Shown: positions 1 through 64,000 of the stretch, one piece after another
How positions within the stretch are numbered: position 1 is the first letter of the stretch
How the letters are laid out: the number at the start of each line of letters is the position of its first letter
Assembly (NCBI GenBank): GCA_951406725.2
Contig: OX597830.1
Location: 34,720,001 to 34,784,000, forward strand
Reading direction: 5' to 3'
DNA: 64,000 nucleotides
DNA from: Octopus vulgaris
Lineage: Eukaryota
The notes under the pieces: model-generated
What the model was told of the DNA's origin: nothing
What the model saw: only the letters and a program-made list of their open reading frames with translations
The model's database searches: none
Translations under genes and position numbers: made by a program

Positions 1-469
1 TGGTTAATTTCACATAACATTATTGAACTTAGTTAAATAAATCCACGCAATTACTATATATTTAATGAGTCTGCTCAAATATTTTGAAAGGAGCTAACTA
101 ATGTATAATCTTGTAATATAAATTCAACCCAGTTTAATCTGGGGCCAAGATCTTTGCCAGGCCACTGTTTAGTATTAGACCGAAAATATTTGAGGAACAG
201 AAACGAACAGAATCAAATTTGTATATACAATGATTACATAATCACTAATTTTGTATATGAAATAAAATCTGTATCTCACTGATGAGAACGATAACACTAA
301 AAATATAACTAGTATAGTATCCCTTACACGCGGAGACAAAATTAAAATGCAGTGTTTATTTTTAAATAACACTTGCCTTTTTTTTCTTTTTATTATTTAT
401 TAAATTTGTTTCATATTTTGGCACAAACCCGAAAATTTTTATTAAATCGACCACTAGTACTTGTTTTAG

Positions 470-995
470 CGACACCGAAATTAGGAAAAGTAAAGTTGAT
501 CTCGGTGGAATCTGAATTGAAAACGTAAAAATCAGACGAAATGCCTCTATGCATTTCGCCCGGCGTGCTAACATTTCTTATTTCATTATTGCCCACAAGG
601 GGCTAAACATAGTGGGGACAACCATGGATAGACAATGGGATTAGGCCAATTACATTGACCCCAGTACTCAACTGGTACTTAATTTATCGACCCCGAAAGG
701 ATGAAAGGCAAATTCGACCTCGGCGGAATTTGAACTCAGAATGTAACGGCGGACGAAATACCTATTTCTTTACTGCCCACAAGGAGCTACACACAGAAGG
801 GACAAACAAGGACAGACAAACGGATTAAGTCGATTATATCGACACCAGTGCGTAACTGGTACTTATTTAATCAACCCCAAAAGGATGAAAGGCAAAGTCA
901 ACCTCGGCGGAATTTGAACTCAGAACGTAGCGGCAGACGAAATACCGCTAAGCATTTCGCCCGGCGTGCTAACAATTCTGCCAGCTCACCGCCTT
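470..995 (-). mobile_element. Tandem multimer of tRNA-derived SINE family B (about 3 units)
   Basis: Reverse complement repeats the head gagctggcagaattgttagcacgccgggcgaaatg, B-box gagttcaaattcc and core gcctttcatcctttcggggtcgataaattaagtaccag; same sequence at 11845, 42078, 58907. Confidence 0.85.
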
Positions 996-1924
996 TACGT
1001 ACTAATTATATCAACTCTAATTTAATGTACATACCTAAGAGCTCATTATCTGTGCAATTGCAGCATGTACACTATGCGGCTACTTCTTAAAAAGTGAAAA
1101 CTCAGAGGTGAGCGTTAGATATGAAATTCAATGACATCCCATTTCGAACCAGCAGTTTACTTCCCTCTTTATACGAGTTGGCCATTATGAATTTTGAACC
1201 GGTGGTTTCGATAATTTTGAGATCGAAAGATGAGCATACTCAAGCGTCATAATTAACCTACCACTGAGTTGTTCAATCTGCAATGTTTTGATTCCTATAA
1301 GAATAGGTTTCCATAAGATTCCTATAGTATAGTTCCCATATGGATACATGCTACTCTGAGCAAATCTTGAAGCTCTCAAGTGAAGTAAAAATATACTGAC
1401 GTTTAAAACATGTTTGTTGTTGCGCTGCTTCAGTTCAGCTCCGATCCAGCTCTTAACATCTTTTTCGTATATTTGGAAATGATTAAATTTTAACTTAGGG
1501 GAATTTGGCTTCTGTTTTTATTTTGCCTAGGATAGCTTCGACTTTGAAGGCTTATCTCAAATTTAACAGTTTTGCTTGATCGTTACGTCTATGTGCAACT
1601 AATGATCTAAAGAAGATTCATTTGAAATACTCTCGCTATTGTGGTTGTGTATTGTAGTGTTTGCCTTCATTGTTAATTAAAAAATCTTTGACCAGTGAAA
1701 AGCATTGCAACCCCTATATACATTATGCATTCAGGAACTGCATAATGTGATATATATATTCTTTTCCGATGGGCGTTTTTCGAAAAATATGTGGGTGTTG
1801 TTTCACGCAGGCCGTGCCACTGCCTACATTTCCGCGTTCGCTGATAATTCACCAGTAGTCGGTTCTCATCGAATAGCGCTATGTGATCAACAGCATCCCA
1901 ACCATAGCAATCTATCATCTATCT

Positions 1925-1956
1925 AGGTAATCTAGAGAAATTTCTCTGGATTACCT
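1925..1956. repeat. 32-bp near-perfect palindrome
   Basis: aggtaatctagagaaa|tttctctggattacct, one mismatch, no spacer. Confidence 0.85.
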
Positions 1957-3469
1957 TATATAATATTTTCATTTTTAAGGCGATATGACGAGAATTGTTG
2001 GCGTTTTCACAGCCCTTTTAAAAGATTCTGGTCATTTCTATAAGCACTTACTAAACACGTTTCTGAATATAGAACGATGAATCATTAATAATGGAGTTAT
2101 AAATCGTAGTTTTTCGATTACAAAATACATTACAAACCCAATGCACTTATAATACCACAAAACCGCATTTTATATTACCACAAAGCTAAATCTTATACTA
2201 CTACACGACCGTTTTAATTACTATATCTCAGAAATTGTAATTAAAACTAAACGCAAAATAAACAAATATATAAACAAATAATATAAATAAATATATAAAT
2301 ACACACACCAGACTTTTCCCCAATGTAAAATATTGATCACCGTTTTGATCGGCAATTTTTAAACCATTAAACCAGTGTTTTGAAACTATTAAAATAAAGA
2401 TTAATAGTCTATAAAAATACTAACACCATAGAAGTATTGTGTTGTTGTTGTTATTGTTATTATTGTTACTGTTATGGCTAATTTTATTGGTTTTTGTATT
2501 TAAAAAAAAACGTCATTATGTGTGAGATAAACCAATAACCACCACAGGTCAGGAGGAGTAAGAAATGGTTTTGGGGATGGAAATAAAATGAAAAGGGCAA
2601 AATATCGATATTTGTTATTGATCTTCGACACTCAAATACTAGTAACGTTGTTTGTAAAATGGCAAAAGGATGCATTATTAAAAGGCGAAAAATATCGAAA
2701 CATAAAACAAAGCACATTCACCAGGGCTCTTCTTTGCATTTCAACTCCCCTCAAGAGGAAACAAATTAAGAAGCAAAAACGAACTATGTCGATTTAAAAA
2801 TTTAGTTGGCGGATAATGTGAAGAAGCACGTAGCATGGGCTGTACTTTGTATTTGTTATTGGTGGATATATTTAAGCTTATACCCAGTTCACATCACCGT
2901 TCTTCCTGAGTATGACTAGTGGAATCTACTCTGATGAAAAATTACGTGCCAGTTCTCAATTTCGGTTTGAAGAATTTCGAAGAGGCCGCAAAATGTCGTG
3001 TTTGTTGACGCTTCTTGTCTGAATAAGCAAGAAAAATAAGCAAAAGGTGATGATAATTTTGCAGAGAAACATGTATACCCATAAATTTCTTAAACTTATG
3101 TTTATATATAGATTAGGGGTACCGAAAAGTAATGTATTTTCAAGCAAATAGTCTGAAGCCATTTTACAAAACAGTTTGAAAAGCCAATAACGGCGTTCTT
3201 GTAATCAATCGGCGTAGAGTAAATGGCTTAACGTTAATGCGGACACGCGTTGTGTGTATATATACTATATCTGAGAGGCCATTGAAGGCAAGAACTTTTA
3301 GTAAGCTGTATATTTGGCATTGCATGCTTTTCATGTTATGTAAGGGCAACAACGGAATGCGTGCAAGGGAAACATGTATTGTATATCTTGAGGGTGTGTG
3401 TCCTGAAATATCAAAGGGGATTTAACAAATTTTTAAAATGGTGTTCCGATCTTTTGAATGGGTATCGAT

Positions 3470-3640
3470 CAAGAAGAGCATCAGGTCAGCCACTATGAAG
3501 CAGATACAATCCAGCTATGACCATTCCGCCTTTTTCTAAGTACATTCAGCCCAGATTGACATTATTCAATCCGTGTGTTTTTAAGGTGATGAAATGAAAT
3601 TTGAGAGAGATGTGGCTAACTATTCCTCTTTCATTGTTCT
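3470..3640 (+). mobile_element. Old, decayed interspersed repeat family E (representative copy)
   Basis: Motifs resembling ttccagccatgaccatc and tttgagagagatttggctgctatttctagc recur degenerately near 1500, 4375, 7250, 8570(-), 11770(-), 14230(-), 34410(-), 42735, 55800, 58440, 59165. Confidence 0.55.
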
Positions 3641-3888
3641 GAGATTGTTTAATAGAAGTTAAATGTAATCCTAGACCAAGAGATCAAATCTACAAACACA
3701 TTTCGTTCCCTTCATGAGCCAGACACAATATTCTACATAGTAGTAGTAGTGGGGGCGGGGGTCGTCGTCATCGTTGTCGCGGTAGAAGCAGTCGTGATTG
3801 AAGTCTCTCTCGTTGATGGTGCTGCTGTGGCTTAACTTCATATCTAGGCGAATTGATCAAAAACTAGGATCATAGGTTTTTTCCGTAT

Positions 3889-4304
3889 AGGCGCAAGAGT
3901 GGCTGTGTGGTAAGTAGCTTGCTTACCAGCCACATGGTTCCGGGTTCATTCTCACTGCATGGCACCTTCGGCAAGTGCATTCTACTATATAGCCTCGGGC
4001 CGATCAAAGCCTTGTGAGTGGATTTAGTAAACGGAAACTGAAAGAAGCCCGTCGTATATATATATTATGTATGTATATGTGTATACGTTTGTGTGTCTGT
4101 TTGCCCCCCGCAACATCGCTTGACAACCGGTGCTGGTGTGTTTACGTCCCCGTAACTTAGCGGTTCGGCAAAAGAAACCGATAGAATAAGTAGTAGGCTT
4201 ACAAAGAATAAGTCCTGGGGTCAATTTGCTCGACTAAAGGCGGTGCTCCAGCATAGCCACTGTCAAATAACTGAAACGAGTAAAAGAGTAAAAAAAGAGT
4301 AAAG
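3889..4304 (+). mobile_element. tRNA-derived CORE-like SINE family A, full length
   Basis: A-box tggctgtgtgg, B-box-like ggttcattctc, CORE-like ggcaccttcggcaagtg, internal (TA)/(TG) tract, tail gactaaaggcggtgctccagc...gaaacgagtaaaagag. Confidence 0.9.
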
Positions 4305-4704
4305 ATTATATGCTGGGAATCAAGGATTATATTATTCGGCGGGTTCTTTTCGGAAATGGAGAGCAATGTAATCTGAGAGAAATCTGATTGCTATTTCTAG
4401 TCAATTTAGCAACTGCACAGAGGCTCTTTCGTTGACTCGAATACAAGCCACTCATAAAATGTGGTTTATGCTTACTCTATAAAGATTCTCTTATCAAATT
4501 TGACCCATCACTAAATAAGTGACCCACCACAGTTACATTCCCCTCTTAATATTCTCAATATAGTTGAGACTAATTTTCGTCCTACAACCCATAAATTTAT
4601 CGACGACAAATATATAGGGCCCTTTAAATCAAAGATATTCTCCCTAAAATTTTCACCATGTGTGTTATATTAGCTTCAACTTTTTGGCACAAAAAGGCGA
4701 CCAT

Positions 4705-5117
4705 AGGCGCAGGAGTGGCTGTGTGGTAAGTAGCTTGCTAACCAGCCACATGGTTCCGGGTTCAGTCCCACTGCGTGGCATCTTGGACAAGTGTCTTCTG
4801 CTATAGCCCCGGGCCGACCAATGCCTTGTGAGTGGATTTGGTAGACGGAAACTGAAAGAATCCTGTCGTATATATGTATATATATATATGCGGGTGTTTG
4901 TGTGTCTGTGTTTGTCCCCCTAGCATTGCTTGACAACCGATGCTGGTGTGTTTACGTCCCCGTCACTTAGCGGTTCGGCAAAAGAGACCGATAGAATAAG
5001 TACTGGGCTTACAAAAGAATAAGTCTCGGGGTCGAGTTGCTCCATTAAAGGCGGTGCTCCAGCATGGCCGCAGTCAAATGACTGAAACAAGTAAAAGAGT
5101 AAAAGAGTAAAGAGTAA
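4705..5117 (+). mobile_element. SINE family A, full length
   Basis: Near-identical to 3889-4304; B-box ggttcagtccc; (gagtaaaa)n tail. Confidence 0.9.
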
Positions 5118-5124
5118 ATCTCAG

Positions 5125-5285
5125 GAGAGGGGATATGTCGATTACACACACCCCAGTGTTTAATTGGTACTTATTTTTATCGACCCCGTAAGGATGAAAG
5201 GTAAAGTCGACCCCGGTGGCACTTGAACTCAGAACGTAAGGTCGGACGAAATACCGCTATGCATTTTGCTCTGCCAGTTCGCCGC
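5125..5285 (-). mobile_element. SINE family B, partial
   Basis: ggtacttatttttatcgaccccgtaaggatgaaaggtaaagtcgacc is the reverse complement of the family B core. Confidence 0.75.
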
Positions 5286-5599
5286 TTTAAACCATGTATA
5301 TTACATTGCCGTTCATATAACATCTCCCCCTATCTTTTGTCTACAATGATTGGAAAGGTAAAAACTAAAAATCTTTTGTTGAACAGGAAAACATTCGCCA
5401 TTCCCTTTGTAAATTGCCTTGCTAAATACGATAATATCTTAGATACTACGATATATCTTAGATATTACGATATCTTAATGCTGAATATAATTTCGAAATT
5501 AAATTAATTTGCACTGGAAAGAGGCTTCTGCATAAATGGTGCTCCAACATGGCCGCAGCTCTCGAGCTCAAACTCGCAAAAGTAAAGGGATATGATAAA

Positions 5600-5980
5600 A
5601 AGCTTGCTTCCCAACCACATGGTTCTGGGTTCAGCCCCACAGCGTGGAATCTTGGGCAAGTATCTTCTACTATATAGCCTCGAGCCGACCAAAGTCTTGT
5701 GAGTGGATTTGGTAGACGGAAACAAAGAAGCCCGTCGTGTATTTAAATGTAGATATATTTATGTGTATGTGTCTTTGTGTGTGTGTTTGTCACCCCCCTC
5801 CCCGTCATCACTTGACAACCAATGTTTGGGTGATTATGTCACCGAAACTTTGCGGTTCGGCAAAAGAGACCGATAGAACAAGTACCAGGCTAACAAAGAA
5901 TAAGTCTTGGGATCAACTTCTTGGATTGAAGGCGGTCCTCAAGTATGGCCGCAGTCAAATGACAAACATGTAAAAAAGTA
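5600..5980 (+). mobile_element. SINE family A
   Basis: aagcttgcttcccaaccacatggttctgggttcagcccc...ggccgcagtcaaatgac. Confidence 0.85.
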
Positions 5981-5981
5981 A

Positions 5982-6165
5982 AATATATATATATATATGT
6001 ATAAATACATATATATGTATGTATATATACATACATATGTGTGCGTGTATATATATATACATATATATACATACGCATATGTGCGTGTATATATATATAT
6101 ACATATATATACATACACACATACGTGTGCGTGTATATATATATATATACAGACATGTGTGCGTG

Positions 6166-6220
<55 letters not shown>
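5982..6220. repeat. (TA)n/(CA)n compound microsatellite
   Basis: Direct reading; source of the spurious YIYI ORFs. Confidence 0.95.
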
Positions 6221-8791
6221 GAAAAGGACGTTAGGGAAGGAGCCTTGTAGTGATCTTTCAGACAGAAGGAAATAACAGTCACTAAATCATCCTCAAACAA
6301 TGCACTAGTGTCTTTAAAAAGTGAACGCGTAAAATAATGAACTACCAGACATCCTTAGAAAGCAAATGACCACGAGAATAACGCCTTTGATCGCACGTCT
6401 GGTCGACCACAACTGAACTCTTAGCAAAACAAAAACAATAACTCGACAACAACAACAGTAGCAGTAGGCAGGGCAAGAAGAAAACCTTTGGTAATAGAGA
6501 CCAATGGAAAATATAATTAAAGGACAATGGATAAATTGTTTCATTTAGTGTCCGCGTTAATCGATTCATTTCGAAATTTTTAATAAATGCAAACCAAAAT
6601 CATTTCAACATGGAAAAGAAAACAAAACAAATAAAAAAAAATACACTACTATAGCACGAATAATAGCTTCAACAAAAACACGACCATCATCAATAGTAAT
6701 AAGAACAATAAAAAAACAATAGGATCAAGAGCAAAAACAGATATTATTAAAAAAGAAACAGACAAAAAAATAAAGAAAAATAATAAATTGCACCAATAAA
6801 CACAAAGAGAAAATGGCCGTCATTTCATTTTTCTTTGATATAAAAAAATATAATTTTTAAAAAAAAATAGCCATGACAATAATCAATAAGCTATAAAAAA
6901 TTTAAATGAAAATATTAATAACAAGACAAACGGAGGGCCGTCATTTGGCAGGATTGCGTTTTGTTATCGTGAGGAGGTGGAGCTCTCTGTATAATAGTCA
7001 CAGTTGAATAGTTATAGCTTGGGGAGGTTGATACGGTTTAATGCACATTTTGAACTCCTGCAGACTTGAGGTTGGAGAGAAAAATTGATCAGAGCATAGT
7101 TACAGTTATTAATATAAGGAGAAAAAATACGTCGAGTCTGCTATGGTGTGTTGGCGAGGACAAGGAATAAAAATATATATAAGATGCGAGGTCAATGAGT
7201 GGAGGAGTGTAGTTACTGTTAGCTCTAATTGAGCAGAAGTATGATCAAAGACATTCCAACCACGACCAGCACTCTTCCTTTCAGATACATGTACAGTATC
7301 CCTTTTTATGACAGAACATGATATAAATAATATTTAGCTGTAATTTCTCGTATTCTAAGGAAGTGGTTTGTAGTAGTGACTGATCGGCATAAGAGAAAGT
7401 TGAATTAACTTTGGAATAATGGTTTACCAGGCTGCAAGACAAAAGTTTGGAATCGGTAGAGTGACACAAAATGCCTTTGCGTTCTGAATATGAATTTTGC
7501 CGATGTTCATTTTGCGCTCTATCCCTCCATAAAAGTATACTAAAGCTTCTTCAATTTACTGTAATCACCTCTTCAAAATGTGTGATTTATGATAGATTCC
7601 AGTGCTTATTGGGAAACTCATGTTGATTGGGACATCAAAATAAATTTGATTCAATTTTCAGTCCAAAATCACTTCATTTTTCAAAAATACTCCGTTTTTA
7701 TCCTTTAAAAGAGCTTAAAATAAAACATTATTTACACATCTACCAATATAGATTTCGAGATAGATAATACTGAAAAAATATATATATAAACTGATTGCAG
7801 TACTAGTAGCCAGCGTGTGAACCAATACAAACGTGATCTGCTATCAGATCCCCTTTTTGCGGTTTCTCAGCTTGCCAGAGAGAGAAACAATATGTCGCAT
7901 AATTCACACAGTAACCAATGTATTCTTTGATATACAAAAGTAATGTACGCTCACAGTACAAACGGTCGGTGCTGACCTAAGGCAAAACAATAATACATAC
8001 ACCCAAAACCCTTCAAATCTATGTTTAAAATAAAGCGTACTGAAAATATGGTTAGAAATAATTATCTGGGGAGATAGACATACAATCAGACCAATAGAGA
8101 AGTAGGTAGACGGATGGTCAAATGTTAAGATATATAAAATGGGGAACATGAAAAGGCTAACTGCGAATATAATTGTATGGGGTGAGACAATTGAACGAAG
8201 TTAGCATTGATCACAATGCATGACATATTTACGCGACAAAGAATGTGCCTTTACGTGAAGGCTTGACCAAAAATACCAGAAACAACAGCCATATCAACCT
8301 CGGCTCAAAATCCCTTCATCTTAGAAAGGGAGATTTTGGATAATGTGATTCTGAGTTCACTTTATACAGGAAAGTGTGTATGAAGGAATCGCGGCTGGAA
8401 TGCCGTTGGTCATTGGTCTACTCGACCAGCAACACTACAACAAAACAATAACAACTAAAGTAATGTAGAATGTGTTTTGCTAAAGAGCAGAACGTTATGA
8501 GAAAGCAGATTGGAATTCATGACATTTGGTCACTAGCAGATATCAAGCAAAGCAGTTCGACTTGCTACAAATAGCAGCAACGTCTCCCTCAAATAATTTT
8601 CTATTAAAATTGAATGTATGTGTGTGTGTGTGTGTGTATGTGTGCGTGGACTAAAGCCGAGTTACAGATGGAACCAATTTTCATACCAAAATCAACTTAG
8701 CATGAAGATGGTCTGACATATGGTGCAGACTGGATACACCTGACAGACATTGTAAAACAGTTCAAGAATGGCTGTTCAGTCTAACTTCCGA

Positions 8792-8853
<62 letters not shown>

Positions 8854-9019
8854 TAATAATAATAATGAATTTTTCTAATATAGGTACGGACTGCTGCGCG
8901 TTACATTAACCTTAGTATTTGACAATATTCTGTTTATTATGATTATTTCATCTATCTATCTGTCGGTTTCTTTGACTAAATATCGGTCTATCTTTTTTCT
9001 CTTCTTTCTTTCTATCTCT

Positions 9020-9346
9020 AACTGGCATTCCGTCAGTTACGACGACGAGTGATGTAGTTGATCCAAACAGCAAAGCAGACTGCTCGTGCAATAAATGTGG
9101 GAAATGGCTGAGTACTCAACAGACACGCCTCCTTTGATGTAGTCTCTCGGTGACAGTCAACGGGACACGGAAAATGACAAAGTCGGCACTTTGAAATACA
9201 GGTATTACTTGTTTTCGCCAGTTGAGTGGACAGAAGCAAGATGAAATAGTGTTCTAGCTCAAGGGCACAACGACACAACACAACGCGTTGCCGGGAATCG
9301 AACTCGCGCCCTTACGCTCGTGAGAAAAATATTCTAACCACTAAGC
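9020..9346 (-). mobile_element. tRNA-derived SINE family C
   Basis: Minus strand reads cttagtggttag...gagttcgattcccgg (A/B boxes) then cccttgagc...ccactcaactggcgaaaac; related copies at 13478(+), 44790(-), 54690(-). Confidence 0.75.
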
Positions 9347-9559
9347 ATGTATGTGTGTGTGTGTGTGTGTGTGTGTACATTTACATTCACACACCCACGT
9401 ACACTTGTATACGTGCACACATGACTATGAACAGAAGCAGCTACGTTGACGGTTTGACTAATTGATGCTTAACGCGGTATTTATGCGTTATATATGGAAA
9501 AAATATATATACATATATTTTCATTATGTACGTATGAATATATTCATATCTTTGTATAT

Positions 9560-9644
9560 ATTACGTCTATACATAAACACACACACACATATATGCATAC
9601 ATATACGTATTTGTGTATATAATTTATCACGTGTGTACATATAC

Positions 9645-9714
<70 letters not shown>

Positions 9715-9902
9715 ATATATATATTCATACGCATTTTCTCGTTTATCAGTATTGTGATCTATATTTTAATCTCTCAGAATATGTATACATGCTTATATGA
9801 ATAAAAATATGCATGAGTGAGTCTGTGCGTGTGTGTGTGTGTGTCTGTAGGGTGGATGTATATGTGTGCGTGCATGTGTTTAATTTATGCATGTACACAT
9901 GC

Positions 9903-9972
<70 letters not shown>

Positions 9973-11005
9973 ATATATATATATATATATACACATACAT
10001 ACATATATATACATATGTGTGAATGTGTTTGTGCGTGTGTATGTGTTTAAATTATGTACGTATATATATATATATGCGTGTGTGTATGTAGGTTCATATT
10101 CATTGTCTTCCCCTCATCTAATTAATCGAGAAAATACGCTCTTACCATTGGCATATATGTATGCATACATGTACATATATTTGAATGCGCACATATGTAT
10201 GCGTGTATATATGCATACATACATCATACATACATACATGTAATTCTTACTACCCCCACCTCCAATAAACCTAGAAAATATGCTTTACTATCTCTGCTAC
10301 TCATTATTGTTTGATTAGAAAGTGTAGGTCACATGTTAATGATAATTATAGAGATTAAGTTAATCTTTATAATCAAAGAGCTCTTTGAATCTCAAACAGT
10401 CTTGCAATTACAAATACATTTCATTCTTTGTTTTATTTATAAATGAACCAGAATGGCAAGCTGGGATGTATGTAAGATGCTGTGTACGTAGGTAGGTATG
10501 TACGGATGTAGGTAGGGAGGTAGTTAGGTAGGTGAGTGGATGGATAGGCGGTGGCGGAGATAGGTTGGTATGTTGTTTGGTAGGTCAATGGATAGATTGA
10601 AATATCGATAGACAGGATAGATATACATGCAAGGAAAATTATGTATATACGTGTGTTAGGGTGTGTGTGTGTGTTCGTGCGTGCGTATATTAAGAAGCTA
10701 GATAGATCGAGACTTATGGGAAGATAAATATATATGCACACATACACATATACGTAATATATATATGTATGTATATATGCACACACATATATATATATAT
10801 ACATATATATATATTATATACATATAAATTTATATATACGTTTATATATGTGAGTATATATATATGTACATATGCACACATACATACGTGTTTATATGTG
10901 CGTATACATATATATATATGCACATATACACACATATATACATATGCTTATATGTACGTAAACATGTATTCAAATATATACATATATATATGTATATATA
11001 TATAT

Positions 11006-11054
<49 letters not shown>

Positions 11055-11236
11055 CAAGATCGAGAGATAGCCAGATAGATATAAAAGGTGAGATAAGAAA
11101 AGGTGAAGAAAGTGTGATAATTAGAATAGATGTATAGGTCGTTCGGAGATTGCTTGATGGAATTCGAGTGAAAGGTGTTGAATGGGAAGTCGTGTCGTAG
11201 CGGATAAAAAGCCAGTCACGAAGAGAGGGAGCGATT

Positions 11237-11318
<82 letters not shown>

Positions 11319-11320
11319 AT
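9560..11320. repeat. Compound microsatellite field ((TA)n, (TG)n, (TCTA)n, (GATA)n)
   Basis: Direct reading. Confidence 0.9.
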
Positions 11321-11844
11321 GATTTCGATGAAAGATTGTAAAAATAGAAAAAATGCTGGAGCGAAAGATAAAGTGAAAGTGGAAAAGGAAATATTGAAGG
11401 GGAGATTAAAAGTAACGGTAGAAGGATATATATTTGGTTTGCCAGGGAAACCAAGTGAAGAAGAAGTGGAGTGAATTATAGCATGAGAATATGTGTGTAT
11501 GAGGGAAGAAAAGAGAAACGTGCGTAGGGGAAATGCTAAGAGAGTTATGTATGGTAAGAGAAAGGAAGACAAGCATATTGGAAAGACACTGAGAGAGAAG
11601 TTGAAAGAAAAATGTAGATGGATGTATTCAGAAAGGGTTGCGGGGGTTAATTAAGAGAGACAAAACAGCGCGACACGCAGACTGACTTAACTCGATGAAG
11701 GACTCAGACCAAATCGTTCGGTCCCTAGTTCATCGAAAGATACCTTCAAGTTGTTAGAAGTAGTAGCAAAAATAGTCCTCAAATTATATATTAACGTACT
11801 GTTGTTAAATTTAGCTCATGTAACAGCGGATTTATAATAATGCA

Positions 11845-12004
11845 GGCGGCGAGCTGGCAGAAACGTTAGCACACCGGGCGAAATGCTTAGCGGTATTTCG
11901 TCTGCCGTTACGTTCTGGGTTCAAATTCCACCAAGGTCGACTTTGCCTTTCATCCTTTCGGGGTCGATAAATTATGTAAATAAATATATATTTATGTATG
12001 CATG

Positions 12005-12036
<32 letters not shown>

Positions 12037-12195
12037 GGGGGGTATAGATATATATATAAAATTTTTCATCCTTTCGGGGTCGATAAATTAAGTACCAGTT
12101 ACGCACTGGGGTCGATGTAATCGACTTAATCCCTTTGTCTGTCCTTGTTTGTACCCTCTGTGTTTAGCCCCTCGTGGGTAGTAAAGAAATATATA
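11845..12195 (+). mobile_element. SINE family B with internal partial duplication and (TA)n interruption
   Basis: ggcggcgagctggcagaaacgttagc...; the core tttcatcctttcggggtcgataaatta occurs at ~11948 and again at ~12064. Confidence 0.85.
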
Positions 12196-12989
12196 ATAAT
12201 GCAGTAGAGGAAGAATGATCTTAGGGAAACCGGATACAATGATAGAATTAACCATTAGAGACAGGAGAATCACTAAATTACATAGTAAGAAGAGAGATTC
12301 AAAACAGCAATGGAATTGTTGAAGCCGGATGTAGAAGCGAAATTGACAAACAGTGACAGAACAATCAAAGAATTTGCCAAATGTAGAACGGCAAAAATTA
12401 GAAAAACACAACAAATTATACAGACATACACATATAGACAGATAGATAGAAACATAAGAGAAACAAACGGAATGAAACCACTAGTTTTAGTAGTGTTTAT
12501 TTGTCCGAAGGCAATGACTTGATTGTCACCGTTTTGCTTTTAATGTGCGAATGCGTTCGTTTATGTGATACACAGAAGCAAAACATTGGGATTATCTGAA
12601 GAAAATAGTTAGCATAGAACACAAATAAGCTTTTCTCTTCCTCTGTCACATTCTCCATTATATCTTTTATTCATTTTAGTATTTTATTTTGCCTAAATAT
12701 TTCAAAATATTTTTCGATTATACATTTTACTTTTTTCTTTAAGACCTTTCTTCCTTTCTTTAATTACAATCTTGTCTTGTTTTTCTCGTTTTTCTTTCTC
12801 TTCTCTCTCTCGTTTTCTCTCTTCTTTCTGTAATTTTCTCTTCCCTTTCTTTTTATCTTGTTTCTTCGTGACATTTAATCTCTCTCAATCTTTTGCATTC
12901 TTTCTAGTCCCCTCTCAAAATACCTATAAAATGTCTCGCCATCTATCCGACTTTAGATTTTAGCACTCAGTAAGATAATGCAATAGACT

Positions 12990-13260
12990 TCCCCGATGAT
13001 TCGTTGAGGAAAAGAAGCCAGTTGTTCCTCAGATATCAAATGAACAGTTCTAAAGAACGACAATGATGAAACACATGTAATAACAAACGATATAAATTTT
13101 ATCGAAGTTCCTTCTACGATTGCGTTATATATCATAGCACTGAGTAAAGCTGTCGCTAAACTACTAAGCTTCAAACAAACTGGATGAGGATAATACGATA
13201 CATGAAGCTCTAAATTCATCAACCACAGTCGTACATCTAACGGTGCATACAAGATATACT
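12990..13260 (+). pseudogene. Highly decayed RT fragment, possibly R4/Dong-type LINE
   Basis: Manual + strand translation YIIALSKAVAKLLSFKQTG*G*...INHSRTSNGAYKIY loosely resembles the FcialnPls.lL...gyGy...inHLlYmDDlKLY region of RLE-LINE RTs; multiple stops. Confidence 0.3.
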
Positions 13261-13477
13261 ATATATCGCTAACGGTTCTGCCAGCTTACTCTCTCGTATA
13301 GAGTAATGCGCATGCGCGCACGCACACTCACCCTACCAAAGCAAACAAATTCACACGCAAATGTAATTGCCATCGATTCTTTCTTTCCAAAAGTGTTTTT
13401 ACAACTGGCCCCCTCCAAAAATTCGGGCCTGGTGCCTAGAGGAGAAAATGTTTGACAAATCTAAAACCTGGAGTGAT

Positions 13478-13690
13478 GGCACCTGGCTTAGTGGTTAGAG
13501 TATTGGATTTGTGATAGTAATATTGCGTTTCGATTCCTGGTCCGGGCTGTGAGTTGTGTTCTTGAGCAAAGCTCTTCAGTTCACGTTGCTCCAATCCACT
13601 CAGCTGACCAAAATGAGTAATCCTGTGCCGGACCGTCCTTGTCCAAAGAGGAATATATATGTCAAAGAAACCGGAAATTCGGTTATATGA
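13478..13690 (+). mobile_element. SINE family C
   Basis: tggcttagtggttag (A box), gtttcgattcctgg (B box), ttcttgagcaaa...ccactcagctg. Confidence 0.7.
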
Positions 13691-14699
13691 TCCTTACGAT
13701 ACAACGCGGACTAACCACAAAATCTCTCATAAACGGATTGAATAATTAATCAGTATCTCAAGATAAATTTCTTTACTGTTATTTTGCGTGACATTATTCC
13801 ATCTTGAAATCTCGCTTGGTTTGGTCAAATGACAGAACTTCCTTCGTGTCAATGTACAAGCGAAGTAGAGTTAATAGCGACATTTTAAACCGCCTCAAGC
13901 ATCTAACAACATACATGTATCATAAGCCAACGAGAAAATCTCTAAACAGTTGTTCGATCAAATATTCCTTAAATTTCACAGTAACAAAATTACACAAGAT
14001 ACTAGATTTCTTTATATGTCTCAGTAGAAGAGTTGAGATGGCCACAGTCGGACTGTCTCTAATCATGAATATTTCACTAAGCCACTAGAACATGATGGAC
14101 ATTAAACGAGACGATATGGAGAATATTTCGTATGTCCTTCCTCTCGAGGAAAATTGATAAACACATCACATTTATCTTAATTATGTATGTTAATCTGTAG
14201 CAATTATGTATGTCACTTGACCTTCTAGAAATACCAATGAAATCTCCTCAGAGCCGAACAACTAAAGTGCTAGATATATATAAATATATCTGATCTTTGA
14301 CCCTAAATGGATCGGCCTGCTATAAGAGGTCTTCTCTATTATGTTCTTGCTGATTTTAAACAACAGTAGTACTGATTAGCCCAATGACAACAGAGAGATT
14401 AACAACACAAGAATAAACTACATTGGGGGCAGTATAACAGCTGTTGGTATTACTGCTGTAATTGCATTAGTAACAAGAACAGCAGCAGTGTCGGCGTTGG
14501 TTCGATAACTACTATATCCATTATTAATAGCTGTAGCCACCATAATTAGACCACCAAGCAGGACTTTAATAACGAAAAGAACAGAACCACAAACAATTAC
14601 TATTATTAATCTTATTAATATGACAACTACCAGTTAGCCAACATCAGGCGCACCCACGTATACACTCGCACATGCACACACAATCTTTCAAACATATAT

Positions 14700-14734
14700 A
14701 CATGTGAAGGTGAATGTATGTATGTATTTACATA

Positions 14735-14790
<56 letters not shown>

Positions 14791-15286
14791 CATACATACA
14801 TACATACATACAGGTATACATTCTGCCTGTCCCCATCTCCCTCTATATATGTATGCGTGTAATATGCATTTATATATATTATATACACAAATATATCCAA
14901 ATGTATCTATATGCATACGTATTTATAGGCACATATATATACATGTGAAGACATATATATACATGTGAAGATATATATACATGTGAAGATATATATACAT
15001 ATATACATATGAAGATATATATACATAAGATATATATACATATATATATATATACATATATTCATATGAAGATATATATATATGAATATATGTGTATCTA
15101 TATATATTTACATGTGAATATATATATATATACATATACATGTGAATATATATATATACACATATACATGTGAATATATATATATAAATATACATGTGAA
15201 TATATATATATATATATATATACATGAGAAATATTCATACGTCAGTATGTATATACATATTTAACACAGACACAACATATGCCTAC

Positions 15287-15325
<39 letters not shown>
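14700..15325. repeat. (TA)n-derived minisatellite with acatgtgaagatatatat units
   Basis: Repeated catgtgaa/catatgaa motifs in a TA background. Confidence 0.85.
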
Positions 15326-15326
<1 letters not shown>

Positions 15327-15749
15327 ACTCCCAATGATAAGCTGCTGTATAATACATATATAATAAAATATTGGCGAACTTCGTTCCTCATACTAGAATA
15401 TACTGTCTGAATTAAAATCTCTGCCACCTGCTCACAGACAATACTATTAGTTTGACTAAACTTTAATTATATAACGTTAAGCTGTTGAACTAAACATTGT
15501 GCTTTATAAGGTCTAACAGTTGCTGTATAAGCAATTGTTCTGAACTGTTCATGTCATTTACTTGTTACCCAGTTCACTGTAACGAAGCAACTAATATAAT
15601 ATTCAGCTTATATAAATCAGAAGAATCGAGCAGGATTGTTGTAAAATACGCCCAGATGAACAATTATTTGTATGTGTGTGTAATTGTGTATGTGTGTGTA
15701 ATTGTGTATCTGTGAATTTATGTAGATAGATAGAGGGGGATGTGAGGTA

Positions 15750-15950
15750 GACAGGCACACAGACAGACAGGTATACAGACAGATAGGCACACAGGCAGTC
15801 AGGCACACAGGCAGTCAGACAGACAGGCACACAGACAGACAGGCACATAAACAGACAGGCACACAGACAGACAAGCACACATACAGACAGACAGACAAGC
15901 ACACAGACAGACAGACAAGCACACAGACACACACAGAGACAGACACACAA
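15750..15950. repeat. (CAGA)/(GGCACA) compound tandem repeat
   Basis: Degenerate agacaggcacac units. Confidence 0.85.
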
Positions 15951-17636
15951 ATCCTAGCTCTTAAGAAAAATCCTGGGTTTTTACGAGGAAAAAATTATTG
16001 CTTTATTTATAATTTAATCTAATTCTTTCCTTCAAAATAGTTGTTACCATGGTTATCGTTTGTGATAGTTCCGAAATGTGTCCTGGAACTCGTTTTCAAA
16101 GGTAATGTGCTGTAACTCGTAACGAATTTCCTTCAAAATTTTCTATCGTCTGAGATCGTTGGCGTTTCCGGACTGATTTCAAAATGGGAGGTAAGTGGTG
16201 AAGGAGACAAATCAAACGAACTCTACGGATGTGAGACAAGTCTTGTCACGTGATTTGGAGACAAATAGTAATGTGGAGGATTAAATGTATATAAAAAATA
16301 ATTACTTTAATATGTTGAAAGCGACAATGTGAAAATTAGCTTCTAATAAGAAATGTAAGATTCGTTATTTGAATGTGGGTAAAGATGAAAAATACAAATT
16401 TCCAATAACAATACATTATACGTACAGGATATACATGTGTATGTCGATAGGGCCTGGGTTTTTAGTTAAGCTTATTTTAAATATTTAGCTATAAAATAAT
16501 TTGAAACAAGGGTTAGGAAGAAAAATGAAATGGGTTAAAATCAATGAGTGTATTACATAATAACGAAATGAAAATTACGTATTGATTGGCTGTAAGTATT
16601 GTAAAGATATTTCTTTAATGATGAATGAATTAAAATAAACCAACGATCAAGTTAAAGAACTGAAAATAAAAAATTCTTACCTCGACGAATGAATTGTATT
16701 CCTGAAAAACTAACTTAGAAAATATTTCTTAGTTCCAACTTAGGAGTAACAAAAATTTTTGGACAGTCAAGTAACAAGGAAAATTGCACAAAACGGAACA
16801 CAGTGTGAATAGGTAACAGGGTTAAAAGGAATAAACTAATAAATAAACTAATAAATAAATAAATAAATAAATAAATGCATAGAATGAAGAAACAACTAGA
16901 TACATCAAAGATAAATGTTAAAGTGTTTACACCATCGAAACATGAGTTAAAATATAACAATCAGATTTATACAGATTGATATTTGAAAACCTATTCTAAA
17001 CAGGTTAGGAAAACAAAGGAACCGATTTAAATGAAGAAACAGCGTATACATAATAGGGAAATGTATGGCTCTAAGAAAGGGGTGGGGGAAGGGTATCTTT
17101 TTTCTTCACAAATGTAAATAAATCCAATCTGTTTCTTAAAGGAGGGACATATTCATTATGCACAGAATGTTATTGACCTAAATGGAGGTCAGCGATTGGT
17201 TAAAATTGCCGAAATGCTCGAAATTAAAGACGAAATATGTTACAACATATAGAATTTTCTCAATAAAGCCAAGAAAAAATGATGTTTTATAAATACATTC
17301 TACCAGTATACGAAGTTTAAAAGTGTTTAGTTAACTAGAAATTATGTTACAAAGTGCCGTTCAAAAGGAAAAGATCCGTTACAAAGATAACATATATACA
17401 TAGTTTAGAAGTTCGGACAATCCCGGTTTTTGGTTCCCCCAAAATTGGCCCCAAACAAATTTGGTTTTTCAAACCTCGGATTTCGTCAGTGGATTTCGAA
17501 CCTTGACTTCATAAAATCTGCCTTTCAATTCGTTGTTCAACCTTGGGTTTCAAACCTTACTATGTAGAAACCTTGGAATGTCGAACGTTGGATTTCGATG
17601 TGACACAGAAAATATTTTAACTGATAAGCAAACATT

Positions 17637-18002
17637 TCTGGCGAATTCCTGGAGCATAAGATAATTTCACAAATGCCTAACACATAGCACAAAGTGCAGA
17701 AATTAAATAGGCAATCCCAGCTTCCAGAATCCAATTGGACCTTGTCTCACAGAAAAACTGTCACCAAAACTGAGTGTACAATTATCTCACACAACCTGCC
17801 ACAAATGCAGGGTTCAAAATTCACATAAATATTATAACATAATTTAAGAGATTTTTGTACTCACCCAGATGTGATACTTTTTTTTTTTTTAACTGACAGG
17901 CAAAAAGTTCTGGCGAATTCCTGGAGCATGAAATAATTCCACAAATGTCTTACACAAAGCAAAAAAAACTAAAAGAGGCAATCACCGCTTCCAGAATCCA
18001 AT
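17637..18002. repeat. Diverged ~95-bp direct repeat pair, ~270 bp apart
   Basis: ttctggcgaattcctggagcat...cttccagaatccaat at ~17637-17735 and ~17908-18002. Confidence 0.8.
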
Positions 18003-18207
18003 AGATCAAAAACTCACTGTCACAAAATTCCCCCGCAGGGGGAGGGGGTGCGTAAAATTATGTCTATTTATAAAGTTTTTCCTGGTGTAGCCAATTCGTC
18101 ATAGTTTCTGGGGCTAATAATTATAGCGTCCCTCATTCAACATTGGATTTCACCCTTACAGTGCAGCATGAAAACGATTTATTCTAGTTTACTTTATTGT
18201 CAAGTAT

Positions 18208-18271
<64 letters not shown>

Positions 18272-18288
18272 TGTTATGAAATTATAAA

Positions 18289-18320
18289 TGGTGGAAATGT
18301 CGGGTATCGAACCCGGTCCT
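18289..18320 (-). pseudogene. tRNA 3'-half fragment with encoded CCA (Ala-like)
   Basis: Minus strand ccgggttcgatacccgacatttccacca: T-arm, acceptor strand and CCA; 5' half absent. Confidence 0.55.
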
Positions 18321-18332
18321 ATAAAGATGTAG

Positions 18333-18484
18333 ATGTGTGGTAAGTAGCTTGCTTACCAACAACATGGTTCTGGGTTCAGTCCCACTGTGTAGCACCATGG
18401 TCCACACTGTGGGTCTTCTACTATAGCCTCGTGCCGACCAAGGTCTTGTTAGTGGGATTTGGTGGACGGAAACTTAAACCCGTC

Positions 18485-18490
<6 letters not shown>
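18333..18490 (+). mobile_element. SINE family A, 5' part ending in (TA)n
   Basis: tgtgtggtaagtagcttgcttaccaac...ggttcagtccc...cccgtcgtatata. Confidence 0.85.
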
Positions 18491-18543
<53 letters not shown>

Positions 18544-19475
18544 GATATTTACTAGTTTGTACAGCGTATTGATAAATAATTAAAGCCTACAGGAAATGCA
18601 TTAGAGATTACATGATTAGAATTAATAGATTCATAGCTGCTATGTATAATCAGTTTTGGAATGTGGTTAGATGCAGTAAATGTTTGTGCAAAGTTCGATG
18701 TAGTAAAATAAAACTGTTTGGGGTCGTACAAAACATTCATAAAGTTTGAGCTGTAGGTACGTTTCTTGAGTTGAGTAATTTAAAGAAAGATTTTAGTGAC
18801 TGAGGATTCAGCAGTTTTTAATGTTCATTCTACCATTTCTATTTCAATGACAGGATGATCTAAATACGTAGCCAGTATATCAGGTTATTGCTTTCTTTTC
18901 GCTTTTAGAGTAAGATCGTCTTAACAAAATTTGAAAGACCCGAGGAAAAACTGTTCCTTAGCAGAGAGGTTCGGGAAAACATTTTTCAATAAATTGCTGA
19001 TATCATTACAAGGGCGGTTTAAATGTTTGTGGACATCGATAGATGCTTTGGTAAGGATAGTACAAGAATAGTTCTTTTTAATTCCAAGTAAAATTCGCAG
19101 ACATTCAACATTGGTTAGTCTCTATGGCAATCAAGAATCCAACGCTCTCGAACGAAGAATTTATTAATTTTTGTAATTATAAAAAGATTATTATAAAAAG
19201 ATTAGAAGCCATCTCGATATCCGATCCACCACAGCGAAAAACAATAACAACAGTGAATACAAAAATCATACAGTAGTAGTAGTAGTAGTTATTTTTGTTC
19301 TTGTTGTTATTCATTTTATGCTTGTGTAATGCGTCGTAGCAGAAGACATTGCTAATTTCATTAGAATCGTTAGTTACCACGCTTATACAGTTCTATATTT
19401 AAGAGATGAGGAATTATGTAGATTATTTACCTTATTTACATTTGACGGATATTCGTCCTCATCTTGTTTGTTGTT

Positions 19476-19521
19476 AACACAACGTTTCGGCTGATATACC
19501 CTCCAACATTCATCAGGTGTC
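19476..19521 (-). ncRNA. Minimal type I hammerhead ribozyme motif (stem II mutated)
   Basis: Minus strand gacac CUGAUGA a uguug gagggtatat cagcc GAAA cg UU guguu. Confidence 0.65.
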
Positions 19522-19567
19522 TTGGGAAATTTCGAACCTGGGTTCTCATTCCTAAGGTATTTTTCGA

Positions 19568-19632
<65 letters not shown>

Positions 19633-19722
19633 TCACTGCTTGGAATCGAGCTCAGAATCTTGGGGTTAGTAACACTACGCCATATGCCCACGGGCATATG
19701 GCGTAGTGATCTGAATAATAAA

Positions 19723-19796
<74 letters not shown>

Positions 19797-19860
19797 CAAC
19801 AACAACAACATCATCGAAAAATACCTTAGGAATGAGAACCCAGGTTCGAAATTTCCCCAA

Positions 19861-19906
19861 GACACCTGATGAAGGCTGGAGGGTATAACAGTCGAAACGT
19901 TGTGCT
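19861..19906 (+). ncRNA. Minimal type I hammerhead ribozyme motif
   Basis: gacac CUGAUGA a ggcug-loop-caguc GAAA cg UU gugcu; palindromic ACGU stem III as in Penelope-associated minimal hammerheads. Confidence 0.75.
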
Positions 19907-20960
19907 AACAACAATCAAGATGAGGACAAATATCCGTCAAATGTAAATAATGTAAATAATGTAAATAATGTACCATGCTTATGTCAAACAAAGACATAGA
20001 TTTTCTTTTCTGAATCCAGACGACGTTGTGATATTACACAATTGTCTTGTGAGTATCTCGTCATAAATTCTAACATCTACCGCGGAAAGGTTCTTTTCGG
20101 TTATTGATTGTGCGACATTAAGCGCATCAATCACTAAATGTTGGATGTTTGATAAATCCATAACGTTGATCTGCGTAAGGTTTGTCTTATTTCATATTCT
20201 GTTTAATTTGATCCGTTCAGATACTGATATCGTATTCTGCCATAAAATTAAGTGTGCTACCTTAATTTTATAGGGTTTTCTATCTAATGATTCTTAATTA
20301 TTGTTGTCACGTAAGTTTTGGAAAATTCGCTCATCTAATGGCGATAGTATCTCTGTAGTCTTACAGACTATAAAAACCTTGTTTTGGCGTGAGTTGCTCG
20401 GTCTTCAAATGAATATTTAGGTCAGAAGAAGGTTTGGTCCATGGACATTAATTTGATTATAGGTATCTCATTTTCTCTTCCTATAGGTATGTGCGATGCA
20501 GTATGAAGTGTGTAGTGTGATTTATTTAATAAATATTCTTCGTTTAATTAGAGTGACTGAAATCATTATTTCGCGTAATGCATTGTTCCAATTTGTACAA
20601 GAGTCCACGTTTATTTTCACCCGAAGGCTTCATTGCTGTTGGGAAACAACATTTTGCAAATATGCAGCATTCATGTAAATATACATAACTAAATATAGAT
20701 ATATAACGCATAACTATTGTTTATCAGTGCGTCCACAATGCCAATTGTCATGATTCTGCATGGCATTTGACTGAGAAGAGACATATATGTAATAATCGTG
20801 GTAAAAGCTGAAAATAATCATTTTGGTCAAAACGGTATCTTTGATTTGTACATAAGCAAGGATTGTACATATTACTAGGCCGACTTCTGACATGTACAGA
20901 TGCACGAACATACATAGACACACAAATACATACACATGCTCGTGCGCGTGCATGTATGTG

Positions 20961-21006
<46 letters not shown>

Positions 21007-22184
21007 TATATATATATATATATATACTTATATGCATATGTATGCATATATATTTGTGTATATATATTGCGTGAGGAATATAGGAGACTAAATATGCCTA
21101 CACGAATGCAAACCGACACACACAAAAACACACGCCACACAGACATCCTAGCACACCCATGAATATATATAATTAAAAATATTTTATGTGTTTATAGATA
21201 TGCAGGAAATCTATTTAAGTCACTAGCAGGCACAATATTACTAGCTTCATAGAAAAGATCGGTGCTATTGAAATATGAGGGTTTTAGTTGCTAATTAAAA
21301 ATCTTTAATACCCATTAACTATAGAAATAGTTAGACATTCAATGAGAAGTGTTGTCACCGTCGCCATATTTGCTATATTTGTGAGTATATATATATGCAT
21401 GTGCGTTTGCGTGTGCAAGTGCGTGTGTGAGTGCATGTGCTCAAGTGTGCTTTTATGTATGTGTAGATTCCTTGTTTATTGCTTGTATTAAAACTTCCGT
21501 ATCACAGGCTAAGTTTCTTAACTGCCATGTTAATATTTGCTTAAGTAGCTACTAACTGTTTAATAGCTCTCATTAAGCCTATTCACTAGAAAAAAAATAC
21601 ACTTTGGAACGGCTGAACAATGCTGAACCAAATTCGTTTGACAAGACTTCATAAATATAATCAAAAATTAAAATATGTGTATTTACACACATGCAAACGT
21701 TAATGAGGCTGATATGTAATCTGAAAATAATTAATGATTTTACGATGGCTTAATTTCGAAGTAGTGAGTAAATCTTTTCATCAGTCGAGAACTGTACAAC
21801 ATAAGTCGAGAATTTTGTAAAGAAAAAAATCCCTACAACGGATAAATGTTGTATAACTAAAGAACATAAATTGTATTATAGCTATTAACAGGAAAGCATA
21901 CGTGCATATTTTGGAGAAATAAGAAAATAAATATGTCCGTAGAATATTTTGGCCAACAGTATAGGTGATACATACATACATACATGCATGCATACAAATG
22001 TTCATCTGATGTTCTTATGTGAATAGATGCACATAATTGGGTGTATGCATCAACAGCTCAACGAAGAACTTAAATAACACTGAAAGAAAAACTTACGTAC
22101 GTACATACGTGCATGCATACATACATACATACATACATACATACATACATACATACATACATACATACATACATACATACATAC

Positions 22185-22300
22185 AAAAGTACCCTGTTAT
22201 TGATTTCGAAATTTCACTGACAAACCATTGATTCTAGTTTAGAAATCGGCGCTTTCGCTATTGGCAAGAAATCTTGAAATAAAACTGATTAATGACATAT
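22185..22300 (+). repeat. Diverged copy of the 22883-23000 tail, inside (CATA)n
   Basis: aaaagtaccctgtta...ctattggcaagaaatcttgaaataaaact...aatgacata occurs twice, ~700 bp apart. Confidence 0.8.
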
Positions 22301-22344
22301 ACATGCATACATACATACATACATATTAAGATATACATATTCAG

Positions 22345-23000
22345 GTTTATACCGGGAATGTGAGACACAGTATGGTAGAAGCGATAGCCACTCATTATGA
22401 AAAGGAATACTGGTAGAATGTCCTAGTGAAGACCTCCATAAAATTTAAGCACAACAGACTTGATATAATGATTTGGGATAGAGAAGAGGAACTGTGCACA
22501 GTTGTGGAAAATAACTGCCCAGCGGATTTTGAACATAAACCGCAGATCATTGAAAAAGAAAATACCTATGCTGAACTTTTGAGAAACCTGTTGAGTTCAA
22601 GTTTATACCTGTAATTATTGGGGCCCTGGGATATGTAACACACTGCCTAAACATCAATCTTGAGAAATTATGCTTCTCAAAACCAGAAAGGAGAAAGCTA
22701 ATTCGAAGACTACAGATCTAATCCATCACTAGAACTGTAAAAATTAGTAAAATTTTCAAGAAGTTTGTCATCTAATACATATGAGCATGTTTATATATGC
22801 AACTGTATGCATGAATATACATATATAAAGCAAATCAAACAAATCTGCACATATATATACATACATATATATAAACAGAAATAAAAGTACCCTGTTACTG
22901 ATGTTGAAATTCCAATGAAGGAGCCTTGGATCTAGGTTAAAAACCGTCTCTTTCTCTATTGGCAAGAAATCTTGAAATAAAACTAAACAATGACATACAT
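22345..23000 (+). mobile_element. 3' fragment of RLE-type (R4/Dong-like) non-LTR retrotransposon
   Basis: KHNRLDIMIWDREEELCTVVENNCPAD...KENTYAELLRNL and, after a frameshift, FIPVIIGALGYV...LQI: PD-(D/E)xK restriction-like endonuclease C-terminus; ends in (CATA)n. Confidence 0.8.
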
Positions 23001-23059
23001 ACATAGGTACAGCTTCAGTACCAGAAACTGGAGAAATATAATTCAACATATGAATAATA

Positions 23060-23690
23060 CTCTTTTGGTCTTTCACTTGTTCTAGTCATTAGACTGCGAC
23101 CATTCTTGGAGACAGCATTCAAGAATTTACACGAAGAAATTAAGTCCAGTACTTATACATATAAAGCCTGGTGTAGGACTTATATACGATAGTCTTACAC
23201 GCAGTTTCCGCAGGCAAAATTCCCTCACACGGGTTAGATATAGGAAAAGACACTAGCCAAAGGTACCTCGCATTAAGTCTGAACTCGTAATAACGTGGTT
23301 CTGAAACAAACTTTTTAACCACAAAGCCATTTTCACTTTTTAATCTGTTGAATGTTATAAGAATGCTTCAAAGGCCACGAATACCATGCCCATCACTCAC
23401 GAAACATTTGCACGAAACCCTCCACACTTAAGTAAGTTTGGACACGTAGATACATATTCTTTTTTCTTTTTTTTTTTTTACTTGTTTCAATCAGCTTACT
23501 GCAGCCATGCAGGAACACCGCCTTGAAGTGCATTCGTCGAACAATTCGATCCCAGGATTTGTTTTTTTTTTAAAGTCTAGTACTTATTCTATCAGTCATT
23601 TCGCCTAACCACTACGTTACGGGGACGTAAACACTCCAACACTGGTTGTCAAGGGATGATGGGTGAACAAACACTGTCACTAAAACACAC
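23060..23690 (-). mobile_element. Two decayed SINE family A copies
   Basis: cttgtttcaatcag...actgcagccatgcaggaacaccgcc...gttacggggacgtaaacac is the reverse complement of the family A tail; more degraded copy at 23060-23330. Confidence 0.7.
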
Positions 23691-24004
23691 ACTCATCTAT
23701 TTATTTATCTATCTCTCTCTCTATCTCTCTCTACATATATATATATATGAATTCCTCATAGGAGGGGGTAGCTACAACAAGACACACACCAGGCATTTCA
23801 TTCATTTCCCAGTGACTAAAAGGAGGTGGAGTGAAGAGAGTGGGAATCCACCCCGTCTAGTAAAAAAGTTCTTAAAAAGGCAATATATATATATATATAT
23901 ATATATAAAAAAAGGAGACGTCGAACACGAGTGGTGATATATAAAAAAGGAAATGAAGAAAATGCTGACAAATAATAAGTAATTTAAGTAATTTAATTAG
24001 TGAA

Positions 24005-24065
24005 AGTTCTTTTACGTGCATTTGTTATGCTTATCAAGCATAACAAATGCGCAACAAAAAGAACT
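24005..24065. repeat. Inverted repeat / hairpin
   Basis: gcatttgttatgctt-atc-aagcataacaaatgc (15-bp perfect stem) extended by agttctttt/aaaagaact. Confidence 0.85.
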
Positions 24066-24133
24066 GTGTGTGTGTGTGTGTGTGTGTGTGAGTGTGTGTG
24101 TGCGTGTATGAACGGACAATTAGACAAACATAT

Positions 24134-24172
<39 letters not shown>

Positions 24173-24869
24173 TGTATGTTTTTATATGAATTATATGCAT
24201 AAATGCACGTACACATACACACATTTATACGGTATATACCTGGAGACAATACCTTGACGGCGTGTCAAGTATTGTGGGGTTATACAGAAATTTACAGCTA
24301 TGGAGAGATGAATTAAAACGGGCAATGAAGGTTTGCACCAGGGCAGGTGTGTGGCGCAATCAATATGGAATCTATTATGCATACAAATCTAAATGATAAA
24401 TGTTGTGGATACGTGAATTTATACATCGACAAGCAACACCAACAACAAAAGCAACCAGCGCCACCATCACCACATTAACTAACGCTACATATGTCGACGT
24501 TTTATTCTGTCCAATTTTAAACGAAACACCGATTGAAGCGATTGCCGTAGAACTGTAAAAGCGCAAATAGCATAAACAGCAAATATCTGCAGGCCATACA
24601 GTTATACATGGACAGGCAATATCACAGAATTACTGGAGGATAATTTCTAAAAATTAGAAACGACACGATTATTGAAGAGAATATTGTAGAATTACAGACA
24701 ATAAATTGTCCGAGGAGAATTTTCAACGACTGACGACGAACATCAAAGGGTTTAGTGATCCTTTAAAATTTATGTTAACAGTTGGAGATAACATTTCTGC
24801 TGTACCATTCCCGATCAAAACAATAATAAAAGTGTTAATAGCGTTAGCATCAGCATTGTCCTAATCACA

Positions 24870-25289
24870 ATGACACTCATTATCATCATCAACATCATCA
24901 TCATCATTACTATCACCATCACCATCACCATCACCGTCATCGTCAACGCCGCCAACATCATCATCATCATCATCATCATTACCAACACCATCATCGTCGT
25001 CGTCGCCGTCACCAGTATTATCATCATTATCATCAACATCATCATCATCATCATCATTACCATCACCATCATCGTCATCGTCGTCGTCACCAACATTATC
25101 ATCGTAAAGGTATCATCATCATCATTGCCATCATCACCATCATCACTACTGTCGATACCACCTTCATCTTCACCACCACCGCCATCGCCATGAATATCAT
25201 CATCATCATCATCATCGTCGTCGTCGTTGTTATCATCATCGTCATCATCATCACCATCATCATCATCGTCGTCATCATCATCGTCAACA

Positions 25290-25357
<68 letters not shown>

Positions 25358-25375
25358 AATATTATTATCATTAAT
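24870..25375. repeat. (CAT/CGT/CAC)n then (ATT)n trinucleotide array
   Basis: Direct reading; gives poly-I/D/M pseudo-ORFs. Confidence 0.95.
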
Positions 25376-26666
25376 AATTGCTTTCTCAAGCATAATGGTG
25401 ATATTAAATTGATGATGGAGGTAATTGTGCTGCTAATGAGGCTAATAAGGGCAGCTAAAGGAAGGAAAATACAAATGTGCATTAAGATCGGTAGTGAAAT
25501 GGCAGAAATAAAATCGATAATTTATATAACAACAACAACAACAACAACAACAGCAACAACAACAAAACGCTGTTTATAATAACGTTAAAAGAAGATAATT
25601 GCTGTAATAACGATAGCAATATAACTACAAATATTGTTATATAAAAGTAACTAAATTGATGGCACCATTACAGTTATTGAATAGACTGTGTTGACCTTTA
25701 CAATACACAATGACGTCACCCAACCTGTTAACACGAGTCTCTTTTACAATGGGTAAATGGTGATTTGACACTGTTATAGTCAGATAGAGATTAACCTCTT
25801 TTATAAGACCCTTCACACGTCAGGTCGACCTCGCAACTCAACCGCAGACACATGCAAATAGATAAACCTGCATTAGAATTAGAATTTGCTGCAGAATCAT
25901 AAGAACTCTCCCGTCCACCTAACCGCCGCCTTTCACCTTCCATTTACTCACTCCCCCCCTACACACCCCACCCACACACCTTTCCTATTTACAAACGACG
26001 ATTGACACGGTGCAAAGTGTGTGTGTTGTCTATAGGGTTAATCCAAACACGACGATGACCGCGATCGCTAGCAGAAGCACACTCTGCATCAGACATGTTA
26101 ACAGCTCGTTTATTTCAAACACTGCATCGTCTTTTCCCCATCCAAAGTCGCATTAGTGTATTTTGCATCGATTGAAACTAACACTACAATATAACTAAAC
26201 GCTCCTCCCCCCTCTCTCTCTCTCTCTCCTTCCACTGCAAATGCTCCTCTGCTTTCTTCTCACATCATTACATTTCCTCCGCCACCAACCCTACTACCAC
26301 TACTACTACTACTACTATTACTACTACCACTACCACTCTCCGTTCGACTATTATACCTTACTGTCGCTTTAGTGTTTAAATACTTCTCGTATGGCTTTCA
26401 AACGTACCAATTTTCACCAATTTCTCTGTCGCGGTGTAGTGTCCTCTTGTAAAATGGAAGTATGGCGACTTCCATTACAGTTTTCGCGCACTCATATTTA
26501 CACACACTCACACTCACATACACACACACATACACGCAAACGGAGAGAGTTAAAAGCTTGGAATCTCTATACAGACATAATAAACAGGGTGTTTATTCGC
26601 TCCTACACTAATCCACACGTGCATGTACTAACCACAGATAGTCACGGGTGATATAAGAGCATATAG

Positions 26667-26703
<37 letters not shown>

Positions 26704-27470
26704 TGTGTATGTCTGTATGTATATGTGTGCGTATTGTGTGTGTGAGTGTTTGTGTGTGTATGTGTCTGTGTTTGATTTGTGATTGTGTATGTGTGTGTAT
26801 GTGTGTGAAGCAACATAATTGTCACAAAGTCCAGGATTCTCGTATGCTTGCGATTTTCAAAATATAATAAGTGCAACGCACAAAAATCTCGAATCATCAG
26901 TCTCTTACGTAGCGAGCTTAACAGCCAAATAAAGTAGAGAGGGCAAGAGAGAACAAGGAAAGGGGAGAGAGAGAGAGAGAGAGAGGAAGAGTCAAAGGGA
27001 GACAGAGAGAAAGAGTTTAGCTTTTCTAGCAATAAATAAATCCCTCTTCTCACTGATGTTTAAAAGAGTTCAACGTTTGACAAGTAGAGGTCATTGATAT
27101 GCGAAGGTTACCGAAAAGAGCTTCAAAAACTTAAATTCTCTCAGCAGTCAACGTTTTGCTTGAACCTAAGGAAGATATGTTGCTCACCAATAATTAATTG
27201 TTACGAATTTAGCCACAAAGCCACAAAGCCAGCAGTTTTCAGGGAAGACGATCAGTCGATACCATAAAGCACTAAAACGTCTTCACTGGTACCTTACTTA
27301 AGGGACCCCAGATGGATGAATGATGAAATTGATTTTCGCGGGAATAAATATTTTTCAGTCATTTTGTACGACGCTCTTACGATTCTACTAATCCACTGCC
27401 GCCACCATCGCAACCATCAGTACCACCACCACCACCATCATCATGACCACTACCGCCACACACACCTACT

Positions 27471-27525
<55 letters not shown>

Positions 27526-27530
27526 TAATA

Positions 27531-27893
27531 AATGCCCTGATGCAGTACCAGGCAGTGGCTCTCGTGGCTTCTTGTCTTAACTGATTGGAAGTGTTATCAT
27601 GTACATTGTTTTGTCTTGGTATAAAAGATGGACTACATCAAATATTCTGCTCAATACCATAGATTTGCTTGTCAGTTGTTTGACATTAACCAATTGAGCA
27701 TGCCCTTTAGTGGCTGACGATATGTGCATCTCTGATCACGAGCAGAAGTAGTGGGGAAGCATCATAGCAATGTGTTGAGAGGGATTCTTTGGGGTTTGAA
27801 TAATTCACCAGTGGAAACATGGGTGTTTCATTCAGCATCCTTTACCAACCCTTATTAAGGGACCTTTTGAGCGGGATGGGTTACTCGACCAGA
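27531..27893 (+). mobile_element. Family D (TAA)n-associated non-coding element, 3'-truncated
   Basis: High identity to 49735-50273; preceded by (TAA)n; cut by a SINE A tail. Confidence 0.85.
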
Positions 27894-27894
27894 A

Positions 27895-28090
27895 GTTTGA
27901 CTGCGACCATGCAGGAGCACCGCCTTTAGTCGAATAAATCGACCCTAGGACTTATTCTTAGTAAGACTAGTACTTATTCTATCGGTCTCTTTTGCCAAAC
28001 CTCTAAGTTACGGGGACGTAAACACAACAGCATCGGTTGTCAAGTGATGTTGGGGGAACAAACACAGACATAAAAACATACACACACACA
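27895..28090 (-). mobile_element. SINE family A 3' half
   Basis: tttgactgcgaccatgcaggagcaccgcctttagtcga...aaacacagac. Confidence 0.85.
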
Positions 28091-28130
28091 TATGTATATG
28101 TATATATGCATTTGTATATATATGTGCATA

Positions 28131-28180
<50 letters not shown>

Positions 28181-28201
28181 GCATATGTATATGTGCATAT
28201 G

Positions 28202-28252
<51 letters not shown>

Positions 28253-28253
28253 A

Positions 28254-28289
<36 letters not shown>

Positions 28290-28809
28290 CGTATGTATTT
28301 ATTAGACGAATCATACTCGATTCCTACTTAAAATCACACAACTAAAAGGCCAACCAGCCAGTACCACCCTCTGACCTCCCCCCATCTCTTCACGTATTTA
28401 TAAAGTCGAACTAACGCCCAATCCCCGTTCACACCTCCATATATAAGTGACGTTCTAAGTAGCTATCATCTACTCTAATGCCGGCGAAATATTATGAGAG
28501 GTCAATTTAGTAGGAGGGTAGGTGGGAGGAATGAGTTGGGAGATAGACATTTAAAATGGAAGACGAAATAACGGAAAAATTTAAACACACATACGCTTAC
28601 CACACACCGCACGAACGCATATGTCGCATTAAGCACACAGTTGCAATCCAATATTTACACACATACACAAATACACAGTAAGAGAAATGTATAAATACGT
28701 AAAACTACATATTTACATACTCACACTGATTCAATTATACATACACACGCTCATATTTACGCACTCAATAGCGCAAATAAAACACACACATACATACATA
28801 CATAAACGC

Positions 28810-28848
<39 letters not shown>

Positions 28849-28879
28849 AAGTGCAGTAAGTCAACTTTGCAGATCTAAT

Positions 28880-29687
28880 TTATTTTCTTCTTTTTTCCCT
28901 TTCTTCCTTCCTTTCTTTCTTACTTCCTTCCTCTCAGTTCTCTCTTTGTCTTCTTTTTCCTCTCTGTCTTTTGCCGTCGTCAACGCTCTCCAACCCATGT
29001 CGTCCACCCATTTCTCTTTCAGATTATTCTTAATTTTCATTCTTCTTCTCGTTTGACATTCCTTTCACTGTCTCTCCTTTTGCTAGTCTTTTTTCCACCA
29101 TTCTCTCTCTCTCACATTCTCTCTCTGTCTGTCTGTCTGTTTGTCTCCCTCTAGCTGTATGTCTTTGTCTGTCTGTCTGTCTTGCTCTCTCTTTCACATC
29201 CTCTTTCTTCCTCACTGTCTGTCTGACTACCTTCTCTCTCTTTCTTTTTCTCTCTTTATCTCTGTCTCTCTTCCTCTATCTTTCTCACTGTCTGTCTAAC
29301 CCTCTCTCCCTCCCTCCCTCCTCTCTCTGTCTCTCTCTCTCTTGTTTATGTCTCTCCTCTCTTTCCCTTTCCGCATTTAAATCTCTCTTCTCTATTTCTC
29401 ACATCTGCCCCCTAGTTTCTCTCTGCCACTTTATGTCTCTCCCGCTCTCTTGACTTCTTTCGTTCGTGCTCCGTCTCTCCTCTCCCTCCCCTATCACTCT
29501 CTTAAATCCCTCTTTCTTCTCGCTTCATTCTCTCAGCCTCTCAATGTTAATTAGCCTCTCTCTCTCTCTCTCTCCTTTCATCATGTCATCTGCTCTCTCC
29601 TTTTCACTTCCTTAAATCCTTCATTCTCATTCTTATTTCTTTCTCCCAGTCTTGCTAGGTTTCTTTCTCTCTCTCTTTCTCTCTATT

Positions 29688-29725
<38 letters not shown>

Positions 29726-30050
29726 TCTCATTTTTCTGCTCTTATTCTTTCCTGTTCTCCCTCTATCTCTTTACCTATCTACCTCTTACCCCGCCTTTCT
29801 CACTCTCTTCCCAACATATATCTCCCATTCCAAAATAGATTTTTTATTTGTTTATTGTTTTCACGTCATTCTGCTTAATATATTTCTTTACCATTTTCTT
29901 TGACTTTCATTCTCACCTTCACTCTCACTTTTTCTCCAATTCTATCTCTCATTCTCTTCGTAATTTTCACCATCTTTCCTAATTCTCTTTTCCTCCCGTT
30001 TCTCCCCCCCCTCTCTCACCTAATTTCAAATTTATTTATTTATTTATTCA
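28880..30050 (+). repeat. ~1.1-kb polypyrimidine (CT-rich) tract
   Basis: Direct reading; mirrored (CT)n runs. Confidence 0.9.
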
Positions 30051-30439
30051 TTCTTCGCCTAATTCAAATAATTAAAGACCAAAAACCTTTTAAAATTGAA
30101 CGCGTAATAATAAAAGGGGGGAAAAAGAAAAAAGAAAAAGAAATAACTAAGAGGAAGGGGAAGAATAAAATCTATGGTAGTAGGAGGAAGGGAAGGAGGT
30201 ATGGGGAAGAAAAGAAGAAAGAATACAAGAAAAATAATTGCAGCAATACCAACAACAACAACAATAATAACAACAACAGTGACAAAATTTTAAAATTTAA
30301 AATTAGAAACAAGCAAGAATTAAAAGAGCGAAAAACAACAAAAAAAATAAAAAAACAAAAGCAAAATTCCTTGATAACTTGCTCATTTCATTGTGTGAGG
30401 TGTATGCAGATGTGTTTGTGCACGAAAGATGCAGAGATG

Positions 30440-30885
30440 TTGTGGCGACTGTGGTGGCGGCGGCGGTGGCGGAGGCGGTGGCAGCGGCAGTGGTGACTAT
30501 GGCGGTGGCGACGGCTGCGGCGGTGATGGTGGTGGTGGTGGTGATGATGGTGGTGGTTGTAATGATGATGATGGCGGACGGTAGTGGTGGCGTTGCTGGT
30601 GGTGGTGGTGGTATTGATGGTGGTGGCGGTGTTGATGGTGGTGGTGGTGGTGATGATGACGATGGTGGTAGTGGTGATAGTGATGGTGGTGGTTATGGTG
30701 ATGGTGGTCATGGCAGTGGTGGTGGCGGCGGCGGTGGAAGCGGTGGTGGTGGTGATGGGGGTGGTGGTAGCGGTTGTGGTGGTGGTTGTGGCGGCGGTGA
30801 TAGTATTAGTGGTTGTTATAGAAGAGATATTAGTAAATGTGGTAGTATTAGTGGTGGTGGTGGAGGTGGTGGTAGTGGTAGTAAT
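30440..30885. repeat. (GGT/GGC/GAT)n trinucleotide array
   Basis: Direct reading; gives poly-G/V/H pseudo-ORFs. Confidence 0.9.
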
Positions 30886-30889
30886 ATTG

Positions 30890-31860
30890 ACTTCAAATTA
30901 GACACAAGGCCAGCAATTTTGAGAATCGTCTTTAAGTTCGATTATGTTGACCCCAGTGCTCTACTGGTATTTATTTTATCGATCCCGGAACGAAGAATGT
31001 CTAAGTGAAGCTCAGCGGAATTTGAGCTCAGAACATATGGACTGACGAAATGCCGCTAACAGTTTCTTCCGGTGTGCTAACGATTTTACCAGTTCGCCAT
31101 CTTGGTGGTGGTGATGGTGGTGGTTACTATTCACGGTTCTTGCAATGCTGGTATTATTAACGGCGGTTAGTACGCCGGATAAAATGCTTAGCAGCATTTC
31201 GTCCGTTTTTACGTACTAAGATCAAATTCCACTGAGGTCGACTTTATTTTCATCATTTCGGGCTCAATGAAATTCGATACCAGCTGAACAGAGGGGGTCT
31301 ATGTAATTGACTAGCCCTCTCCCACAAAATTTCAGGCCTTGTGCCTGAAGCAGAAAGGAGTATTAGTCATGGTGGTGGTGGTGGTGGTAGTGATGGTGAT
31401 GGTGGTAACGAATGTAATATCGATTTCAAATTTTGGCTGAGGACCAACAACTTAGGAGGATAGGTAATTCGATTAAACTGACCCTGCTACTCGGCTGCCA
31501 CTTATTTCATCGACCCCCGAAAGGATAAAGGGCAATGGCGATCTTGACTAAATTTGGATTCAGAACGGGAAGGTGGGGCGAAGTCCCGCTAAGCATTTCG
31601 ACCGACGTGCTAACGTTTCTTATTTCTTTATTGCCCACAAGGGGCTACATAGAGGGGACAAACAAGGACAGACAAACGGATTAAGTCGATTACATCGATC
31701 CCAGTGCGGAACTGGTACTTAATTTATCGACCCCGAAAGGATGAAAGGCACAGTTGACCTCGGCGGAATTTGAACTCAGAACTTAACGGCAGACGAAATA
31801 TCGCTAATCATTTCGCCCGGCGTGCTAACGCTTCTTATTTCTTTATTGCCCACAAGGGGT
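30890..31860. mobile_element. Cluster of SINE family B copies (30890-31100 minus, 31160-31360 plus, 31425-31860 minus multimer)
   Basis: Repeated family B head and core in both orientations. Confidence 0.8.
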
Positions 31861-31938
31861 CGATGAAATTGGTATTGGAGATGGCGTTGCTAGTTTTTGT
31901 TTAGTATGGGAGTATAGCCCAAGGGCAGTTATTGACAT

Positions 31939-31981
<43 letters not shown>

Positions 31982-32040
31982 CATGTGTGTGTGTAGACAT
32001 TCATGTATGTAGACATGCATGTATGTATGTGCGTACGTAT

Positions 32041-32073
<33 letters not shown>

Positions 32074-32110
32074 CACATACATAAAATATGTAAATATATA
32101 TTTAAATACA

Positions 32111-32174
<64 letters not shown>

Positions 32175-32178
32175 TCAT

Positions 32179-32400
32179 TGCCTTTGCACAGCTTCTAAAG
32201 CAGAAGATGTACTACAGTTTCAACTGTTCTCTACCAGAAACTAAGGTAACACCTCTTATTTTTCGAGCACTTTCCGGAGAATTCGAGTGGTTTCAAGCAG
32301 TGCTGTTTTCTGCAAGTGCCCTACACTTATTGCAGCCCTTATTTGTTCCATGTACCTCTCAAGATTTTTGCTTACTGTTCCCCAGGGCTCCGAATGACCC
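32179..32400 (-). mobile_element. 3' end of RLE-type LINE (same family as 37684-38425)
   Basis: gcctttgcacagcttctaa...ctaaggtaacacctcttattttt...aagcagtgctgttttctgcaa shared with 37684 onward; encodes the LQKTALL C-terminus. Confidence 0.85.
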
Positions 32401-32513
32401 GTCCTTGTTTTTTTTTGTATCGTCTATCTGGATGTTTTGTTGTCCCTTTTTGTATCACCTAGCTGTCCGGATGTTTTGCGTTCTTGTCCCATTTTGTATT
32501 TTATATATATATA

Positions 32514-34136
32514 CCAACTTGCAGTCCCTCTGACCAACCTCTGGAGAAATTCGTTAGACGCAGGTTATATACCGAAACTGTTTCTATTCCAGTCGGTCTC
32601 CCCGGTTTTCAAACAGGGAAACAGATCCCTCGCAGTCAACTATCGCCCAATCTCACTCACCTCCCACATCATTAAAGTGTTTGAAAGAGTGTTAAGATCA
32701 AGGATAGCTGACTTCCTGGAGACCCACAAACTCCTAAATGCAAATCAGCATGGCTTTCGCTGTGGCAGGGACTGTCTAACACAGCTCTTACACCACATTG
32801 AAGATGTACTCAAAGCCTTGGGAACAGGTTCGAACTCTGACGTCATATATCTTGACTTCAGTAAAGCGTTCGACAGGGTAGACCATAACATCCTACTCTC
32901 AAAATTGGCAAACGTTGGAATCCGTGGAAAAGTTCTACACTGGATTAAGTATTTCCTGGCGGATAGAACACAACATGTTGTAGTTGATGGAGTCCACTCA
33001 AACCCAGCAAAAGTCACCAGCGGTGTTCCCCAGGGAACTGTTTTGGGTCCGCTACTCTTCATAATTTACGTAAACGACCTTTCCAGTGTCGTACATTACT
33101 GCAAAGTGAAAATGTTTGCTGATGACACTAAGCTCTAGCAAATCGTCAATGCAGAAGCAGACCGAACTCAACTCCAGTCTGATCTATATGCTGTGAGTCA
33201 ATGGGCAGACAGAAACAAAATGCAATTGAATGAGGGAAAATTTGAGCTGATGCATTTTGGAAGAAATTCCTCACTAAAACAACCATACTCTGTTCCTTCA
33301 GGGGAACCGCTCACAGCCTCTAACAATATCAGAGACCTGGGTGTAATTGTTGATGACGATCTCAGTTGGAGTGCACACATCAACAAGAAGGTCGATATAG
33401 CTCGTAGGATGAGTTCCTGGATCTTAAGAACTTTCCGGTCCAGAGAACAAGGTGTCATCATACCACTTTTTTCCTCCATTGTACGGCCACACCTTGAATA
33501 CTTCTGCCCACTGTGGTCTCCTCACACAAGACAAAACATCTCCAGAATTGAGTCACCCCAGAGGGCACTCACTAAACATATTGAAGGCTTGGCTGCTCTC
33601 GATTATTGGGATCGCCTTAAAGCCTTGAAACTTTACTCCCTCCAGCGTCGCCGTGAGCGGTACATCATTTGTACGATGTGGAAAATATACCGCCAACTTT
33701 GCCCAAACGACCTAAACATTAGCTTCAAGGTTCATCCAAGACTTGGACCACGGGCTATACGGCGCCTGCCCAATTCAAGATCACAACATACATGTACACT
33801 GCAACATAATTTCTTTTCCTCAACTGGCCCTGCCCTATTTAACATTGTCCCGAGGGAGATCAAAGAGGAAAAGGATCCCATCAACTTTAAACAGAGTCTG
33901 GACAGATTCCTTCAAAGAATACCAGATAAGCCACCCATAATTGGATACAACTCACTACCAACAAGAACTCACTACTTGAACAAAACTGGATACAACTCAC
34001 CCAACAAGAACTCACTACTTGAACAAAACTTGACTTAAACAGGATTCGAATAATCCTATCAGGTGGTGCTATTAAGTTAGACATGGCCTGGACCAATCTT
34101 TGGTCGAAACATATCTAAGTTTATCTAAGTCTAAGT
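32514..34136 (+). mobile_element. 5'-truncated CR1/L2-like LINE; RT domain with a single in-frame stop at 33136-33138
   Basis: NYRPISLTS, QHGFR, YLDFSKAFDRVDH, SGVPQGTVLGPLLF, FADDTKL, RDLGVIVD, VRPHLEY, LYSLQRRRER; ORFs 32437-33138 and 33193-34038 share a frame; 3' stem-loop gacc/ggtc and (tctaagt)n tail; flanked by (TA)n. Confidence 0.95.
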
Positions 34137-34925
34137 ATATATATATATATATATATATACATATATGACGATAAATAAATATCATAGGTAAGTATGGTCG
34201 AGTGTTTCAGAAGTTCGTTTTGCAATCACCAAATCCGTAGTTCTATATCATTGCGTAACTTCTTACAAAAGTATCTTTTGCTACAGCTTCTGACCAAGCG
34301 GAGAGACTGAAGCTGTAGAATTCAATTGCATTGAGTATATATGTTAATCTTGCAAAGGCGACAACATCCCAACAAGATAACCTCTATATGAAAGCCTGCT
34401 AAAAATATTAACCAAATTTCGCTCAAATTACACCCGTACGTTAATACCTTATTAAATGAAATACACATTGCATGATATAGTGCTAGATATAAAACGCATG
34501 CAAGGGAAGACAAGATGACCAAATCTGGAGAGCCCTAACTTAAAAGTTTGCTTGATAAGAGCTGACCTAATGCTAAATAGCAAGCTTTTATGAATGCTTT
34601 GGAGATGCACTTGACTGAAGACCAATTATTGAAGCAATGGTAGTTTCACAGTGGCAGAATGATTACAAAATGTTTTACCGTATGTGTTAGTGTATGAAAC
34701 GCGCTTTAAATCTTATTCTTAACTGTAACAAAAATGGTCCATGTGTCTAATGTGATCGTTTTATGAATGGGGTACCGGGTGTATGGGGATATGGTGAAAC
34801 ATATTAAACTTGCTTTTCCTACAAAATATTTTTTCCATCTAAAAGTAAGGATATTTCTTATGCGAGAATGCATCTTATGTACCAGCAAATATGGTACATT
34901 CACATTTTATTAATTTATTTTGAAG

Positions 34926-35440
<515 letters not shown>

Positions 35441-35762
35441 ACTGTATTCAAACTTTTGCCGCTCTACAGTGTCATGGTCACTGACCTGAAAGTCAAGAAA
35501 AACAGGAAGTTGGATAATGTTATGTTACTGTTGACATCAGTCTCCATGATCATGATTTTGTTGTTGTTCAACCTGATATATTCCTAAGCTGATGTGACAA
35601 AATGCATCAGGAAAGGGATAGGCTCAGTGTATCGCTGCTTGTGGTACAAGCAACAAGCGATCCCGGAGGAAGCTTGATGCTTAGTTATAAATCATTGCTG
35701 TTAAACACGATCGCCGTTTAGCTGCTAGATAATTAAATGGAAGAATACATAAGTAAATAAAA

Positions 35763-35830
<68 letters not shown>

Positions 35831-35856
35831 CACACAAACTGACAAAAAATCACACA

Positions 35857-35958
<102 letters not shown>

Positions 35959-36149
35959 TATATACACACATATTCAACGAGAAAGAATGGGAAAGACAAA
36001 CTGAGGGAGAGAGGGAGAGAGAGGTGGGGAACGAGTAAGTGAGAGAAAGGAATTAGAATTTCTATAAAGGTATAAACTATAGCGAAAAGAAAAAGAAAAA
36101 AACTCAATATTTTTCTTTTCTTTTCAGAGTAATACAAACAATTATGAAA

Positions 36150-36264
36150 GCTGAATGAAATCGGTATAAAAAATTACTATAGTTTCATCTTTTGATTCTT
36201 CAGATTGTAATCCGAAGAATTAAAGGATGAAGCTATAGTAATTTTAATACCAATTTTATTCAGC
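36150..36264. repeat. ~57-bp-arm imperfect palindrome containing a hammerhead pair
   Basis: gctgaatgaaatcggtat...ttcttcagatt-gt-aatccgaagaa...ataccaattttattcagc. Confidence 0.85.
36172..36206 (-). ncRNA. Minimal type I hammerhead ribozyme motif
   Basis: Minus strand aau CUGAAGA auc-aaaa-gau GAAA cuauag UA auu; the + strand mirror (36209-36243) has core mutations CCGAAGA and GAAG. Confidence 0.65.
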
Positions 36265-36345
36265 GTTTTTCTATAGTTTGCTAAGTAGCTAGCTAGATAT
36301 ACATCAAACTACACATCTATTTATCTATCTATCTAATATATATTC

Positions 36346-36378
<33 letters not shown>

Positions 36379-36392
36379 TAGATACATACACA

Positions 36393-36560
36393 TACGAGGG
36401 GGTACCTAAAAGAAGCCGGGAATTTTGTAACGTTATTTTATTCACTTAATTTTATACGCTTTCACTTTTATAGCCTTCAAAGTTTTCCCTTTTTCAAGTA
36501 ATCTATCGGTTCAGAAGCGTTTTTCACAATTCAAAACACTGCTGGACCTCTTTTAACACC
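36393..36560. mobile_element. Mariner-like terminal fragment
   Basis: Begins TA-cgagggggtacctaaaagaagccgggaat, typical of mariner TIRs; no partner TIR seen. Confidence 0.5.
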
Positions 36561-36914
36561 TGTGTTACTTCGCCTTTCATCCTTTCGGGCTCGATACAAT
36601 AAATACCAGCTGAGCACAAGAGTCGACATTCTACTCTCTTCAATATTTCAGATCTTCTGCCGAAATTAAAAACGATATTGGAGAAGTGAGCTAGAAGTTA
36701 TTTCAGAGCTTCGAAACACAACTGACGGGTGATATTTCTGGATTTGTACGTCCTGTGTTTAAATCCTGTGTTTAAATCAACTTTGTCATTCAATCACCAA
36801 CCCAGCGTCGGGATAAAGAAAATCGAGTACTTGGGTTGATTTTATCGACTAATTACCTCCGTACAATGCTGGCGTTGTCCTTAAATTAGAAACAATTATT
36901 ATTATTATTATTAT

Positions 36915-37428
36915 TGAGTGCGAGAGCAGTTCATGCCATCAAAGTGACACTGGGGTAAAATGTACGAAGCCCAATATACCCATCATGACTACCCGTCTGA
37001 TAAGGGTACACCAGGCACATGCATCACAACCATATGTGCGCGACATGGTGATCTCATATCAAGATAAACAGCACATGACCTTGCAGGTGGGGCTTTTTCT
37101 TCAGGTTGAGTAACCCATCCTGCTCAAAAGGTCCCTGAATAAGGTTTGTTTTAAGGATGATGAACAAAACACCTATGTTTCCAAAGGTGAATTATTAAAA
37201 CCCCAAAGAATCCCTCTCAACACATGGCTATGATGCTCCCCCACTACTTCTGCTCGTGATCAGAGATGCACATATCATCAGCCACTAAGGGACATACTCA
37301 ACTGGTTAAGGTCAAACAATTGACAAGCAAATCTGTGGTATTGAGCAGAATATTTGCTGTAGCCCATCTTTTATACCAGGACAAAACAATGTACATGATA
37401 ACACTCCCAATCAGTTAAGATCAGAAGC
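36915..37428 (-). mobile_element. Family D element between (TTA)n tracts
   Basis: Reverse complement of 49750-50273 with high identity. Confidence 0.9.
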
Positions 37429-37488
<60 letters not shown>

Positions 37489-37494
37489 CAAAGG

Positions 37495-37668
37495 AGGCGA
37501 TTTGGCAGAATCGTTAGCACGCCGGGCTACGTTCTGGGTTCAAATTCCACCGAGGTCGACTTTGCCTTTCGCCCTTTCGGGGTCGAGAAATTAGGTACAC
37601 AGTGAAACACTGGGGTCGATGTAATCGACTCAGTCCCCCCCGCACAAGCTGCCCTTGTGGTAAAAATT
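37495..37668 (+). mobile_element. SINE family B (internal deletion)
   Basis: ggcgatttggcagaatcgttagcacgccggg...ggttcaaattcc...core. Confidence 0.85.
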
Positions 37669-37683
37669 ATTATTATTATTATT

Positions 37684-38425
37684 GCCTTTGCACAGCTTCT
37701 AACGCTGGAGATGTATTGCGTTGTCAGCTGTTCACTACCAGTGAACTAAGGTAACACCTCTTATTTTTCCAGCACCTTCAGGAGTATTTGAGCGTTTCCA
37801 AGCAGTGCTGTTTTCTGCAAATGCTCCACTCTTTTTGCAGCCCCCATTTGTTCCATGTACTTCTCGAGATTTTTACTCACTGTTCTCAGTACTCCGACAA
37901 TTATTGGTACTACTACCACTTTTTACATCGACCACAACTGCTTAACTTTCCAAGCTAACCTGTCATATCTCTTGACTTTTCTTTCTTCCTTATCGCATAC
38001 CTTGTTGTCAGCTGGGCATGCTATATCTATGATCCAGCATAGTTTGTTTTCTTTCTCAATTAAGACTATGTTTGGCTTCCTATTCTCCATTTCATGGTCG
38101 CACTGAACCATAAAATCCCATAGGATCTTTGCATTACTATTTTCGATGATGCCTTCAAGTTTGTGGTCGTACCAATTTTTTGCTCTGTCAAATCTATACT
38201 TGCTGCAAAGTGTCCAATAGACAAACCTGGCTATATTGTCGTGGCGTCTCTTATATTCCTTCTGGACTAGTGGCTTTACATTGGCTGGTAATAGGCCATA
38301 CGGCTTCACCGTTTTGTCCACAGATTTTACATTTGTCACTTTCTGCTGTGTTGTCTATTCTGTGTTTTATGTAGTTTGTTAGTGCTTGCTCTTATGCAGC
38401 ACAGATTAGAGCCTCCGTTTCTGGT
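37684..38425 (-). mobile_element. RLE-type (R4/Dong-like) LINE 3' fragment: zinc knuckle + endonuclease
   Basis: ETEALICAA*EQAL, CKICGQNGE (CCHC remnant), YKRRHDNIA, KILWDF, RKPNIV, IIDIACP, LQKTALL; frameshift and stops; TAA-type microsatellites on both sides. Confidence 0.92.
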
Positions 38426-38429
38426 TATT

Positions 38430-38431
38430 CT

Positions 38432-38493
<62 letters not shown>

Positions 38494-38745
38494 TTACTAC
38501 TACTACTATTATTACTACTATTATTATTATTACTATTATTACTATTATTATTATTATTACTACTACTATTATTATTATTATTACTACTACTATTATTATT
38601 ATTATTATTACTATTATTACTATTATTATTATTATTATTACCACTATTACTATTATTATTATTATTATTATTACTACTATTACTATTATTGTTATTATTA
38701 TTATTACTACTACTACTACTACTATTATTATTATTATTATTATTG
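38430..38745. repeat. (TAC)n/(TAT)n array
   Basis: Direct reading. Confidence 0.95.
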
Positions 38746-38747
38746 AA

Positions 38748-39385
38748 GAGGCGGCGAGCAAGTAGAATCGTTAGCACGCTGCTCGAAATGGTTAGTGGTA
38801 CTTCGCCCTTTGTTACATTCTAAGTTCAAAGAAGTACCAGTGAAAGACTGGAGTCGATGTAATCGACTCATCCTCTCCTTCAAAATATTAGGCCTTGTGC
38901 CTATATTAAAAAGGAGAATTATTATCAAAAAGTTGACGAGCTGGCAGAATCCTTAGCGCGCCGGACGAAATGTATAGTGGTATTTCTCCCGTCACTACGT
39001 TCTGCGTTCAAATTCCGCCCAGGTCACCTTCACTTTCATCCTTTCGGGGTCGATAAAATAACTACCAATTGAACACTGGGTGTCGATGTAATCGACTCAT
39101 CCCCTTCCCCGAAATTGCTGCCCTTGTGGGAAAATCTGAAATCATTATTATTGTTATCAAAATGGCGGTGATCTGGCAGAATCGTTAGCACGCTGGACGA
39201 AATGCTTAGTGGAGTATTGTCTGCCGCTACGTCTGTGTTCAAATTGCGTCGAGGTAGACATTCACTTTTATCGTTTCGAGATCGATAAATTAAGTACCAG
39301 TTGCGTACTGGGGTCGATCTAATCGAATGGCCCACTCCCTCTAAAATTTCTAGACTTGTATCTATAATAGAAAGGCTTATTATTT
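38748..39385 (+). mobile_element. Three tandem SINE family B copies
   Basis: Heads at ~38750, ~38935 and ~39163, each followed by core or tail. Confidence 0.85.
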
Positions 39386-39766
39386 TCCTGTAACGTCGAA
39401 TATCTTTTAAATATTCCATAATAGTTACGGCATCGATCGTTCGTTGAAACTAAAGTATACCATGGAGGAGTCATTTTCGCTGTCTAAATAGACACATAAT
39501 GTTTTAAATTCACTTTTTCCGCAAGCGATTTCAGTTCACATTTATTCTTTCATGCATCAAAATGATCCTTGTATCCTTATGAACTATTGACATAGCTGTA
39601 GTAAAACTTGAGTGAATTTATCAGTTTTTTGTAAGCTTCTGAATAGCTAAAATGCTCCTTTTAGCAAATAATTATCTTTCTGTTCTCTTAAATAGTGTGT
39701 TGGGATTATGTTATGTTAAAATCTTGGAGAATTGTTCTCTTTTTAGGAGCTTTAGAATTTTGTATA

Positions 39767-39928
39767 GACGCAGGCGGATCTGTGTCGCAAGAAAGCTTGC
39801 TTCCTTACTACACAGTTCCGGGTCCAGTCTCACTGCGTGGCACCTTGGGCAAGCGTCTTTTATTATAGCCTCGGGTCGACCAAAGCCTTGTGAGTGGATT
39901 TCGTAGAGAGAAATATAGGAGGCCCGTC

Positions 39929-39986
<58 letters not shown>

Positions 39987-40224
39987 CTGTGTGTGTCTTT
40001 GTGTCTGTGTTTGTCCCCACCATCACCGCTTGACAACCGGTTTTGATGTGTTTCCGTTCCCGTAATTTAACGGTTCGGCAAAAGACACTGATAGAATAAG
40101 TAGTAGGCTTACAAAGAATAAGTCCTTGGGTCGGTTTGTTCAACTGAAAAACCCTTCAAGGCGGTGCTCCAGCATGACTGCAGTCAAATGGCTGAAACAA
40201 CAAAAAGATCAAAAGAACAAAAGA
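39767..40224 (+). mobile_element. SINE family A
   Basis: ggcaccttgggcaagc...(TG)n...ggcggtgctccagcatgactgcagtcaaatg. Confidence 0.88.
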
Positions 40225-41513
40225 GCATCATCATGTTTTCTGTTGGTGCCTAATGCCATTCTTACACTTGATGACAAATAATTTTGTCTGACAATTATAT
40301 CAACCGACACTGAAACTCTGAACATATCGTCATTGATTCAAATATAATTAGAATTACTTTATCCTTTATATTCCACATATACCTAAATATCCATTTTAAG
40401 ATCATAAAGGAAAATACTTTTCAATGTGGGAGGTGTCGCCATCAGGCGGGGCGTGGAAAATTTTATGTGGGTACTCGGAACAAAAGATGCGGTAGGAGTG
40501 GTGGTTGATGTATCTTGTAGTTGTTCTAATTTTCGAAAATATTTCCCGTTCGACGTGCGAATTATCTTGTAAAATTAGTAGTCGAAATGTTGTTTTGACA
40601 TTTTATATTATATTGGTGAAATGACTTATATGCAAATAGCCCTTTATTGGCGATCGGCTTGTCGGCTGCAATTTTTTTCTTTTTTCTTTTGTGTGTGTGG
40701 TGTATTTAATTATGTGGAATCATGGTAAAGGGCGTTAGTAAAAGAAAATGGGAGACAGTTTTAAAAAATGTTTGAGAAGCACTAAAGGTTATTTGACTGA
40801 CGGTAATAGTGAAGACAGAGCAGGCTGTGATACCAGCTGAGGTAACAGAGTTGGCGGGAAAAGCGTCGGAGTTAATGGTGATAGCGATGATAATGGTGGT
40901 AGTTACGTAGTCATTAACGGGAGAAGCGGAGTTAGTCAAAGCGGTGGTGGTAGTGTTGGCGGTGGATGATTGGGGTGGCAAGGGCTGTAGAAGCAGTTGT
41001 CGATCTGGTGGTGACAGCGCCACCAACACTGACGGTGTCTGCAGCGGTGGTGAATAAAGGCGGTGGAAGTGTTTGTGTGTATGGGGGATAGCGGGGTTTA
41101 TAACATTGTGTGTATGTGAGGTGGAAGTAGTGGTGGTGGTGATAGGGGAGTTCAATCAGGATTCTGTTGTTACTCCTTTATCGTACTGAAACACTTTCAG
41201 AAGGAAGTTAGCACTTTGGAAAAATATATTGAACCAAATGAAATTGCCTAAGCATCTCTGTAAAGCCATGACCCTTCCTATCAGTCAACGATAAATAACT
41301 GCACAAGAAGTTTTATCAACTAATTACTATACGACAAAGCATGAAATTAATGATGTATGTTCAAAGATTTACTAGATAGCCAAATTAACATAGAAGAACC
41401 CGAATATACCAATCAAATACATTACTGGCCATGTGCCAATTTATTAATCAGAATAGCTGATAACCTTTTACAAATTTCAAGAGTTACCCACATTTTAATA
41501 TTGCTTGTATATA

Positions 41514-41745
41514 AGGCGGTAAGCTGGGAGAATCGGTAGCACGCCGGGCGAAATGCTTTGAAGCAATTCGTACGCTTTTTCCGTTCTGAGTTCAAGTTCC
41601 GCCGAAGTCGACTTTGCCTTTTATCCCTTCGGGTCGATAAAATAGGTACCAGTTGAACATCGGGGGTCGATAATCGACCGCGCCTCCCGCTCTAAATTGT
41701 TGACCCCCAAATTCCTGGCCTTGTGCAAAAATCTGAAATCAGTAT
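41514..41745 (+). mobile_element. SINE family B
   Basis: ggcggtaagctgggagaatcggtagcacgccgggcg...gagttcaagttcc. Confidence 0.85.
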
Positions 41746-42077
41746 TACTCATATATCTAGGATAGTACTGCTTCTGTACATGAGAAACCGGTACTGCTCG
41801 AGATTGGTAGTGTGTTGAGTATACTTCTTTCTGAGTTCGAATTAGGCCGAGATTTGGCTTTCTCTTTCATCATTCCTTACCTACATATACAGTAAAGTAT
41901 CAAACAAGTCATGGGGTCGATTTAATCCGAAATTCTCGCCTGTGTCTATGTTAGAAATCATTAAGTATTCCGAGGAATATATGACTGAATAAAACTAATG
42001 AAGGAAAGAAACAATCATTCTGAAACACAAGAAAGACCGTGCATACAATGCATGAATAATAAACTTTTCAGATTAAT

Positions 42078-42484
42078 AAGGGGGTGAGCTGGCAGAAACG
42101 TTAGCACGCCGGGCGAAATGCGTAGCCGTATTTCGTCTACCGTTATGTTCTGAGTTCAAATTCCATCGGGGTCGATAAATTAGGTACCAGTTACGCACTG
42201 GGGTCGATGTAATCGACTTAATCCCTTTGTCTGTCCTTGTTTGTCCCCTCTATGTTTAGCCCCTTGTGGGTAATAAAGAAATAAGAAACGTTAGCACGGC
42301 GGGCGAAATTCTTAGCGGTATTTCGTCTTGTCTTTATGCTCTGAGTTCAAATTCCGCCGAGATCGACTTTGCCTTTCGTCCTTTCGGGATCAATAAATTA
42401 AATACCAGTTACGTACTGGGGTCGATCTAATTGATTGCCTCCCCCCCCTTCCCCAAAATTTCAGGCTTTGTGCCTAGAATAGAA
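42078..42484 (+). mobile_element. SINE family B dimer flanked by a 23-bp target-site duplication
   Basis: aataataaacttttcagattaat at 42055-42077 and 42485-42507. Confidence 0.92.
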
Positions 42485-43115
42485 AATAATAAACTTTTCA
42501 GATTAATCTTTTAAATCCCGGCATTAGTGAAGAAAATATAGGCAAGAAATGAATTGTTTTCTCATCGTTGTTTTGCTCTAGATTATCCCAGTTCGATCAA
42601 AGCAACGCTAAAGATGTATTTCAGCCTTAACTACACTGATCTTTGTCGTAGTGTGTTTTGTTTTGTTTTTTTTTTCTTGCGGGTACAGTGTATCCAAGTT
42701 TATGTTGTCTAGCATTTTTCAATACAGAAGGTTGAAGAGAGTTGGCCCTTAATTCTAGTACACAATGAGACTGATTAGAAGTACTCATGTACGCTAATGA
42801 GGAAATGCTATCCCAAGTAAGACCGAAGAAAGAACTCTAACGCGGAAACTATCGAGTTAGACGCACTAAGGACGAAAAGCTAAGTGAAGTGAGAGGAGTT
42901 TTAGGTACGGTGGCATACAGATTGAATTTACAGAGTTTGGGATTGCGGGGTTGTCTGTTAGTCGACACTTCTTTCTTCGGACATGATGTAGAAGCTACAC
43001 GTGTACAGAAGTTTCACTAATCTACATATGTCGGCAACAGTGAAGAATAAATATCACTTGAAATTTGTAAAAATCGTAGTAGTTGTTCAGTATTGTGCGT
43101 TTTATAACTCTACAC

Positions 43116-43410
43116 CAGGGGTTCCAAACCGGGGTCCACAGAAGCTTTAAGGATGTCTAAGAATAAAAAATTGTAATTTTTAGGTCCATAAATAAATTTT
43201 GCTTACTAGGAGAGGTGCGTTTATTTATTGAAAGTTTCAAGATTTGTATATGGGATTTATGTTATGAATATAACGAAATTGCTTCATTGTTAATTTTTAC
43301 TAAGCTACAAACAAATATTTTATTTAAAAAATTTACATGTACATATATAGGATCCACAGATAAGATAGCTCTGAGGGGGTCCACAAGCAAAATAAGATTG
43401 GGAACTCCTA
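43116..43410. mobile_element. hAT (Charlie-like) MITE
   Basis: TIRs caggggttccaaac / gattgggaactccta; 8-bp flanks ctctacac and ctctattc (6/8, close to the NTCTAGAN target); internal ggggtccaca repeats. Confidence 0.75.
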
Positions 43411-43734
43411 CTCTATTCTGTGGACATTTGTGAGACATGCTCTTCTAGGAAATGTTATGAAAGAACGATCTATATGGACTGATGTTTTATTCGTGTGATA
43501 CTTATAAATTTAGGATTTAGCGTATGCATTATGAATCTTATACATATTCTAAAAGCGTACGAAGTAAGGCAAGCCCGTCATATTTCGACGTAATACCTGG
43601 CGGTAGAACTTGAAAGTTGTGTGTATGCCTAATGTTTAGAAGGTACTGTTATCCTTAAAGGAGCTCGTTTGATAAGAGGATAACTATGTGAGGATCATTC
43701 AAATACTGAAGAACATGTACGGTAGATATCATCT

Positions 43735-44100
43735 TTTATCTTTTTTCTTTCTTACTTGTTTTGATCATTTGAACTCCGGCCATGCTGGGGCACCACATTC
43801 AAGAATTTTAGTCGAACGAATAGGCCCTAGAACTTATTTTCCCTTAAAGCTTGGTATTATTCTATCGGTCTCCTTTGCTGAACTGCTAAGTTACGGCAAA
43901 GCGATCGAGGATATAACCCCCCCCCCCCAAACACACACACGCACATACATATATATACGACGGGTTTCTTTTAGTTTCCGTTTACGAAATCTACTCACAA
44001 CCGCCCGGTAGAAAATGCTTATGCATAGTGCCACACAATGAGACTGTACCAGGTACTATGTCGTTGAAAAGTCAGCTTTTTACCACACAGTCACGCCTAC
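43735..44100 (-). mobile_element. SINE family A, decayed
   Basis: Reverse-complement tail and head motifs. Confidence 0.7.
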
Positions 44101-44229
44101 GACTGTCATATCGACAATAATTTTGTTCTTTCTCAATGATTGTTTTAAGTGGAACGCTTGTCATGTGATGTGTCTCGCAGCATGATGACAAAGAATAAAG
44201 ATAAAGTATAAGAATCCACTTCAATCTTT

Positions 44230-44396
44230 AAGGCGTGACTGTGTGGTAAGAAACTTCCTTCCCATCCACATGGACCCGGGTTCAGTCCCACGGCGTGGCA
44301 CCTTGAGCAAGTGTCTTCTACAATAGCCTCGGTCCGACCAAAGACTTGCGAGTGGATTTAATGATTTAATACACAGAAACTGAAAGGATCCCGTCG

Positions 44397-44447
<51 letters not shown>

Positions 44448-44716
44448 ATGTGTGTGTGTGTGTCTGTTTGTCTTGGACTCCCCTACCATCGCTTGACAAC
44501 CGATGCTGGTATGTTTACGTCTCCGTAACTTAGTGGTTCGGAAAAAAGAGGCCGATAGCATAAGAAGTAAACTTGCAAAGAATAAAAGAATTTTATAAGT
44601 ACGAAACTTATAAAGAATAAATTCCTGGGGATCGATTTCTTCGACTAAAACCCTTTATGGCGGTGCTCCAGCATGCTCGCGGTCAAATGACTGAAACAAT
44701 GAAAAGAATAAAAGAA
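44230..44716 (+). mobile_element. SINE family A
   Basis: ggcgtgactgtgtggtaag...ggttcagtccc...gtcaaatgactgaaac. Confidence 0.88.
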
Positions 44717-47129
44717 TTTTGGTCGTTGCACTTACTAGTTAAAGCTGTCGCTCAAACCCGACCCTGGCCACTCACTCTGTCAATCTAAATATTCATCTTT
44801 TGATTAATTGAGTGGGCAGTAGCAATGTGAAGTAAAATACCTTTCCCAAGGGCGCAATGCTTCTCTCGGGCCGAGAATCGAACTCGTGGCCTTATATGCG
44901 AAAACCAAGTTGCCTAATAATTGGACTACGCGTCTTCTCATCCATTTGTAATACTAACACTATTTTAAGACACTATAACCAGCAACATGTAAGAGGAAAA
45001 TGGCTTAATTGCAAATAAATTCGACTTCTTAGTATTTGTTAACACTTTAAATATCTACAATACTGAATTGATGGAGAGTGTGTTATAATAACAATAAAAT
45101 ATATATTCTTGTCTCCCAGTAGATTTGCAAGTTCATGAGAGTTGTAGGCTGAAAGCAATTTATACAACGTTTGAATTTCCAAGACAAAAGCTTTCACATA
45201 GATGTCCTAGACAGAACTTATATGCTTCATATATTAAATGTATCAGTTGTATAAGTGTTATGTCTTTCATAGATTACATTTTCGTTTTTATTGGAGAATC
45301 TAACAATCAGGTGATTTCACTAACAGAGAGGTGTTGCTTAATTGCTTATATAATAAGGCTTTTACTAAAGTTATAATGGTTGTTAATAGCAGGTGTAGAA
45401 GTACAAGTTTTGGCTTTCTGAACTTTGCTAGTTTACCTATCATTTTATACTCTTAGCATAATTGTTAAGAAGTGATAGATTTACACTACAAGCAAACGAA
45501 ATGGAAATTCTATGAGATAATATATGAAAAATTCGCATACTACGCAGGTCTGAACCACTATGAATTTTTTTTCAGCAGAAGATCTACTCAGTGACACCTT
45601 AGTCTGCAGTATGTCTCGACAGTCACGTGAAAATAACATAAAATGGAGATTTGCTCAGAAAAATAGGCCACCATTTTTCTTTTTTCTTTTCTAAAGTAAA
45701 ATTTAAGATACAATAACATACCGGGATATGAAAGTATCAACTGACTGGTATAAAGATTGAATGTAAAGTTAGTAAATCTCGAGTTCGCATACTCTATATT
45801 TCGAGAGCATGGGTAGCATTAAAAAACCATGTTCAAAGGCAAAAGCTCGTCATAGAAAATTGGTTTCTTAAATAGAAGTATGATCGTTACAAAACACATC
45901 TTTAATTTGGTTGACGCGAACATAATTTTTCCATCTGTTATGATGTCCACAATAAAGTCAACGACATCTAATCTCATTTATTTCTTTCTCTCTCATTTTC
46001 CCTCTCTTTCTCTCTTTCTTTTCTTTTTTTTCTTCTTTATATACCCCTCCTCCTTGCAATGTGAATATTCATTACGGAAAAAAAATTTAAATAAATGAAT
46101 GAAATACAAAAGCAAAAAGTATTCAGCAACAACACATACTACACCAGCTTTAACATCACATTTAAAACCGTTTGAAGCGGTTCAGTGAATTGATAATCAA
46201 AGTCGTGATTTCTTCCTCCTATTCGAAACAGTTGGAGAATGCAAACGAACGCAACACCAGCGTGACAACTTCGATGGTGATTAAGATTTAACTCGAATGA
46301 TTAAATTATGGTATTTTCTATTAGCGATTTCATATCTTCAACTTGAAAGTCTTCTTAATTTTTACTCGGTTTCCACATGTGTGATGTGTCCGCTAAAGAA
46401 AACATAGAAGCGCCTTAAGCGACGGGTTTTTATTCCATACACCATGCCTTCACCACTCCGTTTAGGTCTTCCTGAAAAGAACAGTGTGAGTGAATGAGAG
46501 AGTATGTGAATGACTGATTGAATGAATGTGTGTATGTGTGAGCGACTGAGATTGAAATTATTTTGATTTATTCATTCATTTATTTATTTGTTGTTAAATT
46601 AAATAACTTGATTCATTTAGTTTTATTTCCTTGTGGTGAGATTATTCTGGTTTGATTTGCAGGAAGCACATTACGAAAACGAAAGGAAGATAGCTTAAAG
46701 GTGTGCACACGTTGATCAATATTTTCTCTAAATTGTGACAAACGTCGCAGAAAGAATGAAAAAAAAATAATGAATGAAAAATAACAAATTAATTAATAAT
46801 AAAAAAGAAAGAGGTACGAGTCTGGTAAGTCGACTTCTTGACCCGGTTTCAAATCATTTCGTTTTGCATACGCTGAAAAATAGTTTTAGGAAATGCATGA
46901 ATGTCACTGTTTCCAGTACCTACATTTGTCCCGCGTTCTTTTTAGCATAGCCACAAACCAGGCATAGTTAGTTGTAATTTATCCATGTTTTGACTAACAG
47001 TTACTTTATCGTTCGTAAGATGACTAAAAGGCAAAAACCAATCCCGTAAAAAACGTTCTGCTTAAAATTAAAAGACCAATTTACCTATTCAAATAAATAA
47101 AATAATGGTTACGTACAAGTCGGGAACAA

Positions 47130-47955
47130 GGCAAGCAATTTTGAAGGGACCAATTAGCCCCGTTATTTGACAAGTATCTTATTTTATTGCCTAAAAGGAA
47201 TGAAAGGTAAAATTCAACCCCACGGCATTTGGGCTGAGAACGTGGAGATCTGAAATAAACAGTGCAACGCATTTTGCCCGACACTCTAACGAATCTTCCA
47301 GCTCAGCCATTTGATAATTGTTATTGATACAGCCACAAGGCTAGTAGTTTTGAGGGACGGAAGCTAATCGATATCACCTCCCCCTCCACTCCAACACATA
47401 CTCATGGAGCATAAAGAGGACTTTATTTTATCGAACCCATGACGGATGAAAGCAATGTTGACCTCAGCGGAATGTGAATTCAAAACGTAAACAACGAGAA
47501 GAAATACGACAAAGCATTGTTCCAGCCTTCAAAGATCCAACCCAGATACGCCTTAATAGTAGTCGTAATATTCTTTCTAATTTTGGCTCAAGGTCACCAA
47601 TGTTCGAAGGGCGAGAGCAAGCGAAACACGTGGAAATACATACATACATGCATACATACATATATACATACATACATACATACATACGTACGTACATACA
47701 TACATACATACGTACATACATACATACATGCATACATACATAGATCCTTTCTACTATAGGCACAAGGCTTGACATTTTTGTAAGGAGGGTATCAGTCAAG
47801 TACATCTACGCCATTGCATAACTGGTACTTAGTTTATTGATCCCGAAAGGACGACAGGCAAAGTCGACCATGGCAGCATTTGAACCTAGAAAGTAAAGAC
47901 AGACGAAATGCTACCAGGCATTTTGCCCGGCATTCTAACGATTCTGCCAGCTTTA
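47130..47955 (-). mobile_element. Three decayed SINE family B copies with a (CATA)n spacer
   Basis: Repeated gaaaggatgaaaggcaaagtcgacc-like and ctaacgattctgccagct motifs. Confidence 0.75.
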
Positions 47956-48160
47956 CACACGCACATATCCATACATTCATGCATATACACATACATACAT
48001 ATACACACACGCACGCATGCATACATATACACACGCACATAGATACATACATACACACATGCATACTTACATACATACACACACGTACATACATACATCC
48101 ATCCATCCATACATACATATACATATACATATACACACACGCACGCATGCAGGGTGTGTA

Positions 48161-48212
<52 letters not shown>

Positions 48213-48217
<5 letters not shown>

Positions 48218-48681
48218 ATCTATATTATTACCCTTTTGATTATATTCATATATTACTTGATAGATTTATTCGTAAAATTTTTTCCCGGCATACCCTATAT
48301 CGCCGGGTAGATTTTGCGTCTGCGCAGAGATTTGAAAATTTAAGATCTGCAAGTTGTTTAGATCAACACATGGTCTAACGCGCAGCGCATCTCGATTTAA
48401 CTTAGGCGTCCCGCTGATGAAACCGGCCTTAGCAAACATATTCTGTCTGTTTTACTAGAAAGAGGTAGAAACTGATCAGTCCGGAATGTATCGTTATTGG
48501 TAAATGTTTTTGATTTTCACTCTCGATAAATTTATCCCTTTTTTGTGTCCCTAGCACTTGGCATCCTTATTTAGGAGCCCTTAATTATATTTTTATATGA
48601 ATAATATTTTGTCTAATGACTAATTCGTCCTTTGTGCTGAGCCACTGGTAGTAATCTATGTTATTACCCTTTTGATTATAT
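48213..48681 (+). mobile_element. 436-bp hammerhead-containing unit with 33-bp terminal direct repeat (retrozyme/pLTR-like), inserted in (TA)n
   Basis: tagtaatctat(a/g)ttattacccttttgattatat at 48213 and 48649; (TA)n on both sides; internal hairpins and a hammerhead. Confidence 0.8.
48406..48489 (+). ncRNA. Type I hammerhead ribozyme motif
   Basis: gcgucccg CUGAUGA a acc...ggu a GAAA cugaucag UC cggaaugu: 8-bp stem I with one mismatch, long stem II, palindromic stem III, GUC cleavage triplet. Confidence 0.75.
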
Positions 48682-48885
48682 ATATATATATATATATATA
48701 CATACAATAATAAATATTAGGGAATAAATCCAAATTTACAGGGAAAAAAATCAGATTTAGGATTAAATCCAATTTTATAGTAAAATATTATAAAATATTA
48801 TTAGAGACAAAACCACTATTTTGCAAAACAAACAAGGAACGACTTAATCAATACATAAAATTTTAATAAATAGTCAAAAAAACCG

Positions 48886-48928
48886 CCACTACAATTGTTT
48901 CTTGTCTTGATCGACAATCTTCAGGTGG
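48886..48928 (-). ncRNA. Minimal type I hammerhead ribozyme motif (mirror copy)
   Basis: Exact reverse complement of 48986-49028. Confidence 0.85.
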
Positions 48929-48985
48929 ACTTCCAATAAGTCAGTTTCAAATTATGAAATAATTTGAAACTGACTTATTGGAAGT

Positions 48986-49028
48986 CCACCTGAAGATTGT
49001 CGATCAAGACAAGAAACAATTGTAGTGG
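48986..49028 (+). ncRNA. Minimal type I hammerhead ribozyme motif
   Basis: ccac CUGAAGA uuguc-gaucaa-gacaa GAAA caauug UA gugg: intact core, stems I and II paired, palindromic stem III, GUA site. Confidence 0.85.
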
Positions 49029-49701
49029 CGGTTTTTTTGACTATTTATTAAAATTTTATGTATTGATTAAGTCTTTCCTTGTTTGTTTTGCAAAATAGTG
49101 GTTTTGTCTCTAATAATATTTTATATATACATACATATATATATATATATATGTATGTACGCATGTGTGTGTATATATGCATGCGTGCGTGTGTATATGT
49201 ATGTTTTGTATAAGCACATGCAGGTACGTACATACATACATACACACCTACACTATGAAGTGTAATAGCTTGTTATGGCGGTGATATTGTTTGAGTCCCA
49301 GTAAGCGAAGGAGGTAGTGATGGGTTTTTATAAGTAGTAAGGTGCTGGCGGCCAACATTTTATAGTTTATTCTATTTTCTTTTACTTTTTTAATGAAATT
49401 TTTTTAAAATTCGTATGAATCAGCGCATGCGCTTTAGTGCAGGTAATTATCGTCGTCGTCGCCTCCAAAACTCCAATGACTTTCAGCAGCAAAGAAACAA
49501 TAGCCACCAGAAACGGCAAATAAACATCCCCGCTGCCGCTGTTGCCACCATTTTCTATAAACGTTTGCTGTATTTTCGTTCTGCCTTCTCTGGATTTCTT
49601 TTCCACTTTTTCATTTGAGTTGCATCCCTTAATGTGTGGAAATAAGCAGGAAAGTATGAATATTTATATTGATTAATATATATATATATACAATAATAGT
49701 A

Positions 49702-49734
<33 letters not shown>

Positions 49735-50273
49735 CAGGCAGTGGCTCTCATGGCTTCTGATCTTAACTGATTGGAAGTGTTATCATGTACATTGGTTTGT
49801 CTTGGTATAAAAGATGGGCTACAGCAAATATTTTGCTCAAAATCACAGATTTGCTTGTCAGTTGTTTGACCTTAAACAGTTGAGCATGTCCCTTAGTGGC
49901 TGACGATATGTGCATCTCTGATCACGAGCAGAAGTAGTGGGGGAGCATCATAGCCATGTGTTGAGAGGAATTCTTTGGGATTTGAATAATTTACCTCTGG
50001 AAACATGGGTGGTTCTTTCAACATCCTTAAACAACCCTTATTCAGGGACCTTTTGAGCGGGATGGGTTACTCAACCTGAAGAAAATTCTAACTGGGCCCC
50101 ACCTGCAAGGTCATGTGCTGTTTATCTTGATATGAGATCACCATGTCGCGCACATATGGTTGTGATGCATGTGCCTGGTGTACCCTTATCAGACGGGTAG
50201 TCATGATGGGTATATTGGGCTTCGTATATTTTACCCCAGTGTCACTTTGATGGCATGAACTGCTCTCTCACTC
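49735..50273 (+). mobile_element. Family D element between (TAA)n tracts
   Basis: Third copy in the window; no ORF and no clear tRNA head; ends ctctctcactc-aataataa. Confidence 0.9.
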
Positions 50274-50300
50274 AATAATAATAATAATAATAATAATAAT

Positions 50301-50678
50301 TAGGCGTGGGAATGGCTGCGTGGTAAGTAGATTGCTTACCAACCACATGGTTCCGGGTTCAGTCCCACTGCGTGGCATCTTGGGCAAGTGTCTTGTACTA
50401 TAGCCACAGGCTGACAAAGCCGTGTGAGTGGATTTGGTAGACGGGAACTGAAAGAAGCCTATCGTACATATGTACATATATGTGTGTGATGTGTGATGTG
50501 TGTGTGTGTGTATATGTTTGTGTGTCAGGTGTTTGTCCCTCCCCCCAACATCGCTTGGCAACCGATGCTGGTGTGTTTACGTCCCCGTAACTTAGCGGTT
50601 CGGCAAAAGACACTGATAGAATAAGTACTAAGCTGGCCACAGTCAAATGACTGAAACAAGTAAAAGAGTAAAAGAGTT
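50301..50678 (+). mobile_element. SINE family A (3' internal deletion)
   Basis: Head, CORE-like segment and gagtaaaagag tail. Confidence 0.88.
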
Positions 50679-50702
50679 ATAATAATAATAATAATAATAA
50701 TG

Positions 50703-50746
<44 letters not shown>

Positions 50747-50747
50747 T

Positions 50748-51530
50748 CCATGCGGGTCAGGGTTTCTTCCCTTTCGTTAGCTGTTCTTGTTCGGAATTCA
50801 TGAGCACTCTCAAGTCCCTTTTTGTTAAATCCTTCTGCATTAACAGCATACTGTAGTAAGTCTTATCTGTTTTTTACCAAATGTTCTGCCTTGCTTCTTC
50901 TTTCAATATTAGTGATTGTGATAGTCTTGCACAGAAAGAGTACAAGCGTAGACACGACAAGATAGCCTAAAACATCCACTGGCTACTATGCCGTAAGTAT
51001 GGATATGAGTTTACAGTTGCTTGGTACAAACATCCAGCGGAAAAGGTAATGGCTGAAAAAAAGGAGGCAAAAATGCTCTGGGACTTTGACTTCCATACAT
51101 ACAAGGTATTAGAGCACCGAAGGCCAGATGTAGTAACCTTTAGGAGGGACAAACAAGAGTTCCTAATAATTGATGTGGCAGTGCCAGGAGATCAACATAT
51201 CATCATGAAAGAAAGGGAAAAGGTTTAATAAATATGGAGACCTGATAATTGAGATCGCTAAGATGTGGCAGCTATGAGAGTCAAATATAAAGGTTATCCC
51301 TATTGTCATCGGAGTATTGGGTTCAATACCACCCAATCTGCAAAAACATCTGAAAAATTTAGAAATACCCTACAATCCAGGTGCATTGCAAAAGTCGGCA
51401 GTACTTGGAACTGCACGCATATTGGGTAAATTACTGTCTGTGTGATGTCTTAGTTGTGACTTGACAAACGGTAGACACAATATCATCAATCAACAACCTC
51501 ATGATATTGTATACTGTGCGACGTCTATAT
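50748..51530 (+). mobile_element. RLE-type LINE 3' fragment with an inverted 5' segment
   Basis: + strand LAQKEYKRRHDKIA, KMLWDF, HRRPDVV, IIDVAVPGD, VIPIVIGVLG, LQKSAVLGTARIL; 50748-50905 reads as upstream LINE-like peptide on the minus strand. Confidence 0.88.
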
Positions 51531-51549
51531 CATTATTATTTTTTTTTTC

Positions 51550-52111
<562 letters not shown>

Positions 52112-52582
52112 CCTTTGAAACTTCCCAATTCAAACAGACAGAAAAATCGACTCCAGTCGACCAGACATTGTGTTCAAGGAATACTACAACAGAGGAACTT
52201 GTCTGTCCCACAAGATCAAAATGTCTCAAGAAGAGAATGCCAGAAGCTTTCTCTCTATAAAGATCTGCAAACTGAAATCATAAAAATGTGGAAGCTTAGT
52301 ACTACGATAATTCCGGGAGTAATTGGTGCGTTGGCAATGATAAAGAAGGGAGCTGAGAACTATATTAAGCTACTGCCTGGTGACTCCAGTTTCCGCAAAC
52401 TACAAAAGATAACCTTGATGTGTACAACCCATATACTACGGAAACCATTAAAATGGAATAACCATAGTACTAGTTTTAGTATGCATAGCAAAACAAAAGT
52501 GTCCATGCTACTCTTAACCTCCGGAGGATGCCCGGCACAAATGCAGCTGAAATAAAGTTATAATGAAAGGAAACCATGAATA
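52112..52582 (+). mobile_element. RLE-type LINE 3' fragment
   Basis: PIQTDRKIDSSRPDIV, KLSLYKDLQTEIIKMWKL, VIGALAMIKKG, LQKITLMCTTHILRK; (TAA)n at both ends. Confidence 0.9.
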
Positions 52583-52591
52583 ATAATAATC

Positions 52592-53008
52592 TCTCTTTCT
52601 CTTTTTTTACTTGTTTCAGTCATTTGACTGCGGCCATGCCGGAGCACCGCCTTTAGTCGAGCAAATCGACCCCGGGACTTATTCTTGTAAGCCCAGTACT
52701 TATTCTATCGTTCTCTTTTTGCCGAACCGCTAAGTGACGGGGACGTAAACACACCAGCATCAGTTGTTAAGCAATGCTAGGGGAACAAACACAGACACAC
52801 AAACACATATACACACACATATATATATATGTATACATATATACGACAGGCTTCTTTCAGTTTCCGTCTACCAAGTCCACTCACAAGGCATTGGTCGGCC
52901 CGAGGCTGTAGCAGAAGACGCTTGCCCAAGATATCACGCAGTGGGACTGAACCTAGAACCATGTGGTTGGTTAGCAAGCTACTTACCACACAGCCACTCC
53001 TGCGCCTA
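52592..53008 (-). mobile_element. SINE family A, full length
   Basis: Reverse complement of 4705-5117 with high identity. Confidence 0.92.
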
Positions 53009-53024
53009 TATAATGATAATGATG

Positions 53025-53096
<72 letters not shown>

Positions 53097-53123
53097 GTAA
53101 TGATAATAATAATAATAATAATA

Positions 53124-53167
<44 letters not shown>

Positions 53168-53345
53168 AAAGAACTGATTGCTACCTAGCTCAGATACCAG
53201 GAAATCCAAAAATGAAAGAAATTAAAAAAATAATGCGCATGGTAACTACCCATATCCTACGTAAATTATTGTCTATGTAATTCCAAAGATATTTAAATTT
53301 GTAAACAGTGCCAAAAAACTGTTAAATGTACATAATAGTAAACAC
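53168..53345 (+). mobile_element. Extreme 3' tip of an RLE-type LINE
   Basis: YLAQIPGNPKMKEIKKIMRMVTTHILRKLLSM* aligns with the C-termini of the 51.7 and 52.4 kb copies. Confidence 0.75.
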
Positions 53346-53354
53346 ATTTTATCC

Positions 53355-54650
53355 ATGGATGCCGGCTACAAAGTCCTCCGGAAAAGATCAACCAGCTCAT
53401 TTTCAATTGCTCCGAGGACGTCGCCGCTCTTATCTGCCACTAATCCTCTATTGAACGCCATAGTGGAACATGTCTGCGCATCATTAGCCACAGTACACCC
53501 AGTTTTCAAAGCAGCGGATGCTGAAAAATTGTTCGTCTGACCAGCAGAACTCGCTCCTTCCACAAAATTTGAAAAAGCAGGCGTTCCATTCTCGTCAGTC
53601 ATGAAGCAGGGCAAGGTGCCATGGTTAGGCAATATTAGCTGACGATTGCAATGTAGGCCTTCACCACCTGTGTCCTGTACTTCAAGGATAGTTTCTTTTT
53701 AGCATATTTCTTTGTAAGACCAGGCACCCTACTCATCATCTCATCCCAGTTCTTGTCCATTTGGATGTCTGGACCAAACCGAATACCGAGCAATTTAACT
53801 GGTTCGTCCAGTAAAATTAGACTGTATGGGTTTGCTGAAGGGTCAGTGCTTTCTATTGGGTAATTTTTGCTCTTCGCACGTGTCGTGTTTCCTTAGAGTA
53901 GAATCGATCACTTCGATGTGCTTAGTGCCGACACTGTTATGCTGTCGTCGTCCGCATACGCCAACACGGATCTTCCGATTCCTAGCTCTTGCGGGATGCT
54001 TCTCTAAACCTCCTATACAGAAGGGAAGATAGAGGACAACCATAGCATACTGTTCACATGGTACTGAACGATTCCGACACGTAGACATTTACTCTGAACA
54101 CCGAGCAAATATCGTTGTACACTGCAACGATGCAGCCTCTAAAGACGGAACCAAAATCAACCGCCTTCAGGATAGCTGCAGTATTTGTAACTGAAGAACT
54201 CGCTGTGATAGCAAAACAGATAAAAACCCAATATAAATCAAATGGAATCTCAGAGCTGCAAAATACACGTAAAAGGCATAGCATAAACAAGTGGAGCCAC
54301 GCGTCTCCACTTAATATATGGATCAAAGTTTTGTCGAATCCTGTGATATTTTCTCAATACGTATGAATAAGTCCGTTCGATGCAAAAATGAAAAGTAACG
54401 AAGCAGATAAGCTGATAATAACGAGTGCAAGTATGAAGTCGTTAAGATTTGAAGAACGAAGGTAACTATCAAATCATTAATCGTAGAAACATTAAGATGA
54501 GTGAAGGACAGTATAGCAAAATGGATAGAGAAGATCGATGTATATTGTGAGATGATGGTAGTCAATAGTAGTCTGAGAAAGTTCTGCAATTTTTGGCTGA
54601 GATTATGTGTTTGTGCTGTATATTAGTTCAATCTTCCCATGAAATCAATG
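53355..54650 (-). pseudogene. Decayed Tx1/L1-clade LINE reverse transcriptase
   Basis: Minus strand AAILKAVDFGSVFRGCIVAVY, GCPLSSLLY, LAYADD (53947-53958), PVKLLGIRFGPDIQMDKNW, LFQILWK; many stops and frameshifts. Confidence 0.8.
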
Positions 54651-55094
54651 TTGTCTGAACAGGGGTAGGATGTACCACACCTCAGTTGCCGAAGTGGTCT
54701 CAGAGCGAGGTGAGATGAAGTGTTTTGCTCAAGAACAGAACGTACCACCCGACCTAAGCATTAAACACGCCATCTCACGATCGTAAGTGCGGGTACCCTA
54801 ACCATTTAAGCTATGCGCCCTCAGATTATGAGATATGGCTGATTGAAAGGAGTGTATTTATTGGGAGCATCAAAACTATCAGGAAGGACACTCGATGATT
54901 AGAGTAACTAAAAGGAATGGAAAAGACGAGGAAGAGATTGTTTGACAGCTAAAGCTACTGATTGTAGCCGTATTTAGGCACAAAAGTAACCAGGTTATAA
55001 GATCCATCCACAGAAAAAAAAAAAGCAATGATAATAATACAGTAGTCAGTTGTTTATGTGGTGGGAAAACTATTGTTCTCATCAACACAAAATT

Positions 55095-55245
55095 AACGCT
55101 CTGAGTCCAAATTCCGCCGGGGTCGACCTTGCCTTTCATCCTTTCGGGGTCGATAAATTAAGTACCAGTTACGTACTCGGGTCGATCTAATCGACTGGGC
55201 CCCTCCCCCAAAATTTCGAGCTTTGTGCCTAGAGTAGAAAAGAAG
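55095..55245 (+). mobile_element. SINE family B, 5'-truncated
   Basis: ctgagtccaaattccgccggggtcgacc...core...gtgcctagagtagaaaag. Confidence 0.85.
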
Positions 55246-55247
55246 AT

Positions 55248-55639
55248 GGCTACCACTGTTGCTGGTACAGCTATCAGTGTTGCTGTTGAGCGAACGGTCT
55301 TCATCCTAGAGCTCGCAAGATGGGAGAAGTCCGAAACGTGGTCCTTTGCTATTCGTAAGACCCGCAGAAGAGAAAGCAGGTCAATCCCCGATACCGAGAG
55401 CATCGACGGATGGATGAATGCGCATCCAGGCTCAGCGGTTGCGGAGGAAGTCGGGCACAAGAATCAGGAAGAAAGAGTGAGAGAAAGTTGGAGCGAAAGA
55501 GTACAACAGGGGTCGCCACTACCCACTGCAGGAGCCTCGTGGAGCTTTAGGTGTTTTCGCTCAAAAAACAAACACAACGCCCGGTCTGGGAATTGAAACT
55601 GCGAGTCCACTGCCCTAACCACTGGGCCATTGCGCCTCC
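55248..55639 (-). mobile_element. tRNA-derived SINE with a distinct GC-rich body
   Basis: Minus strand ggaggcgcaatggcccagtggttagggcag (A box), gtttcaattccc (B box), head related to family C but different tail. Confidence 0.75.
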
Positions 55640-57668
55640 ACTTGCTGTTGTTGCTGTACCTGAGATGCATGCCAACCTTACTCGAGGACACCGATGGTTA
55701 AAGATGTTCCAACCGAGGCCATCACGTCTTGTTTGAAGCAAAGTGTATCTAGTAACTACATTATTCAATGCGTCCTTTATTTAAGACGGTCTTGTGATAT
55801 TTCAGAGAGATTTGGCTGCTATTTCTAGCCATATCAGGCTACTACATAGAAAGTCCCGCATCATGATTGTTATTGTTGCTATTGTTGTTGTTGTTGGATT
55901 TGTTGATTTCGAAAACGAGAAATCATTTAGCAACAAAGGAACGAAATAATTTTGGGAATAAAAAAAAAACAAAGTAGAAAAAAAAATTGCATAAAATACA
56001 CTCATGAAGATTCAAACAAGAGTAGCGTTTTTTTTTTACTATTTTGTATATTTTTTAAAGAATTTTTAGCATTTTTTTTAGTCTTTTTGTGAAACTGAAC
56101 TTTAATTAACCATTACGATGTTAAAGGGATCTAACGCAACTATTTTCATTGAATGTCTTTAAAACTGATAACTTTATAACGAAGGAGGAGGAAAAGAAAA
56201 GAGAAGAAGAAGAAGAAGAAAAAGAAATGCAGCGACAACAACAACAATAACAACATTCACAACATCAACAATATTATTAAAATGAAGCTGTTGATTCGTC
56301 ACCCCTGACCCTATCCTAATGCTCCACCCTTCTCGTCTACACGTAACTCTATTCCTATCTCCATCATTACCATTACCATTACCATTAACACCGCCGCCAC
56401 CGCCACCACCACCGACCAACCACCACCACCACCACCACTAGCAGTATCAGATTGCGCATTACACTGGTCCTTCCACACCCTTAACTAAAAATTAATGAAA
56501 CAAAACACAAAAACAATACAAACAAGACACAGGCACTTGACGAAAGTTTTAATACACCCATTAATCATGGGAGTAGGCTAAAGACCATTTCTTTAGCACT
56601 TTCACTTAATTAGTTTGATTAATTTCTCAGAGTTGAATGAATGAATGAAAGAAGAAAAAGAAGAAAAAAATTAATAAATTATTATTTATTTTTATTATTA
56701 TTAAAATGGATATTTTTTGCTTTTCATCCTTGTATTGTTATTTACTAATTGTTTTCTTTTATATGTGTATTTTTATATAACTTCATTCCTGTTCTTTTTT
56801 TTATATTAATAGAAATCTGTATTTCAATTTTCTTTATATTTCCACCTCTCTTTCTCTTTCTGTTTGTCTCTGACTCTTTCTCTTGATGACTCTCTGTCTC
56901 TCTCTGTCTCTCACACACACTCTCTTTTCTCTGTATTTTTCTCTTTTTCGTTTTCCTTTTCTTGCACCATAACTGATGGTAGAAAATTAATTGAGTTAGT
57001 TTTCGTCCTATAACTATTATTAAAGTAACTTTCCAATCAATATTCATACGAAACAGCAATAAACTAAAAATTACAGAGACCGAGAATAAGCATTAACAGC
57101 CAACAAAATACTTCTATAATGAATCACGTAAAAATTAGCGTAAGAGAGGGTTTGACTCGAAAATTTGCTCATATTTGAAACAACAACAACAAGAAAAATA
57201 ATAAATAATAATTTGAAAATATTCTAAAGCAAGTAATCAAAATACCAACTAAAAAATTTTTTTAAATTGAATGTAAATTTAAAAGATTATATTTTCATTT
57301 TTTTTTTTTTATAATTGAAAGTAATCTGCAAAATTAGTGAGAGGTTTAACTTAAAAATGAGATATGTCTGAAAAAAAAATTCATTGTTGAAAGTAAATTA
57401 AAAGAAAATAGTGAAAGGTTTTTAGTTTAAATTCTAAATTTATACATGCCGAATAAAAATGAAAACAAAAAAAAAAATCTAAAAAAAATGAATCAACGAA
57501 TAGCGGAATGTTTAAACTACAAAAAAGTGTGTACATGGGGAAAATAATAACAAAAACAGAAATATATTGAATGTTGCAGTTAAATTAGTGAAATGATTAA
57601 ATACCAACGTCTTTTAAGGAAGTAAAAAGAAAACAGAGTTTACAAACGATATCGAATATCAAAGTTAC

Positions 57669-57698
57669 CTGTAGTCAACACTTCGTGTTTGACTACAG
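57669..57698. repeat. Isolated hairpin
   Basis: ctgtagtcaacac-ttc-gtgtttgactacag, 13 bp with one bulge. Confidence 0.8.
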
Positions 57699-58906
57699 AA
57701 TCGCCCGTAAGTGAACTAAACGAAGAAACTAAAGTAAAGGAATAAATATATATTGTTGTTTTCGTTTACAAAACAGTTTTTTTTATATAAATAAATTAAA
57801 CCGAAAACTTCTAGTTCACATCAAATATGGCAATGCTCCATGTTATTTTTTATGGTCATTAATTTTAAACTACTTTTACTGGTCTGTAAGATGCATTCGA
57901 CGGTTGCTTGTCAGTGAGTTCTCTTGAAATATCTAGATGCTTAGCATGACAGTTTATCATAGATGTCATTAGAAACTTGCCCCATCACCATCCGAATGCC
58001 AAGGTGAATGCGTCATTAGAAGTACGTGTTGTCTTGAACCTTTTGTCTAGAGAAATGATGTTCAAATTTACAGTTGCATCGAAAGAAAACGAAACGCCGC
58101 ACATGGAAAGCGAAATGGATTCAACTGGGAATTGATATCACTAATACCCAACTTGCTGTATAAATGGTACTTTTCCCTCTACAGTACTAATTGTTAATCA
58201 CAATTCAATTTTGGTTGCATAATTATTAGGTTTTAGAATTTGAGAGAAAACCCCTTGCAAAGTTGTGCTATTTAAGAATTTACATTTGTGTTGAGTAATT
58301 TACTTTACTCGGAGGAAATGCAGTGCTCACTTCTGATAATTCACGGACCTACGAGAATGATGAGAAAAGAAGGGAAGAACCCACGACTCAAAATTGATTA
58401 TTCAGCCACAGACTGACTGTACTTGAGCAAATCTATGATCAAAAGTTGTCGGCCATGATCATCTACTTTTTATTATTCCTAAGCGTACATTATTTTGAAC
58501 TTTCTAATGTAAAAAAAGTAGTCCGTAATTTGAATATTTGGTCGATAGTTGTTAACTGTTGAAGCAAATGAAAAGAAGCCTACACTTTTTTGTTGTGTTA
58601 AGTAGAAAAGATGTATAAAAATATTGAATTACGTTTGGTAGTTGGACCAGCGTCAAATGCTCCAGGACTAGCTATGTTAGTGCTGAACCGCACGAGTGAT
58701 TACTCTTACCATCTACGATGTCGGTTGTAATATCAATTAAGAGAAATTGGTCCATGTTGAAATCGAAAATTGATGCAAAATTTTATTTCACCGGAGAAAC
58801 AAACCATGTAGACAGTAAAGAAATCTGAATTGCTCCTCTAACAAAAGCATTAAGTTTCTGTTGCTGCTTAGACTCATGTGAAACATATCTATTATCATAG
58901 ATATTA

Positions 58907-59125
58907 AGGCGGCAAGTTGGCAGAATGGTTAGCACGCCGGGCGAAATGCTTAGCGTTATTTCGTCTGTCGCTACGTTCTGAGTTCAAATTCCGCCGAGGT
59001 CAGCTTTGCCTTCCATCCTTTCAGGGTTGATAAATTAAGTACGAGTTGAACACTGGGGTCGATGTAAGCGATACATCCCTTCCCCGCAAAAGACTGCCCC
59101 TGGGGTAAAATTTGAAATCATTATC
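58907..59125 (+). mobile_element. SINE family B, full monomer
   Basis: ggcggcaagttggcagaatggttagc...gagttcaaattcc...aaatttgaaatcatt. Confidence 0.9.
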
Positions 59126-59347
59126 ACATTGCTTCCAGACTATCACGTCCTTTCCAATGATTTTAAAGAATTGGCCTTCTAATCCTAGCAGGTTGAGCGA
59201 CCGTGTAGAACTACCTGTATGCTACGCAACAGTTACAGTTTAAACATAAGCTGGGATGTATATTTCCCCCGACTACCATTATTGCGTTTACCATATCAAA
59301 CTTTAGATTATGTAGATGTGAAAAATATTTCAATTTATGTTATATTC

Positions 59348-59750
59348 ATCTTGTATCTTTTACTCGTTTCAGTCATTAGACTGCGGCCATGCTGAAGCAC
59401 CACCTTCAAGAATTTTCAGTCGAATGAATTGATCTCTGTATTTTTAATTGTTTTTATAAGAAAGGTACATTTTTGTTTGGCACACTTTGGCCGAACCGCT
59501 ATGTTCCAGGGACATAAACTCACTAACATCGATTGTCCAGTGGTGATAGGGAACAGACACACACACACACAATTATATAAATACACAACGGGATTCTTTC
59601 AGTTTCAGTCTATCAAATTCGCTTACAGGGCTTTCATCAGCCCAAGGCTATGTTAGAAGACACTTTCGCAAGACGTCACGCAGTCGGACTTAATCCGGAA
59701 CCGATTGGTTGGGAAGCAAGCTTCTTACCACAAAGCCGCGCATGCACCCA
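59348..59750 (-). mobile_element. SINE family A, decayed
   Basis: gtttcagtcattagactgcggccatgc...gcaagcttcttaccaca. Confidence 0.8.
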
Positions 59751-61129
59751 TATACCTAACTCCTGCAACTGTTATTCATTTCTTATTTGAACAATTATTT
59801 CTTTGAACCAATGAAGATATCTTACTGATTGGGACATGCCACTTCAAGTACTGGCTAACTACGGTTACAGCATTTGCATGAAGAGCCGTCATCTAAGGTA
59901 TTATTGTGACCTTAAGCGAGTCTCTCATCCTGTCCGTTACATGTCAGTGAAAGAAGGAGGAGAAGAAAAGAAAGAAGAAAAGGAAATGAAGGAAAGGAGG
60001 AAGAAGAAGAAAAATGATGGTGGTGATGATGATTATGATGATAGTCACTGCTTGCACACGGGGTTGTAAATTTTCAATTATATAGTAGTACTTTTTACAG
60101 TAATGATGAAATACACCATCATTTGTTGCACTAATTCAATGATTTTTTCTTTCATTCATTACAAGTGTAATTTTAGTTGATTAAACAATTTTTGTTGCGT
60201 TATGTTAAGTTATTTCTCACTCAAGTATTTCCAAAAGTGAAGGTGAACTAAATCGATGCGACTATGCGATTGAAACATTTGTTTTTTCTTTTTTGCAGCG
60301 TCCAGAAAGGCCAACTAAAAACAAACATTAAAGAGAATCGAAAAGAGATTCAAATTCCTTCTGTAGAAATCCAAAGCCGAATACTTATTTTGTCTGACTG
60401 ATGTACTGAATCCGCCAAAACCTCATTAATGTTTGTTACCTACCTGGGAATAAGACCCAGAAAGTCAGAGGAAATAACTTGTGATTATACAAACCTCCAC
60501 TCAGTAAAAATTGATAGGAATGCATTTGTTTTATTGAGGTTGAAAAGGACAAAATCCAAACTCATTCTCAATAGGATTCGAACATGAAATATCAAGAGCT
60601 ACATATAGCAACCGTATGAAACTCTACTCCGGCCATTCCAACGATTTTGCTAATCCATCACATTTTTTTTCCAGTGTTAAATATATATGCATAATTTTTT
60701 TTTTTACAGTAAAAACTAAATAAATCTCTATAGCAGTGTTCGAAATAGTAAACATAATAAAAATGAAGATAGATGGTCAAGAAAAGAGGGTAACAAGGAG
60801 ATTACAACACAATATAGCAATATAATATAGAACGTACATGAATGAAGTAGAAAAAAAGACTTTGTTAATGTTTTTACAGTTGAGAGAAAAACGTTATTTT
60901 CTTTACCAATAACCATATATCGGCAGTTATCACTTCAAAAATAGTCGAAAAATCAGCTTTATAGGCAATCATAGAATATATTATTCTCTTTCAATGCTTC
61001 CCACTAAATCACACTCATTTTCTTTATCACATTACGTATCTATCTACCTACCTACATAGATATCTTTCCATCTATATGTCTTTCTATCTACCTATAAATA
61101 TATGTATCTATCTACAAAGTAATATCACG

Positions 61130-61134
61130 AATCT

Positions 61135-61192
<58 letters not shown>

Positions 61193-61493
61193 TACATATA
61201 TATATGCATACACAAACATATATATATGTTGATATATATATATGTATATGTGTATGTATATATGTAGGTATATTTATGTATATACACTGTTGACTCAAGG
61301 AATTATCGATCTTCTATAACAGACATCTGTGCTTTTGTATATATTTAACAGTATAACATTCCAAATATTTACATATGAATCATAAGTCAATAAAGCTTTC
61401 AGTGCGTGTATGTAACTAGTGTGAAAATCTAACGTGTACATATGTGTGTACACATATGCGTGCGTATATGTGTGTGTACGTATATATATATAT

Positions 61494-61554
<61 letters not shown>

Positions 61555-61629
61555 GATATATATATTTATACATATACATATATATACGTATATATATACA
61601 TATATATATGTTTGTATGTGTGTGTGTGC

Positions 61630-61661
<32 letters not shown>

Positions 61662-61827
61662 ATATATGCGTGTGTGTGTGTATTAGAATGTGTGTCTGTG
61701 TGTACATATACATAAATGTCTATGTATAAATGAATATGTGTGTGCATGTATATACATATATATATATGTGTATATACATGTATATATATGTTTGTATAAA
61801 TATGTATAATATATATATATACATATA

Positions 61828-61869
<42 letters not shown>

Positions 61870-61902
61870 CGTATATATACATATATGCACATATTAGATA
61901 TG

Positions 61903-61935
<33 letters not shown>

Positions 61936-61981
61936 GTATCTATGTATATTCATATATACACATATACATACACACATACAT

Positions 61982-62033
<52 letters not shown>

Positions 62034-62274
62034 ATATATAATGTTTCTATATACGGCCAACCCGAGTATCATTATATACTGAAGTGACAAGCCACCCATC
62101 ATGTCCATAAATATTTCTATAAATGTTTATCGTCAATGCTTTCTGCTGGCTGAGTAACACACATATCTATCCATGGAACTTAATTCTTCTCTCTCCCGCC
62201 CTCTCTCTCTTGCTGTACCCCTATATATTGTTCATATCGATTTTTATCAATCTTTTTATCTACCTATTGCAGTA

Positions 62275-62337
<63 letters not shown>

Positions 62338-62356
62338 ATATCTATCTATCTATATA

Positions 62357-62392
<36 letters not shown>

Positions 62393-62478
62393 CATATACA
62401 CATATACATACATACATACATATATATACATATGTATATGTATAAATACATATATATTTATATGTATATATATGCATG

Positions 62479-62513
<35 letters not shown>

Positions 62514-62575
62514 GTATGAATGTATACATATATACATACATATATATATATATACATACATATGTATGTATATTA
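61130..62575. repeat. Large (TA)n/(CA)n/(TCTA)n field with short unique islands
   Basis: Direct reading. Confidence 0.92.
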
Positions 62576-62964
62576 TTTGTTTCAATCATTAGATTTCGGT
62601 CAAGCTGAGGTACGTATATGCAATACTATCGTTATATAATAACTCAAGAATCCAATTACCTGAATTTTGATAGATAATTGTTAGTCCACTAAATAGCGCA
62701 CAGAGTTAGTTCGAAAATTCAAAAATTTCCGTCAGAGCAGCAGACAGACAGTAAAACAAAAGCGGCAATTCTAAAAAGAACGACACAACGAAAGACCGGT
62801 TTTCTGCAGCTTTATAAAGAGGAAGGCGCAGACGAACGTATAAAGATGAACGTATAAAGAGGAAGGCACAGTAGAGAACGTATGACTTCGGTAAGCGCAA
62901 AAGTCGAAACATTTCTCAACTTTCTAAACTAATATTTCTTCACAGAATATTTTGGTGTTGCATA

Positions 62965-63280
62965 TCTTCTTCTTCTTCTTCGCCTTTTTCTCCTTCTTCT
63001 CCTCCTCCTCCTCCTCCTCCTTCTTCTTCTTCTTCTTCTTCTTCTTCTTCTTCTTCTTCTTCTTCTTCTCCTCCTCCTCCTCCTCCTTCTTCTTCCTCAT
63101 CATCTTCTTCTTCTTCCTCATCATCTTCTTCTTCTTCATCTTCTTGCTCTTCATCATCATCTTCTTCTCCTTCTTCTTCATCATCATCTTCTTCTTCTTC
63201 TTTTCCTCCTCCTCCTTCATCTTCTTCTTTCTTCTCCCTTTCTTATTCCCCCTCCTCCTCTTTTTGTCTTCCTCTTTCGT
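62965..63280. repeat. (CTT/CCT/CAT)n array
   Basis: Direct reading; poly-K/E/F pseudo-ORFs. Confidence 0.95.
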
Positions 63281-63309
63281 CGCCGTCAACATTAATAATA
63301 ATAACAACG

Positions 63310-63655
63310 GTTTCAAATCTCGGCGCAAGACCAACAATTTTTGATGGCAGCGGGTATGTGGATTACATCGACCGCAGTGCTCACCAATTACTTATTTTAT
63401 CGACCTCTCAAATCGATGAAAAACAAAGTCGACCTAATCGGAATTTGAACCCAGAACGAAAATACCGCTAAGTATTTCGTCGAACTCGCTAACGATTCTG
63501 CCAACTTGCTGCCTAATAACCTTTTCTACTATAGAAACAAGGCCTGAAATTTGGATGAGGGGTAAGTCAATTATATTGACCCCAGTATTCAACTGGTACT
63601 TAATTTATCTACCCCGACAGGATGAAAGGCAAATCGACACCGACTGAATCTGAAC
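63310..63655 (-). mobile_element. Two SINE family B copies
   Basis: Reverse-complement core and head motifs. Confidence 0.78.
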
Positions 63656-63705
63656 TTGCTGCTTAATAAGAGAAGTAAATATCGTTTCAAATTTGGGCTA
63701 ACATT

Positions 63706-63969
63706 TAGGCACAGGAGTGGCTGTGTGTGTAAGTACCAAGCTAACAAACTACATGGTTCCGGGTTCAGTCCCACTGCGTGGCACCTTGGGCAAGTGACTT
63801 CTACTATAGCCTCGGGCCAACGAAAGCCTTTGTGGTAAGTAGCTAGCTTACCAACCACATGGTTCCAGATTCAGTCCCACGGCGTAGAATCTTGGGCAAG
63901 TGTCCTCGGGCCGAGCAAAGCCTTGTGAGAGTGGCTTTGGTAGACGGAAACTGAAAAAAGCCCGTCGGA

Positions 63970-63970
<1 letters not shown>
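63706..63970 (+). mobile_element. SINE family A with tandemly duplicated head
   Basis: tgtggtaagtagc...ggttc...gggcaagtg...cctcgggcc occurs twice (63706-63829, 63830-63970). Confidence 0.85.

Positions 63971-64000
<30 letters not shown>

What the first reader, a model, noticed from the sequence alone, without database searches (positions are those of the whole stretch)
19385..19973. SINE-hammerhead hybrid: tRNA-derived Pol III head fused via (AAT)n to a ribozyme tail, as an inverted dimer
Seen: reading outward from the centre, the left arm is gggcataTGGCGTAGTG (A-box-like)...GAGCTCGATTCC (B-box-like) aagcagtgacctg-(aat)n-catcgaaaaatacc...gacacCTGATGA...GAAACGTTgtgtt...(gtaaataat)n. The right arm has the same start, has lost the B-box segment at an agtga microhomology, and keeps the better stem II. 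Known: tRNA-headed, hammerhead-bearing repeats exist in schistosomes (Sm-alpha). Inference: a Pol III-transcribed self-cleaving SINE, possibly mobilised by Penelope rather than LINE machinery, with back-to-back promoters that could make one ribozyme RNA from each strand.
Basis: partly seen in the sequence, partly recalled or inferred. Interest (0 to 1): 0.8.

Follow-up and report, generated by a model that had tools for sequence, protein, structure and literature searches.

The report
Penelope retrotransposon with tRNA-derived promoter

Summary
The inverted dimer is real: one insertion with a 12-bp target duplication. It is not a free-standing SINE. Head + (AAT)n + hammerhead 'tail' is the pseudo-LTR of a Poseidon-type Penelope retrotransposon in the same genome. 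The head follows the ORF stop codon (28 of 30 loci), and the 'tail' is the ORF's first ~55 codons with a minimal hammerhead inside. ORF-less copies like this one are roughly ten times more common and match ORF-linked copies in sequence. Inverted dimers, one-sided 30-nt extensions and minimal hammerheads are known Penelope traits. The new feature is a tRNA-like A/B-box head at the pLTR start, where most 5' ends pile up. In addition, the ~2.6-kb sense strand has no ancestral TTTT terminator (P 0.001-0.05 by null; 0 of 26 relatives T4-free over the whole unit). This suggests a Pol III-driven element, but there are no expression data. This copy itself is dead: both promoters are damaged, and the ribozymes lie on opposite strands. 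No such element turned up in 10 literature searches; Repbase and Dfam were not checked.

The parts
19375..19386 (.). left target-site duplication (12 bp)
   Evidence: 11 of 12 bases match 19971-19982, the mismatch a CpG transition
19387..19569 (-). left arm: Penelope ORF N-terminus with hammerhead, long form with the ~30-nt extension; one-base deletion breaks the frame
   Evidence: matches family tail positions 1-185; ATG at 19549
19476..19521 (-). left minimal type I hammerhead; stem I 5 of 5 pairs, stem II lacks G10.1-C11.1; likely inactive
19570..19628 (-). left (AAT)n tract, between head and ORF start
19629..19689 (-). left tRNA-derived head, about 14 nt deleted after GTAGTG, B box T54C
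   Evidence: alignment of 38 full heads
19686..19695 (.). GCCC-AC-GGGC mini-hairpin, native to the element 23 nt after the ORF stop; centre of the inversion and hotspot of 5' ends
19692..19713 (+). right head remnant, A-box end to B box deleted at an AGTG microhomology
19714..19811 (+). right (AAT)n(AAC)n tract
19812..19970 (+). right arm: Penelope ORF N-terminus (ATG 19832, in-frame stop at codon 19), short form without the extension; 9-nt repeats are in-frame VNN codons
19861..19906 (+). right minimal type I hammerhead: core 19866-19872, extra A, stem II 19874-19878/19889-19893, palindromic ACGT in place of stem III, predicted cut after 19901
   Evidence: architecture as in PMC4209133
19971..19982 (.). 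right target-site duplication

Best explanation
[quoted passage not shown] Shown: the unit is head (76 nt) - (AAT)n - ATG and hammerhead - RT/endonuclease ORF - stop - 23 nt - next head. Inferred mechanism: Pol III starts at the mini-hairpin about 13 nt before the A box and, meeting no TTTT, runs on through the ORF. The element's protein nicks AT-rich DNA and starts reverse transcription inside the ORF start, at two sites about 30 nt apart. When it starts in the upstream pLTR, the cDNA runs off at the RNA 5' end after about 300 nt, snaps back on the terminal hairpin and is copied, giving an inverted dimer with one long and one short arm inside one target duplication. When it starts in the downstream pLTR, ordinary 5'-truncated ORF copies result. 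The hammerhead lacks stem III and would need a second sense copy or the protein. Both arms of this copy have since decayed and are predicted silent.
For: Architecture: 28 of 30 loci pulled with the ORF 3' end carry the head and 27 the tail (the query held 11 nt of the head). 21 of 30 loci pulled with the ORF 5' body have the tail directly before it, and L245 and L254 show the full tandem junction. L181 aligns to residues 52-844 of PLE protein P0008 and 44-806 of an Anolis protein; RVT_1 E 1.2e-9; the tail translates to P0008's N-terminus. Insertion signature: target duplication score >=8 in 20 of 31 inverted pairs against 16 of 924 mismatched-flank controls; exactly one long end in 26 of 31 (p 8e-5, three loci counted twice). 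Same source: majority sequence of ORF-less and ORF-linked copies differs at 0 of 185 tail columns and 1 of 77 head columns, that one polymorphic. 5' hotspot: exact 28-mer counts tail 5222, head 3051, stop/3'UTR 596, ORF 141; of 30 loci with an intact head start 9 continue into the 3'UTR (by eye) and 14 show snap-back bases at the hairpin. Promoter: family A and B boxes fit the type 2 consensus (recalled) while the cloverleaf is degenerate; best match to host tRNA-Arg, z about 10. No TTTT shared by more than 3 of 30 covering copies along 2318 nt (66 copies, coverage >=18); P(0) 0.011, 0.014, 0.0055 under three nulls, 0.001 at the rate of T-matched relatives; 0 of 26 relatives with a visible pLTR are T4-free over the unit and 0 of 26 have a B box there. 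11 of 40 host tRNA genes have a first run of exactly T4.
Against: No expression, 5'-end or ChIP data. T4 absence is modest: given the 12 TTT runs, P is 0.048, and GGGG is also absent (0 against 2.7 expected). The top-ranked metagenome relative with a visible pLTR (L262, 48% identity) has no T4 in 1906 nt of ORF yet no tRNA head, so part of the effect may be lineage composition; the 26 controls include sister copies. Palindromes at pLTR 5' ends and inverted junctions occur in rotifer Penelopes with TATA/Inr-like promoter motifs (PMC3846280), so the hotspot needs no Pol III. A TATA-like TTTATAAG over the stop codon lies 28 nt before the hairpin and fits Pol II as well. An uncapped 2.6-kb Pol III RNA would have to be translated, and Kojima argues Pol III processivity rules this out (PMC10886601). 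Arms of one dimer share only slightly more variants than random pairs (0.93 against 0.32 in 15 dimers; 0 in this one).
Confidence: 0.55

Rival explanations
1. Same Penelope element, but transcribed by Pol II. The tRNA head is a passenger (a short SINE with an AAT tail that once inserted in the pLTR), and the hairpin marks a Pol II start or a template-switch hotspot.
For: TATA-like motif 28 nt upstream of the hairpin in the ORF-linked copies. D. virilis Penelope has an Inr/DPE internal promoter (PMC2377424) and rotifer pLTRs have TATA/Inr-like motifs and 5' palindromes. L262 shows a T4-free ORF without a tRNA head.
Against: A and B boxes stayed at consensus while the cloverleaf decayed; the head sits exactly at the 5' hotspot; the pLTR, T-rich in most relatives (T4 runs in 23 of 26), is T4-free here. 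The TATA-like motif is also simply Leu-stop codons.
Confidence: 0.27
2. Dual use: Pol II makes the long coding RNA from upstream sequence, while Pol III makes short head-to-tail RNAs that the element's protein copies in trans, so the element carries a built-in SINE.
For: ORF-less copies outnumber ORF ends roughly tenfold and end at a plausible Pol III start.
Against: Does not explain the lack of TTTT through the whole ORF; ORF-less copies show no lineage of their own.
Confidence: 0.13
3. One reading: an independent self-cleaving SINE mobilised by Penelope machinery, with functional back-to-back promoters.
For: Head and tail co-occur: 21 of 30 hammerhead-core loci have a same-strand head upstream and only 4 of 30 hold ORF sequence.
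Against: Head, AAT and tail are all contiguous parts of the ORF-bearing element; no diagnostic SINE variants; both promoters in this copy are damaged; dimers carry the standard Penelope insertion signature.
Confidence: 0.04
4. Chance nesting of a tRNA SINE and a hammerhead repeat in AAT microsatellites.
For: AAT tracts do attract other insertions (LINE 3' ends in L139, L147, L007, L010, L025).
Against: Fixed order and orientation across hundreds of copies, a fixed junction to the ORF stop, and one target duplication round the whole dimer.
Confidence: 0.01

Closest known systems
Penelope/Poseidon-clade PLEs, e.g. PAc of Anolis (PMC11167929) and Adineta Pen2a (PMC3846280)
   Same: RT plus C-terminal endonuclease ORF, pLTR overlapping the ORF start, minimal hammerhead, partial tandems, inverted pLTR, optional 30-40 nt extension, target duplication, palindrome at the inverted junction
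   Different: pLTR starts with a tRNA-derived A/B-box head and an (AAT)n tract; promoters described in the PLE papers read are Pol II-type (Inr/DPE, TATA); no ancestral TTTT in the unit
TRIMp3: Cassandra, Helenus, Ajax (PMC10886601)
   Same: small-RNA-derived Pol III promoter inside a terminal repeat
   Different: those are non-coding LTR derivatives of 311-1263 bp; here the repeat belongs to the protein-coding element itself and to the Penelope class
Schistosoma Sm-alpha / Sj-alpha SINE-like repeats (as reviewed in PMC6765202)
   Same: Pol III-type promoter plus type I hammerhead in one short repeat
   Different: those self-cleave from tandem arrays and have no ORF; here the hammerhead is the minimal PLE type, lies inside an ORF, and copies are dispersed or inverted
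Non-LTR retrozymes (bioRxiv 10.64898/2026.07.22.740005)
   Same: ORF-less hammerhead repeats related to pLTRs
   Different: defined by head-to-tail tandem arrays; no tRNA head described in the parts read; this family is mostly single or head-to-head
tRNA-derived octopus SINEs OK/OR1/OR2 (Ohshima and Okada 1994; title seen only)
   Same: tRNA-derived heads; tRNA-Arg origin of OR1/OR2 is recalled, not from a call
   Different: OR2 is listed as a CORE-SINE, which does not fit a body that is an ORF start; sequences could not be compared

Membership tests
Penelope-like element, Penelope/Poseidon clade | single ORF with PLE-type RT | tested here: met
   RVT_1 E 1.2e-9; 92 homologues with PLE-type domain sets; L181 aligns along nearly the whole of P0008 and P0043. 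All copies examined are broken.
Penelope-like element, Penelope/Poseidon clade | C-terminal GIY-YIG endonuclease | tested here: inconclusive
   Pfam GIY-YIG did not hit; the C-terminus aligns with homologues, one of which (P0086) carries PF01541; motif read by eye
Penelope-like element, Penelope/Poseidon clade | pLTR repeated at both ends, overlapping the ORF start | tested here: met
Penelope-like element, Penelope/Poseidon clade | inverted 5' copy, one-sided 30-40 nt extension, target duplication | tested here: met
   26 of 31 and 20 of 31 pairs; 18 of 30 unselected loci inverted
Penelope-like element, Penelope/Poseidon clade | no Zn-finger linker between RT and endonuclease (present in Neptune/Nematis) | tested here: met
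   linker read in L133 and L154 frames has no CxxC pair, unlike the 781-aa family; no tree was built
Minimal type I hammerhead of metazoan PLEs | CUGANGA and GAAA core, extra base before G10.1-C11.1, short stem I, palindrome in place of stem III | tested here: met
   family majority and right arm; the main non-CpG variant in the core is at the free N7 position, T 118 and A 36 of 163
Minimal type I hammerhead of metazoan PLEs | self-cleavage as dimer or with protein | not testable with these tools
   needs a cleavage assay; monomer folds do not adopt the hammerhead
tRNA-derived SINE (SINE2) | tRNA-related head with A and B boxes | tested here: met
   38 full heads; z about 10 to host tRNA-Arg among 40 host tRNA genes, a set that lacks many isotypes; relaxed ARAGORN of 38
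tRNA-derived SINE (SINE2) | independent non-autonomous lineage, head not shared with the partner element | tested here: not met
   head is part of the ORF-bearing element; no diagnostic variants
tRNA-derived SINE (SINE2) | 3' tail taken from a LINE | tested here: not met
   3' part is a Penelope ORF start
tRNA-derived SINE (SINE2) | Pol III transcription | not testable with these tools
   only indirect signs: boxes, 5' hotspot, no TTTT
Non-LTR retrozyme / Sm-alpha type | head-to-tail tandem arrays of hammerhead units | tested here: not met
   partial tandems occur in a minority (e.g. L002, L132); most are single or head-to-head
TRIMp3 | two LTRs with PBS and PPT, no ORF | tested here: not met
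   unit holds a PLE ORF; PBS and PPT were not searched for

The most novel reading that the evidence does not exclude
An autonomous, protein-coding retrotransposon that swapped its Pol II promoter for a tRNA-derived Pol III promoter, purged TTTT terminators from its 2.6-kb RNA, translated that uncapped RNA behind an (AAU)n leader, and shed tens of thousands of SINE-like copies of its own promoter: a natural Pol III mRNA and a direct route from Penelope elements to SINE-like repeats.
Probability: 0.38. Interest if true: 0.88.

Novelty: new variant of a known kind. Interest (0 to 1): 0.66.

Why it matters
The working rule, stated in PMC10886601, is that SINEs use Pol III while autonomous retrotransposons use Pol II. 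An element with a Pol III promoter in front of its own RT gene would break it and would be a natural case of a long Pol III RNA being translated. Even if Pol II turns out to drive it, the family shows that a repeat that looks like a SINE can be a Penelope terminal repeat, which matters for annotating SINE-rich genomes. Its very many short dimers with a fixed hairpin junction, asymmetric ends and clean target duplications are also a good data set for the still open question of how Penelope inversions form.

Tried and rejected
Rfam scans gave no hammerhead or tRNA hit on the window or on 10 and 3 family loci. Single-strand folding did not recover the hammerhead or a cloverleaf. The young 781-aa GIY-YIG family found first is not the partner: no tail match in 30 loci. 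A LINE as partner was considered because LINE 3' ends precede some tails; they sit in the AAT tract as later insertions. Expression: no RNA holder listed; contigs of four runs with four organism labels cover all 30 bins of the element but cannot show strand, start or level, so they were not used as evidence. The automatic 3'UTR class failed (register error); the 9 of 30 is read by eye. A host-tRNA HMM over 80 relatives' loci gave two strong hits (L273, L330), neither in a pLTR. PF26215 is not in the library. The 1994 octopus SINE paper is not held. The solved-structure search failed on coordinates and was not repeated. Earlier-findings look-ups were empty. No phylogenetic tree and no structure prediction were run.

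Full report
Observation. The window holds an inverted repeat whose outer arms (19569-19413 and 19812-19969) are 93% identical over 158 nt, with (AAT)n tracts and a tRNA-like centre. A 12-bp direct repeat with one CpG mismatch flanks it (19375-19386, 19971-19982), so the dimer is one insertion. Each arm has a hammerhead core with an extra base before stem II and a palindromic ACGT in place of stem III; the right arm keeps G10.1-C11.1, the left does not. This is the minimal PLE hammerhead of Cervera and de la Pena (PMC4209133, parts 1-2 of 4 read). Rfam and ARAGORN see neither motif. The genome is 2.8 Gb; the host is probably an octopus, a guess from recalled repeat types, not determined.

Family. 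Exact 28-mers occur 5222 times for the tail start, 3051 for the head, 596 for the ORF stop and 141 inside the ORF, with 0 for each reversed control; a 35-nt hammerhead core occurs 1598 times. Scaled by exact-match fractions of 18/78, 11/63, 8/17 and 2/57 this is roughly 17,000-45,000 heads or tails against one to a few thousand ORF ends. In the first 30 core-pattern loci, not chosen for the head, 21 have a same-strand head upstream, 18 an inverted partner and 4 ORF sequence. The 38 full heads examined align to 76 nt with A and B boxes at the type 2 consensus (consensus recalled); among 40 host tRNA genes the four best scores are tRNA-Arg (z 8.7-10.5), but many isotypes were missing from that set. 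The window's left head lacks about 14 nt from the end of the A box and has T54C; the right head has lost the B box.

The partner. Locus L133 showed a Penelope-like ORF end followed by head, AAT and tail. Of 30 loci pulled with that ORF end, 28 carry the head and 27 the tail, the hairpin standing 23 nt after the stop. Of 30 loci pulled with the 5' ORF body, 21 have the tail directly before it; L245 and L254 show end-head-AAT-tail-start. The tail is coding: it translates from an ATG (19832 in the window) into a peptide that aligns with the N-terminus of protein P0008 at 41-47% over about 120 residues, and the 9-nt repeats are in-frame codons. L181 aligns to most of P0008 and of an Anolis protein, and the RT scores RVT_1. 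Pfam GIY-YIG did not hit. No intact ORF was seen in the copies examined; divergence from the majority is 4.6-7.7%. ORF-less and ORF-linked copies (140 and 72 tails, 98 and 60 heads) have the same majority sequence but for one polymorphic head column, so there is no separate SINE lineage in this sample.

How the dimers form. Of 31 inverted pairs in 59 loci (three loci counted twice), 20 have a target duplication against 16 of 924 controls, and 26 have exactly one long end. Craig et al. (PMC8557442, passages) and Arkhipova et al. (PMC3846280, passages) describe this pattern for PLEs, the latter with palindromes at the junction read as self-priming. Frangieh et al. (PMC11167929, parts 1-2 of 4) show two internal RT start sites in the ORF start that define the extension, and a hammerhead that needs the protein and is dispensable for insertion. 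Here 5' ends pile up at the native hairpin: of 30 loci with an intact head start, 9 continue into the 3'UTR, 14 show snap-back bases and 7 are other. I infer run-off at the RNA 5' end, then snap-back. Arms share few private variants (0.93 against 0.32 per pair), which is weak support only. In this copy the ribozymes lie on opposite strands and a read-through RNA would fold arm on arm, so cleavage is unlikely.

Is it Pol III? For: boxes at consensus in a decayed cloverleaf; the 5' hotspot 13 nt before the A box, a usual distance for Pol III starts (recalled); no TTTT shared by more than 3 of 30 covering copies over 2318 nt from 66 copies, with P(0) 0.011, 0.014 and 0.0055 and 0.001 at the rate of 48 T-matched relatives; head and tail majorities have none either. 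The other PLE family of this genome has 6-7 runs in four of six frames. Among 80 relatives from metagenome contigs the median is 3.4 per kb, 1 of 34 long stretches has none, and 0 of 26 with a visible pLTR are T4-free throughout or have a B box there. T4 is the first run after 11 of 40 host tRNA genes, longer runs after 21, none after 8. Against: conditional on 12 TTT runs P is 0.048 and GGGG is also absent; the one T4-free control ORF is a close relative without a tRNA head; controls include sister copies; a TATA-like motif lies 28 nt upstream; D. virilis Penelope uses an Inr/DPE promoter (PMC2377424, passages); an uncapped RNA would need translating. The (AAU)n leader might help there, as A-rich unstructured leaders do in some viral RNAs (recalled, untested). 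No expression data could be used.

Comparison and novelty. The element meets the Penelope/Poseidon tests that could be run and fails those for an independent SINE or retrozyme. Closest in concept are TRIMp3 elements, which are non-coding; Kojima argues their autonomous partners must use Pol II (PMC10886601, passages). Schistosome Sm-alpha joins a Pol III promoter to a hammerhead without an ORF (PMC6765202, passages). A 2026 preprint ties animal retrozymes to pLTRs without mention of tRNA heads in parts 1-3 of 5. Ten searches listed no paper on a tRNA-derived promoter in a pLTR. Cephalopod repeat surveys (PMC13282606 parts 1-2 of 3; PMC8967140 and PMC6962438 passages) do not describe it in the text seen, nor do the OR2 mentions in PMC4758252 and PMC5804259 (passages). 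Supplements, deposited libraries, Repbase, Dfam and the 1994 octopus SINE paper were not seen and could already hold the family under another label.

Verdict. The architecture is secure (about 0.95). Use of the head as a Pol III promoter for the element is the best reading (0.55); a full-length, translated Pol III RNA is 0.38. New variant of a known kind, interest 0.66.

Noticed in passing
L097, L102 and many places listed: A second, apparently young Penelope-like family with intact 781-aa frames, a CxxC linker, and a long pLTR of tandem CCAAT/TGACGT-rich repeats; my hammerhead pattern found no canonical motif within 1.5 kb downstream in most copies.
   Followed up: partly
L007, L010, L025, L139, L147, L002: LINE 3' ends (Dong/R4-like, label recalled) sit inside the (AAT)n tract of family copies, so these copies act as landing pads.
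   Followed up: no
L032-L043: Several other copies share a deletion of about 14 nt at the same place in the head as the window's left arm, likely recurrent at a GTTA microhomology; these loci were selected by that query.
   Followed up: partly
window 32398-34035: Two long frames (246 and 299 aa) of a CR1-like reverse transcriptase (label recalled).
   Followed up: no
window 37926-38421 and 50908-51003: Fragments of the same kind of LINE as in L139; the first lies next to a long TAT/AAT array.
   Followed up: no
window 9290-9346, 54762-54819: Other tRNA-like repeat heads, distinct from this family.
   Followed up: no
L248 (G000:C17, about 39 kb past the window end): An ORF-bearing copy of this same element lies close to the window.
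   Followed up: no
P0008 N-terminus: An unnamed relative shares the hammerhead-encoded peptide and an Asn-rich stretch; its DNA could not be fetched to check for a tRNA head.
   Followed up: partly
L066: A cluster of seven tRNA-Cys-like genes and variants within 3 kb.
   Followed up: no

What the first reader, a model, noticed from the sequence alone, without database searches (positions are those of the whole stretch)
48213..48681. 436-nt terminally redundant, structured hammerhead unit: candidate retrozyme copied from a circular or multimeric RNA
Seen: 33-bp direct repeats at 48213 and 48649 (one mismatch) lie inside (TA)n flanks, so they look like element sequence rather than a target duplication. 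There is no meaningful ORF. Hairpins cccggc/gccggg (~48283-48306) and tgcgtctgcgc/gcgcagcgca precede a type I hammerhead with a GUC site (cleavage after 48481). Known: metazoan non-LTR retrozymes are few-hundred-nt hammerhead monomers that accumulate as circRNA, and Penelope pLTRs also form partial tandems. Inference: reverse transcription ran slightly more than once round a 436-nt template. Caveat: the first stem II pair is A-A here, so this copy may be inactive.
Basis: partly seen in the sequence, partly recalled or inferred. Interest (0 to 1): 0.75.

Follow-up and report, generated by a model that had tools for sequence, protein, structure and literature searches.

The report
Hammerhead retrozyme copy with Penelope-sized tail
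This is an aged copy of a multi-copy, non-coding 436-base unit that carries a hammerhead ribozyme motif, repeats its first ~30 bases at its end and sits in a TA microsatellite; it was likely written into the genome by a Penelope-type reverse transcriptase copying a circular (or tandem) RNA once round, a new example of a known kind of animal mobile element.

Summary
Observation confirmed: direct repeats 436 bases apart (32/33; 25/26 without TA-compatible letters) between (TA)n runs, no ORF, and a type I hammerhead (cleavage after 48481) with a palindromic helix III. Contigs of 4 public runs show a multi-copy family. Its variants keep the ribozyme helices, including a two-sided change in helix III, so the motif looks selected. 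In 2 of 4 runs (RNA by guess, one study) a contig runs from the unit's end back into its start, 436 back and past the repeat: the unit is closed (circle or tandem), and the repeat is not a target duplication. The insert spans the cleavage site intact, so a cleaved linear monomer cannot have been the template without a template jump. Repeat size and TA target match the Penelope-like-element (PLE) 'tail' signature. Corrections: the whole-unit fold is only weakly significant; the A-A at stem II is probably family-wide; the lesions private to this copy are at 48485 and 48454. Circularity, cleavage and the PLE partner are not shown. Verdict: new member of the non-LTR retrozyme / non-autonomous PLE kind; interest 0.4.

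The parts
48159..48214 (.). (TA)28 left flank, likely the insertion target
48213..48245 (+). Left copy of the terminal repeat (48215-48240 unambiguous); start of the 436-nt unit
48215..48650 (+). One 436-nt non-coding unit, 36% GC
   Evidence: joint 436 back
48241..48253 (+). Two short AT patches in the unit; other copies end here into (AT)n (5 contigs of run X20 behind 48253); likely priming region
   Evidence: table 7; priming is inferred
48284..48307 (+). GC-rich hairpin 1
   Evidence: pair probability 1.0
48315..48389 (+).
48406..48489 (+). Type I hammerhead motif: helix I 48406-48413/48482-48489, CUGA box 48414-48420, helix II 48422-48424/48464-48466 with distal stem 48430-48436/48451-48457, GAAA 48468-48471, predicted cleavage after 48481
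   Evidence: family variants
48471..48480 (+). 10-nt palindromic helix III, predicted to pair between two ribozyme copies (-13.6 kcal/mol duplex; no self-fold)
   Evidence: two-sided change
48649..48681 (+). Right copy of the terminal repeat (48651-48676 unambiguous); interpreted as a PLE-type tail
   Evidence: tail size
48677..48700 (.). 24-nt TA run, right flank, separating this insert from a second hammerhead-bearing insert

Best explanation
The insert is an aged, dispersed copy of a multi-copy non-coding family built on a closed 436-nt unit with a type I hammerhead motif, and it was likely made by a Penelope-like element's endonuclease and reverse transcriptase copying a circular monomer RNA once round plus a 26-33 nt tail into a (TA)n run. 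Steps. (1) Inferred: master loci with two or more units are transcribed. (2) Predicted: hammerheads cut after the 48481 position, probably as dimers through the palindromic helix III, and the monomer is ligated to a circle, as shown for coral, mussel and axolotl retrozymes (PMC7229834). (3) Inferred: a PLE enzyme nicks (TA)n DNA and starts reverse transcription inside the RNA at the AT patches about 200 nt 3' of the cleavage site. (4) Shown by the anatomy: the copy runs across the intact cleavage site, through one whole unit and 26-33 nt further. (5) Inferred: the far end is set by the tail, giving the terminal repeat. (6) Shown: this copy differs from the majority letter of the laid contigs at about ten listed positions; predicted: it no longer folds into the ribozyme.
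For: Family: 537, 25, 22 and 72 contigs laid from 4 of 4 runs. Closed unit: joint 48671 to 48236, 436 back, in X1 (1 contig, 44 letters on the short side) and X2 (one 382-nt contig covering 48426-48671 and then 48236-48354, 109 nt past the repeat). Selection on the ribozyme: 12 of the 40 listed changes fall in 48406-48489 and none in the 11 invariant core positions; 48485 and 48454 carry G in 99.6-100% of depth and restore C-G pairs; one subfamily changes 48473 and 48478 together, drops the two central letters and stays palindromic, with A at position 17. Variable 3' ends into (AT)n (5 contigs behind 48253 in X20) and a copy starting at 48551 near an (AT)7 run (1 contig, X2) fit internal priming and 5' truncation. 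PLE signatures in print: 30-40 bp tail and (TA)n bias (PMC8557442), 31-bp tail (PMC3846280), internal RT start sites that bound the tail and AT-rich cleavage (PMC11167929), palindromic helix III and dimers (PMC4209133). A head-to-head hammerhead palindrome of PLE-type shape lies in the same microsatellite.
Against: No run laid is on record as RNA; contigs cannot tell circle from tandem; both joints come from one study and one divergent subfamily; none is listed for X20 or X3. A repeat of about 30 nt or more could let an assembler close a linear, terminally redundant copy into a loop (recalled behaviour of 31-mer graphs; untested). In the anole PLE, hammerhead mutants did not affect insertion and unprocessed RNA was the main substrate. 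G at 48660 is not private (22% of X20 depth), which would fit two different units in one tandem template better than one circle. The conserved G10.1-C11.1 pair of PLE hammerheads is absent; two subfamily changes (48466, 48486) break pairs unless partners that did not lay also changed. In this copy the ribozyme helices have probability 0-0.15. No PLE gene motif was found in the window and no genome was available.
Confidence: 0.48

Rival explanations
1. Same family and same PLE machinery, but the template is an uncleaved tandem (multimeric) transcript, not a circle: the insert is a 5'-truncated partial tandem (one unit plus tail), and the hammerhead is dispensable for insertion.
For: Explains the joint, the intact cleavage site and the tail equally well. 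PLEs form partial tandems; unprocessed RNA was the main substrate in vitro. The repeat mismatch at 48660 matches a variant at 22% of X20 depth.
Against: Needs a reason why truncation fell 26-33 nt beyond exactly one unit; helix conservation says the ribozyme is used; characterised retrozymes accumulate as circles.
Confidence: 0.33
2. A small element with fixed ends (internal-deletion derivative of a PLE, or solo terminal repeat of a longer coding element) that is copied as is; the head-to-tail contigs are assembly loops.
For: No joint listed in the largest run X20 or in X3; the repeat is close to the 31-letter word size used by the tool's index (tool text); other sequence abuts 48591-48592 in 4 contigs of X20 and 1 of X2.
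Against: 3' ends vary (48676-48681 here, the equivalent of 48683-48689 in 5 X20 contigs); two contigs cross the repeat unbroken at depth 15.7 and 31.3; what follows the repeat is the unit's own start, with no ORF.
Confidence: 0.11
3. DNA-level origin: a piece of a tandem (satellite) array, excised as a DNA circle or by unequal exchange and re-inserted in the microsatellite without reverse transcription.
For: Gives a 1.07-mer with an intact cleavage site; satellite-type amplification is proposed for retrozymes (bioRxiv 10.64898/2026.07.22.740005).
Against: Does not predict both ends in the same AT-patch region, clustered 3' ends into (AT)n, or a 5'-truncated copy.
Confidence: 0.06
4. The 33-mer is a true target-site duplication around a 403-nt element.
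For: Retrozyme TSDs are described as larger than 4 bp when present (PMC7229834).
Against: The repeat is carried by many family contigs (22 with another letter at 48660 in X20 alone) and runs on into the unit's start in the joint contigs.
Confidence: 0.02

Closest known systems
Metazoan non-LTR retrozymes (Cervera and de la Pena 2020, PMC7229834; mussel 350-390 bp, axolotl 330/350 bp, coral 220-245 bp)
   Same: Non-coding unit of a few hundred bases, GC under 50%, type I hammerhead, multi-copy, head-to-tail closure; axolotl HHR_Amex2 also has a mismatch (U-U) at the base of helix II.
   Different: This locus is a 1.07-mer, not a tandem; helix III is a 10-nt palindrome; A-A at the base of a long helix II; (TA)n target and 26-33 bp terminal repeat were not described in the sections I read; circles and cleavage untested here.
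Penelope-like elements, pLTR and tail (PMC8557442, PMC3846280, PMC11167929, PMC4209133)
   Same: Hammerhead with palindromic helix III and long helix II, possible extra base after A9, 30-40 bp 3' extension, (TA)n target, 5' truncation.
   Different: No RT or GIY-YIG ORF; the tail is the unit's own start, not the start of an ORF; G10.1-C11.1 absent; homology to an autonomous pLTR could not be tested.
Vertebrate retrozyme monomers as non-autonomous PLE derivatives (bioRxiv 10.64898/2026.07.22.740005)
   Same: Solo monomers dispersed over chromosomes; PLE origin argued from co-occurrence and pLTR homology.
   Different: Their 'active' class needs two consecutive hammerhead units, not met at this locus; the three parts I read do not describe insertion ends or tails.
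Non-autonomous Chlamys elements such as MRC1 (PMC8557442)
   Same: Non-autonomous PLE derivatives with pLTRs, head-to-tail copies and microsatellite targets.
   Different: Green algae; most Chlamys and Naiad elements lack canonical hammerheads.

Membership tests
Hammerhead ribozyme, type I | Core C3 U4 G5 A6 N7 G8 A9, G12 A13 A14, A15.1-U16.1, H17 with three helices | tested here: met
   no listed change in the 11 invariant positions among 40 rows shown, 27 hidden
Hammerhead ribozyme, type I | Base pair 10.1-11.1 next to the core | tested here: not met
   A48421 faces A48467; natural U-U exceptions are active (PMC3088659; PMC7229834); A-A not found in passages read
Hammerhead ribozyme, type I | Self-cleavage | not testable with these tools
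   needs an assay; predicted fold of this copy is unfavourable
Non-LTR retrozyme | Unit of about 150-450 bp, GC under 50%, no ORF | tested here: met
   436 nt, 36% GC, longest ATG frame 57 aa
Non-LTR retrozyme | Multi-copy family | tested here: met
   537, 25, 22, 72 contigs laid in 4 of 4 runs; single copy in this window
Non-LTR retrozyme | Genomic tandem repeats (two or more hammerhead units) | tested here: inconclusive
   not at this locus (1.07 units); head-to-tail joint in 2 of 4 runs, none listed in X20; no genome
Non-LTR retrozyme | Accumulates as circular RNA | not testable with these tools
   only contigs were available; they cannot tell circle from tandem
Non-LTR retrozyme | No LTR, primer binding site or polypurine tract | tested here: inconclusive
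   no long repeat beyond 33 bp, no tRNA gene; PBS and PPT not searched
Non-LTR retrozyme | Loop 1-loop 2 tertiary contacts of canonical type I motifs | not tested
   not examined; mussel retrozymes lack most of them
Autonomous Penelope-like element | ORF with RT and GIY-YIG endonuclease | tested here: not met
   no ORF in the unit; recalled motif scan of the six frames of the window found none; the one RT found in 6 ORFs scanned lies at 32398-33135
PLE-mobilised insertion | 30-40 bp tail at one end | tested here: inconclusive
   26-33 bp here, up to 41 by register in other copies; size fits, identity as a tail is inferred
PLE-mobilised insertion | Insertion in (TA)n or AT-rich DNA | tested here: met
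   both flanks; (AT)n behind 5 other ends in X20
PLE-mobilised insertion | Hammerhead with palindromic helix III | tested here: met
PLE-mobilised insertion | Shared pLTR or 3' sequence with an autonomous PLE of the same genome | not testable with these tools
   no genome held; no homology to the neighbouring insert
tRNA-derived SINE | tRNA head with internal promoter boxes | tested here: not met
   no tRNA gene; none of 74 matches to a recalled A-box motif falls in 48213-48681

The most novel reading that the evidence does not exclude
Solo copies of this family are exact 'one lap plus tail' products: a Penelope-type enzyme primes on a circular ribozyme RNA and stops at the other edge of the tail, so the terminal repeat is the PLE tail written twice. 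That would be a direct footprint of the long-proposed PLE-retrozyme link and of a circular template, in a family whose hammerhead works with an A-A at the base of helix II. The 'large TSDs' reported for animal retrozymes could then be tails. One divergent subfamily that makes up half or more of the depth at the ribozyme in the three RNA-guess runs could be the live circle.
Probability: 0.3. Interest if true: 0.65.

Novelty: new member of a known kind. Interest (0 to 1): 0.4.

Why it matters
Which enzyme moves animal retrozymes, and whether the circle is the real template, are open: PMC7229834 names PLEs as candidates and the 2026 preprint says the mechanism remains to be worked out. A dispersed family whose copies keep a tail-sized terminal repeat offers a purely computational test: fixed 5' end, clustered 3' ends and identity of the two repeats separate a circular from a tandem template. 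If active, the A-A helix II variant would widen hammerhead search descriptors; Rfam missed this motif. As an element it is otherwise a member of a described kind.

Tried and rejected
Whole genome: none held, so no genome-wide copy alignment or empty site. Rfam: no hit at gathering score in the window; only hairpin-type matches below gathering score near the locus. Other copies in the window: none. Metagenome scan with one 20-nt pattern: 0 matches; second scan not used. Earlier findings: nothing in 4 look-ups. Run search: no RNA holder listed on record; 20 of 24 rows held small shares (0.04-0.20); 4 of 24 were laid, the other 20 are no evidence. Absence of a joint in X20 and X3, and lack of cover of the TA flanks in X1, are not taken as evidence: contigs show presence only, X20 was read to about 76%, and 27 change rows, 7 indel rows, 82 loose ends and 631 pieces were not shown. 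Depth was not used as copy number or expression. Whether other copies share the left end could not be read from the rows shown. Promoter scan is bacterial and uninformative. Homology between the unit, the neighbouring palindrome and the remnant at 36.1-36.3 kb: only short AT-rich matches, best E 0.025. 'Highly structured unit' rejected as stated. tRNA SINE rejected. PMC8490949 passages added nothing. PMC5785218 on dimeric PLE hammerheads is not held and the supplement of PMC7229834 was unreadable; both may list A-A variants, mollusc families or insertion ends that bear on novelty.

Full report
Setting. The window is 36% GC, has 127 tandem-repeat rows and a broken LINE-type RT gene at 32398-34038 (Pfam RVT_1, E 5e-27, in 1 of 6 ORFs scanned). 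It is an animal-type genome; my impression that it is a cephalopod rests on recalled dispersed repeats and was not tested.

1. The observation. Two direct repeats lie 436 bases apart, 48213-48245 and 48649-48681, with one mismatch. Seven of the 33 letters could equally be TA flank: the non-TA stretch is 48215-48676, so the redundancy is 26-33 bp. The 26-mer occurs twice in the window; 0 of 100 shuffles gave two matches. There is no ORF beyond 57 aa from ATG, also across the junction. A type I hammerhead is present: CUGA box 48414-48420, GAAA 48468-48471, predicted cut after 48481; helix I has 7 of 8 pairs, helix II 3 pairs under an A-A plus a distal stem (6 of 7 pairs), helix III is a 10-nt palindrome that cannot fold alone but gives a -13.6 kcal/mol duplex with a second copy. 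My descriptor gave 6 hits in the window against 0.30 per shuffle; Rfam found none. 'Structured' needs trimming: the whole unit gives z -1.45 linear (7 of 100; 10 of 150) and -2.3 to -2.9 circular (4 of 150; 0 of 60); the signal sits in 48275-48400 (z -3.4, 0 of 200). In this copy the ribozyme helices have probability 0-0.15 and a rival hairpin (48441-48470) hides the GAAA box at 0.54-0.65.

2. The family. The run search listed 24 runs, 20 with small word shares, none on record as RNA. I laid 4 of them at 80% likeness: X20 (kind not on record; I take it for DNA from its size; about 76% read) and X1-X3 (RNA by the tool's guess, one study). 537, 25, 22 and 72 contigs were laid, so this is a multi-copy family. 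At about ten listed positions (48292, 48310, 48384, 48411, 48454, 48485, 48497, 48593, 48630, 48640) the window differs from 82-100% of X20 depth: an aged copy.

3. The ribozyme looks selected. Of 40 change rows shown (27 hidden), 12 fall in 48406-48489 and none in the 11 invariant core positions. The family has G at 48485 (7740 of 7774 depth in X20, all depth in X1-X3) and at 48454 (all depth in 4 of 4 runs), restoring C-G pairs in helix I and distal helix II. 48411 T pairs with 48484 G or A; 48424 T with 48464 G or A. One subfamily, seen as a single contig in each of X1, X2 and X3, changes 48473 and 48478 together, loses the two central letters, stays palindromic, and has A at position 17, which the core allows. 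Against: its changes at 48466 and 48486 break pairs unless partners in 48355-48425, which did not lay, changed too; 48425 is unpaired. No other letter is listed at 48421 or 48467, and a 12-letter loose end in X20 and X3 keeps A after the CUGA box, so the A-A is probably family-wide; hidden rows leave this open. PLE hammerheads often have an extra base after A9 but a conserved G10.1-C11.1 (PMC4209133); U-U at this place is tolerated in nature (PMC3088659; PMC7229834). I saw no A-A example.

4. The unit is closed. One search lists one joint: 48671 to 48236, 436 back, in X1 (one contig, 44 letters on the short side) and X2 (one 382-nt contig over 48426-48671 and then 48236-48354, 109 nt past the repeat). 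Both belong to the divergent subfamily and one study; none is listed for X20 or X3. The repeat is thus element sequence that leads into the unit's own start: not a target duplication, and not the edge of a coding element, at least for that subfamily. Contigs cannot tell circle from tandem, and a repeat near the assembler's word size could close a linear copy into a loop; that the contigs cross unbroken argues against this, by my recalled reading of such graphs.

5. How the insert was made. The cut site lies in mid-insert and is intact. A cleaved linear monomer would start at the 48482 position, and priming at the right end would copy only 200 nt. The template therefore held more than one unit: a circle, an uncleaved tandem, or a jump. 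Both ends fall in one 26-41 nt region. PLE insertions carry an optional 30-40 bp tail and favour (TA)n (PMC8557442; 31 bp in PMC3846280); in the anole element the tail lies between two internal RT start sites and the enzyme cuts AT-rich DNA on both strands (PMC11167929). Here 5 contigs of X20 end into (AT)n behind 48253, 7-8 nt further than this copy in register, and one contig of X2 starts at 48551 near an (AT)7 run: variable 3' ends at AT patches and 5' truncation. I read the terminal repeat as a PLE tail (inferred). A second, unrelated insert next door (arms 48789-48955 and 48959-49125, one mismatch, a hammerhead on each arm reading outward) has the head-to-head shape described for PLEs, so PLE-type traffic reaches this microsatellite.

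6. Circle or tandem. For the circle: kept helices, and circles are the main form in coral, mussel and axolotl retrozymes. For the tandem: hammerhead mutants did not affect insertion in vitro, and the one mismatch between the repeats matches a letter held by 22% of X20 depth at 48660, whereas one circle would give identical repeats; later mutation could also explain it. I put the circle at 0.48, the tandem at 0.33, a fixed-end element with assembly loops at 0.11, DNA-level origin at 0.06, TSD at 0.02. Identity as a non-autonomous hammerhead unit copied from a more-than-unit RNA (first two) is about 0.8.

7. Known systems and novelty. It works like a non-LTR retrozyme and meets size, GC, non-coding, multi-copy and hammerhead-core tests; genomic tandems are inconclusive, circles and cleavage untestable, the 10.1-11.1 pair not met. 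It is not an autonomous PLE. Solo monomers and a PLE origin are in print (bioRxiv 10.64898/2026.07.22.740005), as is more-than-unit copying of circles as a proposal. Ten searches showed no cephalopod retrozyme and no account of tail-sized terminal repeats on retrozymes; the library lacks most subscription papers, and an Octopus vulgaris repeat annotation lists 31 recently active PLE families and has no occurrence of 'ribozyme' (PMC13282606).

What I saw of each paper: 10.64898/2026.07.22.740005, parts 1-3 of 5 (abstract to discussion); PMC11167929 and PMC4209133, parts 1-2 of 4; PMC7229834, passages, results parts 1-2 of 3, discussion, supplement unreadable; PMC8557442, passages and section 6; PMC3088659, PMC3846280, PMC7761336, PMC8969392, PMC6765202, PMC13282606, PMC8490949, passages only; PMC5785218 not held.

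Verdict. A real, selected hammerhead unit; a decayed solo copy of a closed 436-nt family; a new member of a known kind, with an end structure that makes the PLE-and-circle question testable. Interest 0.4.

Noticed in passing
window 48701-49134: Second insert in the same microsatellite: 167-bp arms (48789-48955, 48959-49125; one mismatch, 3-nt spacer), each with a type I hammerhead reading outward (CUGA at 48924 minus, 48990 plus; palindromic helix III; cuts after 48890 and 49024); the left arm runs 88 nt further and holds a 39-nt-spaced imperfect repeat. Head-to-head PLE-type fragment, not homologous to the finding.
   Followed up: partly
window 36147-36267: Older palindrome (84% between arms) with a hammerhead-like motif at 36203 on the minus strand and a decayed one on the plus strand, between TA-rich runs; likely another inverted PLE remnant.
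   Followed up: partly
window 27503-27895, 37099-37428, 49702-50081: Three copies of a dispersed repeat (89-91% alike); two match my hammerhead descriptor with a 93-nt helix II region (27714 plus, 37281 minus). Possibly chance within one family.
   Followed up: no
window 48426-48608 in runs X1-X3: One divergent subfamily makes up 49-79% of depth at 48464 in the three RNA-guess runs; several of its letters have zero depth in X20, others about 1000. Could be the expressed master or a laying artefact.
   Followed up: partly
window 48590-48592: Other sequence, up to 22 letters, abuts here in 4 contigs of X20 and 1 of X2; the divergent subfamily also lays twice on 48590-48608. An insertion variant or another element sharing the 3' 90 nt.
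   Followed up: no
   Followed up: no
window 32398-34038: LINE-type reverse transcriptase frame split by one stop, about 545 codons, Pfam RVT_1; CR1/L2-like by recall.
   Followed up: partly
window 37923-38354 and 51700-52560 (minus): Fragments resembling the C-terminus of R4/Dong-type LINE proteins (by recall; no Pfam hit for the first) next to (TAA)n runs.
   Followed up: no
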